Source: Candidatus Methylomirabilales bacterium (GTDB taxonomy: Bacteria; Methylomirabilota; Methylomirabilia; Methylomirabilales; CSP1-5). Taken from it: a stretch of 64,000 bases of DNA. The DNA lies in assembly GCA_046758505.1 (NCBI GenBank), contig JBHIAH010000001.1, positions 32,001-96,000 of the forward strand, in the 5' to 3' direction. Made by a program: the position numbers and the translations under genes. Under the pieces are notes generated by a model. That model was given only the letters and a program-made list of their open reading frames with translations, was not told where the DNA came from and searched no databases. How positions within the stretch are numbered: the stretch's first letter is position 1; every line of letters begins with the position of its first letter. This document shows, one piece after another, positions 1-64,000 of this stretch.

Positions 1-1015
1 GGGGGATCGGGATCATCATCACCCCCGCGGCCCGCCTCTCCCGCTCGAGCGACGCCACCCCGAGCCCCATCGTCTGCCGGAGGATCAGCTCCTCCAGGGA
101 GATCCCCGCGCCGAAGCGCAGCGTGCGGGAACATAACCCCCCGATGGAGCGGGGGGCAATCTCGAGGATCCACGCCCCCTCGTCGTTCACCCGGAGCTCC
201 GCATGGACCGGCCCGTGCTCGAGGCCGAGCGCCCTCACCGCCTCCGCCGTGCAGCCGACGATCGATTGCTGCACGGACGTCGGGAGGCGTGACGGCGTGA
301 CGTAGATCGTCTCCTCAAAGAAGGGACCCTCCAGGGGATCCGGCTTATCGAAGAGGGCCAGCACCCGGAGCTCGCCCTTGACGAGGAGTCCCTCGAGCGC
401 CACCTCCACCCCCGGAATGAAGGTTTCCACCAGGATCTGCCGCGCCAACGTACCCCCCTGGGCCGCCACCTCCGGCTGACGCAAGATACCAGCAACCCAC
501 TGAAATCCCGCACCGAACTGCGCGGGCGTGTCGGCGCGGATGACCCCGCGGCTTGCGGAGAGAAACAGGGGCTTGATCACGCAGGGGAAACTCACCCGGC
601 CGGCCACCTCGTCCGGATCCTCATCAATGGAGAAGCAGGCAAAGCGCGGTGAGGGGACGCCGGCCGCCGCCAGGACCTCCCGCATGCGGTGTTTGTTTCG
701 GGCGGCGGCGACCGCATCCACAGGGTTGTGGGGCAGTCCCAGCGCTGCCGCCGCCATCGCCGCCAGGATCGCGCCGTCATCATCGGCGGCGACCACGGCC
801 CGGATCGGGTACCGTTTGGCAAACTCAACGATGGCACACGTCGCCTCCTCCGGGGCCAGGAAGTCCAAAGTGAGACTTCCACCGGGATTCGCCGCCGACA
901 AGACCTGCGGGCGGTCGGATCCGACCACCACGGGCACGGCAAGCCGCCGCGCCGCCTCGAGGAATGCCCTCGCCTTGTACGTCGTGGTCGTCATGAGAAG
1001 CAGAATACGCTGCAT
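1..1015 (-). CDS. ATP-grasp domain protein (ligase-like), 3' end runs off the window
   Basis: Manual translation from ATG at 1015: MQRILLLMTTTTYKARAFLEAA...ARNKHRMRE...FPCVIKPLFLSASRGVIRAD...ILVETFIPGVEVALEG...VHAELR...ILEIAPRSIGG; these are ATP-grasp motifs. Missing from the ORF track because no stop codon falls in the window. Confidence 0.85.
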   Translation of the reverse strand, partial: MQRILLLMTTTTYKARAFLEAARRLAVPVVVGSDRPQVLSAANPGGSLTLDFLAPEEATCAIVEFAKRYPIRAVVAADDDGAILAAMAAAALGLPHNPVDAVAAARNKHRMREVLAAAGVPSPRFACFSIDEDPDEVAGRVSFPCVIKPLFLSASRGVIRADTPAQFGAGFQWVAGILRQPEVAAQGGTLARQILVETFIPGVEVALEGLLVKGELRVLALFDKPDPLEGPFFEETIYVTPSRLPTSVQQSIVGCTAEAVRALGLEHGPVHAELRVNDEGAWILEIAPRSIGGLCSRTLRFGAGISLEELILRQTMGLGVASLERERRAAGVMMIPIP

Positions 1016-1117
1016 CGATCCCAGCCCCTTTCACATCGCCGGGGCTCGCCACCGGAGTCCCCAACAGACAGGGCACCGCTTCTGCGCACATCGAATCGGG
1101 GCGGCCGGCCTCCCGGA

Positions 1118-2512
1118 TCAGGCGTTCTTCACGGCGCTCGCCAGCTTGACCAGAGAGTCCCTGGCATCCCCAAAGAGCATCATGGTCTTCTCATGGTAGA
1201 AGAGTTCATTCTCGATCCCGGCGAACCCGGGATTCATGCTTCGCTTCAGGACGATCACGTGGCCGGCCTTATCCACATCGAGGATCGGCATCCCGTAGAT
1301 CGGACTGTTGGGGGAGTTGCGAGCGGCCGGATTCACCACGTCGTTCGCGCCGACGACCAAGACCACATCCGTCCGTTCAAATTCGGCGTTAATGTCGTCC
1401 ATATCGTAGAGCTGCGGATAGGGGACATTGGCCTCCGCCAACAGCACATTCATGTGTCCCGGCATCCTGCCGGCCACGGGGTGAATGGCGTACTTGACGG
1501 TCACGCCTCTCTTTTCGAGGAGGTCGGCGAGATCCCGCACCTGATGCTGGGCCTGGGCGACGGCCAATCCATACCCCGGAGCGACGATGACCGAGCGGGC
1601 GTAGGCGAGCAGCACCGCCGCGTCATCCGCCGACGTCTCGCGCACCCCCCGGGCCGCGAGGGCACCCCCGCCGTCGCCCGCCGCTGTGGCAACCTGAGCC
1701 CCGAACCCGCCGAATAGGACATTGGCGAAAGACCGGTTCATCGCCCGGCACATGATCTGGGTGAGGATGATGCCCGAGGCGCCGACCAGTGCCCCGCTGA
1801 TGATCAGGCCGTGGTTTGAGATCACAAACCCGGTCGTGGCGGCCGCCAATCCCGAGTAGGAGTTGAGGAGGCAGATGACGACCGGCATGTCGGCCCCACC
1901 GATCGGAATCACGACGAGCACACCCAGGGCCAGGGCGATCGCGTTCATCCCGATGAACACGCCGGCATGGCCGGGCGAGATCACCAGGTAGGTCCCCATG
2001 CCGAAGACGGACAGAAAGAGGACCAGGTTGAGCAGGTGCTGGAACCGAAAGAGCACCGGCCGCCCAGAGATGATCTCCTGGAGCTTCCCGGCGGCGATGA
2101 TGCTCCCGGAGAGCGTCACCCCCCCGATGAGCGTGCTCGCATAGATGCTGACGGCCGTGTCCATCGTGAGGAGGGACCCGGGCTGCATGAGCCGATGCCA
2201 CGCCGCCGCCGCCACGAGCTGCGAGGCCCCGCCGCCAAAGCCGTTCAAGATCCCCACCATTTGCGGCATGGCGGTCATCTTGACCGCGCGGGCCATCCAG
2301 AGGCCGAGGAGCGACCCGACCACGCCCCCGACGACGATCCACTGGAAGCTCAAGATCTGCCGGTCAAAGAGGGTCGCGACGATCGCGATGAGCATGCCGA
2401 TTGCGGAGAGGAAATTCCCCCCGCGCGCCGTCGCCGGCGAGGCGAGACGCTTGAGGCCGACGATGAACAGGACGACGGCAACAAGATAGGCGAGTTCGAT
2501 GAAAGCACTCAT
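1118..2512 (-). CDS. pntB: NAD(P)+ transhydrogenase beta subunit
   Basis: Multiple TM helices, MPQMVGILNGFGG, GYGLAVAQAQ, HPVAGRMPGHMNVLLAEA, GANDVVNPAA. Confidence 0.97.
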   Translation of the reverse strand: MSAFIELAYLVAVVLFIVGLKRLASPATARGGNFLSAIGMLIAIVATLFDRQILSFQWIVVGGVVGSLLGLWMARAVKMTAMPQMVGILNGFGGGASQLVAAAAWHRLMQPGSLLTMDTAVSIYASTLIGGVTLSGSIIAAGKLQEIISGRPVLFRFQHLLNLVLFLSVFGMGTYLVISPGHAGVFIGMNAIALALGVLVVIPIGGADMPVVICLLNSYSGLAAATTGFVISNHGLIISGALVGASGIILTQIMCRAMNRSFANVLFGGFGAQVATAAGDGGGALAARGVRETSADDAAVLLAYARSVIVAPGYGLAVAQAQHQVRDLADLLEKRGVTVKYAIHPVAGRMPGHMNVLLAEANVPYPQLYDMDDINAEFERTDVVLVVGANDVVNPAARNSPNSPIYGMPILDVDKAGHVIVLKRSMNPGFAGIENELFYHEKTMMLFGDARDSLVKLASAVKNA

Positions 2513-2808
2513 TGCCGCTCGCCCTCCGGCTTCCGCTTGAACATCTGGAGCATCCGGTCAGTCACGACGTAGCCGCCGACCACGTTGATCATGGCGAACG
2601 CCACCGCAACGGTCCCGAAGACCGTGGCGAGCGTCGTCGCTCCCATCCCCGCCACGACCATCGAGCCGATGATCGTGATGCCGGAGACGGCGTTCGACCC
2701 AGACATGAGCGGCGTGTGCAGCGTGGCGGGGACCTTCGTAATGACCTCGAAGCCCACGAACATCGCGAGGACGAATATCACCAGGAGGATAACCAGGCCT
2801 TCGCTCAT
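2509..2808 (-). CDS. pntAb: NAD(P)+ transhydrogenase alpha subunit part 2 (membrane part)
   Basis: KVPATLHTPLMSGSNAVSG, INVVGGYVVTDRMLQMF; 4-bp overlaps with neighbours. Confidence 0.95.
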   Translation of the reverse strand: MSEGLVILLVIFVLAMFVGFEVITKVPATLHTPLMSGSNAVSGITIIGSMVVAGMGATTLATVFGTVAVAFAMINVVGGYVVTDRMLQMFKRKPEGERQ

Positions 2809-3932
2809 GGGTGTCTGACCCTCCCCTCGTGCGTGATACAGGTGTCATTCGTGATCGGGTCGTCGAAATCGAGTTGGAGCTTCGTGTCGCGCACCAGGTG
2901 GAGCAGGAAGCTCACGATATTCTTCGAATACATCTGACTGGCGTGCACGGGCATCGAGCTCGGGACATTAAGCGGCCCGTGGATGGTCACGCCGTGTGGG
3001 GTGGCCGTGCGGCCGGGCTCGGTCAGTTCGCAGTTGCCCCCCATCTCTGCCGCCAGGTCCACAATCACCGAACCCGCCTTCATATCCCGGACCATCTCCC
3101 GGGTGATGAGGATCGGGGCAGGTTTTCCCGGAATCAGCGCCGTGGTGATGACGATATCCGCCCCCTTCACATGCTGGTGAAGCAGCGCCTTCTCCCGGTC
3201 CTGCGACTCCCGGGAAAGCGCTCGTGCGTAACCGCCAGCATCTTCGGCCTCCTCGCCCGCAACATCCAGCTCAAGAAAGGTTGCCCCCAGGCTTTCCACT
3301 TGCTCCTTCACGGCAGGTCGGACGTCGTACGCCTGGACCATCGCCCCCAGCCGGCGCGTAGTGGCGATCGCCTGCAGGCCGGCCACACCCGCCCCCAGAA
3401 CGAGGACCTTGGCCGGTGGCACCGTGCCGGCGGCCGTGACCAGCATCGGGAAAAATTTCCCCAGCGAGCTGGCGGCGATCAGGGCGGCCTTGTACCCCGC
3501 GACCGTACCCTGCGATGACAGGACATCCATCTTCTGGGCCCGGGCGATGCGGGGAATGCAGTCCATGCTAAAGCTCGTGATCTTCCGCTCGGCCAACCGC
3601 TGTACCAGGTCGGGGTGGCTGGAAGGCTGGAGCATCGTAATCAGCGCCGCGCCTTCCTGCATCAGCTCCACCTCGTGCCGGCCCAGGGTCCCGTTCGCCA
3701 CGGGGGGTTGCACCTTGAGGACCACGTTCGCCTGACCCAGGAGGGCGCGCGCATCGGCAACGAGCGTGGCTCCGGCCTCTGCATAGCCGCGATCCGAAAA
3801 AGAGGCACTCGCGCCGGCCCCCGCCTCAACCAAGACCTCGGTCCCTTCTTTCACCAGCGGGCCCACGCCGTCGGGAACCAGGGCCACCCGGCTCTCGTTC
3901 GGCACGATTTCTTTGGGGACGCCGACCCTCAT
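2805..3932 (-). CDS. pntAa: NAD(P)+ transhydrogenase alpha subunit part 1
   Basis: GVPKE..ESRVAL, RIARAQKMDVLSSQ, GAGVAGLQAIAT, ITTALIPGKPAP, DLAAEMGGNCE. Confidence 0.96.
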   Translation of the reverse strand: MRVGVPKEIVPNESRVALVPDGVGPLVKEGTEVLVEAGAGASASFSDRGYAEAGATLVADARALLGQANVVLKVQPPVANGTLGRHEVELMQEGAALITMLQPSSHPDLVQRLAERKITSFSMDCIPRIARAQKMDVLSSQGTVAGYKAALIAASSLGKFFPMLVTAAGTVPPAKVLVLGAGVAGLQAIATTRRLGAMVQAYDVRPAVKEQVESLGATFLELDVAGEEAEDAGGYARALSRESQDREKALLHQHVKGADIVITTALIPGKPAPILITREMVRDMKAGSVIVDLAAEMGGNCELTEPGRTATPHGVTIHGPLNVPSSMPVHASQMYSKNIVSFLLHLVRDTKLQLDFDDPITNDTCITHEGRVRHP

Positions 3933-4098
3933 GCTCTCCTCCTTCTGAAGCTTCTATAAACGTAACATCAGACGCTATACGGTGCAACGGCGCTCCGCCG
4001 GGACGGGCACGGGGCGAAGGCGCCTCAAACCCTCTCAGCTCCGAAAATACGGGTGCCGTGACGATGCCTCAGACTCAAACCCGTTGTTTTTCCCAAGA

Positions 4099-5295
4099 CT
4101 AGTTGATGGCACCGGATTCACGTAGGCGGGCGATCTCGGAGGGATCGAGGCCCAGCCAGACCAACACCTCGTCGGTATGTTGGCCCAACAGGGGGGCGGG
4201 CCGGCGGATCTGTCCCGGGGTGAGGGAGAGCTTCACCGGGATCCCAATGTTGTTGATCTTTCCGGCCACCGGATGCTCCAGCTCCACGAGCATGCCCCTG
4301 TCCCGGACATGGGGGTCTCCGTAGACGTCGGCCATATTATAAATCGGTCCGGCCGGCACCCCGGCAGTCTCCAAACGGGCGAGCCACTCCGCCGTCTTCC
4401 GCTCATGAAAGACGGGCTGGAGAAGGGCACCGAGCTCCTGGTAATGCCGGACCCGATCGGCGTTGGTCCGGAAGCGCGGGTCCTCGAGCAGATCCCGCCG
4501 TCCCAGGACTCCGCAGAGCTTCTCCCAGGTGGACTGATTCGCGGCACCGATGCTGATGGCGCCGTCGGCCGTCTCGAAGACCTGGTAGGGCGCATTCAGG
4601 CGATGGGCAGAGCCCATGGGCCGGGGGATCTCTCCCGAGGCAAAGTAGATGGCAGATTCCCAGAACGTGTACGCCAAGGCCCCCTCCAGGAGGGAGGTAT
4701 CCACGTACTGTCCCTCCCCCGTCTTCAAGCGGTGGACATAGGCCGCCAGGACGCCGTAGGCTGCGTACATCCCCGCGCTGAGATCGGAGATAGGGACCCC
4801 CACTTTCGTGGGGGGGCCATCCGGGTGTCCGGTCACACTGATGAGGCCGCTCATCCCCTGGGCGACGAGATCGAAGCCACCGCGACCCCGGTACGGGCCG
4901 GTCCCGCCGAACCCGGAGACGGAGCAATAGATGATCGTGGGATTGATCTGTCGGAGGGCCTCGTAGTGGAAATCCAGGCTTTCCATGGTCCCCGGGCGGA
5001 AGTTCTCCACGAGGATGTCACTCCGCCGGGCGAGGCGTCGAAAGACATCGCGCCCCTCCTCCGATTTGAGATTCAGCACCACACTCCGTTTGTTGCGATT
5101 GATGGCCAGGAAGGCGGCCGATTCCCCATGTATAAAAGGCGGGCCCATGCCCCGGGTATCGTCCCCCCCCTGCGGCTTCTCCACCTTGATCACGTCCGCC
5201 CCCATGTCGGCCAGGAGGAGGGTGCAGAAGGGCCCCGCCATGATCTGGGTCACATCGAGGACCACTACTCCTTCGAGTGGCGTGCGTGCCGTCAT
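4099..5295 (-). CDS. CaiB/BaiF family (class III) CoA-transferase
   Basis: IMAGPFCTLLLADMGADVIKVE, NRNKRS, VENFRPG, GFDLVAQGMSG, PAPLLGQHT; ATG at 5295 follows CAGGAG. Confidence 0.93.
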   Translation of the reverse strand: MTARTPLEGVVVLDVTQIMAGPFCTLLLADMGADVIKVEKPQGGDDTRGMGPPFIHGESAAFLAINRNKRSVVLNLKSEEGRDVFRRLARRSDILVENFRPGTMESLDFHYEALRQINPTIIYCSVSGFGGTGPYRGRGGFDLVAQGMSGLISVTGHPDGPPTKVGVPISDLSAGMYAAYGVLAAYVHRLKTGEGQYVDTSLLEGALAYTFWESAIYFASGEIPRPMGSAHRLNAPYQVFETADGAISIGAANQSTWEKLCGVLGRRDLLEDPRFRTNADRVRHYQELGALLQPVFHERKTAEWLARLETAGVPAGPIYNMADVYGDPHVRDRGMLVELEHPVAGKINNIGIPVKLSLTPGQIRRPAPLLGQHTDEVLVWLGLDPSEIARLRESGAIN

Positions 5296-5324
5296 CCGAT
5301 TCTCCTGCACGCTCTGCGTGCGGG

Positions 5325-6113
5325 TTACCGCCCCCGAAACGCCGGCTTCCGTTTTTCCAGAAAGGCGCGGCGCCCCTCCTGGAAGTCCTCCGTGTCGAAG
5401 CAGGCAAAGGTAAGCTTAGCCTCTTCGGGGGTGAGGCGGTCGAGGCCGGGGTTCTGAAGAACCGTCTCCAGCATCTGCTTGTGCCAGCGATGGCTCAGCG
5501 GTGCGTAGCCTGCGATCTCAGCCGCCACCTTGTTGGTGTACTGTTCGATCTCGGCCAGCGGGACGAGGCGCGAGATCAACCCAATTCGGAGCGCCTCGTC
5601 GGCCTCGACCAGCCTCGCCGTAAAAAGGATATCCATGACCCGCCCGGAACCCACGAGCCGGACCAGCCGGGACATCTCTTGGTACCCCACCACGATGCCG
5701 AGCTTGGCGGTGGGAATCCCAAACCGGCTGTTGTCGGCGGCGATCCTGAGATCGGTCGCGGTGGCGAGCTCGAGCCCGCCCCCCACACAGAACCCGGCCA
5801 CCATGGCGATTGTCGGTTTGGGGAGATGGGCGATGGCCTCCAAGGCCTCTTCGACCGCCGCGTGATACTTCCTGGCCAGCGTCGAGTTCTTGCGTTGCTC
5901 CTCGAACTCGGCAATATCGGCCCCGGCGGAAAAGGCCTGCGTCCCGGCTCCCCGAAGGACCACCACCCGCACCTCGGGCTTGGCCCCAAGCTCTGCCATG
6001 AAAGCGCCGAGATGCTGCCACATCTCGTAGGTGACGGCATTGCGCTGCGCCGGTCGGTTAATGGTAATGGTGGCAATCCCGCTTTTGATGTCCAGCAAGA
6101 GCTCCTCACTCAT
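5325..6113 (-). CDS. Enoyl-CoA hydratase/isomerase family protein
   Basis: INRPAQRNA, AFSAGADI, GFCVGGGLELATATDLR, DFQEGRRAFLEKRKPAF. Confidence 0.93.
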   Translation of the reverse strand: MSEELLLDIKSGIATITINRPAQRNAVTYEMWQHLGAFMAELGAKPEVRVVVLRGAGTQAFSAGADIAEFEEQRKNSTLARKYHAAVEEALEAIAHLPKPTIAMVAGFCVGGGLELATATDLRIAADNSRFGIPTAKLGIVVGYQEMSRLVRLVGSGRVMDILFTARLVEADEALRIGLISRLVPLAEIEQYTNKVAAEIAGYAPLSHRWHKQMLETVLQNPGLDRLTPEEAKLTFACFDTEDFQEGRRAFLEKRKPAFRGR

Positions 6114-6250
6114 GGTTTCCCCTCTTCCCGAAATGATTCATCCGATGCTGGTGCCCTTTCCAAATCGCCGACCAGGGCACGTCCCCTTGCCCTCGGGGCC
6201 CCCTCCCGCTGCCCCGACAAAACGCTCGATGTATCTACGCCTGATCGTCA

Positions 6251-6279
6251 ACCTTACAAGATTGACAATACAATCGCAA
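6251..6279 (-). promoter_or_regulatory. Putative sigma-70 promoter with a palindrome in the spacer, upstream of the hydratase/CoA-transferase genes
   Basis: Minus strand TTGCGA-17 bp-TAAGGT; GATTG-N6-CAATC inverted repeat at 6260-6275; AT-rich patch in GC-rich DNA. Confidence 0.45.
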
Positions 6280-6321
6280 GCCGGACGAGAGCGAGAAGAG
6301 GCACCGGCCCCCACGCGGAGC

Positions 6322-7227
6322 CTAGATACCTGACCCCTCTCCCAGCCGCCGGAGCAGCGCTTGGGCCCGCCTGCGCAAGACCGATTCGGGGCGGTCTCCC
6401 TCCAGCCTGAGAACCACATCCAAGGCCCCCGTGGCGGCCTTCCTCAACTCTGCCGCGCGAAGAATGTCCGCGACATTGGCGAGCCACAGGGCCGAGTAGA
6501 ATAACAACCGACTGCGCCTGACCATTCCATGAAGGCGTGCCTTCTCCAACGGGGGCAGGTACTCCCGATCGACGGCCAGAGCGAAGGCGGCGAGGACCGC
6601 TCCATACTCCTCGGCCTCCTCGATATTCGCCGCCTGACTGGGAACGGGGACAATGCCGCCGCGCACGACTTCCAGACGGTCAACACCCCGCTGGACATAG
6701 CGCGGCAGATCGCGGACCCCCGCGTACAGAATGGCAACCGGGACCTCGCGTGAGAGCTTCGCGATGGTGTCGGTCTCCTGAGCCAGCCGTCCGGCCCACC
6801 GTCCGACCTTCTTGCGATAGACCCGGACATAGCTTCGCAGCGTCTCCCGCACCCCCTCGTCCGGTTCGGGTGCCTGCCGCAGCGGGAAGCCGAGAGAGGC
6901 CAGTTGGCTTCCGTAGGCGTCAAGAAGCCGGAGATGGGCCACGGTCTCGCCCAGGGCAATGATGCCGCGGAGGACCTTCGCCCTCTCCGACTGGTCCGCC
7001 GCCTCCCCGTTCCGATCGATCCCCCGAAGGGCGCGATACGCCCCCTCGAAATCCAGGGCCGTAAGCTTTGCGAGCCCCTCCTGAAGCCCCGGTCGGTTCG
7101 CAACCGCCGCCGGCCCACACCGGGCCCACGCCAGTTGCCATGCCACGACGACAATCATCGAGAAATAAATCGGCCGTGTCACGTGCCCCGTGACCTCCCC
7201 TGCCCACTTCTTCACGTTCACGACCAC
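6322..7227 (-). CDS. Hypothetical protein, possibly exported, helical; start uncertain
   Basis: 301-aa ORF directly downstream of dctM with a hydrophobic N-terminal stretch; no recognised motif. Confidence 0.55.
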   Translation of the reverse strand: MVVNVKKWAGEVTGHVTRPIYFSMIVVVAWQLAWARCGPAAVANRPGLQEGLAKLTALDFEGAYRALRGIDRNGEAADQSERAKVLRGIIALGETVAHLRLLDAYGSQLASLGFPLRQAPEPDEGVRETLRSYVRVYRKKVGRWAGRLAQETDTIAKLSREVPVAILYAGVRDLPRYVQRGVDRLEVVRGGIVPVPSQAANIEEAEEYGAVLAAFALAVDREYLPPLEKARLHGMVRRSRLLFYSALWLANVADILRAAELRKAATGALDVVLRLEGDRPESVLRRRAQALLRRLGEGSGI

Positions 7228-7238
7228 ACGCGAGGCCC

Positions 7239-8516
7239 CTACGAACCCATCAGGAGTCGCGGGAGAAATAGGCTCACCGCTGGCACATAGGTCACCAGGA
7301 TAAGCACCGCGAGGGCGAGGAAGATAAAGTAAATGGTCATCTTCATGATCTCCGCCACCGAAATCCCCGCAATGGAGCAGGTCGTGAGCAGGACCGAAGC
7401 CACCGGAGGCGTCTGCTGGCCGATTCCCAGGTTGATCGTGACGATCAGGCCAAAGTGCACCGGATCGATGCCGACCTGCCGCACCAGGGGCATGACGATC
7501 GGCACAATCATGATGATGGCGGCCGCGCTGTGCAAGAACATCCCCGCGAAGAGGAAAAAGATATTCATGAACATGAGGATGAGCAGCTTGTTATGGGTAA
7601 ACGCCAGGATCCCGGCGGCGATGCGCTGCGGAACCATCTCGGTGGTGAGATACCAGCCCAGGAGGGCCGAGCCGGCGACGATGAGCATCACGATTGCCGT
7701 CTGGACCGCTGCCTCGAGAAAGATCTCGGGTAGATCCCGGAGGCGGAGCTGCCGGTGGATGACGAAGCCAATGAACAGCGAGGTGACCACCGCCACCCCG
7801 GCAGACTCGGTGGCGGTAAACACGCCGCCGAAGATGCCTCCAATAATGACGACGGGGATTAACAGAGTCCAGACCGCTGCCTTGAAGGTCTTCCAGACTT
7901 TGGCGAGTGCAAAGGCCTCCTCCACGGGCCAGTTTCGCTTGCGAGCGAAATAATAGGAGAGCCCCATCATGGAAAACCCGGCAATCACCCCCGGAATGAC
8001 CCCAGCCATGAACATTCGGGCGATCGAAGTCTCGGCCATGACCGCATAAATGATCATGGGAATGCTGGGGGGAATGATGATGGCGATCGTGGCCGCGGCC
8101 GAGGTGAGTGCGGCCGCGAAATTCAACGGATAGCCCTTCTTCCGCATTGCGGGGATCAGGATCGAGCCCAACGCCGCCACATCGGCCACAGCCGAACCGG
8201 AGATCTCGGCGAAGAACATGGACGTGACGACGGTGACCATGGCGAGCCCCCCCCGGATAAAGCCAACCAGGGCGCTCGCAAGGTTGATGAGGCGCTCCGA
8301 AATTCCCGCAGAGTTCATGAGATTGCCGGTGAGGACGAAGAGGGGAATGGCGACCAGGGGAAAGTTATCTGCCCCGTTAAACATCCGCAAGGGGACCGTG
8401 AGCAGATCGAATCCGCGGAACACCATCGCGGCCATGGCCGTGAGGACCAGGGCAAAGCCAATGGGGACATTGAGGATGACGAAGAGAACGATGAGAATGA
8501 GAACTACATATTCCAT
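7239..8516 (-). CDS. dctM: TRAP transporter large permease
   Basis: FPLVAIPLFVLTGNLM, SGSAVAD, IIPPSIPMIIY, GVFTATES, GIDPVHFG, TPPV. Confidence 0.95.
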   Translation of the reverse strand: MEYVVLILIVLFVILNVPIGFALVLTAMAAMVFRGFDLLTVPLRMFNGADNFPLVAIPLFVLTGNLMNSAGISERLINLASALVGFIRGGLAMVTVVTSMFFAEISGSAVADVAALGSILIPAMRKKGYPLNFAAALTSAAATIAIIIPPSIPMIIYAVMAETSIARMFMAGVIPGVIAGFSMMGLSYYFARKRNWPVEEAFALAKVWKTFKAAVWTLLIPVVIIGGIFGGVFTATESAGVAVVTSLFIGFVIHRQLRLRDLPEIFLEAAVQTAIVMLIVAGSALLGWYLTTEMVPQRIAAGILAFTHNKLLILMFMNIFFLFAGMFLHSAAAIIMIVPIVMPLVRQVGIDPVHFGLIVTINLGIGQQTPPVASVLLTTCSIAGISVAEIMKMTIYFIFLALAVLILVTYVPAVSLFLPRLLMGS

Positions 8517-9001
8517 GGGCCTACCCCGGACACCTCCCCCCCTTTCAGCACATCCCTGATGTGGACCAGACAGATCACCAGCATCAGCACGCCACTGACT
8601 GGAAGGACGACATGGACGAATCCGATGGGAATCGGGAGGGTAATGGCCATCTCCCCCGCCAGCTCGAAGGTCAGTTCCCAGCCGTAATAGATCAGGACCA
8701 CCTGGAAAACAATGATGAGCAAGTAGACCAGAATGGTTACTGCCCGTTGCCAGATGAGCGGCAGGGCCTCGACGACGGTTTCAAATCCGATGTGGCGACG
8801 CCGGTGCAGCGCAACCACGCTCCCCAGGAAGGTGACCCAGACCAGCATGTACCCGACAAATTCATCGTACCAGGTGATCGGGGACAGGAAGACGTAACGG
8901 AGGACAACCTCGGCAAAAACCATGAGGGTCATCGCAGCCATCAGGATGATCAACAGGATCTCGGTCCCGCGAATGGCCCAGGCGTAGAGCCTTCCCGTCA
9001 T
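8504..9001 (-). CDS. dctQ: TRAP transporter small permease
   Basis: Four TM helices, VVLRY...W.DE...WVTFLG...HI; lies between dctP and dctM. Confidence 0.92.
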   Translation of the reverse strand: MTGRLYAWAIRGTEILLIILMAAMTLMVFAEVVLRYVFLSPITWYDEFVGYMLVWVTFLGSVVALHRRRHIGFETVVEALPLIWQRAVTILVYLLIIVFQVVLIYYGWELTFELAGEMAITLPIPIGFVHVVLPVSGVLMLVICLVHIRDVLKGGEVSGVGPWNM

Positions 9002-9023
9002 GTGCGGACCCCCCAGATGAAAT

Positions 9024-9058
9024 GGGGAGCGGGAGTATACTCCTTCCTCCCGCCCCCC
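9024..9058 (-). terminator. Hairpin between dctP and dctQ (attenuator or mRNA-stabilising stem)
   Basis: Minus strand GGGGGCGGGAG...CTCCCGCTCCCC followed by ATTTC. Confidence 0.45.
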
Positions 9059-9083
9059 GTGCCGTCAAGCGGTCACTACCCTG

Positions 9084-10100
9084 CTACCTTTTTGCCTTCA
9101 TGATCTGATCCAAGATCCACTTGCCCTCCGCCCCAAACTTCTTGGGATATTTATCGTACAGCGGCTGCGAGGCCTTTTCGAACGCCGCGCGATCGATCTT
9201 GTTCACTTTCATTCTCGCCTTCAGGCCCTTGAACAGCTCCCGATCCAGCTTGGCCCCTTTCCTCCGGGCATAGCGACCGGCCTCATGTGCGGCATTCCGG
9301 AGCACATACTGGATGTCCTCAGGCAGCCCCTCGAACCACTTCTTGTTCCCGATCAGGTACGCGGGGGTATACACGTGGTTCGAGATGGAGAGATACTTTT
9401 GGACCTCAGCAAATTTCGCCGACGAGATCTGGGCATAGGGGTTCTCCTGGCCGTCGATCACCCCCTGCTGCAGGGCCGAGTAGACCTCCTTGAAGCTCAT
9501 CGAGGTGGGGCTGGCGCCCAGGGTGCGGAACAGCTCCATCCGCGCCGGGCTCTTGGGGGTGCGGAGCTTGATCCCCTTCAGATCGGCCGGGGTCCGAATG
9601 GGCCGCTTGTTGTTCGTAATCTTCCGAAACCCGTTCTCCCAGTACCCCAGGATCACGTATCCCTTCTTTTCCAGCCGCTTGGCCAGCCGGGCCCCGACCC
9701 GCCCCTCCAGTACCCGTGCGACGTGCGCGCGGTTCTTGAAGAGAAACGGCAATTCCTGAAAGCCGAAGATGGGATCGGTGGCCGGAAGGACCGTGGAGGG
9801 GAGCGTCAGATGGGGATTGCCGCTCCCCAGCCGGACCGCCTGCATCATCTCCTTATCTTTGCCCAGCTGGCTCGAGTGAAACTCCTGGACCTCGACCGCC
9901 CCGTTGGTGCGCTCCTCGACCAGTTTCTTGAAGTACTGGGCAGTGTAATTAAAGAGCGACTTGGGATATCCCACGTGCCCGAGCTTGACGACGATCTTCT
10001 TCTCTGCGGCACGTGCCGTCACTGGCGCCAGCGCCACCGAGATCAGAAACAACGTCCCAGTGCACAGCGCGATTACCGATGCGCGTCCGATCCGTCTCAT
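9084..10100 (-). CDS. dctP: TRAP transporter substrate-binding protein
   Basis: Signal peptide, SQLG.DKEM, WENGFR, DLKGIKLRTP, EVYSALQQGVIDGQENP. Confidence 0.95.
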   Translation of the reverse strand: MRRIGRASVIALCTGTLFLISVALAPVTARAAEKKIVVKLGHVGYPKSLFNYTAQYFKKLVEERTNGAVEVQEFHSSQLGKDKEMMQAVRLGSGNPHLTLPSTVLPATDPIFGFQELPFLFKNRAHVARVLEGRVGARLAKRLEKKGYVILGYWENGFRKITNNKRPIRTPADLKGIKLRTPKSPARMELFRTLGASPTSMSFKEVYSALQQGVIDGQENPYAQISSAKFAEVQKYLSISNHVYTPAYLIGNKKWFEGLPEDIQYVLRNAAHEAGRYARRKGAKLDRELFKGLKARMKVNKIDRAAFEKASQPLYDKYPKKFGAEGKWILDQIMKAKR

Positions 10101-10237
10101 GATCCTCTCTCCTTTCTACAACAACGCCACCCACACCTAGATGCCGCCCGAATCCATCAACCGAGATACCACCTCCCCTCATCAAAAGGCCGCACCCCCG
10201 CCAGGAATGCGCGGGGCGGTCCCCTCCCCTCGACACC

Positions 10238-13126
10238 CTACACGATTGCCTCCGCCAATACCTGAGCAGGATGTTTCGCCCAGCGGCCGGTCCCGTGCAG
10301 GATCTGCTGCCGGCAGGAGACCCCCGAGGCGACGATCTCCACCTGCGTCCCGGCCTTCTCAATTGCCGGAAACAGGCGCTGCCGGCCAATAGCAACCGAG
10401 AGGTCGTAGTGCTCTCTCTCAAAACCGAAGGAGCCTGCCATCCCGCAGCAGCCCGCATCCACCTCTTCCACACTGAGGCCGGGGATCAGGCGCAGAAGCT
10501 CGATGGTCGGTCGGGCCCCGACCAGGGCCTTCTGATGGCAGTGGGCATGCAGGAGCACGCGTCCTTCGATTGGCCGAAAGGCTTTGCGCAGCTCATCCTG
10601 GCCGTGACGCTCGAGGAGGAACTCCTCGAGGAGAAAGCCCTGCCGTCCGACCGCCTCCGCCACCGGAGCCTCGAGCAGGTCGCGGTACTCATCCCGCAGC
10701 GTCAGGAGGCAACTCGGCTCACATCCCACGATGGGGATTCTGGCCTCCACGAAGCGCGACAACCGATCCGCCGTCGCCCTGGCTTGCCCGACCGCCTCTC
10801 CGAGAAGTCCCTTGGAAATGAAGGTGCGCCCGCAGCAGCCCACATCCGCCAGGATTACCTGATAGCCCAACCCCTCCAGAAGCCTGGTTACCGCGATCCC
10901 GACCTCGGGGTAGTGATAGGTCATGAAGGTATCGGGAAACAGTGCCACTTGTCCTTTGGCGCCCGGCGGCGACCCGCCCCGCCTTTGAAACCATCCGGGG
11001 AAGCTCACGGAGGCGAAGGGGGGCAACGGACGTCGCTTTTCGATCCCCACCAGATGGTGGAGCAGCCACCGGGTCCCGGGGAGCGCCGTCGCCCAGTTCG
11101 AGAGGGGAGCCAGCCGGCTCCCCCACCGCCCCAGGGTCGCCGCGTGGGCGAAGAGCCGCACCCGCAACGGGACACCGTTTCTCTCGTAGTACCGGGCGAG
11201 GAACTCCGCTTTCAGCTTGGCCATATCGACGCCCGTGGGGCACTCCCGCTTACAGGCCTTGCAGTCGAGGCAGAGATCCAATGCCCCGTAAAGCCCGGGC
11301 CCGCTCAGGGCCTCGGGGGGAAGTTCCCCCGAGAGCGCCGCCCGTAAGAGATTGGCCCGCCCGCGCGTACAGTGTTCCTCCTCGCGGGTGACCATGTACG
11401 AGGGGCACATGGTCCCCTCCACCTTCCGGCAGTTCCCGACCCCGGTGCATCGCTCGACGGCCGCCGCGAACCCCCCTGCTTCCCGGAACGAATGATGCGT
11501 CCCCACGGCGGCCGTCCGATACCCCGACCCGTATCGGAGCTGGCCGTTGACCTGGGGCGGATCGTCGCTCACGATCTTGCCGGGATTGAGCATACCGTGC
11601 GGGTCCAGGAGGACCTTCACCTCGCGAAAGGCCTTTTCGAGCCCCCCGTACTGCCCTCCGATGTAGCAGGTCCGGGCCAGCCCATCCCCGTGTTCCGCGC
11701 TGATCGTCCCCTTGAGATCCCACACGATCCCGTGGGCCTCCTCGGCCATGGCCCGGATCATGGCGATGTCCCGCGCGTCCTTGGGATCGAGCAGGGGCAG
11801 GATGTGGAGATTGCCGTCGCCGGCGTGCCCGTAGACGCCGGCCGTGACGTCATATCTCTTCAGGAGCTGTCGCATCCTGCCGATGAAGTCGGGCAGCCGG
11901 GTGGGATGGACGGCAGCATCCTCGATGAAGGCCAGCGCCTTGCGGGGGCCTTTCATCTTGCCGATCACGCCGCCTGCCACCTTCCGGACCGCAACGATCT
12001 TGGCCTGATCGTCCGGGGACGTGGCAAGGAGCATCCCGGTGGCGAGGCGGCGTTCCTCCACAAGCTGCCTTCGCGTGGCGGCCATCCGAGTCTCAACCTC
12101 CTCGGGGTGTTCCCCCTCATGTTCGAGGATCAGGATCGCCTCGATCCCCTCCGGGAGGAACGGGCGCAGCTCGGGAGCTTCCCGGCGGCTGAGATCAAGA
12201 AGCTGCCGTTCCAGGATCTCGACCATGCTCGGCCGATGCTCACGGAGGACCACCACGGCCTCCCCCATCTTCTCGAGAGAGTCAAAGCTCAGCAGCGCGA
12301 TGGTCCAGTTTCGGGGATGATCCAGAACCCGGAAGGTCGCCTCGGTAAAGATCCCCAGCGTCCCCTCCGAGCCGGTGAAGAGCTGGCCGAGGTCCATGAT
12401 CCCGTTTTGGGCCAGACGCCACAGGTTGTACCCGCAGTTGTTGTTGGTCACCTCTGGGGCTTTCTCTTTCAACTGATCCCCGAAGCCTTCCAGGATGCTC
12501 AGGAGGCCTTGATAGATCGGGCCCTGCACCCGGTCCCGGAGAAGGGCCTGAAGTCGAGCGCTGTTCCGATCCACCGGCTCGGTCCGGATGAGGTCGCCGC
12601 TGGCAAGGACGACATCCAGGGAGGCGAGGTAGTCCCTCGTGGTCCCGTACTTGACCGAATGCGCCCCCTTGCTGTTCGTGGCCAGCATCCCCCCCAGGGC
12701 ACAGACATCCCCGCTCGAGGGATCGGGAGGAAAGTACTTGTCATGCGGCTTCAGCGCCCTCGTGAGAGACGTGAGTGTGCAGCCGGGTTCGACCCGAACT
12801 CGACTGTTGCCGGGATCGAGTTCAAGGATCCGGTGCATGTACCGGGTGAAATCGAGGACGATGCCTGCCCCCAGCTCTTGCCCACACCGGCTGGAACCGC
12901 CCCCCCGCGGAATCAGGGGAATGCCCCGATCCGCAGCGTACCGCACCGTGAGGATTACATCCTCGCGGTGCTTCGGAAAGACCACGCCGAGCGGCTTGAT
13001 CCGATACATACAGGCCCCGGTGCTGTACAGCACCCGGGTCACCTCGTCGAACCGCGCATCCCCCTCGACGAGGTTCCGCAGATCAGCAGCAATGGCCTGA
13101 AGTTGTGCCGGTCCTACATCCGGCAT
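10238..13126 (-). CDS. FAD-binding, Fe-S-containing oxidoreductase (GlcD/GlcF-like fusion, 2-hydroxy-acid dehydrogenase family)
   Basis: PRGGGSS, PPDPSS, GSEGTLG, GHAGDGNLH, SAEHGDG, CTGVGNC, CLDCKACKRECP, CCG domains. Confidence 0.92.
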   Translation of the reverse strand: MPDVGPAQLQAIAADLRNLVEGDARFDEVTRVLYSTGACMYRIKPLGVVFPKHREDVILTVRYAADRGIPLIPRGGGSSRCGQELGAGIVLDFTRYMHRILELDPGNSRVRVEPGCTLTSLTRALKPHDKYFPPDPSSGDVCALGGMLATNSKGAHSVKYGTTRDYLASLDVVLASGDLIRTEPVDRNSARLQALLRDRVQGPIYQGLLSILEGFGDQLKEKAPEVTNNNCGYNLWRLAQNGIMDLGQLFTGSEGTLGIFTEATFRVLDHPRNWTIALLSFDSLEKMGEAVVVLREHRPSMVEILERQLLDLSRREAPELRPFLPEGIEAILILEHEGEHPEEVETRMAATRRQLVEERRLATGMLLATSPDDQAKIVAVRKVAGGVIGKMKGPRKALAFIEDAAVHPTRLPDFIGRMRQLLKRYDVTAGVYGHAGDGNLHILPLLDPKDARDIAMIRAMAEEAHGIVWDLKGTISAEHGDGLARTCYIGGQYGGLEKAFREVKVLLDPHGMLNPGKIVSDDPPQVNGQLRYGSGYRTAAVGTHHSFREAGGFAAAVERCTGVGNCRKVEGTMCPSYMVTREEEHCTRGRANLLRAALSGELPPEALSGPGLYGALDLCLDCKACKRECPTGVDMAKLKAEFLARYYERNGVPLRVRLFAHAATLGRWGSRLAPLSNWATALPGTRWLLHHLVGIEKRRPLPPFASVSFPGWFQRRGGSPPGAKGQVALFPDTFMTYHYPEVGIAVTRLLEGLGYQVILADVGCCGRTFISKGLLGEAVGQARATADRLSRFVEARIPIVGCEPSCLLTLRDEYRDLLEAPVAEAVGRQGFLLEEFLLERHGQDELRKAFRPIEGRVLLHAHCHQKALVGARPTIELLRLIPGLSVEEVDAGCCGMAGSFGFEREHYDLSVAIGRQRLFPAIEKAGTQVEIVASGVSCRQQILHGTGRWAKHPAQVLAEAIV

Positions 13127-13130
13127 GGAC

Positions 13131-13682
13131 CTACCTCACGGGGAGGCCGACCGCCTGCCCGGCTGCCCTGAGCGCCTGGAGGGCCCGGCGCCGGTCAGCC
13201 CCCTTGGTCTCCGCCTCGACGACTCCCTCGAGGGCTTCCCGGTCGACCGTCCCGGATAGAGCGGCAGCGGCGGCGGCGACCGGGAGGGCCGGGTCAATCC
13301 CGAACTGCTCCGCGACGCCTGTGAGGTCGGCGACCGCAACCCGGGCCCGGGTATTCAGATCCACCGCACCGGTGCTGTTGACCAGGAGGACTCCAGTGTC
13401 CTTGAGGCCCGCGGTGACATCGACCTCTTTCACGAGGCTGGCATCGGTCACCGCGACCAGGTCCAGGACGTATTCCTGCGAGTAGGTCTCGATCGGCTCC
13501 GTGGCCACCCGGAGGTGCGCCGCCTCGGGTGTGTAGCCCCGCAGGAAAAGCCAGGGGGGGCGCAACTGCGCCTGTTTCCCCTCGGCCAGGGCAGCCTGCG
13601 CTAAAAGCCGTGCGGCCTCGATGAAGGAAGCCAGATGGTCGTATCGGGGCAGCCGGCGCCCGTGGAAGCGAAGCTCTTTCAT
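13131..13682 (-). CDS. 2-oxoacid:acceptor oxidoreductase gamma subunit-like (divergent)
   Basis: MKELRFHGR start, AHLRVATEPI, GLKDTGVLLVNS; follows the alpha and beta genes. Confidence 0.75.
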   Translation of the reverse strand: MKELRFHGRRLPRYDHLASFIEAARLLAQAALAEGKQAQLRPPWLFLRGYTPEAAHLRVATEPIETYSQEYVLDLVAVTDASLVKEVDVTAGLKDTGVLLVNSTGAVDLNTRARVAVADLTGVAEQFGIDPALPVAAAAAALSGTVDREALEGVVEAETKGADRRRALQALRAAGQAVGLPVR

Positions 13683-14560
13683 CGGCCGGCCCCCCAGCTT
13701 TCATCCACCCGCCGCTGGAGGAGTTGGATCTCCCGGGGCGTAAGTCGTGTAAATCGCCGCTGGAGTCCCACGTACTCCGTGACCGGCCTGCGCCGCTTCG
13801 GCCGGTAGGTGAGCCTCATTCGGCCCTGTTCGACTTCGTACAACATCCACATCCCCGTCTCGACGGCCGCCCGGGCGACCTCCATCGTCTCCGCATGGGG
13901 ATAGCCCCACGAAATCGGACACGGGGTGAGGACATGCAGGTAGCGGAAGCCCCGGATCCGGGCTGCCCGGCGAAGCTTCGTGCGATAGTCCTCCAGGTGA
14001 GACACGGCGGCCGTGGCCACGTAGGGAACGCCATGCGCCGCCATGATGCGCGGCAAATCCTTTTTTAGCGTGGGGACACCGCCGGGAGTCGTCGGGGTCC
14101 GAGCCCCGGTCGGCGAGCTCGCGGTGCCCTGGCCCTGGGTGTTCATGGCCACTTCATTGTCGTAGCAGACATACAGGATGTTTTCGTTCCGGCTCGCCGC
14201 CCCGGAGAGGGCCTGAAATCCGATGTCGACGGTCCCGGAATCTCCGGCGAAGCAGACGACGTGCACGTCCCGCATCCCGCGGGCATCATAGGCATGTCGC
14301 AGGCCGGTCGCCGCCGCCGGCGCACTCTCGAAGATCCAGTGGACGAAGGGTACCTTCCACGACGCGCTGCTGTACGAGAGGCTGAAGGTGGCCGCACAGC
14401 TCGCCGGACTGATCACGGCCATCTTCGGCCCCAGGATCTCGGCCAGGAGGTCTGCCGTGGGGAGGGCCCCACACCCCTCGCAGGCCGTCCCCTTCATCAC
14501 CGGCGGCAGGCTGAAACGTCGCGAGCGGGGGATAGTCGGAAGCGGTCTGGTTGCTGGCAT
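13679..14560 (-). CDS. 2-oxoacid:ferredoxin oxidoreductase beta subunit (TPP-binding)
   Basis: ACEGCG, AGDSGTVDIGFQALSGA, YDNEVAMNTQGQ, YVATA, PCPISWG. Confidence 0.9.
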   Translation of the reverse strand: MPATRPLPTIPRSRRFSLPPVMKGTACEGCGALPTADLLAEILGPKMAVISPASCAATFSLSYSSASWKVPFVHWIFESAPAAATGLRHAYDARGMRDVHVVCFAGDSGTVDIGFQALSGAASRNENILYVCYDNEVAMNTQGQGTASSPTGARTPTTPGGVPTLKKDLPRIMAAHGVPYVATAAVSHLEDYRTKLRRAARIRGFRYLHVLTPCPISWGYPHAETMEVARAAVETGMWMLYEVEQGRMRLTYRPKRRRPVTEYVGLQRRFTRLTPREIQLLQRRVDESWGAGR

Positions 14561-14572
14561 GCGGATCCCTCC

Positions 14573-15802
14573 CTATCCGGCCCGGGCGAGGGGCCGGGCC
14601 TGGGGCGATTCGTCGCGTACGCGCGCCCGGTCAAGGCCGAGCCAGTCGATGGCGTCTTCCTCTCTGTCAAACGGGGGCTCTCGCTTGAGCACCCTGCGGG
14701 TGACTTCCATTACCTGGCGGACCGTCACATCCCGCCCCCCGAGGCCGGCGATGACCCCGACGATCCGCGGCGGCTCGGGGGCGCCGTACAGGGCCGACCG
14801 GATCTCCTCGTACAGAACTCCATGGCTCCCGGTAGCACAATTCCGATCGACGGCGATGACCACCTCCGCCCCCCGAATCGCCTCCCGAATCGCCTCCGTT
14901 GGGAAGGGCCGGTAGGCGCGGATCTTGAGGAGGCTCGCGGACACCCCCTCGGCCTGGAGCTCCCGCACCGCCCGGCGCGCCATCTTGGCGATCGATCCCA
15001 TGCAGGCCAGCACGGTGCGCCCGGCAGGTTCGGTCGTCTCGATGAGTCCGCGGGACTCGCCTCCGACAGCCTCGGCATATGCCCCGCCGACCTCGGGGAT
15101 GACGTCGAGGGCCGCCTCCATGGCCTGATGCTCGGCGAACTTGAATTCGGTGTACCACTCCGGAGGTGTCGGGGGGTTCAGGGAACGTGGCTTTGAGGGA
15201 TCGAGCAATGCCTCGACGTGAGGGCGTCCGAGAAATCGGTCCACCGCCCTGGCGTCGGGCACCATGACCCCCTCGGCAGTGTTCGAGTGGATAAAGGACT
15301 CGTAACAGAACATACCGGGCAGCCGCACCCGCGAGTCTTCGCAGATCTTGAAGAGCTGAATCCCCGTCTCGAGAACCTCCTGCGCGTCCTCGCAAAAGAG
15401 CTGGATCCACCCCGCCCGGTTCACCGCCAGGGCATCGTTGTGATCCGCGTACCGGCTGTGCGGGACCGAGATGGCCCGATTGACTACCGCCATCACGACG
15501 GGGCACCGGCCGCCCGAGGCGGTGTAGAGGTGCTCGGCCATGAAGAGGAGACCCTGAGAGTTCGTCGCGGTAAAAACCCGGCTTCCGCCCAGCGAGGCCC
15601 CCACGGCGGCGGCCATGGCGGCGTAATCTGATTCCATGTTGATGAATTCAGACTCGAGCAATCCCGACTCGACATCTCCGGCGATGACCCCGAGCATGGG
15701 GGATTGGGGGGTAATGGGATAGATCGGAATCACCTGGGGCTTCGAGAAACGTACCGCCCGGGCCGCCGTCTCGTTGCCGGTGAGAAGCTCTACCCTTCCC
15801 AT
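14573..15802 (-). CDS. 2-oxoacid:ferredoxin oxidoreductase alpha subunit
   Basis: Likely start MGRVELLTGNETAA at 15802 (the ORF track overextends to 16549); YPITPQS, TATNSQGL, VNRA. Confidence 0.9.
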   Translation of the reverse strand: MGRVELLTGNETAARAVRFSKPQVIPIYPITPQSPMLGVIAGDVESGLLESEFINMESDYAAMAAAVGASLGGSRVFTATNSQGLLFMAEHLYTASGGRCPVVMAVVNRAISVPHSRYADHNDALAVNRAGWIQLFCEDAQEVLETGIQLFKICEDSRVRLPGMFCYESFIHSNTAEGVMVPDARAVDRFLGRPHVEALLDPSKPRSLNPPTPPEWYTEFKFAEHQAMEAALDVIPEVGGAYAEAVGGESRGLIETTEPAGRTVLACMGSIAKMARRAVRELQAEGVSASLLKIRAYRPFPTEAIREAIRGAEVVIAVDRNCATGSHGVLYEEIRSALYGAPEPPRIVGVIAGLGGRDVTVRQVMEVTRRVLKREPPFDREEDAIDWLGLDRARVRDESPQARPLARAG

Positions 15803-16479
15803 CTCTTCTCCTCCATCTCCTCGTCCTCCCTCGCCTTGAGGTGGGCGAGGAGTGTCTCCTTCTTGCGGTGCACATGTTCCGCCACCAACCGTTCGGCCTG
15901 CTCCGGGTCCCGGTCCTTGATCGCCTGGAGGATCGCCCAGTGCTCCTGTAACCATTGCTTCCGGGCCCGGCCGACCTCCAGGGTGATCCGCCGGTAGCGT
16001 AGAATCTTGTCGTGGATCACCTGGAGGAGCTGCTGCAGCTGCGCGCTGCCGCTCAGGGCGTTGAGGCCGTCGTGAAACCGGGTGTTCCAACTCAAGAGTC
16101 GCTCGGGAGCTTCTGTGCCCACCAAGGCCTCGGATCGCCTCAGGACCTCCTCGACCTTCGCGATCCCCTCGGGCGTCGCCCGCTCGGCCGCCAGGCGGGC
16201 CGCGAAGCCCTCGAGCACCGCTCGGATGCGAAAGGTCTCCTCCACCTCCTCGAGCGACATCTCGCTCACGACCAGGCTGCTTCCCGGTCCCTTGGAGAGA
16301 AAGCCCTCCGCCTCGAGCCGTCGCATCGCCTCGCGGATCGGCGTCCGGCTGATTCCGAGGCGGCCGGCCAGCTCGGTCTCCACAATTCGAATCCCGGGGG
16401 CGAGTTCTCCACGGACGATGGCCTGACGGAGGGTGTCGTACACTTCTTCGCGCAGTGGACGGGGGACCTGGATTTTCAC
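15790..16479 (-). CDS. GntR family (FCD domain) transcriptional regulator
   Basis: LREEVYDTLRQAIVRGELAPG..ETELAGRLGISRTPIREA; FCD motifs R..LE, N.RFH, EH..I..AI...D. Confidence 0.95.
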   Translation of the reverse strand: MKIQVPRPLREEVYDTLRQAIVRGELAPGIRIVETELAGRLGISRTPIREAMRRLEAEGFLSKGPGSSLVVSEMSLEEVEETFRIRAVLEGFAARLAAERATPEGIAKVEEVLRRSEALVGTEAPERLLSWNTRFHDGLNALSGSAQLQQLLQVIHDKILRYRRITLEVGRARKQWLQEHWAILQAIKDRDPEQAERLVAEHVHRKKETLLAHLKAREDEEMEEKRWEG

Positions 16480-16512
16480 GGTGGGCCCCTGAGTGGAGGT
16501 ATTCGAAGATAA

Positions 16513-16536
16513 CTGTATACTGGATACAGTATACAG
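16513..16536. promoter_or_regulatory. Perfect palindromic operator upstream of gntR
   Basis: CTGTATACTG-GATA-CAGTATACAG (10-bp perfect inverted repeat); minus-strand TTGACA at 16544-16549. Confidence 0.75.
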
Positions 16537-16692
16537 ACGTGGCTGTCAATAGGAAAAAAGAAGTGGACCGGAGGTTCGAGTGGCCTCCGGTCCGAGACGC
16601 GACGGCATGCCAGGTTGCTTCAGGCAGAACGCAGACGAATGTCCTAACAAATCCTCTGGCGGGTCAAGGTTGCGGAGCGGTGGCTCGCTTCC

Positions 16693-17103
16693 TCACTTGG
16701 TCATACCATGCAAGACGATGATCTTCTCGGCAACATCCCCCTGCTCGCCGCGGCTCCATTCGATGCGTACACGGTCCCCAATCTTGATTTCCGAGAGACC
16801 GATCACCCGTCCATCCGCCTTCAGGACGGCGTCGGGCGACACCCTGGCTCCCACCGTCATGCTGTCACTTCCCCTGGGGATCTCGACCACGATCGTCCGG
16901 CTCGATGCCGTGACGGCGGCCACTGTTCCGGTATCCCCCCACTGCGCAGCCCCGGCCCAGGCCGCCCCCCCGATGAAGACCAGGCTTGCCATCATCGTAG
17001 CGAGACCCGTGCGACAACTCCTCCGTACCACTGCCATCACCCCCTCATTGCCTTTCCCACATTTCCCTCGACGCACGCGGGAGCCTGCCACCGCGACCCC
17101 CAA
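16693..17103 (-). CDS. Small exported hypothetical protein (beta-rich, OB-fold-like); true start probably near 17037
   Basis: Signal-peptide-like AWA-GA, GTVAAV..., LSEIKIGDRVRIEW. Confidence 0.6.
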   Translation of the reverse strand: MGVAVAGSRVRRGKCGKGNEGVMAVVRRSCRTGLATMMASLVFIGGAAWAGAAQWGDTGTVAAVTASSRTIVVEIPRGSDSMTVGARVSPDAVLKADGRVIGLSEIKIGDRVRIEWSRGEQGDVAEKIIVLHGMTK

Positions 17104-17341
17104 AATAGAAACTGTGTCAGGCTCCTCTCGTTGTCAATAGCTCTGAACCACACAAGTCTCTCTGACCTGCAGTGTCCTCATACTCGTCGGGTGATGCGTA
17201 TGGAGGGTTGCCGGTCACCAGGGGGGAGGGTGCACGATTCCAGGTCACCGATGCGGCTTCGACCGACACCTCGAATTGCAGGCAGGATCGCGACAGGGAC
17301 TGGACCAGTTCGAAATCAGATAGTTACGCCCGGAGGACACC

Positions 17342-17357
17342 TGGCACGCTGATTGCT
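17342..17357 (+). promoter_or_regulatory. Sigma-54 (-24/-12) promoter with no downstream ORF
   Basis: TGGCACGCTGATTGCT matches the consensus TGGCACG-N4-TTGC exactly. Confidence 0.75.
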
Positions 17358-17367
17358 ACGGTTAATA

Positions 17368-17457
17368 ATCGAAGGGGATCTCGATAGCCTCTCTCCTTCA
17401 AGATAGGGCCTCGGGGGCGGGCCTCTGACCCAAAGGGGAGCCCCCATTTTCTTTTTG
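17368..17457 (+). ncRNA. Candidate sigma-54-dependent small RNA (~90 nt)
   Basis: Starts ~12 nt after the -12 box; stem GAAGGGGA...TCTCCTTC, then GGGGGC...GCCCCC followed by ATTTTCTTTTT. Confidence 0.45.
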
Positions 17458-17695
17458 TCTCACCCGCCGACTTTCCCCCCCCTCCTGAATAAAAAAGGAA
17501 ACAGACTACTTTAATCTACAACATCATCTTGAGAGTAAAAGTCATATTCATACCTTATTCACCATGCATGCGTCGGGAAAGCACGAATAGCCCACGTAAC
17601 ATGAATGCCTGCTCACCCGTGCCAAGCCTTGGTGCAACCCCCAGGAACCTCTCCCTTGTTTCTGCCTAGCAAAGTCCCAGAAAGCCTCCTCCCCG

Positions 17696-18030
17696 AAAAA
17701 AAGAAAGCCCCGATGAAGCCTGCGGTCGGTGCCGAAGCTGCCGGACCGCCCCGCCGGTGAAAGCGGGACCATCGGGGCCGGTGGTGCCTGGGCCTTCCCA
17801 GGCAGCCACCCTGAGTTGTTACGGGTGCGCTGGCCTAGGAGGCCACCACCTCACAGATCACCATACATATTTCCACGACTGGATCACCTCCTCTCTCGGC
17901 GCACCCCACATCACGGGCCCAGTTCCCGTCAGCCCGAAACCGACCGCCGAAGTCGGCCTCGGACCTGGTCCGCCCTTGCCTGCCCCATTACAGGCGAGAA
18001 CGCGAAGGGGCCTGTGTCCACCCCAACCGC
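17696..18030 (-). ncRNA. Candidate large structured RNA with a 16S-3'-end-complementary loop and micro-ORF; no family recognised
   Basis: Own promoter; at least six hairpins including two cUUCGg motifs; 9-bp closing stem plus U-tract; AGGAGGUGAUCCAG in a loop. Confidence 0.65.
17835..17876 (-). CDS. Putative 13-aa micro-ORF MEICMVICEVVAS
   Basis: GTG...TAG, 14 codons, 10 nt after GGAGG within an extended Shine-Dalgarno sequence. Confidence 0.35.
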   Translation of the reverse strand: MEICMVICEVVAS

Positions 18031-18035
18031 GCCGC

Positions 18036-18064
18036 ATCATAGTGCACTTGATCCAACCTGTCCA
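18036..18064 (-). promoter_or_regulatory. Sigma-70-type promoter for the structured RNA
   Basis: TGGACA (18064-18059), 17 bp, TATGAT (18041-18036); A-rich tract upstream on the minus strand. Confidence 0.7.
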
Positions 18065-18412
18065 GCATTTCTTGCATCCCCACCCCAAATTTTTTTCCTT
18101 CCGACCACGTCCCTGACCTAGCGGATCGTGCACCTCTCCACTGGCTCCCCGAACTCTCGCCCCCGTCCGCACCGAAAGGTACATCGCACGCCTGACCCCC
18201 CGGCTTCATGGCGAGTCGCTGATGCGTCTTGGAATGAATCCCGAGCGCTTTATGGTAAGATGACGAACGAAGCATACGATATGGACGGCCTCCAAATTTG
18301 TTTCCGAAAATTACCCACGCGCTCCGGGACGAACCTGGGTTAGCTCTGGTGTGAAAGATGCACGACCGTTCAGGATCGCCGTCCATTACGCAATTCAAGA
18401 GGATCGGAGCGG

Positions 18413-19432
18413 ATGGACGTCACAACGGATACGGTGGCGCGTCAGGAAGTTGTCACGGCGCTCTGCCGCCTGGGTCTCCTGGACTCGGGCGAGACGCCGC
18501 CCATGACCGCGCTCCGGGGCGGCGTGTCGTCGGACATCTGGCGTGTGGAACTCCCCCGAGGCCCCGTGTGCGTCAAGCGCGCGCTGCCGCGGCTCAAGGT
18601 CGAGGCGGTGTGGGAGGCGCCGGTAGAGCGTAACGCCTCGGAGTGCGCCTGGATCGAAACAGTCGCCGCGCTCTATCCGGATGCGGTCCCCCAGGTCATC
18701 GCCCACGACGCGGAGGCTGGCTTGTTCGTCATGAGCTATCTCGACCCCGTCGATTATCCGCTGTGGAAACGACGGCTCAGCGAGGGGGATGCCGATACGA
18801 CGTTCGCCCGCCGCGTGGGCGCGACCCTGGCCGGCATCCACCGCGCCACGGCGGGCGATACCGGCCTGGCGGCGCGTTTTTCGACCGACGAGTTCTTTTA
18901 CGCCCTCCGGCTCGAGCCCTACCTTGTCGCCACCGGCCGGCGCCATCCGGATCTTTCGGCGGACCTCCAGACCCTGGTTACCGCCACGGCCGGGGTGAAA
19001 CGTGCCCTGGTGCACGGAGACATCAGCCCCAAGAACATCCTGATCGGGCCCCGCGGGCCGGTGTTTCTCGACGCAGAATGCGCCTGGTACGGCGACCCCG
19101 CCTTCGACCTCGCCTTCTGCCTCAACCACTTTCTTTTGAAATGCCTGTGGACGCCCCACGCCGCACAGCGTTTCCTGGCGTGTTTTACCGCTATGGCCGA
19201 AGTCTATCTTTCCGCCGCCGACTGGGAGCCAACGGCCGAACTCGAGGCGCGAGTCGCCCGGCTCCTCCCCGCCCTCTTCCTCGCCCGCGTTGACGGCAAG
19301 TCGCCGGTCGAGTACCTCACCGGCGAGTGCGACAAGGATCGGGTCCGCCGCGTGGCGCGGCCCCTGATTGCGGCGGCGCCCGGACGGCTTGAATCGGTGC
19401 GTGCCGCCTGGGCGAAGGAAATCGGGCCGTGA
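18413..19432 (+). CDS. Aminoglycoside phosphotransferase/methylthioribose kinase-like phosphotransferase
   Basis: GGVSS P-loop, CVKRAL, HGDISPKNIL, FLDAECAWYGDPAFD. Confidence 0.88.
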   Translation: MDVTTDTVARQEVVTALCRLGLLDSGETPPMTALRGGVSSDIWRVELPRGPVCVKRALPRLKVEAVWEAPVERNASECAWIETVAALYPDAVPQVIAHDAEAGLFVMSYLDPVDYPLWKRRLSEGDADTTFARRVGATLAGIHRATAGDTGLAARFSTDEFFYALRLEPYLVATGRRHPDLSADLQTLVTATAGVKRALVHGDISPKNILIGPRGPVFLDAECAWYGDPAFDLAFCLNHFLLKCLWTPHAAQRFLACFTAMAEVYLSAADWEPTAELEARVARLLPALFLARVDGKSPVEYLTGECDKDRVRRVARPLIAAAPGRLESVRAAWAKEIGP

Positions 19433-20721
19433 CGCAGACCGAGATCGTCGCCCTGACTGGCCGTCGGGTCTGGGATTCGCGGGGCCGACCAACGGTCGAA
19501 GCCGAGGTGCGGCTCGCCGGTGGTGCGACGGGCCGCGCGATTGCCCCTGCCGGTGCATCGACCGGGTCGGGTGAGGCGGTGGACCTGCGGGATGGCGGTC
19601 CGCGCCTCGGCGGCACCGACGTCCGCCGCGCGGTCTCTCACGTGAGCGGCGAGATCGCGACTGCACTCACAGGCCTGGATGCCGCCGACCAGGCGGGCAT
19701 TGACCGCGCCCTTATCGATCTCGACGGCACGCCGAACAAGGGCCGGCTTGGGGGCAACGCCCTCGTCGCCACGTCCATGGCGGTCGCCAACGGCGCGGCG
19801 GCGGCGGCAGGCCAGCCGCTCTGGCGGTACCTCGTGGGCGAGCGTAAGGCGGTCCTGCCCCTCCCGGAAATCCAGATCTTCGGCGGCGGGGCCCATGCCG
19901 GCCGGTCCATGGACATCCAGGACTTCATGGTCGTCGCTCCAGGCGCCGGCAGCTTCGACGAGGCGCTCGCGTGGACCGCCGAGGTCTATCACACGGCGGG
20001 GGCACTCATGGCCGAGGCTGGCCGCTTTTACGGAGTCGCCGACGAGGGCGGCTTTTGGCCCGCCTTTTCCACGAACGGGGAGCCGCTCGAGATGCTCGTC
20101 CGTGCCATCGAGGGCGCCGGCTTTACGCCTGGCGAGGAGGTTGCAATTTCCCTCGACGTTGCCGCCTCAGAGCTCGGCAAGGGCCGACGCTACCGGCTCG
20201 GCCTCGAGAGCCGCGAGCTCGACAGTGACGGCCTCGCGGAGCTCCTCATCGGCTGGCTCCACCGGTATCCCATCGTGTCGATCGAAGACCCGCTGGCCGA
20301 GGACGACGAAGAGGGCTGGGTGCACTTCACCCGGGCGGTCGGCGACCGCGTCCAGATCGTCGGCGACGACCTGCTGGTCACCAGTGCCGGCCGCGTGCGC
20401 CGGGCGGCAGAGCGAGGCGCGGGCAATGCGGCCTTACTCAAGCCCAACCAGGCTGGGACCTTGACCGAGACCCGGATGGCCCACGCCGCGGCCTGCGAGG
20501 CCGGGTGGGGCACCATCCTCTCGGCCCGCTCGGGCGAGAGCGAGGACGTTACCATCGTGCACCTCGCCGTGGGCTGGGGCGTCCGCCAGCTCAAGGTGGG
20601 GGCATTTGCCCGCTCCGAGCGTATGGCCAAGTGGAACGAAGCCCTCCGCATCGAGGAGGCGCTGGGCCCCGCAGCCCGCTTCGCCGGCGGCGACGTCTTT
20701 CGCAGTACGGGTCGAGGCTGA
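19429..20721 (+). CDS. eno: Enolase-family protein (divergent enolase paralogue)
   Basis: DSRGRPTVE, PAGASTG, DEGG, DVAASE, SIEDP, VGDDL, LLKPNQ, SARSGESED, RSERMAKWN; GTGA overlap with the kinase. Confidence 0.88.
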   Translation: MTQTEIVALTGRRVWDSRGRPTVEAEVRLAGGATGRAIAPAGASTGSGEAVDLRDGGPRLGGTDVRRAVSHVSGEIATALTGLDAADQAGIDRALIDLDGTPNKGRLGGNALVATSMAVANGAAAAAGQPLWRYLVGERKAVLPLPEIQIFGGGAHAGRSMDIQDFMVVAPGAGSFDEALAWTAEVYHTAGALMAEAGRFYGVADEGGFWPAFSTNGEPLEMLVRAIEGAGFTPGEEVAISLDVAASELGKGRRYRLGLESRELDSDGLAELLIGWLHRYPIVSIEDPLAEDDEEGWVHFTRAVGDRVQIVGDDLLVTSAGRVRRAAERGAGNAALLKPNQAGTLTETRMAHAAACEAGWGTILSARSGESEDVTIVHLAVGWGVRQLKVGAFARSERMAKWNEALRIEEALGPAARFAGGDVFRSTGRG

Positions 20722-20814
20722 AGAACGGCACCCCTATCCGACCCGCGCCACGGCAGGGCCCGAATCAGGGAGAACGGAGGTGGGCACGGGACGAGGGGAG
20801 CAGAAAGAGAAACG

Positions 20815-21243
20815 ATGAGTGAGTCGAGATTCTATCCGGCATCCGCACATCGCATGGGGGAGCTGGCCGAGCATCTCCGGGAGAAGTACGCGCTGGCCGG
20901 CTACGAAGTACAGGTCCTCCACGTCACGGAACGCGACAGAGGCCTGATCTTTCAGATGAGGCAGAAGTACAATGCGGACTGGAAAAAGGCTGCATCGCAA
21001 CTGACCGGCCTGGATACCGCCGCGACCGTCACGATAAGGAGCGATGGGGAGGGTCTCAGTGTCGAGGTGGGAGGCGGAAAGTGGCTGGACAAGGCCGCCG
21101 TGGCCGGATTTGCAACCTTCGTGACCCTCGGGGTGTTGATTATCCCGGCGGGCATCGGTGCCTGGAAACAGCGCCGGCTCCTGAGCGATCTTGTGGTCGA
21201 GATCGACAACTTTATCAAGCGAAAGACACAGACGGAAGGGTGA
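20815..21243 (+). CDS. Hypothetical membrane-associated protein
   Basis: 142-aa ORF with a C-terminal hydrophobic hairpin. Confidence 0.7.
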   Translation: MSESRFYPASAHRMGELAEHLREKYALAGYEVQVLHVTERDRGLIFQMRQKYNADWKKAASQLTGLDTAATVTIRSDGEGLSVEVGGGKWLDKAAVAGFATFVTLGVLIIPAGIGAWKQRRLLSDLVVEIDNFIKRKTQTEG

Positions 21244-21332
21244 TCCGTGCCCGCACCCGCAGCTCCTGCGCGCCCGCCCCGGTTGGTCCACGCAGGGCTC
21301 TCGCGTCGCCCGGATCGATGGCGGGCCGCACC

Positions 21333-21836
21333 TCACTCGCCCAGTTCGCGGTCCAGGATCTCGTGCAGGAACCGATCAATAGAGACGGGATAAAACTTCA
21401 CGTCTGGTGAGAGGATCAGGCCGGTGTCCAGGATCTCGCCCCGCGCCAATTCGTCGAGGATTCGCTCGATGCGGGCCTCGGGGTCCCCCTCGGCGGGGCG
21501 GATGGTGAGTTCCTCGCTCTCGAGGACCGCGTGCCGGCGGGCGGCATAGCGAAAGGCGAAGAGACGCCCGACGAGCGTCCGATCCATGATCTCGGACTCG
21601 CCGAACACTTCGCCGTAGGTCTGGCCGCCGCTCTCCGGTCGGATCACCAGGCGGGGGGAAACCCGGATCTTCCCCCGGACCTCGACGGCCCGGCGTTCCA
21701 TTTCGACGTCCGGCCCCACCAGGATGTACGGGAGCACGTGATAGCCGACCACGATGTTGCTAATGGGCCTCCGCAGGACCCGTGTCTGCTCGAAGATGCC
21801 GCGGAGGAACATCGGGTCATATCGGCGATCGAACAT
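21333..21836 (-). CDS. Hypothetical protein
   Basis: Coding-like portion starts MFDRRYDPMF at 21836; the upstream extension in the ORF track looks non-coding. Confidence 0.65.
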   Translation of the reverse strand: MFDRRYDPMFLRGIFEQTRVLRRPISNIVVGYHVLPYILVGPDVEMERRAVEVRGKIRVSPRLVIRPESGGQTYGEVFGESEIMDRTLVGRLFAFRYAARRHAVLESEELTIRPAEGDPEARIERILDELARGEILDTGLILSPDVKFYPVSIDRFLHEILDRELGE

Positions 21837-22243
21837 AGGAATCCCCGATCCAAGGCCGGGAGCCCACAGCTTACGGGCCCCGAGCGGGATGTTTCTCCGG
21901 CGCAGCATGGAAACCTGCACCCTTGTGGTGACCAACTGCTCGAGCAGAGAGCAATTCCAACCCATTATCCACATCTTGTAGAAGCACGTCAAGGCGGACG
22001 GGGGTCCGAATGACTTTGCCTGCCGCCAAGCCACCCACACCTGAAGCCATCGCCCCACCGGACTATATACCCCCGTTGGCAAGATACCACGCGAGGGTGC
22101 ACACTCCGCCCATCCGGGATCATTGATCAGACGGAGGAATCGAGGGTGGGCACCCTTTCGAGCGGTCCAATTTAGGCCCAAGAATTGCAAAGTTTGCCAC
22201 TGGTATGGAGATCTTTCCTTTTAGATAGGCAGCATGCCCGAGA

Positions 22244-22501
22244 ATGGACCGGTTTACGTCCAACGAAGAGTTCTTTTCGCTCGTCGGCCAAGTCGCTGAT
22301 CGCTTGCGAGCCGAAGGCCTCACAGCGGAAGCAAACTCTCTTCACCGAATCCTTCACGAAACAGCACGGACGACCTCCTCCGAACTGTTCGGTGAGCTCG
22401 GCCTTGCCATTCTTGGTGCCCAACGGAGGGCCGGAGCCTCGGTCTCGCCACAATCAGCCAAAGACATCGAGCAATGCGTTGTCGTATTCCGAGAGGTATA
22501 G
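22244..22501 (+). CDS. Small hypothetical helical protein
   Basis: 85-aa ORF, first of a co-oriented run. Confidence 0.45.
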   Translation: MDRFTSNEEFFSLVGQVADRLRAEGLTAEANSLHRILHETARTTSSELFGELGLAILGAQRRAGASVSPQSAKDIEQCVVVFREV

Positions 22502-22518
22502 CCCACACTCGAAGGGTG

Positions 22519-22995
22519 ATGGGGATGCAACGGAGGGTGCCGAGCCTGTCGCTTGTCGCATTGGTCGGAGCGCTCCTGGTGGCCTCTAATCCGACGGGGC
22601 CACCGAAGCTTTCTCCCTACACGAGGTCCGTGTTTCAGCCCGGCCAGGTCTGGACCTATAAGACCCGGCCCGGTGAAGAGGGGTCTCGGATCATCATCGG
22701 GCGGGTCGAGTCCGCACCAATCATCGGAACGATCGTCCACATCAAGGTTGTCGGGGTAGCGGTCAAGAACCCACGATCCCCAAAGGGTGTGAGCACCGAA
22801 ATCTCCCACATTCCCATGACGGAGGAGGCACTGGCGGATTCCGTGCGAGAGCGCGTACAGGAGGAACTCAGCCTGGAGGGGTTCGAGGAGGGATATGCGG
22901 CCTGGCGAGAGTCGTGGGATCAAGGAAGGGGGGCTGCATTCTCTGACCCGGTTGCAGACGTCATCGGACTCGTCGAACAGACCTTGAACCGATAG
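22519..22995 (+). CDS. Exported hypothetical protein
   Basis: Hydrophobic N-terminus; GQVWTYKTRPGEE, ISHIPM, FEEGYAAWRE. Confidence 0.7.
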   Translation: MGMQRRVPSLSLVALVGALLVASNPTGPPKLSPYTRSVFQPGQVWTYKTRPGEEGSRIIIGRVESAPIIGTIVHIKVVGVAVKNPRSPKGVSTEISHIPMTEEALADSVRERVQEELSLEGFEEGYAAWRESWDQGRGAAFSDPVADVIGLVEQTLNR

Positions 22996-23028
22996 GTACC
23001 CTTCGACCGCACATGAGAGGAGGTAGCC

Positions 23029-23457
23029 ATGAAGATAAGAGGTATTACACTCGTCACTCTATGTGTATTGTTTAGTTTTGTCCTGTGCCAGGCAGCGGTG
23101 GCAGACCAGGCCGCCGAGAAGGCGGCCTTTCGCGCTGCCAATGCATGGTTAGCCTTGGTCGACAGCGGTAACTATTCGAAGAGCTGGGAGGCTGCCGCCG
23201 CGTATTTCAAGGCGGCGGTGACGAAGGAGCAGTGGCAGGCCTCCATGATGGCTGCGCGAAAGCCACTAGGAAAGGCCCACTATCGGACGCTCAAGTATAA
23301 GAAATACACCACCACTCTCGCCGGTGCGCCGGATGGGGAATACGTCGTGATTCAGTTCGCGACATCCTTCCAAAACAAGAAATCCGCCATAGAAACCATC
23401 ACACCGATGCGCGACAAGGATGGGAAATGGCGAGTCGCCGGCTACTATATAAGATGA
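23029..23457 (+). CDS. DUF4019-like exported protein
   Basis: Strong RBS GAGGAGG; signal peptide; WLALVDSGNYSKSW, GAPDGEYVVIQFATSF, GKWRVAGYYI. Confidence 0.85.
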   Translation: MKIRGITLVTLCVLFSFVLCQAAVADQAAEKAAFRAANAWLALVDSGNYSKSWEAAAAYFKAAVTKEQWQASMMAARKPLGKAHYRTLKYKKYTTTLAGAPDGEYVVIQFATSFQNKKSAIETITPMRDKDGKWRVAGYYIR

Positions 23458-24008
23458 CCATGCATCAAAACTTAAGGATCGTATTCGCAATATGCGTCCT
23501 CGGTGCGTCTGGCTGTGCAGGTGAGCCCGGCTGGACCAAGGTGCCTCAGGGTGCCGAGATGCTCTTTTGGGAATGGCAGTCGTGGGAAACCGGTGGAGGC
23601 CGACACAGATTAACCCTGTGGAAAGATGGCCGCTCGCAGATCATGGTGGTGCCAGATGCCTACACTCGTGGCCAGCCCGAGAGGTACCAGCCCCGTCAGG
23701 GATGGAAAATGGTCGAAGGGACTGGCGGGGTATTCTTTGTCCGGGAACCGGCATTTCCAGAAGATGCCGCGAGGGACAAGTTTCTGAAGGCCTTCGAGGC
23801 AGGGATTCATCTTCTCGAGACGTTCCGACCCGATTATGTGGATGGCAGCGGGACTCTGGTAGGGATACAGATCGATGGCAAGCTCAAGGAAACCGTCATT
23901 CCCATGTTTAGTGACAAGAATAAGGGGACGCGGAACCACAAGCGATTCCTCGCCGTCTCCACTATCCTCGCTAATTTCGACGCCGCCGCCTACGATTTGT
24001 CAAAGTAG
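23454..24008 (+). CDS. Hypothetical lipoprotein
   Basis: ATGA overlap with the preceding gene; lipobox-like ASGC. Confidence 0.65.
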   Translation: MTMHQNLRIVFAICVLGASGCAGEPGWTKVPQGAEMLFWEWQSWETGGGRHRLTLWKDGRSQIMVVPDAYTRGQPERYQPRQGWKMVEGTGGVFFVREPAFPEDAARDKFLKAFEAGIHLLETFRPDYVDGSGTLVGIQIDGKLKETVIPMFSDKNKGTRNHKRFLAVSTILANFDAAAYDLSK

Positions 24009-24231
24009 GGACTTCGGGTAGCGCATTATGTCCTGGTACGGTATTCTATGGTCATGCATCCTTGAAATGAGTAATGTGAGAAGGTCGCTTTAGCTCTCCC
24101 TACTGAACGCCACCACCGAATCACCCACTCTCTACCAAGGCGCTTTGCAATATTGGGCAACGATGGTAGCCTAGTTTTCACGAGTGGGTTCCTGCCTTCC
24201 CCGGTACTAGATTGGTAGAAGAGAGAGTGAT

Positions 24232-25095
24232 ATGGCAAGCACAGCCAAAACCATGGCGGGCAAGACCTGTATGGTGACCGGGGCCAATGCCGGGATTGGG
24301 AAAGCGACTGCCCTGGGGCTGGCGCAGATGGGCGCGACTGTAGTCATGGTCTGCCGGAGCCGCGAGCGGGGCGAGGCGGCCCTGGCCGAGATCACGCGCG
24401 AGAGCGGGAACGACGCGGTCTCGTTGCTGCTCGCCGATCTCTCTTCGCTAGCCGCAATTCGCCATCTCGCCGAAGCGTTTAAGGCCAAATACCCCACCCT
24501 GCACGTCCTGATCAACAACGCAGGGATCATCCCAAGGAAACGCACCGTCACCGTGGATGGTCTCGAGACCCAGTTCGCCGTCAATCACCTTGCCTATTTC
24601 CTCCTGACGAATCTGCTCCTTGACCGGCTCAAGGCCAGCGCCCCAGCCCGGATTGTCAACGTCAGCTCCCAAGTCCACAACGGCGCTTCCATCGACTTTG
24701 GGGACCTGCAATCCGAGCAATCCTACCGCCCCACCCGTGTCTATGCGTGGACGAAGCTCGCCAATGTGCTGTTCACCTACGAACTGGCCCGCAAGCTCGA
24801 AGGAACCGGGCTGACCGCCAACTGCCTGCACCCCGGCTCTGTCGCGACCAACCTGCTGGCTGATTATCTGCCGGGTCCGCTTGGATTCATAACAAAGATC
24901 GTCGGTGTGAGCCCCGAAAAAGGCGCGCGAACGTCCCTCTACCTGGCGACTTCGGCAGAGGTGGAAGGAGTCACCGGAAAGTATTTCGTGAACCAACAAG
25001 AAGCTCAGTCCTCGAATCTGTCATATGATAAGAGTCTTGCCAGCCGACTGTGGCAGGTGAGCGCCGAGCTGACCGGATTGCCCGTATCCGCCTAG
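24232..25095 (+). CDS. Short-chain dehydrogenase/reductase (retinol dehydrogenase-like)
   Basis: TGANAGIG, NNAG, NHLAYF, YAWTK, HPG. Confidence 0.93.
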   Translation: MASTAKTMAGKTCMVTGANAGIGKATALGLAQMGATVVMVCRSRERGEAALAEITRESGNDAVSLLLADLSSLAAIRHLAEAFKAKYPTLHVLINNAGIIPRKRTVTVDGLETQFAVNHLAYFLLTNLLLDRLKASAPARIVNVSSQVHNGASIDFGDLQSEQSYRPTRVYAWTKLANVLFTYELARKLEGTGLTANCLHPGSVATNLLADYLPGPLGFITKIVGVSPEKGARTSLYLATSAEVEGVTGKYFVNQQEAQSSNLSYDKSLASRLWQVSAELTGLPVSA

Positions 25096-25269
25096 CCAAA
25101 GATGTCCGTTCCTCAGATCCAAGTGCGCAAGGATGGGATGCTCTCCGCTTTAATTGATTCCTCGTGAAGGTCCTTGACACGGTCAGCAGACATAAAGGAT
25201 GATCCTCAGTGGGGCCCGGCGTGTCTGGTTCGGCCCCCGAGAGACACACCTTTTCGTGGAGGGAAAGAG

Positions 25270-25758
25270 ATGGCGAAATCGGCCAAGCCGATTCCCGATG
25301 GTTTTCGTTCGGTGACGCCGCACCTGATCGTCCGGAACGCGGGTGAGGCGATCGCGTTCTACAAGCAGGCCTTCGGAGCCCAGGACATTTCCCGCATGCC
25401 CAGCCCGGATGGAAAATTGCTACACGCCGAAATCAGGATCGGCGACTCTATCCTCATGCTCTGCGACGAGTTTCCCGCGTGGAACTGTCTGGGGCCCCAA
25501 TCGCTCGGGGGTTCCCCCGTGGGCATTCACATATACGTCCGGGATGCCGATGCTTTTTTTACACAGGCCGTGGCGGCCGGGCCTGCTGTCAAGATGCCCC
25601 TCGAGGAGGCGTTCTGGGGAGACCGGTTCGGAAAGGTCACAGATCCCTTCGGCCACGAGTGGTCCATAGCCACCCGCACGCGGGACCTCACCCCCGAGGA
25701 GATTGAGAAAGGCGCTGAAGCCTATTTTTCCTCGCCCCCGGGCGGCCAGACACAGTAA
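25270..25758 (+). CDS. VOC family (PhnB-like glyoxalase) protein
   Basis: VTPHLIV..AIAFYKQAFGA, HAEIRIGDS, FWGDRFG.VTDPFGHEW. Confidence 0.92.
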   Translation: MAKSAKPIPDGFRSVTPHLIVRNAGEAIAFYKQAFGAQDISRMPSPDGKLLHAEIRIGDSILMLCDEFPAWNCLGPQSLGGSPVGIHIYVRDADAFFTQAVAAGPAVKMPLEEAFWGDRFGKVTDPFGHEWSIATRTRDLTPEEIEKGAEAYFSSPPGGQTQ

Positions 25759-25868
25759 TGTCCCCACCCCGCCTTCCACCCGACCGACCTCGCCGGCTCC
25801 TGAACGCCAAAGCTTGGTGGCAGACACAAGCATTCCGTGACCTCTTCTAGCAGTGAAGTGGGGATGTA

Positions 25869-26726
25869 ATGAAACTGAAGAGAAGCGCCAACGCGGCGAG
25901 AGAGCACATCAACGAAATGATCGTCTCGGGTACCATCCTGCTCGATACAGTCACCAGTGAGTACCTCGCCGCAAAGGACTCCGGGGCGTTCGCTGAAAAA
26001 GAGCATATACCGCGATGGCAAGACCAATATATCGATTGGTTCCACAAGTGTTTGGCTGTTCTGCAAGAGGTTTTTCCCACCCCCGTCGAAGCCATCCGCG
26101 TCAAGAACGCCCAACCAGCCTCATCGTTTAAAAGCGGTGCCAACATCAAATGGAGCGGTTTGACCAATGACATAAAAGCCAAGCTGGCTGCGCTGGAGTC
26201 CGTCATCAACGCCGTCAAGGACTACTCGGTGGAAATGACAGAAGAGTTGTTCATTGAAGATATTGATTCCTTTGCAAAAGCACGGGATATCAATTCACGA
26301 CAGGCAAAGCGATTCCTGCCGCTGGACCTCTCGAGAGACCAAATACGAACCTTCCTCGAGGAAATAACCGGAGAGCCTTTCGACCAACCGGACGGAGATG
26401 CCGAGACGAAAGATGCAATTACCTCACACGTGAATGTGGGGGTAGAACGGCTGCGAGCCGCTTTCCTGCTGAAAGGCCGGGGAACGAAGGGAAAGCTGAC
26501 CGTCAAGAAATGCGGGAAGACTGGCGATCAGATCGCGAGGCTCGTCGAGGCCGCTGCCGACCTCTACACGATCGTCCACGTGAATGACATTGATGAAGGA
26601 GTCATACAGAATTTAAAGGGCAAGGTCCGCTCACTGAACGATCAAGGAAAGACCTGCCGGATGTGCATCATCGACGGCACGGACATCGCCCGGATCCTGC
26701 TGGCATACGGCAAGATCCCGCAGTAG
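25869..26726 (+). CDS. Hypothetical protein with a possible nuclease-fold C-terminal domain
   Basis: 285-aa, lower-GC ORF; C-terminal ...D..TS...AAFLLKG...CGKTGDQI.RL...IIDGTDIARIL. Confidence 0.7.
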   Translation: MKLKRSANAAREHINEMIVSGTILLDTVTSEYLAAKDSGAFAEKEHIPRWQDQYIDWFHKCLAVLQEVFPTPVEAIRVKNAQPASSFKSGANIKWSGLTNDIKAKLAALESVINAVKDYSVEMTEELFIEDIDSFAKARDINSRQAKRFLPLDLSRDQIRTFLEEITGEPFDQPDGDAETKDAITSHVNVGVERLRAAFLLKGRGTKGKLTVKKCGKTGDQIARLVEAAADLYTIVHVNDIDEGVIQNLKGKVRSLNDQGKTCRMCIIDGTDIARILLAYGKIPQ

Positions 26727-27140
26727 TACGTCACTTTGAAATGCCTCATCGCGCGCAAGCCATCTTTGCTTCCGACAATTCCGAGGTGGGTACAAAGGCG
26801 CTTCACCCTCTGTTTACGACGGCGTACTGCGTATGCCGCCGTGCGCCGCCGTTCGACACCTGCGATGAGACGTTTCATAGCACGTACATCGGCCAGCTAC
26901 GCGAGCCTCGCACTCGTCGTATCGGTTCCCCTCCCCGGATCTGGGAGGACACGAGGCTGCGGGAGCAACATGAAGAGTGGATCAGCCGATATTCGTGAAA
27001 GCCCGCTCACCTCGGGTTCGAGCTCACGGCCTCGAATCCGCTGAAAGGAGGGGGGATTGGCCGGCACGGAGAGACGATCGGCCAGGTTGAGATCGTCGAA
27101 GGGATACATAGCGGACGCCGCCACAAGGACGGAAGCCAAA

Positions 27141-28394
27141 ATGTCCCAACCCCGCGGGAAGCGAGAATTTTCTTACGGCTGGGTGGTCGTGTTTGCAGGC
27201 ATGATCATCACGCTGGTCATTTACGGCATCATCGCCTCCCTCGCCGTCTTCTTCAAGCCGTTGGTCCAGAGCTTTCAGTGGAGCCGAGCCCAGACCTCAC
27301 TCATCTGGGCGGGCAACTGGGTGACGTTTGGCGTGCTCAGTTTGGTCATCGGGCCGCTCACCGATCGTTTTGGCGCCCGGAGAACGATGCTGGCCGGGGG
27401 ATGCATCTTTAGTCTGGGAATCCTTCTCAGCAGCCAGGCAACCTCTCTCTGGCACCTCTTCTTTCTCTTCGGCATGCTCGGGAGTGCGGGTCGAGCAGCC
27501 ACGTGGACCCCGCTGGTGGCCACCGTCACGCGGTGGTTCGAGCGGCGGCGAGGCCTGGCCCTGGGACTCGCCCAGTCCTACCAGCTCGGAGCGCTCGCCC
27601 TTGCTCCGTTGACTGCCTGGCTGGTAACCGCCTATGGGTGGCAGCGGGCCTTCACCCTGCTGGGTATGCTGGCGCTGGTGACGATCGTGCCCCTCACGTT
27701 TTTCATTCGCGAACCCCCAGGAAGTGCTGCGTCTCTGCTCCAGGGAAACGTGGCAGCCGGTCAATCCGACGACTTCTCTCTCCGCCAGGCTTTGGGCACC
27801 CGAGCCTTCTGGTCGATGAAACTCATGGTGCTGGGCTGCTGCGTCTGCCACTCCTTCCTTCTCCTCCACCTCGTGAACCACCTGACCGATCAGGGAATCG
27901 CAATCACCCGCGCGGCGGCCATCTTTGGGACGATGGCCGCCGCCGGCGCGCTCGGCAAGATCGCAAACGGCATCTGTGCCGACCGCTTCGGCGCCAAGCC
28001 CGCCATCGCCGCTTTTCTCTTCGTCCAGGGCTTGGGAGTCTTGCTGTTCCTGCACCCCGATCAGGCCTGGCTCCTGTACCCCGGGGCAGTCGTCTGGGGC
28101 ATGGCCCAGGGGGGACCAATGACCTGCTACCCGATGCTCTACCGGGAATATTTCGGGAAGCGCCACCTGGCGACCCTGATGAGCGGTTTCTATGCCATGG
28201 CGGGCCTGGGCATGGCGTTGGGGGGCTTGCTCGGCGGGATACTTTTCGATGCCACGAACGGCTACCATGTCTCCTTCCTCATCAGCCTGATCGGGGGTCT
28301 CGGAGCGGCCCTCATCGCCACGACTCTGCAGCCGCCCGATGGGCTCCTGGCGGCAGAGGCGAGGGGGATCGAGGAGAGCCCCGCGCCAGCGTAG
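27141..28394 (+). CDS. MFS transporter (monocarboxylate/OFA-like)
   Basis: 12 TM helices, GPLTDRFGAR, WFERRRGLALG, GICADRFG, GGILFD. Confidence 0.92.
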   Translation: MSQPRGKREFSYGWVVVFAGMIITLVIYGIIASLAVFFKPLVQSFQWSRAQTSLIWAGNWVTFGVLSLVIGPLTDRFGARRTMLAGGCIFSLGILLSSQATSLWHLFFLFGMLGSAGRAATWTPLVATVTRWFERRRGLALGLAQSYQLGALALAPLTAWLVTAYGWQRAFTLLGMLALVTIVPLTFFIREPPGSAASLLQGNVAAGQSDDFSLRQALGTRAFWSMKLMVLGCCVCHSFLLLHLVNHLTDQGIAITRAAAIFGTMAAAGALGKIANGICADRFGAKPAIAAFLFVQGLGVLLFLHPDQAWLLYPGAVVWGMAQGGPMTCYPMLYREYFGKRHLATLMSGFYAMAGLGMALGGLLGGILFDATNGYHVSFLISLIGGLGAALIATTLQPPDGLLAAEARGIEESPAPA

Positions 28395-28399
28395 TTGAA

Positions 28400-29332
28400 A
28401 TGAATCTCCACAGGTTCGGGATTTTGTTCCTCATTCTTGTCCTGTGGCCTTGTGCGAAGGCCGCGGCGGGGCAGGCGGTGGGGCACTGCCGGCCGCCCCC
28501 GGCGGACGTGGCGTTCCCATCAGACTTCCCGGTCTTACGGGACCAGGAATGGGGATACCGGCTCGGCGGATGGGGGGGCCTCGCCAGGGGACATCCCCTA
28601 CACCACCACCCGGTCATCTTTGTCCACGGCAACACGCGTGATGCCGGCGATTGGGATGAGCCGGGGCGGAGCGTGAAGAAACGCTTCCTGGACGCGGGCT
28701 ATTCGCTGCAGGAGCTCTGGGCCCTTTCGTACAACGGCAAGGCAACCAAGGAGAACCCGCCCGCCTTCCGGTGTCGGACAGACAACCAAACCAACATCCC
28801 CGATCTGGCCGCGTTCGTGAAGGCGGTCCTAGCCTATACCGGCGCGGCAAAGGTGGACCTGATCGCCCACTCCCTGGGTGTCACCATCGCCCGGGGCATG
28901 CTATCGACCCATCCCGAGCTGTCTCAGGTCATCGAGGAATTTGTGGCCATCGCCGGTCCGAACCATGGGACGACTCTCTGCCGCCGTCTCTGGTTGATCT
29001 GGGTTGTCGGGTGGAACGATTTCATGGGATGCAACGAGTTGGCACCCGGTTCGGCCTGGCTCCGGAGTTTGAACGGTTCTCACGGTGAAAGGGAAGCACC
29101 TGCCCCGACGCGATACCTGACCATTTATGATGGGACAGGGAGCGACTTCTTCTACCTCTCCTGGTTGTTTCTGTTACCCGTGGGGGACCAGGACAGTCCC
29201 GCCCTGAAGGGGGCAGAGAACGTGAAGATGCCGGGACTGACCCACGACGAGCTGAGGACAGACGATCAGGCCGTCGCCACCTACCTCCGTTTTGTTCGGC
29301 AGGAAGAACCCCTCCACAGGGGTGATCGCTAA
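28400..29332 (+). CDS. Secreted lipase/esterase (lipase class 2-like alpha/beta hydrolase)
   Basis: Signal peptide, PVIFVHGN, VDLIAHSLG nucleophile elbow, IAGPNHG. Confidence 0.85.
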   Translation: MNLHRFGILFLILVLWPCAKAAAGQAVGHCRPPPADVAFPSDFPVLRDQEWGYRLGGWGGLARGHPLHHHPVIFVHGNTRDAGDWDEPGRSVKKRFLDAGYSLQELWALSYNGKATKENPPAFRCRTDNQTNIPDLAAFVKAVLAYTGAAKVDLIAHSLGVTIARGMLSTHPELSQVIEEFVAIAGPNHGTTLCRRLWLIWVVGWNDFMGCNELAPGSAWLRSLNGSHGEREAPAPTRYLTIYDGTGSDFFYLSWLFLLPVGDQDSPALKGAENVKMPGLTHDELRTDDQAVATYLRFVRQEEPLHRGDR

Positions 29333-29449
29333 AATCGCTTTGGGATCAGACAGCTATGATCTATAGTTGAGCATCACCCCCGCGGTGGGGAATCGGCGAG
29401 GTGTTCGACGGAGACGGCGAGGAGCCGATTGGCCGCCTGTCGCCCGTGC

Positions 29450-29464
29450 TGGCATAGCACCTGC
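29450..29464 (+). promoter_or_regulatory. Putative sigma-54 promoter
   Basis: TGGCATAGCACCTGC (GG-N10-GC), 30 nt upstream of the response regulator ATG. Confidence 0.55.
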
Positions 29465-29493
29465 AAAATCCAGGACGAGCTATAGGGGGAGCT

Positions 29494-30234
29494 ATGCGGA
29501 ATCGCCCAATCTTGGTCGTTGACGACGATCCCCGGTCCTGCGAGCTGGTGGCTGCCATCCTCACGAACGCAGACTTCGATGTCCTCTCGGCCGCCGACGG
29601 CCCGGCAGCAATCGAACTGGCCCGCACCGCGTACCCTGCCGTCATCATCCTGGACATGATGATGCCCGAGATGGACGGCATCAGCACATTGCAGCGCCTG
29701 AAACGGGATCCCGCCCTCAAAGATATTCCCGTGATCGGCGTCACCGCCTCAATGGACTTGACGTACACCGAGAGGGCTTTTCGGGCGGGAGCCCAGTTCT
29801 TTCTCCCGAAGCCTTTTCGTGCGACGAGCCTGCTCCGCGTGGTGGAGTTGGCCGCCGACTCGGCTCACCGCGACACCCCGATGCATCGCCGCCGCCGCCA
29901 TCCCCGTCACCCGGCGGAGGTCCCCGTCTGCTGCTTTGTCCACGGGGACAAAGACACGACCTGGGAAGTCATGGGGAAGACAGGCAACGTAAGTCTCGGC
30001 GGCATGCTGCTCTTGCTGCCCCAAACATTGGTACCCGGGACCGCCCTTCAACTCGGGCTGGGGCTTCCCGAAGGCCCCATTACTGCCAAGGGCTCAATAA
30101 TGTGGCAGCACCCCGAACCCATGAGCGAGGGGAATTTTCATCACGGGGTCCGGCTTCTCGGCTTTATGGAAGACGCCGGCCTCTTACGGTACCGACGCTA
30201 CCTCAGCAAGATAGGTACGGCGGCTACTTCGTAA
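29494..30234 (+). CDS. Response regulator receiver-PilZ domain protein
   Basis: ILVVDDD, LDMMMPEMDG, FLPKPF; PilZ motifs RRHPR and NVSLGG. Confidence 0.9.
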   Translation: MRNRPILVVDDDPRSCELVAAILTNADFDVLSAADGPAAIELARTAYPAVIILDMMMPEMDGISTLQRLKRDPALKDIPVIGVTASMDLTYTERAFRAGAQFFLPKPFRATSLLRVVELAADSAHRDTPMHRRRRHPRHPAEVPVCCFVHGDKDTTWEVMGKTGNVSLGGMLLLLPQTLVPGTALQLGLGLPEGPITAKGSIMWQHPEPMSEGNFHHGVRLLGFMEDAGLLRYRRYLSKIGTAATS

Positions 30235-30407
30235 ATGTGCCGCCAGCCTCCCAGCCGCATCCCCTCCCCCTCCGGCCACCGCGAAAGTCTCATCCCACCA
30301 GAAGGCCCCTCCGGGCGAGACACTTCAATGCTTGCGGATCAGGACTGACCAAATTGTGACGGGGATGAACGTAAGGGGAACCGTGTGAACCCCGCAGGGG
30401 AAAATAG

Positions 30408-31409
30408 CTAGGGGATGGTGAGGGCAACCTTGCAGGCGGTGGGATCCTTGACGGCGGCCTCGAAGGCGTGGGAGACCTGGTCCAGCGGAAAGCGGTGGGT
30501 GATGAGCGGCTCAACGCGGACCATCCCCTGGGCGACCGGCACCAGCGAGCGCTGCAGCCACCAGCGCCGGTCCGGCCCCACCCGGTGCATCAGGGCGAGC
30601 GTCCGGATATCGAACCCATCGTCGTGCCAGCGCGAGACATTTAGTCGGACGGGATCCACGATCCACGAATAAATACCCAGGATTCCCCCGCTCCGGAGAA
30701 TGGCGCTCGCCGTGTTCACCGCCTGTTCGCTCCCCGCCGCCTCGATCACAACATCCACACCCCGCTTGTCCGTCCACCGCATGATCTGCTCAACCGGGTC
30801 CTCCTCGCCCGAGTGGATGCACCGGTCCGCCCCGAGCGATTCGGCCAATGCGAGCTTCTCCGGGACGACGTCGACGGCGATCACCCGGTGGGCCCCCTTG
30901 CCCTTGGCCACCTGGGCGATCACCTGCCCGGCGAACCCCATCCCGACAACGGCGACCCAATCGCCCAGCTCGACCCCAGACTGAAGCCCGGCATACATGG
31001 CGCAGGAAAGCGGCTCGCCGAGGGCGCCAACCTCGGGGGAGATCCCGTCGGGAATCTTGAGGACCCCTGCGTCGGGCGCCACCCAGTAGTCGCCCATCAC
31101 ATTATGCCAGCCGAGGACCATCACCCAGTCGCCGGGGGCGAATTCCCTCACCTCTCCCCCGACCTCAATCACCTCGCCGCCCCCCTCGTGACCGAGGGGC
31201 AACGGAAAGCCCGTGTGCCGCTCGGCAAATCCCTTGCCTTTGGCGACCGGGTTCGGGGGTGGTCGCTGGCCCTGAAAGAACATCTTGTCGGTCCCACAGA
31301 TCGAAGCCTGAAATCCCCTGACCAGGACATCGCGGGGGCCGACGCTGATCTCACGCTCCCGGAGCTCTACGCGACCCGGCTCGATCAGATACACGCTGCG
31401 GATCTTCAT
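30408..31409 (-). CDS. Zinc-binding (MDR) alcohol/polyol dehydrogenase
   Basis: ICGTD, LGHEGGG, EPLSC, GMGFAG, LITHRFPL; no structural-zinc Cys cluster. Confidence 0.88.
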   Translation of the reverse strand: MKIRSVYLIEPGRVELREREISVGPRDVLVRGFQASICGTDKMFFQGQRPPPNPVAKGKGFAERHTGFPLPLGHEGGGEVIEVGGEVREFAPGDWVMVLGWHNVMGDYWVAPDAGVLKIPDGISPEVGALGEPLSCAMYAGLQSGVELGDWVAVVGMGFAGQVIAQVAKGKGAHRVIAVDVVPEKLALAESLGADRCIHSGEEDPVEQIMRWTDKRGVDVVIEAAGSEQAVNTASAILRSGGILGIYSWIVDPVRLNVSRWHDDGFDIRTLALMHRVGPDRRWWLQRSLVPVAQGMVRVEPLITHRFPLDQVSHAFEAAVKDPTACKVALTIP

Positions 31410-31416
31410 CGCGCCC

Positions 31417-32355
31417 TTACTTCTTGACCAGCTTTTTCGCCTCGGCGACGATATTCTCTTTCGACAGGCCGAACTTCTGATAGAGGGCTGCCGGGTCTCC
31501 CGACTCTCCGAAATCCCGAACGGCGATCCGCCGGACGATCCCTTCGCCTCGCTCGGCCACCACCTCGCAGACCGCGCCTCCCAGTCCTCCCCTGAGGCCG
31601 TGATCCTCGACGGTCAGGATCCGCCCCGAGCGCTGGATGCAATCGCGAATCAGCTCCTCGTCGATGGGTTTGAGGGTGTGGATGTTGACGGCCCGCACAT
31701 CGAGGCCCTGCCCTCTCAACTCCCGCGCAGCCTCACGGGCGTTATAGACGGTGCCGCCCGTGGCCATGATCGTGAGGTCCCGCCCCTCCCCTTCGCCGGC
31801 ATCCAGGATCACGCCCTTCCCGAACTCGAACCGATAGTCGGGGGGATTGACGTCCTCCACCTTTTGGCGGGTAAGACGGAGAAACACCGGACCTTGGTGC
31901 TCTGTGATGTACTCCACCACCCCTTCGGTCTCGACGGCGTCACCGGGTTGGATGACCGTCATATTGGGAAGAGAGCGCATGAGGGCGATGTCCTCAAGCG
32001 CCATCTGGCTATACCCGTCCTCCCCGATCCCGATCCCCGCGTGAGTCCCCACGATCTTTACGTTGGCGTGGTTGTACGCGAGCGAGACCCGGATCGTCTC
32101 GAAACGTCCCGCTACAAAACTGGCAAACGTGCAGAGAAAGGGGATCCACCCCTCGAGGGCCAGGCCGGTCCCGATCCCGATCATGTTGGCCTCGGCCACC
32201 CCGACGTTGAAGGATCGGTCAGGATATTTTTCCACGAACTTTACCGTGTTGGTCGACTTGGCCAGGTCGGCATTGATGACGACGACCCGATCGTTCTTAG
32301 CCGCGACCTTGAGCAAGGCCTCGCCGAAGGCAACCCGTGTGGCCTTTCCCCCCAT
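31417..32355 (-). CDS. Transketolase C-terminal subunit
   Basis: ATRVAFG, NADLAKST, GVAEANM, GEDGYSQ, TLKPID, EDH...GGLG. Confidence 0.93.
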   Translation of the reverse strand: MGGKATRVAFGEALLKVAAKNDRVVVINADLAKSTNTVKFVEKYPDRSFNVGVAEANMIGIGTGLALEGWIPFLCTFASFVAGRFETIRVSLAYNHANVKIVGTHAGIGIGEDGYSQMALEDIALMRSLPNMTVIQPGDAVETEGVVEYITEHQGPVFLRLTRQKVEDVNPPDYRFEFGKGVILDAGEGEGRDLTIMATGGTVYNAREAARELRGQGLDVRAVNIHTLKPIDEELIRDCIQRSGRILTVEDHGLRGGLGGAVCEVVAERGEGIVRRIAVRDFGESGDPAALYQKFGLSKENIVAEAKKLVKK

Positions 32356-32417
32356 TGTCCACTCCTCGTAGACCGATGACCGGTGTCCGACGACCGGCGA
32401 CAGTGTAACCGGATCAC

Positions 32418-32630
32418 GGTTCATAGTTCATGGTTCACGGCAAAAGCCGGATCCTGAATTTCCGAACCATGAACCGTTAACCATGAAACATGGGCTATTC
32501 CCTATCAGCCGTGAACCCTCTAGCGTAAACTATGAACCGACTAGCCGTAACCTAGGTCCAATACCCAACACCTAATACCCGATACGCAATACCCTGATTG
32601 CGGACGGCTGATTACTGACCGCTGATTGCG
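32418..32630. repeat. Degenerate heptamer tandem arrays between the transketolase genes
   Basis: GGTTCAT-type units and their complement ATGAACC, AATACCC-type units, CTGATTG/CTGACCG-type units. Confidence 0.75.
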
Positions 32631-32638
32631 ACTCCCCC

Positions 32639-33487
32639 TCAGAGGGGTGCGGCTAAGATTTCCTGAATGGCGCGCTCGCCCTGTTCCCGATTGGGTGCTT
32701 TGCCGTGCCAGTCAGGATTGTTCTCCATGAAGGATACGCCCTTCCCCTTGACCGTGTCGGCGATGATGACGGTCGGCCTGCCCGTGACCGCTTCGGCTTG
32801 CTCGAGTGCTTCCAGGACCGCGCGGATGTCGTGCCCATCGATATGGATGACATGCCAGCCGAAGGCCTCCCACTTGGCCCGGAAAGGTTCAAGGGCCAGG
32901 GTCCGCTCGACAAAGTCGTCATTCTGGATCCCGTTCCGATCCACGACGGCGCATAGGTGGTCCAGTTCGTACTTCGGGGCGAGCATCGCCGCTTCCCAGA
33001 CCTGGCCGGCCTGGCACTCTCCGTCCCCGAGCAATGCGTAGACCCGGTACGTCTTCCGGGCCAATCGCCCCGCCAGCGCCATCCCAATGGCGATGGAGAG
33101 GCCCTGGCCCAGGGAGCCGGCGGCCGCCTCGACACCCGGGAGCCGCGCACCGGGCTCCCCCGGATACGGATGGCCCTGTAGGCGACTCCCCAGCTTCCGC
33201 AAGGTCAGGAGCTCCGCCGCCGGAAAGTACCCCGCCTTGGCCAATCCGGCGTACAGGACCGGGCAGCAATGGCCCTTGGAGAGGACAAAACGGTCCCGGT
33301 CGAGCCAGAAGGGATTATCGGCGCGGTGGCGCATCTTGTGGAAGAGGAGGGCGGTGACGATCTCGGTGGCGGAAAGGGACCCACCCGGATGCCCCGATCC
33401 GGCCTCGGTGAGCATCCGGATGATGTCGACCCGGATCTCTTGGGCGATCTTTTTCAGGTGCTGGATTTCGACGGTTGCCTGGGGCAT
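32639..33487 (-). CDS. Transketolase N-terminal subunit
   Basis: SGHPGGSLS, DRFVLSKGH, LQGHP, GSLGQG, GDGE. Confidence 0.95.
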   Translation of the reverse strand: MPQATVEIQHLKKIAQEIRVDIIRMLTEAGSGHPGGSLSATEIVTALLFHKMRHRADNPFWLDRDRFVLSKGHCCPVLYAGLAKAGYFPAAELLTLRKLGSRLQGHPYPGEPGARLPGVEAAAGSLGQGLSIAIGMALAGRLARKTYRVYALLGDGECQAGQVWEAAMLAPKYELDHLCAVVDRNGIQNDDFVERTLALEPFRAKWEAFGWHVIHIDGHDIRAVLEALEQAEAVTGRPTVIIADTVKGKGVSFMENNPDWHGKAPNREQGERAIQEILAAPL

Positions 33488-33694
33488 GAGACCTCCGGAA
33501 AATCCGCTCCATTGTCTCCACGCGGGTGAGAGCTGTCAACAAAAATGAGAAGGAGGACCGCCCCAAGAGTGCCCGTCAGGCCAACGGCTGGGAACACGTT
33601 GCGAAGGGAATCGGGGACCGGGGGCGTACTTCCACCTCTTGCGAGGACTTGTACGATCTGGTACCCTAGATTCAAGAGCGAACGAGGAGGAACA

Positions 33695-34228
33695 ATGGCT
33701 ATCCTGAAAATTGCCCAAATGGGGAATCCGGTGCTCCGCCGCCGGGCCGAGCCGGTGCCGGTCCAGTCGATCAAGTCGCCGATTCTGCAGAAATTCATCG
33801 AGGACATGATCGAGACCATGCGCGAGTATAACGGCATCGGGTTGGCCGCGCCCCAGGTCCACGAATCGCTCCAGGTTCTGGTCATCGAGGCCCAGGAGAA
33901 CCCTCGCTATCCCCAGGCACCCAATATTCCCCTCACGATCCTCATCAATCCACGGGTGGAGCCTGTAAGCGACGAGGTGGAAGAGGACTGGGAAGGGTGC
34001 CTCAGCATCCCGGACATCCGTGGAAAGGTCCCCCGGCATCGCGAGGTGCGGGTCCGGGCCTACGATCGGGGGGGCAAAGAGCTCGACTTTTCTACCAAGG
34101 ATTTTTTCGCCCGGGTGATCCAGCATGAACACGATCACCTGCAGGGCATTCTCTTCCCGGACCGCATGCCGAAGCTCGATACGCTAACATTCATGCCCGA
34201 GTACCACCGGTACTGGGCAAACGAGTAA
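33695..34228 (+). CDS. def: Peptide deformylase
   Basis: GIGLAAPQV, EGCLS, QHEHDHLQG; RBS GAGGAGG. Confidence 0.97.
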   Translation: MAILKIAQMGNPVLRRRAEPVPVQSIKSPILQKFIEDMIETMREYNGIGLAAPQVHESLQVLVIEAQENPRYPQAPNIPLTILINPRVEPVSDEVEEDWEGCLSIPDIRGKVPRHREVRVRAYDRGGKELDFSTKDFFARVIQHEHDHLQGILFPDRMPKLDTLTFMPEYHRYWANE

Positions 34229-34248
34229 CGGCGAAAAGGGAGCCTCCC

Positions 34249-34626
34249 GTGGGACAGGACGGCAAGACGATCCTGGCCTTCATTCCAGATCTCTTTTTTT
34301 CCACCAGGATTCGGGATACGGCAACACATCTGGGGCATCGGGCAACGCTCTCCCGCACGACGGATGATCTTATCCAGAAGGCGCAGGAGCTCTCTCCGGC
34401 CCTCCTGATTGTGGACCTGACCGCCGAGGGGATAAGCCTCGAAGGGCCACTGATGCATCTGCGAGCTGCAGCCGAGACCGTCCCCGTCCTCGCCTTCACC
34501 ACGCATGCCGCCTGGAAGCAGACGGCACCCCTGCACGGTCTCTGCAGCCAGGTGGTGACCAAAGAAGCCCTCGCCCGCGACCTTCCCGCGCTCCTGGGGA
34601 AGTACCTCGGCGGAGCGACCCCCTAA
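34249..34626 (+). CDS. Atypical stand-alone receiver-like protein
   Basis: DLFFSTRI..., LLIVDL, PVLAFTTH. Confidence 0.7.
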   Translation: MGQDGKTILAFIPDLFFSTRIRDTATHLGHRATLSRTTDDLIQKAQELSPALLIVDLTAEGISLEGPLMHLRAAAETVPVLAFTTHAAWKQTAPLHGLCSQVVTKEALARDLPALLGKYLGGATP

Positions 34627-34641
34627 TCGGGGTAAGAAAGC

Positions 34642-35724
34642 ATGACACACCGAAGCCGCCTCTATGACCTCCATCAATCCCTCGGGGCCGCCTTTCGAGA
34701 CCAGGGCGGATGGGCGCTTCCCGATCGCTACCAGGACCCGGTCCAGGAACACCGCGCGGTTCGTGAAGCGGTGGGCGTGCTCGACCTTTCCTTCCGGACC
34801 CTGTATCGCGTCACCGGCGCCGACCGCACCCGGTTCCTGAACGGAATGCTCACCAATGACCTCAGCAAGCTCGAGGAGGGCCAGGGCTGCTACGCCTGCA
34901 TCCTGACCCCTCAGGGCAAGATCGTGGCTGACCTCGAGGTGTACGCCCTGCGCGACTGCCACCTTTTGGAGTTGGATGCTCGGTGGAAGGAGGGGGCGCT
35001 GGATCACCTGAACAAATATGTCATTGCCGACGACGTCACCTTCGAGGAGCTGGACCATTACACCCTGCTGGCCGTGCAAGGACCGGGGGCACCGATCCTC
35101 CTGGGACGCGTCCTGCCCGGCGCCAGCCTGCCGGGCGAGGAACAACGATGTGTCGAGGTGACCCTCGACAATCACGTCTGCCGGGTGATCCGGGCCTCGA
35201 TCACAGGAGAGGACGGATACAAGCTCGCAACTCCCCAAGACAGGGCCGAAGTCGTGTGGCAGACTTTTCAAGAGGGGGGCGCCACCCCGGCGGGGATGGC
35301 CGCGCTGAACAGCCTTCGGCTGGAGGCCGGCATTCCTTGGTTCGGCGTGGATTTTAACGAAGGAAACTTTCCCCAAGAGGCGGGGATTGAAGACAAGGCG
35401 GTCAGCTTCACCAAGGGATGCTACATTGGGCAGGAGTTCGTCATCCGGATCGCCCACCGGGGGCATGTCAACCGGCGGACCTCGGGGCTGACCATCGGGC
35501 ATGAACCGATCCCCCGCCCGGGGGACCGGGTCCTGCACGGGGACAAAGAGGTGGGGCACATTACCAGCGCCGCCCTCTCCCCCACCCTCGGAACGATTGT
35601 TGCCTTGGGGATGCTGCGGCGTGAGTCCCAGGAGCCGGGGACGGTCGTTCACGTCGAGAGCCAGGGAGAGCGTCGCCCCGCCGAAGTCACCCCCCTCCCC
35701 TTCTACCGCCGCCACGCCGGGTGA
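34642..35724 (+). CDS. GcvT/YgfZ-like aminomethyltransferase family folate-binding protein
   Basis: VTGADRTRFLNGMLTND, LTPQGK, VQGP, RLEAGIP, KGCYIGQE (YgfZ signature). Confidence 0.9.
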   Translation: MTHRSRLYDLHQSLGAAFRDQGGWALPDRYQDPVQEHRAVREAVGVLDLSFRTLYRVTGADRTRFLNGMLTNDLSKLEEGQGCYACILTPQGKIVADLEVYALRDCHLLELDARWKEGALDHLNKYVIADDVTFEELDHYTLLAVQGPGAPILLGRVLPGASLPGEEQRCVEVTLDNHVCRVIRASITGEDGYKLATPQDRAEVVWQTFQEGGATPAGMAALNSLRLEAGIPWFGVDFNEGNFPQEAGIEDKAVSFTKGCYIGQEFVIRIAHRGHVNRRTSGLTIGHEPIPRPGDRVLHGDKEVGHITSAALSPTLGTIVALGMLRRESQEPGTVVHVESQGERRPAEVTPLPFYRRHAG

Positions 35725-35853
35725 CGGAGGGAGATGACCGCCGACCGCTGATTGTTTTCTTGCGGGGTGGTGTGGCACTCACGGCAGAGTCCAAAAGCAA
35801 CGAACGTCGGCCCGCCGGAAGTATCATCTGGACACAGGAGGGTAAAGATCACG

Positions 35854-36171
35854 ATGCTCTACTACATGGTTGAATTTGATCCCCGGCCCGGCGTCAACCG
35901 GACGCAGGTCACCCAGGCCTACCGGAAATTCGTCCATCACTTTCAGGGGACTTTCCCCACGATCAAGTTCATCGGCTTTTTTGCCCGGGATATTCTCCTC
36001 GGTTCACGTCCCCAGTATTTTGCCCTGTGGGAGGTCCCGAATTACGCCACCCTCGACGCCTGGAAGCGGGCTTTCTCTGCCGACAAGGAGGGTCGGAATG
36101 TCAGCAATGAGCTCAACGAGCTCGGCATGAACTGGGATGCCAAGATGGTGTCCAAAATCAACTTGGAATAA
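35854..36171 (+). CDS. Hypothetical protein (dimeric alpha-beta barrel-like)
   Basis: RBS AGGAGG; YFALWEVPNYATLDAW. Confidence 0.65.
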   Translation: MLYYMVEFDPRPGVNRTQVTQAYRKFVHHFQGTFPTIKFIGFFARDILLGSRPQYFALWEVPNYATLDAWKRAFSADKEGRNVSNELNELGMNWDAKMVSKINLE

Positions 36172-36318
36172 GCCGTCAGCGGTCCGCTGTCAGCAGTCAG
36201 CAGAACACGTGCTAACAACTGCCAGCCGTGAGCGTCTAAGAGTTGAAGGCTGATTGCTGGCAGCTGAATGCTGATGGCTCAGGAGCGGCGTTTGCCGACG
36301 GCCGACTGCTGACAGCCA
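36172..36318. repeat. Heptamer arrays (GTCAGCN / GCTGAYN) in inverted orientation
   Basis: gccgtcagc..gctgtcagcagtcagcag, then gctgattgctgg..gctgaatgctgatggct..gccgactgctgacagc. Confidence 0.65.
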
Positions 36319-36333
36319 AGTGAGAGGTGACTC

Positions 36334-37314
36334 ATGAATTATCTCCGGAAATCAGACTGGGCGATTCCGGAACGAGATGCAACGCCCGAGTCGCTTTTCT
36401 TTAGCCGCCGGCGCTTCCTGATGGGTACGTTCGGGGTGCTGGCAGGCGGCATCGGAGGAGGAAACGCGCTTGCTGCCGCCGCCGAAAAGACGTCCAAGGC
36501 GCCAAAGGACCGAACCCTTGGCCTGTACCCCGCGGCGAGGAATCCGCGTTTCACGCTGGATCGACCGCTGACGGAAAAATCCGTTGCCGCCACCTACAAC
36601 AACTATTATGAGTTCGGAAGTGGCAAGACGGTCCACGTGCTTTGCCAGCGCCTGAGGACGCGACCCTGGCAGGTGCGCGTCACAGGCCTCGTTCGAAAGC
36701 CCCGCGTGTTCGACATCGACGCCCTGATCCGCTCCATGCCGCTTGAGGAGCGCCTCTACCGCTTCCGATGCGTCGAGGCGTGGGCGATGGCGGTCCCCTG
36801 GACCGGCTTCCCGTTCTCGGCCCTCATGAAGGTCGTCGAACCCACGAGCGAAGCGCGGTTCGTGAAGCTCACGACGTTCCTCGACCGCTCGGTGGCGTAC
36901 GGCCAGCTCCGGTTCTGGTATCCATGGCCGTACGTGGAAGGATTGACCATGGAAGAGGCGATGAACGAACTTGCCATCCTGGCCACCGGCATTTACGGGA
37001 AGCCGTTGCCCAAGCAGCACGGGGCGCCCCTGCGCCTGGTGGTCCCTTGGAAGTACGGCTTCAAGAACATCAAGTCCATCGTTGCGATCGAGTTTGTCAA
37101 GGAGCGTCCGAAGAGTTTTTGGGAAATTCTGGGTCCCGACGAGTACGGTTTCTGGGCCAACGTGAACCCCGAGTTCCCCCACCCGCGGTGGTCCCAGGCG
37201 ACCGAGCGTATGATCGGCACGGATGAGCGGCGCCCCACCCAGATCTTCAACGGGTACGGCAAGTGGGTCGCGTCCCTGTACCCGAACGTCACCGACCGCC
37301 GCTATTTTATGTAA
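36334..37314 (+). CDS. msrP: Protein-methionine-sulfoxide reductase catalytic subunit
   Basis: Tat SRRRFL, YNNYYEFG, YRFRCVEAWAM, HGAPLRLVVPWKYGFK, YGFWANVNP.HPRWSQATER. Confidence 0.96.
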   Translation: MNYLRKSDWAIPERDATPESLFFSRRRFLMGTFGVLAGGIGGGNALAAAAEKTSKAPKDRTLGLYPAARNPRFTLDRPLTEKSVAATYNNYYEFGSGKTVHVLCQRLRTRPWQVRVTGLVRKPRVFDIDALIRSMPLEERLYRFRCVEAWAMAVPWTGFPFSALMKVVEPTSEARFVKLTTFLDRSVAYGQLRFWYPWPYVEGLTMEEAMNELAILATGIYGKPLPKQHGAPLRLVVPWKYGFKNIKSIVAIEFVKERPKSFWEILGPDEYGFWANVNPEFPHPRWSQATERMIGTDERRPTQIFNGYGKWVASLYPNVTDRRYFM

Positions 37315-37321
37315 ACCCGCC

Positions 37322-37350
37322 GCAGTCAGCCGTCAGCTATCAGCCATCAG
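37322..37350. repeat. Heptamer array after msrP
   Basis: gcagtca-gccgtca-gctatca-gccatca. Confidence 0.65.
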
Positions 37351-37679
37351 CACAACCGTGATAGCCGCCAGCGGTCACCCATCGGCAGGGCCGGGGCGAG
37401 TCGGCCCTCGCTTCGCCTGATGAGGCTGGACGGGCTCTTCGGCTGTTGGCGCCGGTGCTGAACTGGAACATGAGTCAAGCGGAGACTTGACCCCTTTGCG
37501 TGACCCCTTTGCGCCCCCTTTGCGATGATGCGGTAGCCCGGTCGCAAACACGCCGCGACGACCCACCATGCGCCACTGGTTAGAAATCGTAATGTAAAAT
37601 TCTTACGATATCAAAGTCTGGCCGCGAATTTCCCACCCAGTTTGGCCCCCACCGGGGGCATGGGAGACGAAGGAGTGGG

Positions 37680-38318
37680 TCATCGCGCTCCCTTCCGCGC
37701 GGCCGGTTCTGCCAGCAGAGCCTCGATGAGCGCCCGGACCTGGGCGGTGCTCCAATCTCGGGGTCCAATGGCCAGAGCGACAGCCCGTCCGTCCCGGCCG
37801 ATCAGGAAGGTGGTCGGCAGGCCGATAACTCCGTACGACACCTGGATCGCTCCGCTCGGGTCCAAGACAAGAGGAAAGGTCAGGCCCAGTTCCCTGGCAT
37901 ACTGCTGGATGGCCCGTCTCCCCTCGCGGACGTTAATCCCCAGGACCGTGAAGCCCTGCACTGCGAGCTCACGGTGCAGTTGCTCGAACATCGGCATCTC
38001 GGGCCGGCACTCCTGGCACCAGGTGGCCCAGAAGGTCAGGAGGACGACTCTCCCCTGCAGCCCAGCCAGCGAAACCGTCTCGCCTTCCGCAGTGCGGCCA
38101 CCGAAGTCAGGAGGTTTCGTGCCGGGAGGATAGCCGGATAGGTTGAGGGTCCCCAGCAGGTCCGTTGCAGCCGGCTGGCCTACCGCCGGAGTGCTGAGAA
38201 TGGCCACAAGGGCAACGAGCACCCACGCCAGCACATGTCTCCCAGGCGGCACCGGCAGATACCGCTCCCTTCTTTCCGTCACCGGCTCGCCGAGCTGCCA
38301 CATCGCCAGATCGCGCAT
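37680..38318 (-). CDS. TlpA/ResA-family thiol:disulfide oxidoreductase; start uncertain
   Basis: TM anchor, FWATWCQECRPEMP, YGVIGLPTTFLI. Confidence 0.9.
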   Translation of the reverse strand: MRDLAMWQLGEPVTERRERYLPVPPGRHVLAWVLVALVAILSTPAVGQPAATDLLGTLNLSGYPPGTKPPDFGGRTAEGETVSLAGLQGRVVLLTFWATWCQECRPEMPMFEQLHRELAVQGFTVLGINVREGRRAIQQYARELGLTFPLVLDPSGAIQVSYGVIGLPTTFLIGRDGRAVALAIGPRDWSTAQVRALIEALLAEPAARKGAR

Positions 38319-38365
38319 GACCCTGCCCATCCCCTTCGCCTCGGCGTTCCGGTCGCAAGCACCCC

Positions 38366-38929
38366 TTAGGGCTTTCCCGCGATTTCCCGGACCGCCTTCA
38401 GGATCGGTTCGGCGGGAAAGACTTCCTTGATCGAGGGGACCCACTTCCCCCGGACGATCCCCTGTTTATCTATGAGGAAGAACGACCGCCGTGAAAACTC
38501 TCGCCCTGGGTTTCCGAGACGCTGGACGACGCCGTAACTATGAATGACCTTCAGGTTCGGATGGTCGCTGAGGACCGGGTACGGCAGCTTGAGGGACTCC
38601 GCAAACGTCTTCTGTGCAAACTTGTTGTCCGCGTTGATCCCGAGAATCTGGACGTTCAGGTCCTGGAACTTCTGGTAGTTGACCTTCCTGGTCAACAGGT
38701 TCTTCGCTCACGTCGGGCCGAAAACGGCGACGAAGAACTCGACAAGGACAAGCTTCTTCCCCCGGAACTCGCTCAGGCTGACCTTCCCTCCGGTCGTGCT
38801 GGGGAGCGTGAAGTCCGGCGCCTGCTCACCGACCTCTAGTGCCGTGGCCACACCGGGTAGACTCAGCACGCCGGCCAGCAGCACGCCTAACAGAAACAGG
38901 CTTCTCGTTTGTTTTGTTGGCATACTCAT
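38366..38929 (-). CDS. Secreted peroxiredoxin-like (AhpC/TSA redoxin) selenoprotein, Sec codon at 38708-38710
   Basis: ORFs 38708..38947 and 38366..38695 are in frame across one TGA: VGEQAPDFTL...EFFVAVFGPT-U-AKNL...QILGINAD...RSFFLIDKQGIVR. Confidence 0.85.
38666..38702 (-). promoter_or_regulatory. Bacterial SECIS-like hairpin
   Basis: GUUGACC-AGGAA-GGUCAAC begins 11 nt after the UGA, with lower pairings GAAC/GUUC and CUG/CAG. Confidence 0.75.
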
Positions 38930-39662
38930 CTGTCCATCTCCTTTCATTAAAGGACAACGCCTTTACAACCTCAGATACAGGTTCCCCTGCGTTTTGCCTC
39001 CGTGGCTATCTGGCCACCTCCTCTCTGCAACGCACAACGCATTCACAACCTCCCCGGGCCTCGTCCCGGTTCCCTCGCCGATGGTCCGGCGGAAATGCGG
39101 ACGAGCCGATCGGCTCGATATAACACCTCCGGCGCGACCGTGACCCCACGGCCAAAGGTCGTAATGGCTTGCGCCTCGGGCCACATCCTGCCAGAAGCTC
39201 ATCGACCCTGGACCGCCTGGAGGAGGACCATCTTTACCGGTGAGGCGCCCCGCGGTAATTCAGTTCTCTGCTTGGTTCCCTTCTCAAAAGGAAAACGCCC
39301 TCCGGGCCGTGCTTCGCCCGAGAAGGCGTCTGGGTGCTTGGTGCGCCAACGATTGTGCCCTAGGTGGGCTAAGGACTGTGCCTATCCCGGTTCCATTAGT
39401 AGTACCCGGTGGCAGCTAAGGGTTGATAGCTGAGTGATCTCTTTACCGACCAACCATGCCACGACCCAAGGATCGCTACGAGAGCCAAGATACTATGACT
39501 TAGGTCAGACGTTTGTCTGATCTAAATCATCCTATATCCAAAGGGCGTACCCCCCGTCAAGCCCAAACTGAGGGGGAAAGGGGGACGTTCTACCTTTTCG
39601 TTCGCAAATACGCTCGTTCTGAATCTTGTCTAACCTGAGACGATTCCCGTCGGTGCAGCTTG

Positions 39663-41000
39663 TCAGAGGCGGATGGCGACGTAGCGGACGAGGAAGAGGG
39701 CGGCGAAGAGATAGAGGGGCCAGGGGATGCGGTGCCACTGGCGCGACACGATCTTTAGAAAGACGAACGCGATAAAACCGAAAGCGATCCCCTCCGTGAT
39801 GCTGAAGGTGAGCGGCATCATGATCATCGTGAGAAAGGCCGGAATCGCCTCGCTGTAATCGCTCCAGGGAATCTCTCGCACATTTTTCACCATCATGCTC
39901 CCCACCAGAATCAGGGCCGGAGCGGTGACGGGATAGAGGACCGTCCCAGCCGGCGTCTGATGCCCTCCCCCGACCATCCGGACGAGCGGGAAAAAGAAGA
40001 GCGAGGCCAGAAAGAGGGCCGCGGTGACGATATTCGCGAGGCCCGACCGTCCCCCGGCGGCGACGCCCGCCGCACTTTCGATGTAGCTTGTGACGGTGGA
40101 CGTCCCGAGCAGCCCCCCGCCCACGGTCCCCATGGCATCCGCCAAGAGGGCCCCTTTCGCCCTGGGAAGCGTGCCGTCCTTCAGAAAGCCCGCCTGCTGG
40201 CTCACCCCGATCAACGTCCCCACGGTGTCGAAGAGGTCCAACAGGAAGAAGACAAAGATGACGGTCACCAGTCCCAGTTGGAAGGCCCCGGCAATATCCA
40301 ACTGGAGGAACGTGGGGGCAAGCGAGGGGGGGAGGCTCACCAGCCCCTGGTACCGGATCAACCCCGCGGCGAGTCCGACCAGTGTCGACGCCCCCATCCC
40401 CCACAGGATCGCGCCCTTGACCCCCAACACCAACAAGACCGAGATCGTCCCTATGCCGAACAGGGCCAGCAGCACTGGCGGATTCTTCAGGTTGCCCAAG
40501 CCAACGAGGGTCCCGGGAGCGTCCACCACGATCCCGGACCACTCCAGACCGACAAGGGCGATCAACAGGCCGATGCCGACTGCGATCGCCTGCTTGAGCG
40601 AGTCCGGCACGGCATGGATAACCGCCTCTCGCAAACCGAAACATGAAAGGAAAACAAATATGCTCCCGGAGATGAAGACCGCCCCCAGGGCCACCTGCCA
40701 CGGCACCTTCATCCCCAGCACGACCGTATATGCAAAGAAGAAGTTGTGGCCCATGGCGGGCGCCAGGGCGATGGGATAGTTGGCGAAGAAGGCCATCAAA
40801 ATAGTCGCCAGCGCGCTGGAGAGGCAGGTGGCGACCAGGACGGCGCCGAAATCCATCCCCGCGGCCTGCAGCACGGTCGGCTGGACCACGATGATGTACG
40901 CCATGGTCATGAAGGTGGTGGCGCCTGCGAGGACTTCGGTGCGGACGTCGGTGCCCAGCTCGGCGAGCTTGAACCAGTGTTCGAGCATCCCCTTTCCCAC
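39663..41000 (-). CDS. NCS2/AzgA-family purine permease
   Basis: EVLAGATTFMTMAYI, LAPAMG.N.FFA, DLFDTVGTL, TSYIESAAGV..GGRSG. Confidence 0.95.
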   Translation of the reverse strand: MGKGMLEHWFKLAELGTDVRTEVLAGATTFMTMAYIIVVQPTVLQAAGMDFGAVLVATCLSSALATILMAFFANYPIALAPAMGHNFFFAYTVVLGMKVPWQVALGAVFISGSIFVFLSCFGLREAVIHAVPDSLKQAIAVGIGLLIALVGLEWSGIVVDAPGTLVGLGNLKNPPVLLALFGIGTISVLLVLGVKGAILWGMGASTLVGLAAGLIRYQGLVSLPPSLAPTFLQLDIAGAFQLGLVTVIFVFFLLDLFDTVGTLIGVSQQAGFLKDGTLPRAKGALLADAMGTVGGGLLGTSTVTSYIESAAGVAAGGRSGLANIVTAALFLASLFFFPLVRMVGGGHQTPAGTVLYPVTAPALILVGSMMVKNVREIPWSDYSEAIPAFLTMIMMPLTFSITEGIAFGFIAFVFLKIVSRQWHRIPWPLYLFAALFLVRYVAIRL

Positions 41001-41017
41001 TCGCAGCAGCGAAGTCG

Positions 41018-41431
<414 letters not shown>

Positions 41432-41582
41432 TCACGCGCCTCCCCCCGCGCTTCCAACTGCTGGCGCAGGATTTCCTCTCGACCACAGCACCGAATGGCA
41501 CCCATCCGGGCTGCGCGGTCCCTCGCGAGGCCGTTGGAGCCGGGCGAGTACCGGTTCCTCGGTTTCCGTAGATTGTGCCGTC

Positions 41583-42680
41583 CTAGCGGGAGCCCCGAGG
41601 GGGGCGCCGGATCCTGACGCGGGGCGCGATCTGCGTCCAGATCCGGGGATCTTCCTGACCGATCACCCATGCGGAAAAGCCCCGAAGCTTATACGCGTGG
41701 ACCAGCTCGAGCTTGGCTTGAAAGCTCCGGACGTCCTCGTACCAGACCTCATGTTCCACCCCGTCAGCCTGGAAGCGGAACCAGGGGACCTGCCGGACCG
41801 CATCCCATCCCGCCACAACACCGGAACGGTGAAGCATCGGCACGACCTCCGGAAAGCCGCCGTAGCCACCCCGACCCCCCTCGCTATTCCAGCTCCGAAA
41901 GTACAGGGGGATTCCCAACGAGAGCTTTGCGGCCGGGACCTCGCCGACCGCATACGCGAGGACCCGCTCCATCCACGGCACGCCCGCCACCGGTCCGGGA
42001 GGGGTGACCCCGCTGTGCTGGTCATAAGTCATCACCGAGAGGAAGTCCGCCGCCCGGGACAGGGTGGCATAGTCGAAGACCCCGGCCCAGTGAGCCCAGG
42101 AGGATTCGGAATAATCCTCGGGACGATCCGAGTGCTTGGCCACCACCGCCACGCTCAGCTTACGCCCCCGCCGGTGAAACTGCCGCGCAACCTCCTCGAC
42201 AAAGAGGTTATAGCGATGCCGATACGACGCATGGATATTCTCGAAGTCCAACTGGATACCCCAGTAGCCATCCCGAGTGGTGTAATACAGCAGATATCGG
42301 ATGGCGCGCTGCATCTTGGAGGGATCGTCGAGGACCGCATGGATCACCTCCTGGTTAAAACCTGGATTGATGACCAGGGGCATCACCGCAACCCGTTGCT
42401 CGCGGGCAGCCTTCAGCAGCTCCGGGTTGACCTCTCCAAAGACAAAACCCTCTCGGTCCATCACGAAGACCTGGGGGGCGATGATGCTGATCCGATTCAG
42501 ATGGGTGAGCGCCGAGACGAGCGCCGGGGGTCTTTCCACATAGTAGAAGAGGGTGGCGGCACGGGAGCGAGCCAGGAGCGGGACCGGCAGCGTGACGAGG
42601 ATGATCCCGATAAGGGGAAAAACCGCGGCCCTGATTCCCCTGCTCCTGAAACAGGCCCGGGACTTTCGTGGGCTCCCCAT
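41583..42680 (-). CDS. Glycoside hydrolase family 18 protein
   Basis: Signal/TM segment, GIQLDFE, VMTYDQH, LGIPLY, VWYED, GFSAW. Confidence 0.88.
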   Translation of the reverse strand: MGSPRKSRACFRSRGIRAAVFPLIGIILVTLPVPLLARSRAATLFYYVERPPALVSALTHLNRISIIAPQVFVMDREGFVFGEVNPELLKAAREQRVAVMPLVINPGFNQEVIHAVLDDPSKMQRAIRYLLYYTTRDGYWGIQLDFENIHASYRHRYNLFVEEVARQFHRRGRKLSVAVVAKHSDRPEDYSESSWAHWAGVFDYATLSRAADFLSVMTYDQHSGVTPPGPVAGVPWMERVLAYAVGEVPAAKLSLGIPLYFRSWNSEGGRGGYGGFPEVVPMLHRSGVVAGWDAVRQVPWFRFQADGVEHEVWYEDVRSFQAKLELVHAYKLRGFSAWVIGQEDPRIWTQIAPRVRIRRPPRGSR

Positions 42681-42691
42681 CCCCGATCTCC

Positions 42692-43078
42692 CTAGACATG
42701 CACGATGGAGACTCCAGCCGAGAGAACCTTGTGGGTCGGGCAGCGGGTGGCGATCTCTTTGAGCCGCCTCTCCTCTTCCCCACCAAGTCCCCCCTCGAGT
42801 TCAATACGCAGTTCGATGCGCGAGATGACCCCGTGTGTATCTTTCTCCGCATCAAGCCGGATCTCGACCTGTCCCGGGTCCCATCCCTTTCGCTGCGCAT
42901 ACATGCGCAGGGTGACGCCAACTCACGTTCCCAACGCCCCGAGGAGCAACAATGGTGGGCTCGGCCCCGCGTCGTCTCCTCCCAGCGTTGTCGGTTCGTC
43001 CGCCACGACTCTGTGTTCCCCGATCAGGGCCTCGTGCTGGAGATTTCGCAGAGACCGAACGATCACATCGCCACGCAT
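42692..43078 (-). CDS. OsmC/Ohr-family selenoprotein, Sec codon at 42923-42925
   Basis: Two ORFs in frame across TGA: [41 protein letters not shown]...RCPTHKVL; RBS GGAGGAGG. Confidence 0.85.
42893..42910 (-). promoter_or_regulatory. Bacterial SECIS-like hairpin
   Basis: CUGCGCA-UGUA-UGCGCAG begins 12 nt after the UGA. Confidence 0.7.
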
Positions 43079-43179
43079 CGCCTCCTCCGGTGTCCAAAAG
43101 CCTTTGACAAGGTCATGCCTGGGGACTAGACTTTTGCACCATACCACTGGTGCGGTTCATCCGCAAGGAAGGGGAAACC

Positions 43180-44667
43180 ATGGCGAGAGCCAAGCGCGAA
43201 ACAAAACCGACGACCCTCGGAGCCCTGAAGCGGAGCCATTTCACCGAGGCCCGCTATGGGCAGAGAACCGTCAAGGAAGAGATGCGGGAAAACGTGCTTC
43301 GCATGTTGGAGGCAGGCGAGCTTCTCTTTCCCGGGATCGTAGGATATGACGAGACCGTGATCCCCCAGATCGTCAACGCCATCCTTTCGAGACACCACAT
43401 GATCCTCCTCGGGCTCAGAGGGCAGGCCAAGAGCCGAATCCTCCGCGGCCTCACGGCCTTTCTGGATGAAGAGATCCCGACCATCGACGGGTGCGAGATT
43501 CACGACAGCCCGTACGCGCCCCTCTGCGCTGCCTGCCGGCAGAAACTCGCCGCGATGGGAGATGAGACACCCATCACCTTCGTTCCCCGAGATCGCCGCT
43601 ACGTCGAGAAACTGGCGACCCCGGATGTGACGGTGGCTGATCTCATCGGCGATATCGACCCGATCCGGGCCGCCCGGTCGGGCCTTGATCTCAGCAGTCC
43701 CCTGACCATCCACTTCGGCCTCCTGCCCCGGGCCAACCGAGGCATCTGTGCCATTAACGAGCTCCCGGACCTCGCCGCCAAGGTGCAGGTCGCCCTGTTC
43801 AACATCATGCAGGAGGGAGACGTTCAGATCAAAGGCTACCCCGTCCGCCTCCCCCTCGATGTCTGCCTGGTTTTTGCGGCCAATCCCGAGGACTACACCG
43901 CCCGAGGCAAGATCATCACCCCCCTGCGGGACCGCGTCGGCTCCGAGATTCGGACGCACTACCCCCTGACCATTGAGGACGGGATGGCCATCACCACGCA
44001 GGAGGCCTGGCTCAGCCGAAATGAGGACAAGCTGCATATCCCGCTTTACGTCTTTGAGATCGTCGAGCGGATCGCCTTTCTCGCGCGGGAGAGCAAGTAC
44101 ATCGACAAGCGGTCAGGGGTGAGCCAGCGCCTTTCCATCACCTGCATGGAAAATGTCGTATCCAACGCGGAGCGCCGTGCCATCCTGAACCGGGAAAAGC
44201 GGATCGTCCCGCGCCCCGCCGACATCCACGCCGCGCTTCCAGCCATCACTGGAAAGCTGGAGCTCGAGTACGAGGGAGAGCTGCGTGGAGCCGACACCAT
44301 TGCGAGGGGGCTCGTCCACGAGGCCATTGGAGAGACGTTCGCGGGCCGCCTGAGCCTGACAGACTGCCTGCCGATCGTGGAGTGGTTCAACCAGGGAGGC
44401 GAGATCCGCTTTGGTGATACCATGACGTCCGAGGGAGCCCTGCGGGCCGTTCAGAAGATCCCGCCGCTCTTGCTGGCCGCCAAGCAGCTCAAGCTGGGAG
44501 AGCAACCTGAATCCCTCGTCTCCGGCTGTGAGTTCATCCTCGAGGGGCTGCATGCCCTGCAAAAGATCAACCGGAGCGAGGAACGAGGCTACTTCGTCGA
44601 GCGGCGCGCGAGCGAGGCCCCTCCGGCAGAGCGCGAGGCAGGCCAACGCGGCCGCTATTACAACTGA
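43180..44667 (+). CDS. Magnesium-chelatase-like (MoxR-related) AAA+ ATPase
   Basis: GLRGQAKS Walker A variant, EKLATPD, INELPDL, ANPEDYT.RG. Confidence 0.9.
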   Translation: MARAKRETKPTTLGALKRSHFTEARYGQRTVKEEMRENVLRMLEAGELLFPGIVGYDETVIPQIVNAILSRHHMILLGLRGQAKSRILRGLTAFLDEEIPTIDGCEIHDSPYAPLCAACRQKLAAMGDETPITFVPRDRRYVEKLATPDVTVADLIGDIDPIRAARSGLDLSSPLTIHFGLLPRANRGICAINELPDLAAKVQVALFNIMQEGDVQIKGYPVRLPLDVCLVFAANPEDYTARGKIITPLRDRVGSEIRTHYPLTIEDGMAITTQEAWLSRNEDKLHIPLYVFEIVERIAFLARESKYIDKRSGVSQRLSITCMENVVSNAERRAILNREKRIVPRPADIHAALPAITGKLELEYEGELRGADTIARGLVHEAIGETFAGRLSLTDCLPIVEWFNQGGEIRFGDTMTSEGALRAVQKIPPLLLAAKQLKLGEQPESLVSGCEFILEGLHALQKINRSEERGYFVERRASEAPPAEREAGQRGRYYN

Positions 44668-44870
44668 GTAGGGTTCATGGTTGAGGGTTCAGAGTCAGAG
44701 ACCTTGGCTCTTACGATGAACCAGTTGGACGGTTCAAGGTTGAGGGGTCAGGGATAGGGATTCTGGCTCTTGCCATGAACCAGATGGCGCAGAGTTGAGG
44801 GTTCAGGGTTGAGAGTTCAGGGATGAAGACTTTGGCTTTTACCCTGAGCTATGAACCATGAACCATGAAC
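44668..44870. repeat. Three degenerate ~59-nt direct repeats built from heptamers
   Basis: Each unit reads GGTTCA.GGTTGAG.G.TCAG...TGGCT.TT...ATGAACC; the last ends in (ATGAACC)x3. Confidence 0.75.
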
Positions 44871-44877
44871 CGGTTTT

Positions 44878-46131
44878 ATGGGGACGATTCGATATTCCAA
44901 ATGGATCGGGCGGGCGGGCGGCGGTCTGAGTGCGGAGGAGCTGCTGGAGGAGCTGGCGGACTATCTCCTCCACAGCGGCTATGCTTCCTCCTACCATTAC
45001 GACCCCGAGGGAGACCGCAGCCTTCAGGATCTCGAGGCCGCGATTCTCCAGGCCCTCCTCGAGCAGGGAGAGGTTGATCCCCAGGACTTCGAGCGGTGGC
45101 TGGAGAGCCCTGAGTTTCGGGAGCAGTCCGAGCTGTCGGAGCTTCTCAAGACCCTCGTAGAGCGCCTGATCGAAGAGGGCTACATCACGGTGGAGCGGCC
45201 GGGACGGGCGGACGATGACCTGGACATCCGGGGCTATGTCGGTGAGTTCGGTCCCGAGGCGAGCCAGGCCCGATTCGAGATCACCAACAAGGCACTCGAC
45301 TTTCTGGGCTATAAGACCTTGAAGGACCTTCTGGGCGCCCTGGGCAAGAGCGATCTCGGCCGCCACGATACGCGGGAACTTTCCACGGGGGTCGAGGCCG
45401 CGCTCCCCCCGAAACCGTATGAGTTTGGCGACACCTTCAACCTGGATGTGACGGGAACCTTGCTCAACGCTGTCGAACGGCAAGGCCTTGCGGTCCCGAT
45501 CGAGGTGGAGCACCAGGACCTTGTGGTCCGACAGTCGGAGTACCAGAGCTCCTGCGCCACGGTCCTCCTCCTCGACTGCAGTCACAGCATGATCCTCTAT
45601 GGTGAGGACCGGTTTACCCCCGCAAAACGCGTCGCGCTCGCGTTGTCTCACCTGATCCAAACCCAGTACCCCGGCGACAGCCTCCATGTGGTCCTCTTCC
45701 ACGATTCCGCCGAGGAGATCCCCTTGAGCCGCCTCGCGCGGGTCACCATCGGCCCCTACCACACCAACACCAAAGCCGGATTCATGCTGGCCCAGCAGAT
45801 CTTGGCCCGGGAGCGCACGGATATGCGGCAGATCGTCATGATCACCGACGGCAAACCCTCGGCCATCACACTGCCCGACGGACGGATTTACAAGAACCCC
45901 ATGGGGCTAGACCCTTGGATTATCCATGAGACCTTTCGGGAGGTGGTGGGATGCCGCCGGGCCAGGATACTCATCAACACCTTCATGCTTGCCCGGGACT
46001 ATGACCTGGTCGCCTTTGTCCAGAAGGTCACCGAGATCGCCCGGGGGAAGGCGTACTTTACCACCCCCTATACCCTCGGCCAATATCTTTTCATGGACTA
46101 CATGTCCAAGAAGCTCCGCACCATCCACTAA
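44878..46131 (+). CDS. VWA domain protein, partner of the AAA+ ATPase
   Basis: [21 protein letters not shown]. Confidence 0.9.
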
Positions 46132-46529
46132 AGCAAACCCTCTGCCTTCCCCAAGTGGTGCGGGGCCCCCTCCCATGAGGGTGGGAGACGTGACGGCTCG
46201 GGACCTTTGCCCGAACCACGCCGCGGGCTTTCACACATCCCGGAGCACAAAAAAATTGGGAACCGGGCAGATGCCACCCATCCCCGTCATACCGTCAAAT
46301 TTCATCAACTACTTGCACGGTACCAGGATGCGAGGAAGCTATCCCCAATGGGGAGAACGAGGGTCCTGAACTCCCCCGTCCGGTATGCGCCCTTGAGGTG
46401 GAGTGGGGTGTAAAATTTACCGGGGAGACCTGCCCTTCGAGTTACCCTCCTTTGCCCCGTACACCCCCTGATTCAACATCTCCAGTTAAATCAATAGGTT
46501 CCAGCTCTCTCCTCCCACAGTTCCAGGTC

Positions 46530-46544
46530 TGGCACGGACATTGC
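46530..46544 (+). promoter_or_regulatory. Sigma-54 promoter
   Basis: TGGCACGGACATTGC, exact consensus. Confidence 0.72.
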
Positions 46545-46613
46545 CGTTACAGAGTAAGGTCTTCTACGCTACAGCCACCGCGAGGCTCGGGCCATCTGGA
46601 CGGGAGGAGAGAG

Positions 46614-46802
46614 ATGGAGTGGGTGAAGCTACCCCACGAACGCCCTTGCGAGACGTGTGGAGCGGCTTTCCAGCGCTGGGTTCGCTCGATGGGGGATGGG
46701 CAGCGGGCCGTTGAAGTCACCTTCTGCCCGTTTTGCTCCCTCGAGGTGAAAAGGATGGTCGAGACGGAAGTTCTGGACACATCCCGCCCCGCCCTCTGCT
46801 GA
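46614..46802 (+). CDS. Small zinc-ribbon-like protein (62 aa)
   Basis: RBS GGGAGG; CETC...CPFC. Confidence 0.6.
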   Translation: MEWVKLPHERPCETCGAAFQRWVRSMGDGQRAVEVTFCPFCSLEVKRMVETEVLDTSRPALC

Positions 46803-47134
46803 GTCGTCTTCCACTGCAGTGAGTGTATCCTCGAGCCGCCTCCGCGCGGCGGGAAGCCCACCAGGCTGATCCGCGAGAGCGCCGCCTTCCGCCCTGGGGA
46901 TGCTTCAGTTGCCTGACTTCCCCGTTCAGATCCCTGCCAATCCGAAATCCCCAGATACGAATTGAGCCCCAAACCCCGGACGGGCTGACCGTGTGGGCTC
47001 GCCAATGATGGGCCGGACCCGGCTAAAGGCAAGGTCGCACTGCGGGCACCGGTGGATTATCACCATCAGGTTCGGCCGTCCATCAAAACCCTGGGGGGGG
47101 CCGGTCAACGGGACCCCGCGACCGAGGAGGCCGC

Positions 47135-47150
47135 TGGCACCGATGTTGCA
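47135..47150 (+). promoter_or_regulatory. Putative sigma-54 promoter
   Basis: TGGCACCGATGTTGCA immediately before the PilZ gene. Confidence 0.6.
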
Positions 47151-47163
47151 ACCTGAAAGGGGT

Positions 47164-47856
47164 ATGCGCCAACGACTGCTAAGATGCCCCATCCAAGTCC
47201 CAGTACTCTTCAAGAGACTGGACCGGCAGGAGCCAGCCCAGACGGGCAATGGCTGGACCGAAGACCTGGGAGAAGGGGGTGCCTGTCTAAAGCTCCCGAC
47301 CCCCCTCCTCATGGGTTGCCGCCTGGGCCTCGTCATTTTCACCGAGCCAGACGTCGTCGAAGCCGAGGCGCGTGTGTTATGGGTGCGACCGGGGGGCCAT
47401 CGCGCTTTTTACTTTCATGGCGTGGAATTCCTCAACCTCACACCCGCGTATTACGAGGCCCTTCTCAAGGCTTTGGCCCCCGAGAAGTGCTCGGAAAAGC
47501 GGGGATACCACCGCTTTCCTCTCAGCCTCCGGATCTCGTGCCAAGCGATCAAGACGGATACCCCTCCCCTGGAAGGTCAAATCGGGAACATCAGCCGAGG
47601 GGGAGCAATGATCTTCCTTCCCGAGCAGCTCCTCCCGCACACCGAGGTCGAGATCACCCTGGTCGCTCCCCGAACAGAGCGAATTCTCGGGAAGGTGCGA
47701 TGGGTACTCGATTCGAAAGATGATTTTGGACTCTTCGGCCACGGGATCGAATTCCTCCAGGGACCCCTCGAAAACGAACGCTTCTTGAGTCTCTTCTCCG
47801 ACGCTCTCGCCGAGGAAAGCTCGGACGCCCATGCGGCGGAGAGAGAGCCGGCCTAA
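47164..47856 (+). CDS. Tandem PilZ domain protein (alternative start 47143)
   Basis: RQRLLR/DLGEGG and KRGYHR/NISRGG motif pairs. Confidence 0.85.
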   Translation: MRQRLLRCPIQVPVLFKRLDRQEPAQTGNGWTEDLGEGGACLKLPTPLLMGCRLGLVIFTEPDVVEAEARVLWVRPGGHRAFYFHGVEFLNLTPAYYEALLKALAPEKCSEKRGYHRFPLSLRISCQAIKTDTPPLEGQIGNISRGGAMIFLPEQLLPHTEVEITLVAPRTERILGKVRWVLDSKDDFGLFGHGIEFLQGPLENERFLSLFSDALAEESSDAHAAEREPA

Positions 47857-48204
47857 CCCCCTCTCCCCCCTCTCTTGACTTCGGTCTCCCCCTTTGGTAG
47901 ATGGTCTAGGGGGTGGTTTTGTTTCCCCAAATGCTCGCGGTGTACTCGCGGCTCCCGGTGCAGGGGCGCCGTTCCCCGCAACACGCAACAGGATAGCCGC
48001 CGATAGAGAACCGGCCAGCACGACCTTGGAGCGCCCGACGGCATACACCGGTGGGCGGGGGAGCCACCCGTCGAGCCGCCCGGGTGGCGTAATCGGATCG
48101 GCTATCTCCGCGGGCGGTGGACCCACCAGGAACTCCTCGATACGAATCTCTCCATCACCTCGTTTGGCGAGGATGAGGCGGGGGAACTGTAAAAAGGAGA
48201 CATC

Positions 48205-49245
48205 ATGCGCAACGAACCGATCCGTGTGGGAGTCGTGGGCGCGGGAGCCAACACGTGCCTCACGCACATCCCCGGGCTCAAAGCCATTCAGGGCGTGGAG
48301 ATCGTCAGCGTGGCCAACCGCAGCCGCGAGTCGGGTGAGCGTGTGGCCCGGGAGTTCGGCATCTCAACGGTGTACGACAACTGGTTAGAGCTGGTGGAGG
48401 CCGACGACACCGATGCCATCTGCATCGGCACATGGCCCTACCTGCACTGCCCCGTGACCCTGGCGGCGCTCGAGAGCGGCAAGCATGTCCTGTGCGAAGC
48501 GCGGATGGCGATGAATGCGGCAGAGGCGCATGCCATGCTGGAGGCGGCCCGGCAGGACCCCCACCTGGTCACCCAGGTGGTTCCCGCCCCGCATACCCTG
48601 GCCATCGACGGCACCATCCAAAAGCTCATCGCCCATGGCTACCTCGGGGAGGTTTTGGCAGTGGAGATTCGGGCGGTACAGACCACCTTCGCGGACCGGG
48701 AGTCCCCCCCGCACTGGCGGCAAGAGGCGGACCTCAGCGGCTTCAACACCCTGACAATGGGTATCTGGTACGAGGCGATGATGCGCTGGGTGGGTCCTGC
48801 GAGCCGGGTAATGGCCATGACCAAGGTGTGTGTCCCCCAGCGAAAGGACCTGACCGGCCTCCTCCAGACGGTGACCATCCCCGACCATGTGGATATCATC
48901 GCCACTCTGGCATGTGGAGCGATTGCGCACCTCCGCTTCAGCGCCGTCACAGGCCTGGCGCCGACCAACGAGGTATGGCTTTTCGGCACCGAGGGGACGT
49001 TGAGACTGGATACTTCCACCCTCGAGCTGTACGGGGGACGGCGGCGAGACACAGCCCAGCAAAAGATTGTGATACCCCCGGAGGAGCAGGGACGCTGGCG
49101 GGTGGAGGAGGAATTTATCAATGCGATCCGGGGCAAGGAAAAGATCACGCGCACCAGCTTCGAGGACGGGGTCCGCTACATGGAGTTTACCGAGGCGGCG
49201 ATCCGAAGCGCCCAGTCGGGCCAGGCCATCAGCTTGCCCCTATAG
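48205..49245 (+). CDS. Gfo/Idh/MocA family oxidoreductase
   Basis: VGVVGAG, ALESGKHVLCEARMA. Confidence 0.9.
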   Translation: MRNEPIRVGVVGAGANTCLTHIPGLKAIQGVEIVSVANRSRESGERVAREFGISTVYDNWLELVEADDTDAICIGTWPYLHCPVTLAALESGKHVLCEARMAMNAAEAHAMLEAARQDPHLVTQVVPAPHTLAIDGTIQKLIAHGYLGEVLAVEIRAVQTTFADRESPPHWRQEADLSGFNTLTMGIWYEAMMRWVGPASRVMAMTKVCVPQRKDLTGLLQTVTIPDHVDIIATLACGAIAHLRFSAVTGLAPTNEVWLFGTEGTLRLDTSTLELYGGRRRDTAQQKIVIPPEEQGRWRVEEEFINAIRGKEKITRTSFEDGVRYMEFTEAAIRSAQSGQAISLPL

Positions 49246-49346
49246 CCTTCTTCACTCCAACACCCCCCACCCCGGATAAAGAAGCGTGGTACGAAAGATC
49301 CGGAGCGCCGTGAGTCACTGCCGCTCATCAAAAGGAGGACCGAGGA

Positions 49347-50042
49347 ATGAAGCTGCTGTCGGTGAACGTATCGCTGCCAAAGGAGATTCCATATGAGGGA
49401 AGGACGACCACGACCGGTATTTTCAAGGAACCGGTAGACGGCCGCGTGATGCTTCGAGCATTGCATCTCGACGGGGATGGGCAGGCCGACCTCAAAGCGC
49501 ACGGGGGGATCCACAAAGCGGTCTACGTCTACTCGATAGAGCACTACGAGTACTGGAAGCGCGAGCTGGGGCGAACGGATTTTACTTTTGGGCAGTTCGG
49601 CGAGAATTTCACCGTCAAGGGAATGCCGGACGACGCAATTCATGTCGGCGACCAGTTTCACGTGGGCAGCGCACTCGTCGAAGTGACCCAGCCGCGCGTC
49701 CCGTGCTTCAAGCTCGGCCTCAAAATGGGATTGGCGCAATTCCCCAAGCTGTTTTTGGCGAGCGGCCGCCCGGGCTTTTACCTGCGCGTCCTGAAAGAAG
49801 GCGAGGTGGGCGCGGGTGATACCATGGAACGCATCACGGTTGAGCCCCACCACATGACGGTGCAGGAGGTGTGCCGCCTCCTCTACTTCGATCCGAAGAA
49901 CCTGGAGGGGGCCAGAAAGGCGCTGCGCATCCAGGCACTCTCGCCCGGATGGCGGCAATCCTTTGAAGAACGATTGAGCAAGGCCGGAGTCCCGATTGAG
50001 CGCGGCGAGGAAGCCACAGAGGAAAAGTGCTGCGGGCCGTAA
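49347..50042 (+). CDS. MOSC domain protein (YiiM-like)
   Basis: TGIFKEP, GDGQAD..HGG..KAVY, FGENFT, VTQPRVPCFK, GFYLRVL. Confidence 0.93.
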   Translation: MKLLSVNVSLPKEIPYEGRTTTTGIFKEPVDGRVMLRALHLDGDGQADLKAHGGIHKAVYVYSIEHYEYWKRELGRTDFTFGQFGENFTVKGMPDDAIHVGDQFHVGSALVEVTQPRVPCFKLGLKMGLAQFPKLFLASGRPGFYLRVLKEGEVGAGDTMERITVEPHHMTVQEVCRLLYFDPKNLEGARKALRIQALSPGWRQSFEERLSKAGVPIERGEEATEEKCCGP

Positions 50043-50076
50043 CGCGTGACCGCTCCTGCTCAGTCACCCGTGAGGG

Positions 50077-50460
50077 TTAGGGGCGGGCGTACTCGTCCTC
50101 GGTCACCTCGTCCATCCACTGGGTGTCTCCCCCCGTGGTGACCGCGAAATGAACCATGGCGCTACTGGGTCCTGCCCCGTGCCAGTGCTTTTCCCCAGGC
50201 GCGAAGTAGACAACGTCTCCGGGAGCAATCTCGATCGCCGACTCCCCCGATTTCTGAACCCGCCCGGTCCCACTCACGACATAGAGCGTCTGCTCACCAC
50301 CGTGTGCATGCCACTGCGTCCGGGCCCCGGGCTCGAAAAATACCAGGTACACCCGCATGCCCGCGGGCCGTTGGGCCCTGAGCAGCGCTTCAACCCACGC
50401 CGTGCCCGTAAATCGCTCCCCCCGTCGGGCCTCGCTATCCTGTGCCCGAATCACCTCCAT
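50077..50460 (-). CDS. Cupin domain protein
   Basis: FEPGARTQWHAH, PGEKHWHGA. Confidence 0.88.
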   Translation of the reverse strand: MEVIRAQDSEARRGERFTGTAWVEALLRAQRPAGMRVYLVFFEPGARTQWHAHGGEQTLYVVSGTGRVQKSGESAIEIAPGDVVYFAPGEKHWHGAGPSSAMVHFAVTTGGDTQWMDEVTEDEYARP

Positions 50461-50570
50461 GAGATCCTCCTTCACCATGGCCCCAGGCCAGCCCGTCCCC
50501 GGCAAAATAGCGCGGTGCACATCATCGCCGATGGTGCCGTACAGCCGCGCACGTTCCCCTCATGACCCCT

Positions 50571-51299
50571 TCAGACCTTCTGTGCAAAGATGAACAGCGT
50601 ATCTCCACCACCAAGAATTGCATCACTGCTGGTTTCGGAAATCCAATATCGTTCACGCGCGTCTTCCGGCCAGAGCCTGTTGTACACGCGGATAAGCCAC
50701 ACCAGCGGCCTAAGGAACACTTGCCTCCTTTTCTTTTTCCCGGTGCTGATTTCTGTAATTCGAAGACGCGCATGCTCGAGGGCGAATTTGAGGAGTGTGA
50801 ACCCAAGCGGCGTCAAATGCATTTCAGTTATTTTCCCCCGATATTTTTCCCTGAACGCGTGCTGCGACACTGGCTTGGTAAACGATCCCGTGACGAGAAA
50901 TTTCAGTCGCCGCTCAATGTTCACATAATTCGGCGTCGTCATAATCAGCGTTCCACCCGGCTTCAGCACCCGCGAAACCTCGCGGACGGCGTTATAGGGA
51001 TTCTCCGTATGCTCGATGCCCTCCAAAAAGCACACGTAATCAAATTGCCGGTCACCATAGGGTATCCTCGCATTCAAGTCACCCCGGTCCACCGCGAGTT
51101 CATCGACCGAAAACTGTGTCGGGTCTATATCGCAGCACGTCACGTCAAATTGTAAATCGACTAGCCGTTTTGCGAGTGCGCCGTAACCCGTTGGAATATC
51201 AAGCACCTTTCCCCGCGGCTTCTCTGCAAGGTATGCAAGCACCTTTTCGTGAATACCCTCTCTTCCACGCGGAATGGTTTGTCGCGGTTGTGCACCCAT
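50571..51299 (-). CDS. Class I SAM-dependent methyltransferase
   Basis: VLDIPTGYG, IEH.ENP, RVLKPGG.LIMTTPN. Confidence 0.88.
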   Translation of the reverse strand: MGAQPRQTIPRGREGIHEKVLAYLAEKPRGKVLDIPTGYGALAKRLVDLQFDVTCCDIDPTQFSVDELAVDRGDLNARIPYGDRQFDYVCFLEGIEHTENPYNAVREVSRVLKPGGTLIMTTPNYVNIERRLKFLVTGSFTKPVSQHAFREKYRGKITEMHLTPLGFTLLKFALEHARLRITEISTGKKKRRQVFLRPLVWLIRVYNRLWPEDARERYWISETSSDAILGGGDTLFIFAQKV

Positions 51300-51407
51300 C
51301 TCAAAACGGAACCGGCCCTCCGGCCAACCGAGGCAGGAGAAGGCATCTGGTTGTTGAAAGGTTCACCGCATCACGCACGGGTCCCGGGGCGTCGATCGGC
51401 AGGCCTC

Positions 51408-51782
51408 TCAGAAGCCGGGGACCGCGAAGCTTCCCGGACCTCCCCCGCTCGGCCCCAGCGTGTACTCGATGACCGTAATGCTGAGGACCTCGGGGGGATC
51501 TGTCCTAGGCTCGCGCAGATAGCGCACGTAGACCCGTTGTCCGGTTTGCAGCGCGTCCACCGTCGAGATAGCGGGACCTCTCACCGACGTGAACGCCGCG
51601 ATCTTCAGCCAGTATTCCTCCGCGTCCGGTTTGGCCGCGACGACGATCAACCCCTGCTCCCTCTCGATCTGGACAATGCGCCCCCGGAGGTCACCGACCC
51701 GGCCAGGGGGAGATTTTGACGCGGCACAGGCGCTCCCGATGAGACCCACAAGGACCACGCACACCGTACCCTTTACGCGCAC
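51408..51782 (-). CDS. Hypothetical lipoprotein
   Basis: Lipobox-like GSAC; beta-rich, LQTGQRVYVRY. Confidence 0.65.
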   Translation of the reverse strand: MRVKGTVCVVLVGLIGSACAASKSPPGRVGDLRGRIVQIEREQGLIVVAAKPDAEEYWLKIAAFTSVRGPAISTVDALQTGQRVYVRYLREPRTDPPEVLSITVIEYTLGPSGGGPGSFAVPGF

Positions 51783-51851
51783 GACACCCTCCCCGGCGAT
51801 GCTTCATCGCATGCAATTGTGGGACATCGGAGAACCTGCTATCATCCTGTC

Positions 51852-54560
51852 ATGCTAGCAGCCGGGACCATCTCAGTCCAGTTTTTCGAGACCGCAGTCC
51901 ATTGTCACGACCGGGTCGCCCTGCAGACCAAGCGAGAGGGCGGCTACGTTCGCTGGCTCTACGGCGAGATCGCGGATCAGGTTCATCGCCTCGCGACGTT
52001 CCTCCGCCGGCTCGAGATCGCCCCCGGAGATCGGGTCGCCCTCTTTGCCGAGAACCGACCGGAGTGGTGCGTGGCCTATCTCGGGATTGTGGCCGCGGGA
52101 GCCACCGCGGTCCCCCTCGATGCGCAACTCGGGGAACAGGAACTCGAGTCCGTCCTCCGTCACTCCGAGAGCCGAGCCGTTGTCGTCTCGGAGGCCGGCC
52201 TGACCAAGGTGCACCCCCTCGTTGCTCGCCTTCCTCTCGCCCCCGAGGTCATTCTGCTCGATGCAAAGGCCGCACCCGGGGTGCACGTCCTGGCCGAGAT
52301 CCTGAAGCATACCCCCAAGGATCCGCTCCCTGCACCCACACCGGAGGGGATTGCGTCGATCCTGTACACCTCGGGGACCACCGGAACACCGAAAGGTGTG
52401 ATGCTGAGCCACCGCAACTTTCTGTCGAACTTCTCCGCCGTGCGGGAGCTGAAGGTCTGCGGACCCGAGGACAATCTCCTGGCCCTCCTCCCGCTCCACC
52501 ACGTGTACCCGTTTATGATCTCCCTGGTGACCCCCCTCCTCTGCGGGGCCCGGGTCACGTTCCTGCAAAGCCTGAAGCCTCCCGACCTGCTCGCGTGTAT
52601 GCGGGAGACCGGAGTCACGATCCTGGTCGGAGTCCCGCAGCTTCTGGCGCTTCTCCATCGAGGAATTTTTCAGGAAGTCAACAAGCGGTCCTGGCCGCTT
52701 CGCGTGCTCTTTGACCTCCTCCTGGGTCTCGCCGGCGCCGCACAACAGTATCTGGGAAGGAACACCGGTCGTGTCCTGTTCCCCCAGATCCATCGTCGCT
52801 TCGGCGGCAGGCTCCGCGTCCTGACGAGTGGCGGAGCCAAACTCGAGCCGGCGGTCGGCCGAGACTTGTGCCGCCTCGGCTTCACCGTCCTCGAAGGGTA
52901 CGGCCTCACCGAGACTTCACCGGTCGTCACGTTCTCTCCGGCGGATCGACCCCGGTACGAGTCGGTCGGCGTGCCGCTCCCCGGGGTCCGCGTCCGGATC
53001 ATGGAGCCGGATCCAAGCGGAGTCGGCGAGATCGCCGTCCAGGGTCCCAATGTGATGCACGGCTACTTCAAGGATCCCGAGGGAACCGCCCAGAGCTTCC
53101 GGGACGGCTGGTTCCTCTCGGGGGACCTCGGGTATCTCGATGGCGACGGATATCTCTATATCGCCGGACGGCTCAAGGAGGTCATCGTCCTCCCGTCGGG
53201 GAAAAACATCTACCCCGAAGACGTGGAGGCTGACTTCTTGAAGAGCCCCTTTATCAAGGAGATCTGCCTGGTGGGGACCGAGGAGCCTGCCGGGGGGTTG
53301 ACCGCCCTGGTCGTTCCCAACTTCGAGCACCTGAAGGCCCAACGGATCGCCAACGTCGAAGACACCATACGATGGGATGTGGAGAATGTCTCCCGCAATC
53401 TCCCGGCGTACAAGCGTCCGACGCGGCTGCACATCGTGAAGGACGCCTTTCCCAGGACCCGTCTCGGCAAGATTCAACGGCACCTCGTCCGCCAGATGTA
53501 TCTCCAAGAGGAGGTTGTGCGGGCCGACGTGGATGAGGGGGTTGCTCCCTCCGAAACGGACCAGGCCCTGTGGGAGAGCCCGGTCACCCGCACGATCATC
53601 ACCTCGCTCCCGGTCCTCACCCGCAAGAAGCAAGGAATCCGCCTCGACGATAATCTGGAACTGGACCTCGGTCTCGATTCGTTGTCCCGGATCGAGCTCC
53701 TGGTGGCCCTCGAGGAATCGTTCGGCATCGACCTCCCGGCGGACACCGGGCCCGAGCTGTTTACGGTGCGAGATGTCGTGCGCAAGGTGCAGGAGTGTCT
53801 CGGGGAGCACGCCAAGACCGCCGAGGCGACGCGGGCGGCGCGGCGCCCCCCCTGGAGCGAGATCCTGGCCGGGGAGCCCCCTGAAGCGGTCCAGGCGGAA
53901 ATCGCGGCGGGCAAGAAACCCTGGGCGCTCTTCGTCACGTTTCTTTCTCGCGCGCTCCTCCACCTCGTCTTCCGGCTCTTCTGCCGCCTTCGTGTCCACG
54001 GGTTCACTCATGTGCCGGATCGAGGTCCCTACCTCATCACCCCGAACCATGCGAGCTACGTCGATGCCTTCGCCCTCGGGGTTGCCCTTCCCCTCAGGAT
54101 GGTCCGCCATCTGCACTTTCTGGGCTTTCAGCAATTTTTCCAGAATCCGGTCAGCGCCATGTTCGGCCGGGCGTTTCGGGTCATTCACGTGGATGCCGAG
54201 GCCTACCTTTTCCAAGCCCTCCGAGCGGCGGCCCATGTCCTACGGCAGGGCGAGACCCTCTGTATCTTTCCCGAGGGGGCCCGCTCCATCGACGGGGAGA
54301 TCAAACCCTTCAAGAAAGGGGGAGCCATCCTGGCCAAGGAGCTGAACCTCCCCCTGCTCCCGACCCGGATCATCGGCTCCTTCGAGATTTGGCCCCGCGG
54401 GAGAAGACTTCCCCGGCCCCATCCCCTGGTGATCATCTTTGGTCCCCCGGTCACCGTCGAGGAGCTGCTCGCCCAGGAGCCAATCCCGCCCGGCGCGGAT
54501 CTCTACCAAGTCATTGCCGCGCGCCTCCGCGACCGGGTCGCCGCCCTGGCAGCCGAATGA
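51852..54560 (+). CDS. Long-chain acyl-CoA synthetase + acyl carrier + PlsC acyltransferase fusion
   Basis: YTSGTTGTPKG, GYGLTETS, SGDLG; ACP motif LGLDSL; NHASYVD, FPEGARS. Confidence 0.93.
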   Translation: MLAAGTISVQFFETAVHCHDRVALQTKREGGYVRWLYGEIADQVHRLATFLRRLEIAPGDRVALFAENRPEWCVAYLGIVAAGATAVPLDAQLGEQELESVLRHSESRAVVVSEAGLTKVHPLVARLPLAPEVILLDAKAAPGVHVLAEILKHTPKDPLPAPTPEGIASILYTSGTTGTPKGVMLSHRNFLSNFSAVRELKVCGPEDNLLALLPLHHVYPFMISLVTPLLCGARVTFLQSLKPPDLLACMRETGVTILVGVPQLLALLHRGIFQEVNKRSWPLRVLFDLLLGLAGAAQQYLGRNTGRVLFPQIHRRFGGRLRVLTSGGAKLEPAVGRDLCRLGFTVLEGYGLTETSPVVTFSPADRPRYESVGVPLPGVRVRIMEPDPSGVGEIAVQGPNVMHGYFKDPEGTAQSFRDGWFLSGDLGYLDGDGYLYIAGRLKEVIVLPSGKNIYPEDVEADFLKSPFIKEICLVGTEEPAGGLTALVVPNFEHLKAQRIANVEDTIRWDVENVSRNLPAYKRPTRLHIVKDAFPRTRLGKIQRHLVRQMYLQEEVVRADVDEGVAPSETDQALWESPVTRTIITSLPVLTRKKQGIRLDDNLELDLGLDSLSRIELLVALEESFGIDLPADTGPELFTVRDVVRKVQECLGEHAKTAEATRAARRPPWSEILAGEPPEAVQAEIAAGKKPWALFVTFLSRALLHLVFRLFCRLRVHGFTHVPDRGPYLITPNHASYVDAFALGVALPLRMVRHLHFLGFQQFFQNPVSAMFGRAFRVIHVDAEAYLFQALRAAAHVLRQGETLCIFPEGARSIDGEIKPFKKGGAILAKELNLPLLPTRIIGSFEIWPRGRRLPRPHPLVIIFGPPVTVEELLAQEPIPPGADLYQVIAARLRDRVAALAAE

Positions 54561-54635
54561 CCCCTTTCGCTTTGCAGCCTCCCTACCCGTATAGTATCCT
54601 AAGGAACACCTGATCCTCGATCAAGGAGGGAACCG

Positions 54636-55784
54636 GTGGTCCAACGGGACCGGATGCGAGACCGTTTCCTGACGCTCGTCCGCATGAACAGCCCTTCGCG
54701 GAAGGAACGGGAGCTGGCGACACATCTCAAGGAGGACCTGATCCGCCTCGGGGCCGAGGTGCACTTTGACCAGGCGGAACGGATGGTCGGTGGATCGGTG
54801 GGAAATCTCATCGCCCGCATCCCTGCAACCCACCCGGGCGCGGCTCCCTTCCTGCTCTGTGCCCACATGGACACCGTCGCCCCCACCGAAGGGATCACGC
54901 CCCAGCCGGCGGAGCACATCATCACAAGCGACGGGTCCACGATCCTCGGGGCGGATGACAAGAGCGGCATCGCCATCATCTGTGAGGTGCTTCGCGTCCT
55001 CCGGGAGGCAAAAATCCCCCACGGAGAGATCGAGATCGTCTTTACCATCTGCGAAGAGATCGGCCTTCAGGGGGCGAGGCATCTGGATGTCTCCCAGCTC
55101 CACGCCCGCACCGGCCTCGTCCTGGACAGCAGCAATCCCGATCACCTGATCACCCGGGCGCCGGCCGCCAACCGGCTGCAGGTTACCCTCAGGGGTCTCG
55201 AAGCCCACGCCGGGGTCTGCCCGGAGAGGGGGATCAATGCGATCCGGATCGCCAGTGAGGCCATCGCGGCAATGCGGCTCGGCCGCCTCGACGAGGAGAC
55301 GACGGCCAACATCGGGATCATCGGTGGCGGCAGCGCCATCAACATCATCCCCAGCGCCGTCACGGTCCAGGGAGAGGCGCGGAGCCACGACGAGGGCAAA
55401 CTCAAGGCCCAAACCGAACACATGGTCCACTGCTTCAAGGAGGCGGCGGCACGCCACGCACTTACCCTGGACGGCGTGACACAGCGGGGCCAGGTGGCCT
55501 GCCGGGTCCAGCGGGACTACGATCGGCTCTTCATCCCGGAGGGGGCCCGGATCGTCCAGCTTGTTCGCGAGGCCGCCCGCGCCCTCGGGCGCGAGATCAC
55601 CCTCTGGCGGACGGGCGGAGCCTCCGACGCCAACATCCTCTGCGCCAAGGGGCTCGAAGTCGCCAACGTGGGGACGGGGCAGCAGGAGGTCCACACGGTG
55701 CGGGAGCGGTTGGTGCTCGACGACATGGTGCGATCCGCACAACTCGTCCTCGAAACGCTGAAGCGGCACGCGGGTGGCATCTAA
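54636..55784 (+). CDS. M20 family metallopeptidase (peptidase T-like)
   Basis: AHMDTV, LGADDKSG, CEEIG, GASDAN, VHT..E. Confidence 0.92.
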   Translation: MVQRDRMRDRFLTLVRMNSPSRKERELATHLKEDLIRLGAEVHFDQAERMVGGSVGNLIARIPATHPGAAPFLLCAHMDTVAPTEGITPQPAEHIITSDGSTILGADDKSGIAIICEVLRVLREAKIPHGEIEIVFTICEEIGLQGARHLDVSQLHARTGLVLDSSNPDHLITRAPAANRLQVTLRGLEAHAGVCPERGINAIRIASEAIAAMRLGRLDEETTANIGIIGGGSAINIIPSAVTVQGEARSHDEGKLKAQTEHMVHCFKEAAARHALTLDGVTQRGQVACRVQRDYDRLFIPEGARIVQLVREAARALGREITLWRTGGASDANILCAKGLEVANVGTGQQEVHTVRERLVLDDMVRSAQLVLETLKRHAGGI

Positions 55785-55816
55785 GGCCAGGGCGATCCGA
55801 AGGGGAGGCGAGTCAC

Positions 55817-56218
55817 ATGTACACGGTGACCAGCATCATGAAGAGCCCGGTGGTGCGCATCGAAGCCACCAAGTCGGTGACGGAGGCCCTGCACCGGATG
55901 CAGGAGAAAGGGATCTCAAGTATCCTGGTCACCCCGACGGCGCCCGGGGAGTCCATCGGGATCATGACCAAGCGGGACATCATCTCCAAGGTGGTCTCCC
56001 AGGGAAAAGACCCCGAGAAGCTCAAGGTCCGGGACGTCATGACCTCGGGGCTCATCACGGTCCCCCCCGACTGCCCCCTCCGGGATGCGGCCACGATGAT
56101 GACGGAGAAGGGGATCCGGCGGGTCCTGGTGAGTCATGGGGACGACATCATTGGGATCGTCAGCGACACCGACGTTTTCCGGGCGGTGGAGGAGGCGGGA
56201 TGGGGGCTGGATTACTGA
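55817..56218 (+). CDS. CBS domain protein
   Basis: Tandem CBS repeats: GIMTKRD, GIVSDTD. Confidence 0.9.
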   Translation: MYTVTSIMKSPVVRIEATKSVTEALHRMQEKGISSILVTPTAPGESIGIMTKRDIISKVVSQGKDPEKLKVRDVMTSGLITVPPDCPLRDAATMMTEKGIRRVLVSHGDDIIGIVSDTDVFRAVEEAGWGLDY

Positions 56219-56634
56219 GATCGTTCCTCGACGATATCCACAAAGGCCGCCAGGATATCCGTCTCGGTGATGATGCCCACCAGGAGGTCTCCTTGGACCA
56301 CGGGAAGTCCCCCAACCTGGCGTTCGAGGAGAAGGCGGGCCGCATCGGCGATCGAGGTCTCTGGGGTGACCGTGAATAGCCGTTTTGTCATGATCTCCCG
56401 CACCGAGAGCTTCTCGAGTGCGTCGTACGGATCCTCCCCTCGGGGGCCCACCGTGACCGCCGACGGAAAGACCAGCCGGATGTCCCGGTCCGTCACGATG
56501 CCGACGAGCCTCCCATCCTCGACCACCGGGAGGTGGCGGATCTGGTGTTCCCGCAGCAGTCCCCAGGCGGTCCGCACGCTATCCGAGGGACCGACCAGGA
56601 CCAATGCCGTCTTCATCCGCTCGCCGACCTGCAC
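56212..56634 (-). CDS. CBS domain protein (AcuB-like)
   Basis: IRHLPVV, GIVTDRD, GIITETD. Confidence 0.9.
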   Translation of the reverse strand: MQVGERMKTALVLVGPSDSVRTAWGLLREHQIRHLPVVEDGRLVGIVTDRDIRLVFPSAVTVGPRGEDPYDALEKLSVREIMTKRLFTVTPETSIADAARLLLERQVGGLPVVQGDLLVGIITETDILAAFVDIVEERSQ

Positions 56635-56884
56635 GCCGCCAGCTCACATCTCGTCGATGCCCTGAACCCCGCTGCCGCAGCCTCTCCTCGTTTGTCGCAT
56701 AAGATAGCAGTCGGTTTCAGCAGGGTCAAGCACGCCAAGGCGGGTGAACCAGGCTCCCGGGGACCGCCCGGCTCCCTCAGACCTTGCGTCCCTCCGCGCG
56801 ATCCGGTATGCTGATTCGGAAATCGCCGGTCCGCGTTAGCCTCAGGCCGGAACCCGAGGCGGCTTGCACTCCCGGCCATATATC

Positions 56885-57487
56885 ATGGACGTTCAGCATC
56901 AACGGATTCTGGATTATCTCGTCGGCTCCTGGCGGGAGCGGTTCAACCTGATCCCGGCGATGGAGGTCTCCGAGGCCTTTCAGCTGCCGACGGCCGAGAC
57001 CCTGAGGGTCTTGGAAGAGATGGCAACGGACGGCCTGGTAGAGCTGCACCGGCAGCAGGCGGGTCCTGCGGATCCGGGGGTGCTCGGCTACTCTGTCTCG
57101 GAAACGTTTCGGGCAACCTACGTTCTCCCGTCCCGATCGATTTTGAAGGACCGCTTCGAAGAGACGAAGCAGGATTTCGGCCCCTTCAAGAACCTCCTCT
57201 ATCAAGGCGTGAGTCAGGACGAACTCTTTCGATTCCGCCCGACCATCCTCGATCAGTACCGGCAGAACCCGGATATCGAGGTGAAGCCAGATCTCATTGT
57301 GACCAAGCGGGCGGCGCTGAAGCGGGACAATGTTCAACCGGTATACGTCCGCTACCGATGGGCCACCGGGCTGTCCGGTGACCGCTACATCATGGTCAAC
57401 CTCTGGGACCTGGCGGAGCTCAGCCAACAAGAACAGGCCGCCTGGGCCCGCGACGCACTCCAGGAACCGAGAGGGGTCGGTGCGTGA
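56885..57487 (+). CDS. Hypothetical protein with an N-terminal winged-helix-like segment
   Basis: 200-aa ORF overlapping the next gene. Confidence 0.7.
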   Translation: MDVQHQRILDYLVGSWRERFNLIPAMEVSEAFQLPTAETLRVLEEMATDGLVELHRQQAGPADPGVLGYSVSETFRATYVLPSRSILKDRFEETKQDFGPFKNLLYQGVSQDELFRFRPTILDQYRQNPDIEVKPDLIVTKRAALKRDNVQPVYVRYRWATGLSGDRYIMVNLWDLAELSQQEQAAWARDALQEPRGVGA

Positions 57488-58184
57488 ACGGCTGCTCGCC
57501 TGGTCAGAGGGAGAGCACCTGGACGGGGTGCTCCACCTTCCAGGACCGGGGAGGTGGCCCTGCGTCATTGCCGCCCACGGCCTCCTCAGCACGAAGGCGA
57601 GCGATAAATATCTCCTGTTGGAAACACAGCTGACGCAGGCGGGCTTCGCCTGTCTCCGTTTCGACTTCCGAGGCTGTGGACAGAGCGGCGGGACGCTGAA
57701 GGATACAACTGTCGGTGGCCGGATCCGCGATCTGCGGGCCATCCTCACGCACCTCCGGGAGCACCAGGCGCTGGAGCAGCCCTTCTTCCTCGTCGGGAGC
57801 AGCCTGGGAGGCTACGTCGCCCTCTATATCGCCGTCGAGGCACCCCAGGTGATGGCAACGGCACTCTGGGCAACGCCCGCACACCTCCGAGATCTCCAGG
57901 GCCGGAGGGACTCCCTCATGGCCCACGGGCTCGGGGCACCCTTCTTCCAAGAGCTCTCACAGGGGACGATTGCCGAGGCCCCTGCCGCACCGCCGGGGTG
58001 CTTGATTATCCATGGGGAACAGGACGAGCTGGTCCCCTGCCATCATGCCCGAACCCTGTACGAACGAGCCAAAGAGCCCAAGGCCCTCGAGATCCTTCCG
58101 GGAGCAGACCACCGCCTCACCGATCCCGAAGACCGGGAGCGGGCCGTCCAATTGACCATCGCCTGGTTCAAGAGGTACCTATGA
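57480..58184 (+). CDS. Alpha/beta hydrolase
   Basis: AHGL, RFDFRGCGQS, GSSLGG, IIHGEQDELVP, GADH. Confidence 0.9.
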   Translation: MRERLLAWSEGEHLDGVLHLPGPGRWPCVIAAHGLLSTKASDKYLLLETQLTQAGFACLRFDFRGCGQSGGTLKDTTVGGRIRDLRAILTHLREHQALEQPFFLVGSSLGGYVALYIAVEAPQVMATALWATPAHLRDLQGRRDSLMAHGLGAPFFQELSQGTIAEAPAAPPGCLIIHGEQDELVPCHHARTLYERAKEPKALEILPGADHRLTDPEDRERAVQLTIAWFKRYL

Positions 58185-58762
58185 TCGAGAAGGAGCAGAT
58201 CCGCCGCCTTCTCACCGGTCGGCGGAGACAGTCGCTCTCGCCCCAGGGAAAGCGGCGGGCCGCGGTTCTGATCCCGCTTTACAAGGACAAGGAAGGGTTT
58301 CAGATCCTCCTCATCAAGCGGACAGAGCATGTCAGGACGCATCAAGGGCAGATCGCCTTTCCTGGGGGGACCTGGCATCCGGACGATCCGAATCCCACCG
58401 CGACGGCCCTGAGAGAGGCTCATGAGGAGATGGGCATCCGTCCCGAGGATGTGGAGGTGTTGGGGGAGCTGGATGATGCCTCCACCGCCACCTCCAACTT
58501 CCTCATCACCCCCGTGGTCGGAGTCATCCCCCCACGGTATCCGTTCCAGATCAACGCGGGGGAGATCGCCGATCTTCTCTCGCTTCCCCTGGAGACCCTG
58601 CGGGATCCCTCTGCCTTCCACGAAGAGACCTGGGAGAGGAGGGAAGGGGGCCGGGTCCAGGTCTTCGTCCGCCGCGAGGGGCCTCACATCATTTGGGGGG
58701 CGACGGCCAGGATCCTACGCCACCTTGGGGGGATCCTCTTCGCTGCCCCCGCGGGACCCTGA
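58181..58762 (+). CDS. Nudix CoA pyrophosphatase (NudL-like)
   Basis: AAVLIPL, HQGQIAFPGG, ALREAHEEMG, IWGATA. Confidence 0.92.
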   Translation: MIEKEQIRRLLTGRRRQSLSPQGKRRAAVLIPLYKDKEGFQILLIKRTEHVRTHQGQIAFPGGTWHPDDPNPTATALREAHEEMGIRPEDVEVLGELDDASTATSNFLITPVVGVIPPRYPFQINAGEIADLLSLPLETLRDPSAFHEETWERREGGRVQVFVRREGPHIIWGATARILRHLGGILFAAPAGP

Positions 58763-58912
58763 TGTTACCCCCCCTCCCCCCGCAGAACGACATTTCGGTT
58801 GAACCAAGCGCGAAGTTCCTTTACAATGCTATCCCTGACCGTACTGACCGATACCCGTGACAGCCGCGGTCCACGCGGTGACTGCGTGCTTCCAGGCTCA
58901 GGCGGGGCCGAC

Positions 58913-59923
58913 ATGAACGCGCACCACCCAGAACCAGAGATCCCGAGAGATGCGGTCCAAAAACGGCGGCGGAGGCGACGGCGTCTTATCCTTGCCTTGG
59001 GGATCGTCGGCCTCCTCGGTTCGACCGTCGTACTCTCGTGGAACCATATGGTAAGCCAGGGTACCCGCAGTGCGCTGTTTGACCGGAAGGGGGACTTGAT
59101 CTCGGCGTTGCCGCTCCCGGCGGCTCCTCCCAGCCCCGAGAGGGCTCAGGACCTCCTGCTTACCAGCTCCACGGGGCTCACGGCCAAGGTCCGCCTCCTC
59201 TCCTCCGCAGAAGGCAAGCTGCTTCCCGGCGTCATTCTGCTCGATGGGATCAAGCAGGGAAGACGGGTGGTGGACTATCCGGCCATCGAGGAAATCAACA
59301 AGCACGCCGTGGTGATGTCGATGGACTATCCCTTGGTATGGGGCAAGAAGTTCAGCGGATGGGACATCCTCCCCGCGTTGGTCACTTTCCGCCAGGCCGC
59401 CCTCGATTCCGTCAGCAGCGTGCTCTTGATGGTCGATTACCTCGAGAGCCGCCCCGACGTCGATAAAGACCGCATCATCCTGGTGGGGACGAGCTTCGGA
59501 GCCCCCGTGGCAGTCATTGCGGGCGCCATCGATTACCGGCCATCGGCCGTGGCCGTCCTGTACGGTGGTGGGAAGCTAGGAGACCTTATTACCCACAACC
59601 TCCGTCGAAGCGGTCGCCTCGGCCGGACCGCGATCCCCCGCCCTGCGGCGGGCTTCTTTGGCCGAGCGATCGCAGCAGCGCTGACCCCCCTCGAGCCGAC
59701 CCGCTATGCCCCTCTCATCGCACCCCGGCCGCTCTTACTGATCAGCGGGGCCGACGACGAGCTGATCCCGCGAGACAGCGTCTTGGCCTTGTACAGGGCG
59801 GCCAGGCCCCCCAAGGACCTCTGGTGGATCCACTCCAAGCACCTCAGACCAAAGCAGCAGGATCTGATGCGGACGCTGATCCGTCAGCTCAACCAGTGGT
59901 TTCAAAGAAAACACCTCCTCTAA
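58913..59923 (+). CDS. Membrane-anchored alpha/beta hydrolase
   Basis: Poly-Arg plus TM segment; GTSFG, DELIP, H. Confidence 0.8.
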   Translation: MNAHHPEPEIPRDAVQKRRRRRRRLILALGIVGLLGSTVVLSWNHMVSQGTRSALFDRKGDLISALPLPAAPPSPERAQDLLLTSSTGLTAKVRLLSSAEGKLLPGVILLDGIKQGRRVVDYPAIEEINKHAVVMSMDYPLVWGKKFSGWDILPALVTFRQAALDSVSSVLLMVDYLESRPDVDKDRIILVGTSFGAPVAVIAGAIDYRPSAVAVLYGGGKLGDLITHNLRRSGRLGRTAIPRPAAGFFGRAIAAALTPLEPTRYAPLIAPRPLLLISGADDELIPRDSVLALYRAARPPKDLWWIHSKHLRPKQQDLMRTLIRQLNQWFQRKHLL

Positions 59924-59933
59924 GGCTCTGCTG

Positions 59934-60644
59934 ATGATCCATCTCCTCCTGTTCGATGTGGACGGAACCCTCATCCATACGGGGGGGGCGGGAGTTCGGT
60001 CGTTTCAAAGGACGTTCCGCGAGCTGTTCGGGATCGAGGCGGTCACAGAGGGAATTCGGTTCCACGGCCGGACCGATCTGGAGATCACCGAGGACATCTG
60101 TGCTGCCAGGCTCGGCCGGTCCCCCACGCCGGAGGAGATCGAAGCGATCTGCAGCCGGTATCTCACCCACCTGCGAGAGGAAGTGCGTCTGTCACCGGGC
60201 TACCGGATCATGCCGGGACTCCCCGGCCTCCTGGAGACGCTTTGCGGTCGGGCCGATGTCCGGTTAGGCCTGGCCACCGGCAATCTCGAAGGTGCAGCCC
60301 GGGTCAAGCTGGGTCGGGCCGATCTGAACCGCTACTTTTCCTTTGGGGGATTTGCTTCCGACGCGAAGGACCGAACCGCGCTGATTCACAAGGCTATTGA
60401 GCGGGGTCAGACCCTCGTGGGCCGATCGCAACACGGGATCCAGGCCATAGTCATCGGCGACACCGATCTCGATATCGCCTGTGGCCGAGAAGCAGGCGCG
60501 ACCACTGTGGCCGTCGCAACCGGCGGTGACTCGTGGGAGACCCTGCTTCAGGCGGCGCCCGACCACCTGCTGAAGGACCTGAGCCACCCCGAAGAGTTGC
60601 TGGCGATCCTCAGCGACTCCCCCGAACCATCCCGCCGCGGCTGA
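59934..60644 (+). CDS. HAD family hydrolase
   Basis: FDVDGTL, ATGN, IGDT..D. Confidence 0.92.
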   Translation: MIHLLLFDVDGTLIHTGGAGVRSFQRTFRELFGIEAVTEGIRFHGRTDLEITEDICAARLGRSPTPEEIEAICSRYLTHLREEVRLSPGYRIMPGLPGLLETLCGRADVRLGLATGNLEGAARVKLGRADLNRYFSFGGFASDAKDRTALIHKAIERGQTLVGRSQHGIQAIVIGDTDLDIACGREAGATTVAVATGGDSWETLLQAAPDHLLKDLSHPEELLAILSDSPEPSRRG

Positions 60645-60859
60645 AGCCTCAGGGGACCCGAGCCCGTTCGGAAGCACGTTGCTGTCCGCCCGGGTCCGGG
60701 CGGTTTCGGGATGGGGGATGTTCCCGCCCCCTCGGCACTACGCCCAGAGCGTGGGATGGGGATCCTTCCTGCTCATGACGGCGGGGAAAACCCGAGGGAG
60801 GAGAAGCCTGGGGGAAAGGCGCGAGCGTTGCGAGATTTCGGCGTAGCGTCGTGCCGCCC

Positions 60860-61663
60860 TCAACCGACGATGTCCTCCCCGCCATCGACACCAACCACGT
60901 TGCCCGTCATCCATTGCGTCTCCGGTTGGCTCAGGACCACGATCCCGGCCGCCACATCGGCGGGGGTCGTCAGACGGTGAAACGGATTCCGCTCTCTGGC
61001 GACCTCGATCATCTTCTCGTGGCCGGGGATCTTGCGGAGGGCCGGGGTGTCGGTCACCCCGGCACGGACGGCATTGACAGCAATTCCCATCGGCGCCAGT
61101 TCCAGCGCCAGCTGTCGAACATGCGACTCCAAGGCGGCCTTGGCGGCGGAGACGGCACCATAGGTCGGCCAGACTCGCTGTCCGCCCGAGCTCGTCATGG
61201 CAAAGACCCTCCCCCCCTCCTGCATCAGTCTTCGCCCAACCAGATCTTGGACCCAGTAGACGAGACTGTGCGCCATCACATCCACCGTCATATCCATCTG
61301 GGGTTTCGTAATGGCTTCGGCGGGGTTCGCTGCGATGAAGGGCTTCAGGGTCCCAAAGGCCAGCGAGTGGAGGAGGACCTTGACCCCCCCCTCCTCACCC
61401 CGTTCCTTCAGGACCTTTTCCATCCGATCCAACGCCTCCCGGCGCTTCTCCTCGTCGGCGGCGTTCATATTGAAGAAATGGGCCTCCCGCCCCATCCCCC
61501 GGATCTCCCCCACGATTCGCTCCACATTGGCCAGGGTGGCTTTTCGATCCATGTGCACTCCGAAGATATGCATTCCGGCTCGCGCCAGGGCCAGACCCGT
61601 AGCCTCTCCGAAGCCGCTCGACGCGCCCAGCACCACAGCCCAACCGCTCAACCGCTCGCTCAC
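60860..61663 (-). CDS. SDR oxidoreductase, FabL-like enoyl-ACP reductase
   Basis: GASSGFG, YGAVSAAKAALE, GVTDTPAL. Confidence 0.85.
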   Translation of the reverse strand: MSERLSGWAVVLGASSGFGEATGLALARAGMHIFGVHMDRKATLANVERIVGEIRGMGREAHFFNMNAADEEKRREALDRMEKVLKERGEEGGVKVLLHSLAFGTLKPFIAANPAEAITKPQMDMTVDVMAHSLVYWVQDLVGRRLMQEGGRVFAMTSSGGQRVWPTYGAVSAAKAALESHVRQLALELAPMGIAVNAVRAGVTDTPALRKIPGHEKMIEVARERNPFHRLTTPADVAAGIVVLSQPETQWMTGNVVGVDGGEDIVG

Positions 61664-61840
61664 TATTTCCTCCCTTCGCTGCGCTTCCACTCGATCTCCA
61701 CACGGCAAATGGCGCAGGGATTCTACCCTAAGAGCGTTTGGGATTCAACGTTGAAACAGGCAACAACGTTCCCGTTTGACACCGAGGAAAAAGAACGGTA
61801 AAATTTTGCCCTCCACGCCACACCGTTCTGGAGGCGGTCC

Positions 61841-62560
61841 ATGCGTCGTGTTTTTCTGTTGGCCCTGATCCTTGCCTGCGCCGTCTTCCCCTGGAAGCGG
61901 GGCGACGCGACCGAGCGTCTCGGGGTCATTCCTGAATCTCTCCTCCGCGATTCTACCTCCCAGGAAATCCGAGAGGTTGTCGAGGGGGCGTCCTACGTCG
62001 GGGAGAAGAAGGGGGTGATCTTCAAGGGGCACCGGGCGGTCTACGAGTACCTCCTGAACCATCTCGACTTCGCCTCCCAGCTCGGCCGGGTCCTGGATCT
62101 TTCCGATTACGCCGTCGAGCAGACGGGAGCCCGGGGCTACGAGGCCACCACCCCCCGGGGGGGATGGGCTCACCTCCAGGTGATCTATGCCGAGGGTGAG
62201 AAGCGGGTGGTCCTCGCCCGTGGGAGATACGGCCGGGCGGTGGTCGTGCTCGATTACACCTCCTTCAATCGCGAGGGGGAGAGTTACATCCTCAGTGACC
62301 TGTACGGGTACGTCCGGGCGGATAACCCCATCCTCGATCTTCTCCTGGGCCTCTTCGGGGGGATCTTGAGTCATCGGGTCAACAAGATCTTCAGCAGTGT
62401 CGCCGAATTGAGCGAGCGCGCCTATACGGCCCCAGCCACCTTCTACGCGGAGCTCCTTCGTCACCCGGAGCTTCCCGCCCACCACCGCCTCGAGTTTGCA
62501 GAGATCCTGAATCGAGCCTCGCATGGCGAGGCTCGGGCGTTTTACGTTTCGCCCACCTGA
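61841..62560 (+). CDS. Exported hypothetical protein
   Basis: RBS GGAGG, signal peptide, 239 aa. Confidence 0.7.
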   Translation: MRRVFLLALILACAVFPWKRGDATERLGVIPESLLRDSTSQEIREVVEGASYVGEKKGVIFKGHRAVYEYLLNHLDFASQLGRVLDLSDYAVEQTGARGYEATTPRGGWAHLQVIYAEGEKRVVLARGRYGRAVVVLDYTSFNREGESYILSDLYGYVRADNPILDLLLGLFGGILSHRVNKIFSSVAELSERAYTAPATFYAELLRHPELPAHHRLEFAEILNRASHGEARAFYVSPT

Positions 62561-62666
62561 GCATCTCTCCTAAAGAGGTCTTTGCGGCTCACATCGTTGT
62601 CGCGTCAGCTGAGGTCTGCATCCCGGCCCGCTGAAGAACGGACCCGCTGAGGCGTTCGTCCCACAC

Positions 62667-63494
62667 CTACTCTACAAAATCAAGCTCGACCGGCCGGGGC
62701 AAGATCCCGCTTTCGAATCCCCGCTGCAGCAGTCTCTTCACCGCCCGCCGTCCCTCCGGTCCGTAGGACAGGGTTAGCTCATTCACATACATACCGACGA
62801 AGGTATCCGTAGAGGACCGGTCCATCCCGCGACCAAAATCCATGGCGTAACTGAGGGCCTCGTGCCGATGCAGGAGGGCGTACTGAATGCCGGCTTGGAG
62901 GAAATGGGCAATCTGCCGCATCCGGGCCCCTCCCAGGTCCCGCCGGACCGCGTTCACGCCCAGCGGCAGCGGGAGTCCCGTCTCGTCATGCCACCAGGCT
63001 CCCAGGTCCAGGCTGTTTACCAGCCCGTGCTCCTGATACGTGAGCTGCCCCTCGTGGATGATCAGGCCTGCGTCGTACCTCCCCTCGGCCACCGCTCCGA
63101 GGATCTGGTCGAAGGGGAGGACGGCGTACGGAAACTCCCCCAGGCAGACCCGCAGGGTGAGAAAGGCGGTGGTGAGGGTCCCGGGGATCGCGATGGTTTC
63201 CCGTCGGAGATCATCAGGGCTGAGAGGTTTCCGCGAGACCAGGATCGGCCCATACCGCTGCCCCATGCTGGCACCGTGGGGGAGCAGGGCATACTTGTCG
63301 GCCACATACGCGTACGCATGGAGCGACAGGGCAGTCACGGGAAGCCTCCCCTCCATCGCCCAGCGGTTCAGGGTCTCGATATCCCGCAGCACGTGGCGGA
63401 ACACGAGGTCGCCCGTCTCGAGCTTCCCCGCCGTGAGGGCGTAAAACATGAAGGCATCGTCCGGGTCCGGACTGTGCCCCACCTCGATAACCAT
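62667..63494 (-). CDS. mqnD: 1,4-dihydroxy-6-naphthoate synthase-like protein (futalosine menaquinone pathway)
   Basis: GHSPDPDDAFMFYAL, DIETLN, IPGTLTTAFL, IIHEGQ, LPLPLG, MYVN. Confidence 0.88.
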   Translation of the reverse strand: MVIEVGHSPDPDDAFMFYALTAGKLETGDLVFRHVLRDIETLNRWAMEGRLPVTALSLHAYAYVADKYALLPHGASMGQRYGPILVSRKPLSPDDLRRETIAIPGTLTTAFLTLRVCLGEFPYAVLPFDQILGAVAEGRYDAGLIIHEGQLTYQEHGLVNSLDLGAWWHDETGLPLPLGVNAVRRDLGGARMRQIAHFLQAGIQYALLHRHEALSYAMDFGRGMDRSSTDTFVGMYVNELTLSYGPEGRRAVKRLLQRGFESGILPRPVELDFVE

Positions 63495-63539
63495 TCGCGG
63501 TTCATGGTTCATGGTTCACCGTCCATGATTCGGTTCCAA

Positions 63540-63728
63540 CAGCACCTGCAGGCCCCGCGCGCCTGGCCTCCCGCGGCGACCCTGGTCGGCGGCTTACGCC
63601 CTGGGTCCCTCCGTGTTCACGCTCCGTGCAGCAACCATGGGCACGAATCGCGCCTCGGTTTCCCAGGCCGTCGCCTGCCGGGGGGCCCCGCCGCTTCCGG
63701 CAATGTCGCTCGGGGCCTGCAGGTGCTG
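63540..63728. repeat. 189-bp element bounded by an 18-bp perfect inverted repeat
   Basis: CAGCACCTGCAGGCCCCG (63540-63557) / CGGGGCCTGCAGGTGCTG (63711-63728). Confidence 0.75.
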
Positions 63729-64000
63729 CCCAAGAACAAGATAAATTCCTCAGGAGCATCGGATCTCTTCGGGAGGGCGAGGGGAGCTGGGCCTGGACCC
63801 GGCGGAACCTGGTTTGCGGGCGGCCGGGGTTCCGCCGCCGGAGCGGAGCGCAGGTGGGGGTGGCCGTCCTGGGCACCGAGTGGAAAACACCGCGCGTAAC
63901 GAAAATCTCTCGACACAGGCACCCGTGGAATTTTTTCGCCGACGCAGGCTGGTCCCTGAGCCGCCCCGTCACCTTACCGTGTCGCCGGGCTTCAGCTCAA

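Follow-up and report, generated by a model that had tools for sequence, protein, structure and literature searches.

Among described RNAs, the one analysed here shares its kind of design with rreB and rreR, small mRNAs of Alphaproteobacteria, the only group in which they have been described (Hahn et al., RNA Biol 2017; PMC5711450). As reported there, each carries a Shine-Dalgarno (SD) sequence of 16-17 nt followed by a small open reading frame (sORF) of 14-18 codons, which starts with GTG and stops with UAG or UAA. Most rreB is recovered with the ribosome pellet and in the 30S peak, its co-sedimentation with 30S subunits requires the 5′ portion of the 17-nt SD, and it is weakly translated; changing its GUG to UAG lengthened the half-life from 10 to 37 min. 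Overproduction of rreB by 20-fold left growth unchanged, and ribosomes were judged to far outnumber the RNA. Hahn et al. read both RNAs as small protein genes, found the synthetic RreB and RreR peptides to be unstructured, and call the function of rreB ‘elusive’ (PMC5711450).

Two Rfam families are also relevant. Ms_IGR-5 (RF02471, ‘Actinobacteria sRNA’) has had its transcription validated in S. lividans and S. avermitilis, according to the reports cited here (PMC8079986, PMC8780764), and ribosome footprints are described for its homologues in two mycobacteria (PMC4974804). CC2171 (RF01867), a Caulobacter sRNA, is reported to be expressed in Caulobacter and Methylorubrum extorquens, with its function given as unknown (bioRxiv 10.1101/2022.01.24.477521). 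A literature search, with most subscription journals outside its coverage, found no paper linking Ms_IGR-5 with rreB, and a mycobacterial review consulted makes no mention of IGR-5.

The window, a 64-kb stretch of DNA from a Candidatus Methylomirabilales bacterium, encodes on its minus strand a stand-alone, separately transcribed and folded RNA of ~320 nt. This RNA is a 5′-extended, diverged relative of Ms_IGR-5 and, by design, the same kind of RNA as rreB and rreR.

Relationship to described RNA families

Like rreB and rreR, the window RNA is a small mRNA that stands alone between a promoter and a terminator of its own and has a conserved sORF starting with GTG (13 codons, against 14-18), a conserved secondary structure and a genomic context that is unconserved between lineages. 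Its complementarity to 16S rRNA is 14 nt exact, or 18 with one G·U, against 16-17 nt to all of the free 16S 3′ end in rreB/rreR, where at least 16 nt are expected. Its length is ~320 nt against 165 nt for rreB. It departs from the rre rule that the start codon begins on the last complementary base, since its GTG begins 3 nt past the CCAG of the complementarity; in the sister genera g8 and g6 the complementarity and the start codon do overlap, as CCAGTG. Of these RNAs, only rreB has been demonstrated to co-sediment with 30S subunits, to be weakly translated and to decay in a manner that depends on its start codon.

The RF02471 model aligns over positions 1-184 of 184 to 17701-17901 of the window with 35 bits (E = 5e-6), and a search of the whole genome returns this RNA as the sole credible copy, with 32 bits (E = 1.7e-5); neither score reaches the gathering cut-off of 45 bits. 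In sister genera of the same order the model scores 50-84 bits, with 24 of 151 genomes above the cut-off, and named non-actinobacterial loci pass it with 67.7, 55.9 and 51.6 bits. The original prediction had raised the possibility of an undescribed class, with a hit to a described Rfam family as the finding that would remove the novelty. The match of the window itself is sub-threshold, the sister genera pass, and in substance the class is thus a described one: a diverged relative of RF02471 and, by design, a counterpart of rreB/rreR as these are presented by Hahn et al. (PMC5711450). The accompanying view of a stand-alone structured transcript that is not tmRNA, RNase P, SRP or 6S RNA holds, as ARAGORN found 0 tRNA or tmRNA genes in the window and a scan of its 64 kb yielded no Rfam family at its gathering cut-off.

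Ms_IGR-5 and the window RNA share the 5′ sequence GGAGGUG(A/G)UCC, a micro-ORF ending in GAG-GUG, three codons and a stop, a hairpin in the stop region, a CAG-N-CACC strand, a three-way terminator with an inner hairpin and a GUCC or CACC loop, and the presence of one copy per genome. Unlike Ms_IGR-5, the window RNA has ~130 extra nucleotides at its 5′ end, which form three hairpins. The ACAC element, located at the start of the Rfam model in canonical members, is found here in the loop of the first of these hairpins, P1 (ACACAG), and, whereas the Rfam model starts ~10 nt upstream of the SD, the conserved promoter of the window RNA lies ~130 nt further upstream. The start codon overlaps the complementarity in Ms_IGR-5 and follows 3 nt after it in the window RNA, and the hosts differ, a diderm phylum for the window RNA and Actinomycetota for Ms_IGR-5.

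CC2171 likewise has a giant SD, its consensus starting ...GAAAGGAGGUGAUCCAGUG and overlapping a GUG start. The window reaches 13.3 bits against RF01867 (cut-off 75), compared with 84.3 bits for a true CC2171 member in Methylobacterium. Unlike the window RNA, that member has a frame of 24 codons, lacks a GAGGUG at 9 nt ahead of the stop and folds differently. The two RNAs are of the same kind but belong to separate families.

DNA homologues with retained promoter hexamers are present in 11 of 13 other genomes of the same genus. In a sample of the phylum, probably Methylomirabilota/Rokubacteria, the signature was found in 119 of 135 genomes (94 of the 104 of high quality), nearly always once per genome, and a reversed-pattern control gave 0 matches; the gene is near-universal and single-copy there. 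The signature was also detected in at least 10 other phyla, with the phylum taken from record names. Streptomyces, Mycobacterium smegmatis and Bradyrhizobium are among the tractable bacteria that carry the family. A BLAST search of plasmids, using the first 33 nt of a sister RNA as query, returned 391 records. Most of them match over 18 nt only, a stretch equal to the 16S 3′ end in reverse complement, and are therefore probably antisense rRNA genes; from these records, the Methylobacterium hit was taken further.

The locus and its transcript

The features of the locus are collected in Table 1. The promoter, TGGACA-17-TATGAT at 18064-18036, matches the consensus at 10 of 12 positions, and the 3-kb region holds 2 promoter-like sites against 0.6 ± 0.8 in shuffles. 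The −35 hexamer (TGGACA or TAGACA) is kept over a varying spacer in 12 of 13 aligned relatives; the sequence of L006 ends before it. The 5′ end of the transcript is placed within 18018-18030. Metatranscriptome contigs of relatives (90-95% alike, from two studies) span 17710-18018 only, and in one run Illumina adapter adjoins both contig ends. As contigs cannot prove ends, this is a hint that backs the predicted transcript limits: the RNA-library contigs come from relatives only and do not give strand, exact ends or level, and the lack of contig cover outside 17695-18036 carries no weight as evidence. RNA contigs of relatives also cross the 5′ domain and SD1 together.

Overlapping ORFs of 108-136 aa are found on either strand of the locus, the plus-strand pair being 130 and 119 aa long. 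A Pfam search with the two on the minus strand matched no family, and RNA-type covariation is seen across the region that holds these ORFs. The elements originally predicted from the sequence, namely the promoter, the terminator, the 14-nt 16S complement, the 13-codon frame, the second SD-like GAGGUG and the stop hairpin, are all present and conserved in relatives.

Table 1. Features of the RNA locus, with positions in the window.
Feature	Position	Strand	Basis or observation
−35 hexamer TGGACA	18059..18064	minus	promoter scan and alignment of relatives
−10 hexamer TATGAT	18036..18041	minus	promoter scan and alignment of relatives
Transcript, ~310-335 nt	17696..18030	minus	predicted promoter and terminator; 3′ end within the U tract
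P1 hairpin, lineage-specific 5′ domain	18007..18025	minus	both-side changes at 3/5 stem pairs
P2 hairpin GCCUGU-AAUGGG-GCAGGC	17978..17995	minus	both-side changes at 4/6 pairs, 93% paired
P3 long hairpin, UUCG-type loop	17932..17964	minus	both-side changes at 7/12 pairs, 90% paired; originally drawn as 17934-17962
Closing helix, 5′ strand GGGUGCGC, partner 17823-17830	17899..17906	minus	52% paired overall
SD1 AGAGAGGAGGUGAUCCAG	17879..17896	minus	18 bp, one G·U, to the last 18 nt of 16S rRNA
Micro-ORF GTG..TAG, 13 codons, MEICMVICEVVAS	17835..17876	minus	frame conservation in relatives
SD2 GAGGUGGUG (GAGGTGG), inside the micro-ORF	17844..17852	minus	motif comparison across loci
Stop-codon hairpin GGCC-UCCUA-GGCC, stop in loop	17832..17844	minus	96% paired
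Closing helix, 3′ strand GCGCACCC	17823..17830	minus	alternatively, CACCC pairs with downstream GGGUG
Hairpin J GCCUGG-GAAGGC-CCAGGC	17786..17803	minus	99% paired, invariant; originally drawn as 17780-17810
Anti-SD-like strand CACCACC, partner of SD2	17780..17786	minus	invariant in own clade; cross-clade covariation
Terminator three-way junction	17706..17779	minus	covariation and terminator scan
Stem K	17769-17779 with 17706-17716	minus	both-side changes at 5/11 pairs
Hairpin L, loop UUUCACC	17750-17767	minus	both-side changes at 3/5 pairs
Hairpin M, UUCG loop	17722-17749	minus	both-side changes at 3/4 pairs
Terminator stem and U tract	17721-17696	minus	terminator scan
U tract of terminator	17696..17705	minus	sequence, terminator scan, alignment of relatives

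Pairing with the 3′ end of 16S rRNA

The minus-strand sequence AGGAGGTGATCCAG at 17892-17879 is a 14-nt exact complement of the 16S 3′ end. A search of the window's own genome found no assembled 16S 3′ end, and for this reason the comparison uses a genome of the same genus, whose 16S rRNA terminates in ...CTGGATCACCTCCTTTCT; with this tail, SD1 forms 14 exact pairs, or 18 bp when one G·U is counted. By its sequence, SD1 can pair with the whole free 16S tail, and the 18-bp duplex amounts to −32.7 kcal/mol, against −8.7 for GGAGG alone. The core GGAGGTG[A/G]TCCAG is invariant in every family member seen.

The exact 14-nt complement had been singled out as far longer than an ordinary SD pairing; long SDs are frequent in this genome, with 39 sites reaching an exact complement of at least 11 nt and one other site, ahead of an ATG, also attaining 14 nt. 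The site is distinguished by its conservation across phyla, and SD length by itself is less exceptional here. In the consensus printed by Rfam, the 3′ half of SD1 pairs with the end of the frame and CAG-N-CACC is single-stranded. This SD1/frame-end helix is sequence-compatible, with 5 or 6 of 6 pairs formed in 29 of 39 combinations, so that SD1 may be partly masked by the frame end.

Fold and long-range pairings

The window RNA folds better than 100 of 100 shuffles (z = −3.1). In an alignment of 17 related RNAs, the share of cells that pair is 88.3%, falling to 34-46% with partners slid, and changes on both sides occur at 28 of 78 pairs, in covariation tests run without a phylogeny-aware null. 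This pairing supports the hairpins and the terminator stem originally drawn. The proposed 8-bp closing helix fared less evenly, being confined to the window's genus; a shifted register appears, judged by eye, to be used elsewhere, and RNAalifold prefers the downstream GGGUG partner (columns 233-236/252-255), for which both sides change in 7 of 17 sequences. In the stop-codon hairpin a G-C pair is replaced by U-A in 7 of the 17 sequences, while hairpin J, being invariant, is uninformative.

Beyond these local elements, the P1 loop ACACAG (18012-18017) is able to pair with CUGUG at 17852-17856 (94% paired, with no compensatory change), and SD2, as GGUGGU, is predicted to pair with ACCACC at 17780-17785. 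Three long-range pairings are invariant inside the window's clade, where no compensatory change was found among the 17 related RNAs. Comparison across clades is more informative for the pairing of SD2 and the next codons with CAG-N-CACC: cognate duplexes average −15.95 kcal/mol and non-cognate ones −12.71, the cognate is better in 45 of 46 combinations, and the observed mean was reached by 0 of 2000 permutations, in a test that picked the target site by energy and set aside 25 of 110 sequences because they were mis-anchored. Across 75 RNAs, the SD2-CACC helix is predicted with a median probability of 0.97. The N-GUG segment pairs with the 5′ CAC-N element in 44 of 62 combinations (4 of 2000 permutations), including one double compensatory change, CAGC with GCUG. 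Pairing of the GTCC loop was obtained in 22 of 35 cases by automatic site picking, which made several mis-picks, and in 23 of 35 after manual correction.

Changes of the fifth base of GGUGA (to GGUGC or GGUGU; L197-L203, 7 of 20 extra loci) are uncompensated in hairpin loop L, and those in the P1 loop or CUGUG (L201-L203, L209) are likewise uncompensated. A crude duplex test of frame segments against the whole 3′ domain (n = 110), which is weak and has been superseded by the anchored tests, gave 76/110 for SD2 and 67/110 for the 5′ element, and no signal for the loop L pairing (47/110).

A strand-exchange switch, in which the 16S tail would free SD1 from the frame end and the frame end would re-pair with CACC, was considered and is at most a possibility. 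In partition functions the SD1/frame-end helix has a median predicted probability of 0 in the 75 RNAs, being predicted (0.64-0.88) in truncated RNAs of the window's clade only, and blocking SD1 raised the SD2-CACC probability in 18 of the 75 RNAs and lowered it in 8. Sequence comparison and folding models favour the SD2-CACC pairing over the arrangement of the Rfam consensus.

The micro-ORF and its peptide

All 84 distinct sequences have a start codon in frame, compared with 12/84 and 1/84 for the other frames. In this set the micro-ORF is 12-17 codons long and stops with TAG (72), TGA (7) or TAA (5); its indels are multiples of 3. The GAG codon of SD2 is followed by GUG, three further codons and the stop (TAG, TGA or TAA), and this spacing is kept in the 72 loci read as genuine, except for L146, in which the stop lies one codon later. 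The peptides of different clades share E-V alone, which is encoded by the SD-like GAGGUG and was itself required by the search pattern; examples from divergent clades are LYSNRTREVAVR, VRIPLAIWTCEVIVT and MSSCSRPREVAEC. Within a clade the peptide is well conserved, reading M-C-x-P-T-V-I-C-E-V-V-A-S in most of the largest family of the phylum sample. The codon preceding GAG varies as NGT, giving R, C, S or G through its first base, as expected if GUGAGGUG is constrained as RNA. Taken across phyla, these sequences indicate that the frame is kept for translation and that the peptide itself is not conserved. The 3′ half of the micro-ORF is built into the RNA fold.

The locus might be read as an ordinary small-protein gene, with the 13-aa peptide MEICMVICEVVAS as its product and the giant SD and the fold merely tuning synthesis, which is how Hahn et al. 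interpret rreB and rreR in their report (PMC5711450). A frame that is open and in register in all 84 distinct sequences agrees with such a gene, as does the conservation of the peptide inside each clade. Nevertheless, it is unlikely, given that only E-V is common to the clades, that the codon ahead of GAG changes at its first base in the way an RNA constraint predicts, that the last three codons covary with their RNA partners, and that the synthetic RreB and RreR peptides are described as unstructured (PMC5711450). The peptide is probably not the product.

Proposed mechanism and alternatives

The original alternative of a ribosome-binding RNA or a dedicated small-peptide transcript suits the locus, whose conserved core consists of the 16S pairing and the micro-ORF. 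The reading judged somewhat probable is that of a stand-alone, ribosome-docking micro-mRNA, which, bound to the ribosome, would sense or time free 30S subunits and translation capacity and would not be a vehicle for a peptide. By analogy with rreB, docking of 30S subunits with rare translation is the best reading of the window RNA. The free 16S 3′ tail of a 30S subunit would zip onto SD1, and the variable first 4-9 codons would supply at least 13 unstructured nucleotides, which is about the capacity of the mRNA channel. The folded core, that is, the 3′ half of the frame paired to the ACAC element and the CACC strand and enclosed in the stop hairpin, would thereby be placed at the channel entrance, and the ribosome would be trapped, with an ultra-stable SD duplex on one side and a structured block on the other. 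Held in this way, it is proposed to initiate frequently and to translate rarely. A ribosome reading to the stop would have to melt the entire core, and translation would, again by analogy with rreB, be coupled to turnover of the RNA.

A trans-acting sRNA, whose C-rich CACCACC and UUUCACC segments would bind GGUG sites in mRNAs while the 5′ super-SD and its ribosome act as an exonuclease shield, is distinctly unlikely. Such a role would fit the 3′ domain, the best conserved structured part of the RNA and the carrier of anti-SD-like CACC motifs, and a precedent is reported in the B. subtilis hbs mRNA, which a ribosome at a strong 5′ SD protects from RNase J1 (PMC5737220). However, folding models place the CACC strand in a helix with SD2 at the high median probability given above, the start codon of rreB destabilises rather than protects its RNA according to Hahn et al. 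(PMC5711450), and neither the fixed distance of 9 nt from SD2 to the stop nor the kept frame would be explained.

The idea of 30S sequestration or storage, put forward in the original prediction, is very improbable in the form of a stoichiometric sponge or storage device. The 18-bp duplex would grip 30S subunits very tightly, rreB is described as sedimenting chiefly with the ribosome pellet and in the peak of 30S subunits (PMC5711450), and relatives of the RNA reach a summed contig depth of 117-440 in one metatranscriptome, although such depth reflects expression poorly. Against it stands the analogy with rreB, whose 20-fold overproduction was without effect on growth amid a large excess of ribosomes (PMC5711450); a single-copy gene with a sigma-70-type promoter is also unlikely to match ribosome numbers, and a sponge would need neither the conserved frame nor the fold. 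A cis-acting leader or attenuator of the 2-oxoacid:ferredoxin oxidoreductase genes downstream on the minus strand (14573-16549 and 13679-14560), which the RNA precedes on the same strand in the window and in two other same-genus genomes examined, is scarcely credible in view of the full intrinsic terminator, the gap of ~1.1 kb that follows it, RNA-library contigs that end at the terminator, and gene neighbours that are wholly different between genera, the downstream gene often being convergent.

Implications

If the docking micro-mRNA is generalised, it is possible, as a tentative proposal, that Ms_IGR-5 and the 5′-extended form of the window, perhaps together with the rre RNAs and CC2171, make up one widespread class of ribosome-bound regulatory RNAs in which the micro-ORF is the moving part of a switch. 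RNAs of this sort are seen in Actinomycetota, Acidobacteriota, Methylomirabilota, Nitrospirota, Myxococcota and more. In each, an 18-bp duplex would catch the 30S subunit and a pseudoknotted core would be parked at the mRNA entrance. On the rare occasions when the frame is translated, the core would melt and the RNA would be reset or destroyed, which would give the cell a readout of free 30S subunits or initiation capacity. In the lineage of the window, the added 5′ domain would supply the ACAC strand from a hairpin loop.

Small mRNAs whose SD is complementary to all of the free 16S tail occur in single copy, are conserved in many phyla, and are reported to be expressed and ribosome-bound. To these the present analysis adds a 5′-extended variant overlooked by the Rfam model and a phylum, probably Methylomirabilota/Rokubacteria, where nearly all genomes carry the gene. 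It also adds comparative evidence for two constraints, translation on the reading frame and RNA-level constraint on the 3′ half of that frame. The question thus moves from the job of the peptide to the effect of the ribosome on the RNA.

Locus and gene elements

The RNA, a putative minus-strand transcript of about 310-335 nt with a giant Shine-Dalgarno (SD) sequence and a 13-codon micro-ORF, is placed in a gap of about 1 kb without genes, and genes for 2-oxoacid:ferredoxin oxidoreductase follow on the same strand about 1.1 kb downstream. The promoter, terminator, 16S complement, GTG..TAG frame, internal SD and stop hairpin of the original prediction are all present as claimed. The fold beats 100 of 100 dinucleotide shuffles (z = -3.1). 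The view of that prediction that the RNA is not a tmRNA is borne out by ARAGORN, which finds neither tRNA nor tmRNA.

Features of the RNA and its upstream neighbors
Feature	Coordinates	Strand	Basis or remark
Promoter, sigma-70-type, TGGACA-17-TATGAT	18064-18036	minus	promoter scan
AGGAGGTGATCCAG, complement of 16S tail	17892-17879	minus	sequence
Frame GTG..TAG, product MEICMVICEVVAS	17876-17835	minus	sequence
GAGGTGG internal to frame		minus	sequence
Hairpin whose loop holds the stop codon		minus	sequence
Terminator stem and U tract	17721-17696	minus	about 330 nt beyond promoter
Kinase-like ORF	18413-19432		weak matches only; upstream of RNA, divergent
Enolase	19429-20721		upstream of RNA, divergent

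The roughly 250 nt directly past the terminator (17440-17690) have an unusually low G+C of 0.48 (surroundings 0.6-0.7) and no convincing ORF, and they include runs such as GGAGGGGGGGG and AAAAAGAAAA. Just upstream of the oxidoreductase ORF start (16549), the palindrome CTGTATACTGTATCCAGTATACAG (16513-16536, minus; 10 pairs, G-T allowed) resembles an operator more than it does a terminator. In one same-genus genome, a GntR/FCD regulator gene stands between the RNA and the oxidoreductase genes.

Pairing with the 16S rRNA tail

No 16S 3' end is assembled in the window's own genome (G000); the reference is that of a same-genus genome, ending ...GCGGCTGGATCACCTCCTTTCT, with which AGAGAGGAGGUGAUCCAG of the RNA forms 18 consecutive pairs, including one G.U. 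The duplex of this 16S-tail complement (SD1), the top site of the 64-kb window, is computed at -32.7 kcal/mol; GGAGG by itself gives -8.7. The predicted 14-nt complement is therefore exact, but its length, although extreme, is not unique, because long SDs are common in this genome: exact complements of at least 11 nt occur at 39 sites, another 14-nt complement precedes an ordinary ATG, and the 11-mer GGAGGTGATCC has 10 occurrences where its reversed control has 0.

A long SD on an ordinary gene is exemplified by AGGAGGTGATCC, directly 5' of an ATG (42341-42351, minus). The SD1-like AGAGAGGAGGTGGCCAG (39010-39030, minus; -28.1 kcal/mol to the 16S tail) is intergenic; a gene starts about 65 nt downstream of it, near 38947, and no start codon follows it at normal distance.

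Selection on the frame

The frame was compared in 111 sequences (window, relatives and named loci), comprising 84 distinct SD-to-stop sequences. A stop 15 nt past GAG is an entry condition of this set, because eight chance loci and one locus with the stop one codon later (L146) were excluded beforehand. In all 84, a start codon lies 7-13 nt past GGAGG in the GAG-GTG frame, versus 12/84 and 1/84 for the other two frames. Start codons are GTG (39), ATG (23) and TTG (22), stop codons TAG (72), TGA (7) and TAA (5), and the frame spans 12-17 codons, its length differing by multiples of 3 within and between clades. The in-frame starts and multiple-of-3 length changes show that the frame is under selection. 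Peptides of different clades share E-V alone, which equals the GAGGUG required by the search pattern itself; the codon in front of it is an NGT with changing first base (R, C, S, G), and the opening 4-9 codons vary freely. Most likely, the peptide is a by-product.

The frame within the RNA fold

In 17 RNAs of the window's clade, also run in RNAalifold, 88.3% of the cells of the tested structure are paired, compared with 34-46% when it is slid, and both-sided changes occur at 28 of 78 pairs, with a covariation score reached by 0/500 shuffles. Support is good for P2 and P3, two hairpins of the lineage-specific 5' domain, for the hairpin around the stop codon, and for the three-way junction of the terminator together with its hairpins L and M. 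Three long-range pairings are invariant, and therefore uninformative, within the window's clade: GGUGGU of the SD-like motif inside the frame (SD2) with ACCACC, the loop of 5' hairpin P1 (CACAG) with CUGUG, and GGUGA with UCACC of loop L.

Across clades, in tests that ignore phylogeny, the SD2 pairing co-changes (GGUGGCUGUC/GACAGCCACC; GGUGAUUG/CAGUCACC or CAAUCGCC; GGUGUCC/GGACACC). Cognate duplexes of SD2 with its partner, the CACC strand (17780-17786), average -15.95 kcal/mol and non-cognate ones -12.71, the cognate being the better one in 45 of the 46 distinct combinations; the observed mean is matched by 0/2000 permutations. Here the choice of target rested on energy, and 25 of the 110 sequences, being mis-anchored, were left out. 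The helix has a median predicted probability of 0.97 (75 RNAs). The base 5' of GUGAGG tends to pair with the base 3' of the 5' CAC (44/62 combinations; permutations 4/2000), as in CACG/CGUG, CACA/UGUG and CACC/GGUG, with one double change (CAGC/GCUG). Frame GGAC-N likewise tends to match N'-GUCC of loop L (51/79 combinations; permutations 0/2000), the raw table giving 22/35 paired with some sites mis-picked. Against the loop-L pairing, GGUGA is changed to GGUGC or GGUGU without compensation in 7 of 20 further window-clade loci (L197-L203); the P1 loop or CUGUG is altered, also uncompensated, in four of these 20 (L201-L203 and L209). A rival helix, drawn by Rfam between the 3' half of SD1 and the frame end, is compatible with the sequences as well, with 5 or 6 of 6 pairs formed in 29/39 combinations, its variable pair being G:C in 25, A:U in 7, G:U in 6 and A:C in 1.

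Conservation and distribution

The proposed search for homologues succeeded. BLAST detects the RNA in 11 of 13 other same-genus genomes and also in one further genus of its family. An alignment of 13 sequences shows almost no variation in SD1, in the frame's 3' half or in the terminator, and the promoter hexamers are kept in 12 (L006 is cut off) around a variable spacer; row L007 is an unpublished genome, on which alone no result depends. Four same-genus loci (L011-L014, in G001, G003, G012 and G009) carry an insertion of about 100-140 nt between the stop-codon hairpin and hairpin J of the 3' domain, a position that tolerates large inserts, as the flanks remain conserved.

The signature GGAGGTGRTCCAG-N10-40-TGAGGTG, nearly always single, occurs in 119 of 135 genomes of the phylum sample (at least 90% complete, four unpublished ones counted), and in 94/104 when contamination is also at most 5%; the reversed pattern has 0 matches in this sample. 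It is missing from four small families (0/2, 0/1, 0/1 and 0/2 genomes). Among named loci, the variant of the window's clade is found in MAGs titled Candidatus Rokuibacteriota or Methylomirabilia, and the sampled phylum is probably Methylomirabilota/Rokubacteria. Flanking genes vary from genus to genus; in a sister genome, a secretin and multihaem cytochromes adjoin the RNA. In two genomes of the sample's largest family (L060 and L065, in G049 and G149), a gene for an ABC-F type ATPase (domains ABC_tran_Xtn and ABC_tran_CTD) lies just upstream, possibly as mere local gene order.

A scan of GTDB species genomes matched at least 119 stretches, of which 80 loci were fetched and 72 judged genuine. 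By record title, the genuine loci among the matches listed belong to Actinomycetota, Acidobacteriota, Rokubacteria/Methylomirabilota, Nitrospirota, Myxococcota, Thermodesulfobacteriota, Zixibacteria, Ignavibacteriales and Krumholzibacteriia. The other eight, with titles including Gemmatimonadetes, Verrucomicrobia, Nitrospinota and a Methanomicrobiales archaeon, were discarded as chance matches because of their sequence context.

Expression

The window's own sequence was found in no RNA run, and contigs of relatives are present in four metatranscriptomes. At a likeness of at least 85%, these map solely to 17710-18018, and in two studies contigs bridge the 5' domain, SD1 and the frame (17833 to 18009-18018). 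Illumina adapter sequence adjoins the contigs of one run, both at 17710 and at 18018 plus 3 nt; since contigs prove neither ends nor strand, this serves as a hint of a discrete RNA of about 310 nt. Additional contigs match 17832-17862 alone; past it they continue into different AGGAGGTGGTCCAG sequences, those of further family members in the same samples.

Relation to described RNAs

No Rfam family reaches its cut-off in the whole window. With relaxed thresholds, RF02471 (Ms_IGR-5, "Actinobacteria sRNA") matches full-length on 17701-17901 with 35 bits (cut-off 45; E = 5e-6), the sole credible match in the genome. The cut-off is exceeded in 24 of 151 phylum-sample genomes, all in three genera from the same order as the window (50-84 bits), while the window's genus scores 25-32 bits in this sample. 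Among named loci, two actinobacterial ones reach 172.7 and 98.5 bits, those of Methylomirabilis, Zixibacteria and Polarisedimenticolia 67.7, 55.9 and 51.6 bits, and five more fall under the cut-off; no other Rfam family matches the tested named loci. In canonical members, the alignment begins at model position one, with ACAC about 10 nt before the SD, whereas in the window's clade about 130 additional nt, forming three hairpins, lie between promoter and SD1. The RNA is hence a 5'-extended, sub-threshold relative of RF02471. Ms_IGR-5 is reported to be transcribed in two Streptomyces species (PMC8079986, PMC8780764), and ribosomes leave footprints on it in M. abscessus and in M. smegmatis (PMC4974804). 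Sub-threshold RF02471 matches also occur in the control genomes of Thermus thermophilus and Caulobacter vibrioides, the latter probably being CC2171 (RF01867).

Alphaproteobacterial small mRNAs offer a second comparison. As described by Hahn et al. (PMC5711450), rreB of Bradyrhizobium is a stand-alone 165-nt mRNA with a 14-codon sORF, in which 17 nt, taking in the GTG start codon's first base, complement the 16S 3' end. It co-sediments with 30S subunits, which requires the 5' part of the long SD, and is very weakly translated; changing GUG to UAG extends its half-life from 10 to 37 min. Overproduction had no growth effect, the function is called "elusive", and similar genes (rreR and others) were found in Alphaproteobacteria only. 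The CC2171 consensus likewise starts GAAAGGAGGUGAUCCAGUG, but in a true member (Methylobacterium, 84.3 bits) the frame counts 24 codons and the fold is unlike that of the window RNA; the two are of the same kind, in separate families. The window RNA is an instance of this already published small-mRNA kind, so that the earlier suggestion of a possibly undescribed class falls, while its reading as a ribosome-binding RNA with a micro-ORF holds in spirit.

Proposed mechanism

As modeled, SD1 and the 16S tail can form a duplex of about -33 kcal/mol. Past the start codon, the variable 5' part of the frame leaves 13 nt or more unstructured, as derived from the 12-17-codon lengths, and the remainder up to the stop is tied up in helices: with the ACAC element at the 5' side, with the CACC strand and in the stop hairpin. 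A 30S subunit would dock while the core stays folded. Elongation would be hindered from both sides, and a finished round of translation would melt the fold; by analogy, completed translation goes with faster decay in rreB, and the same may apply here.
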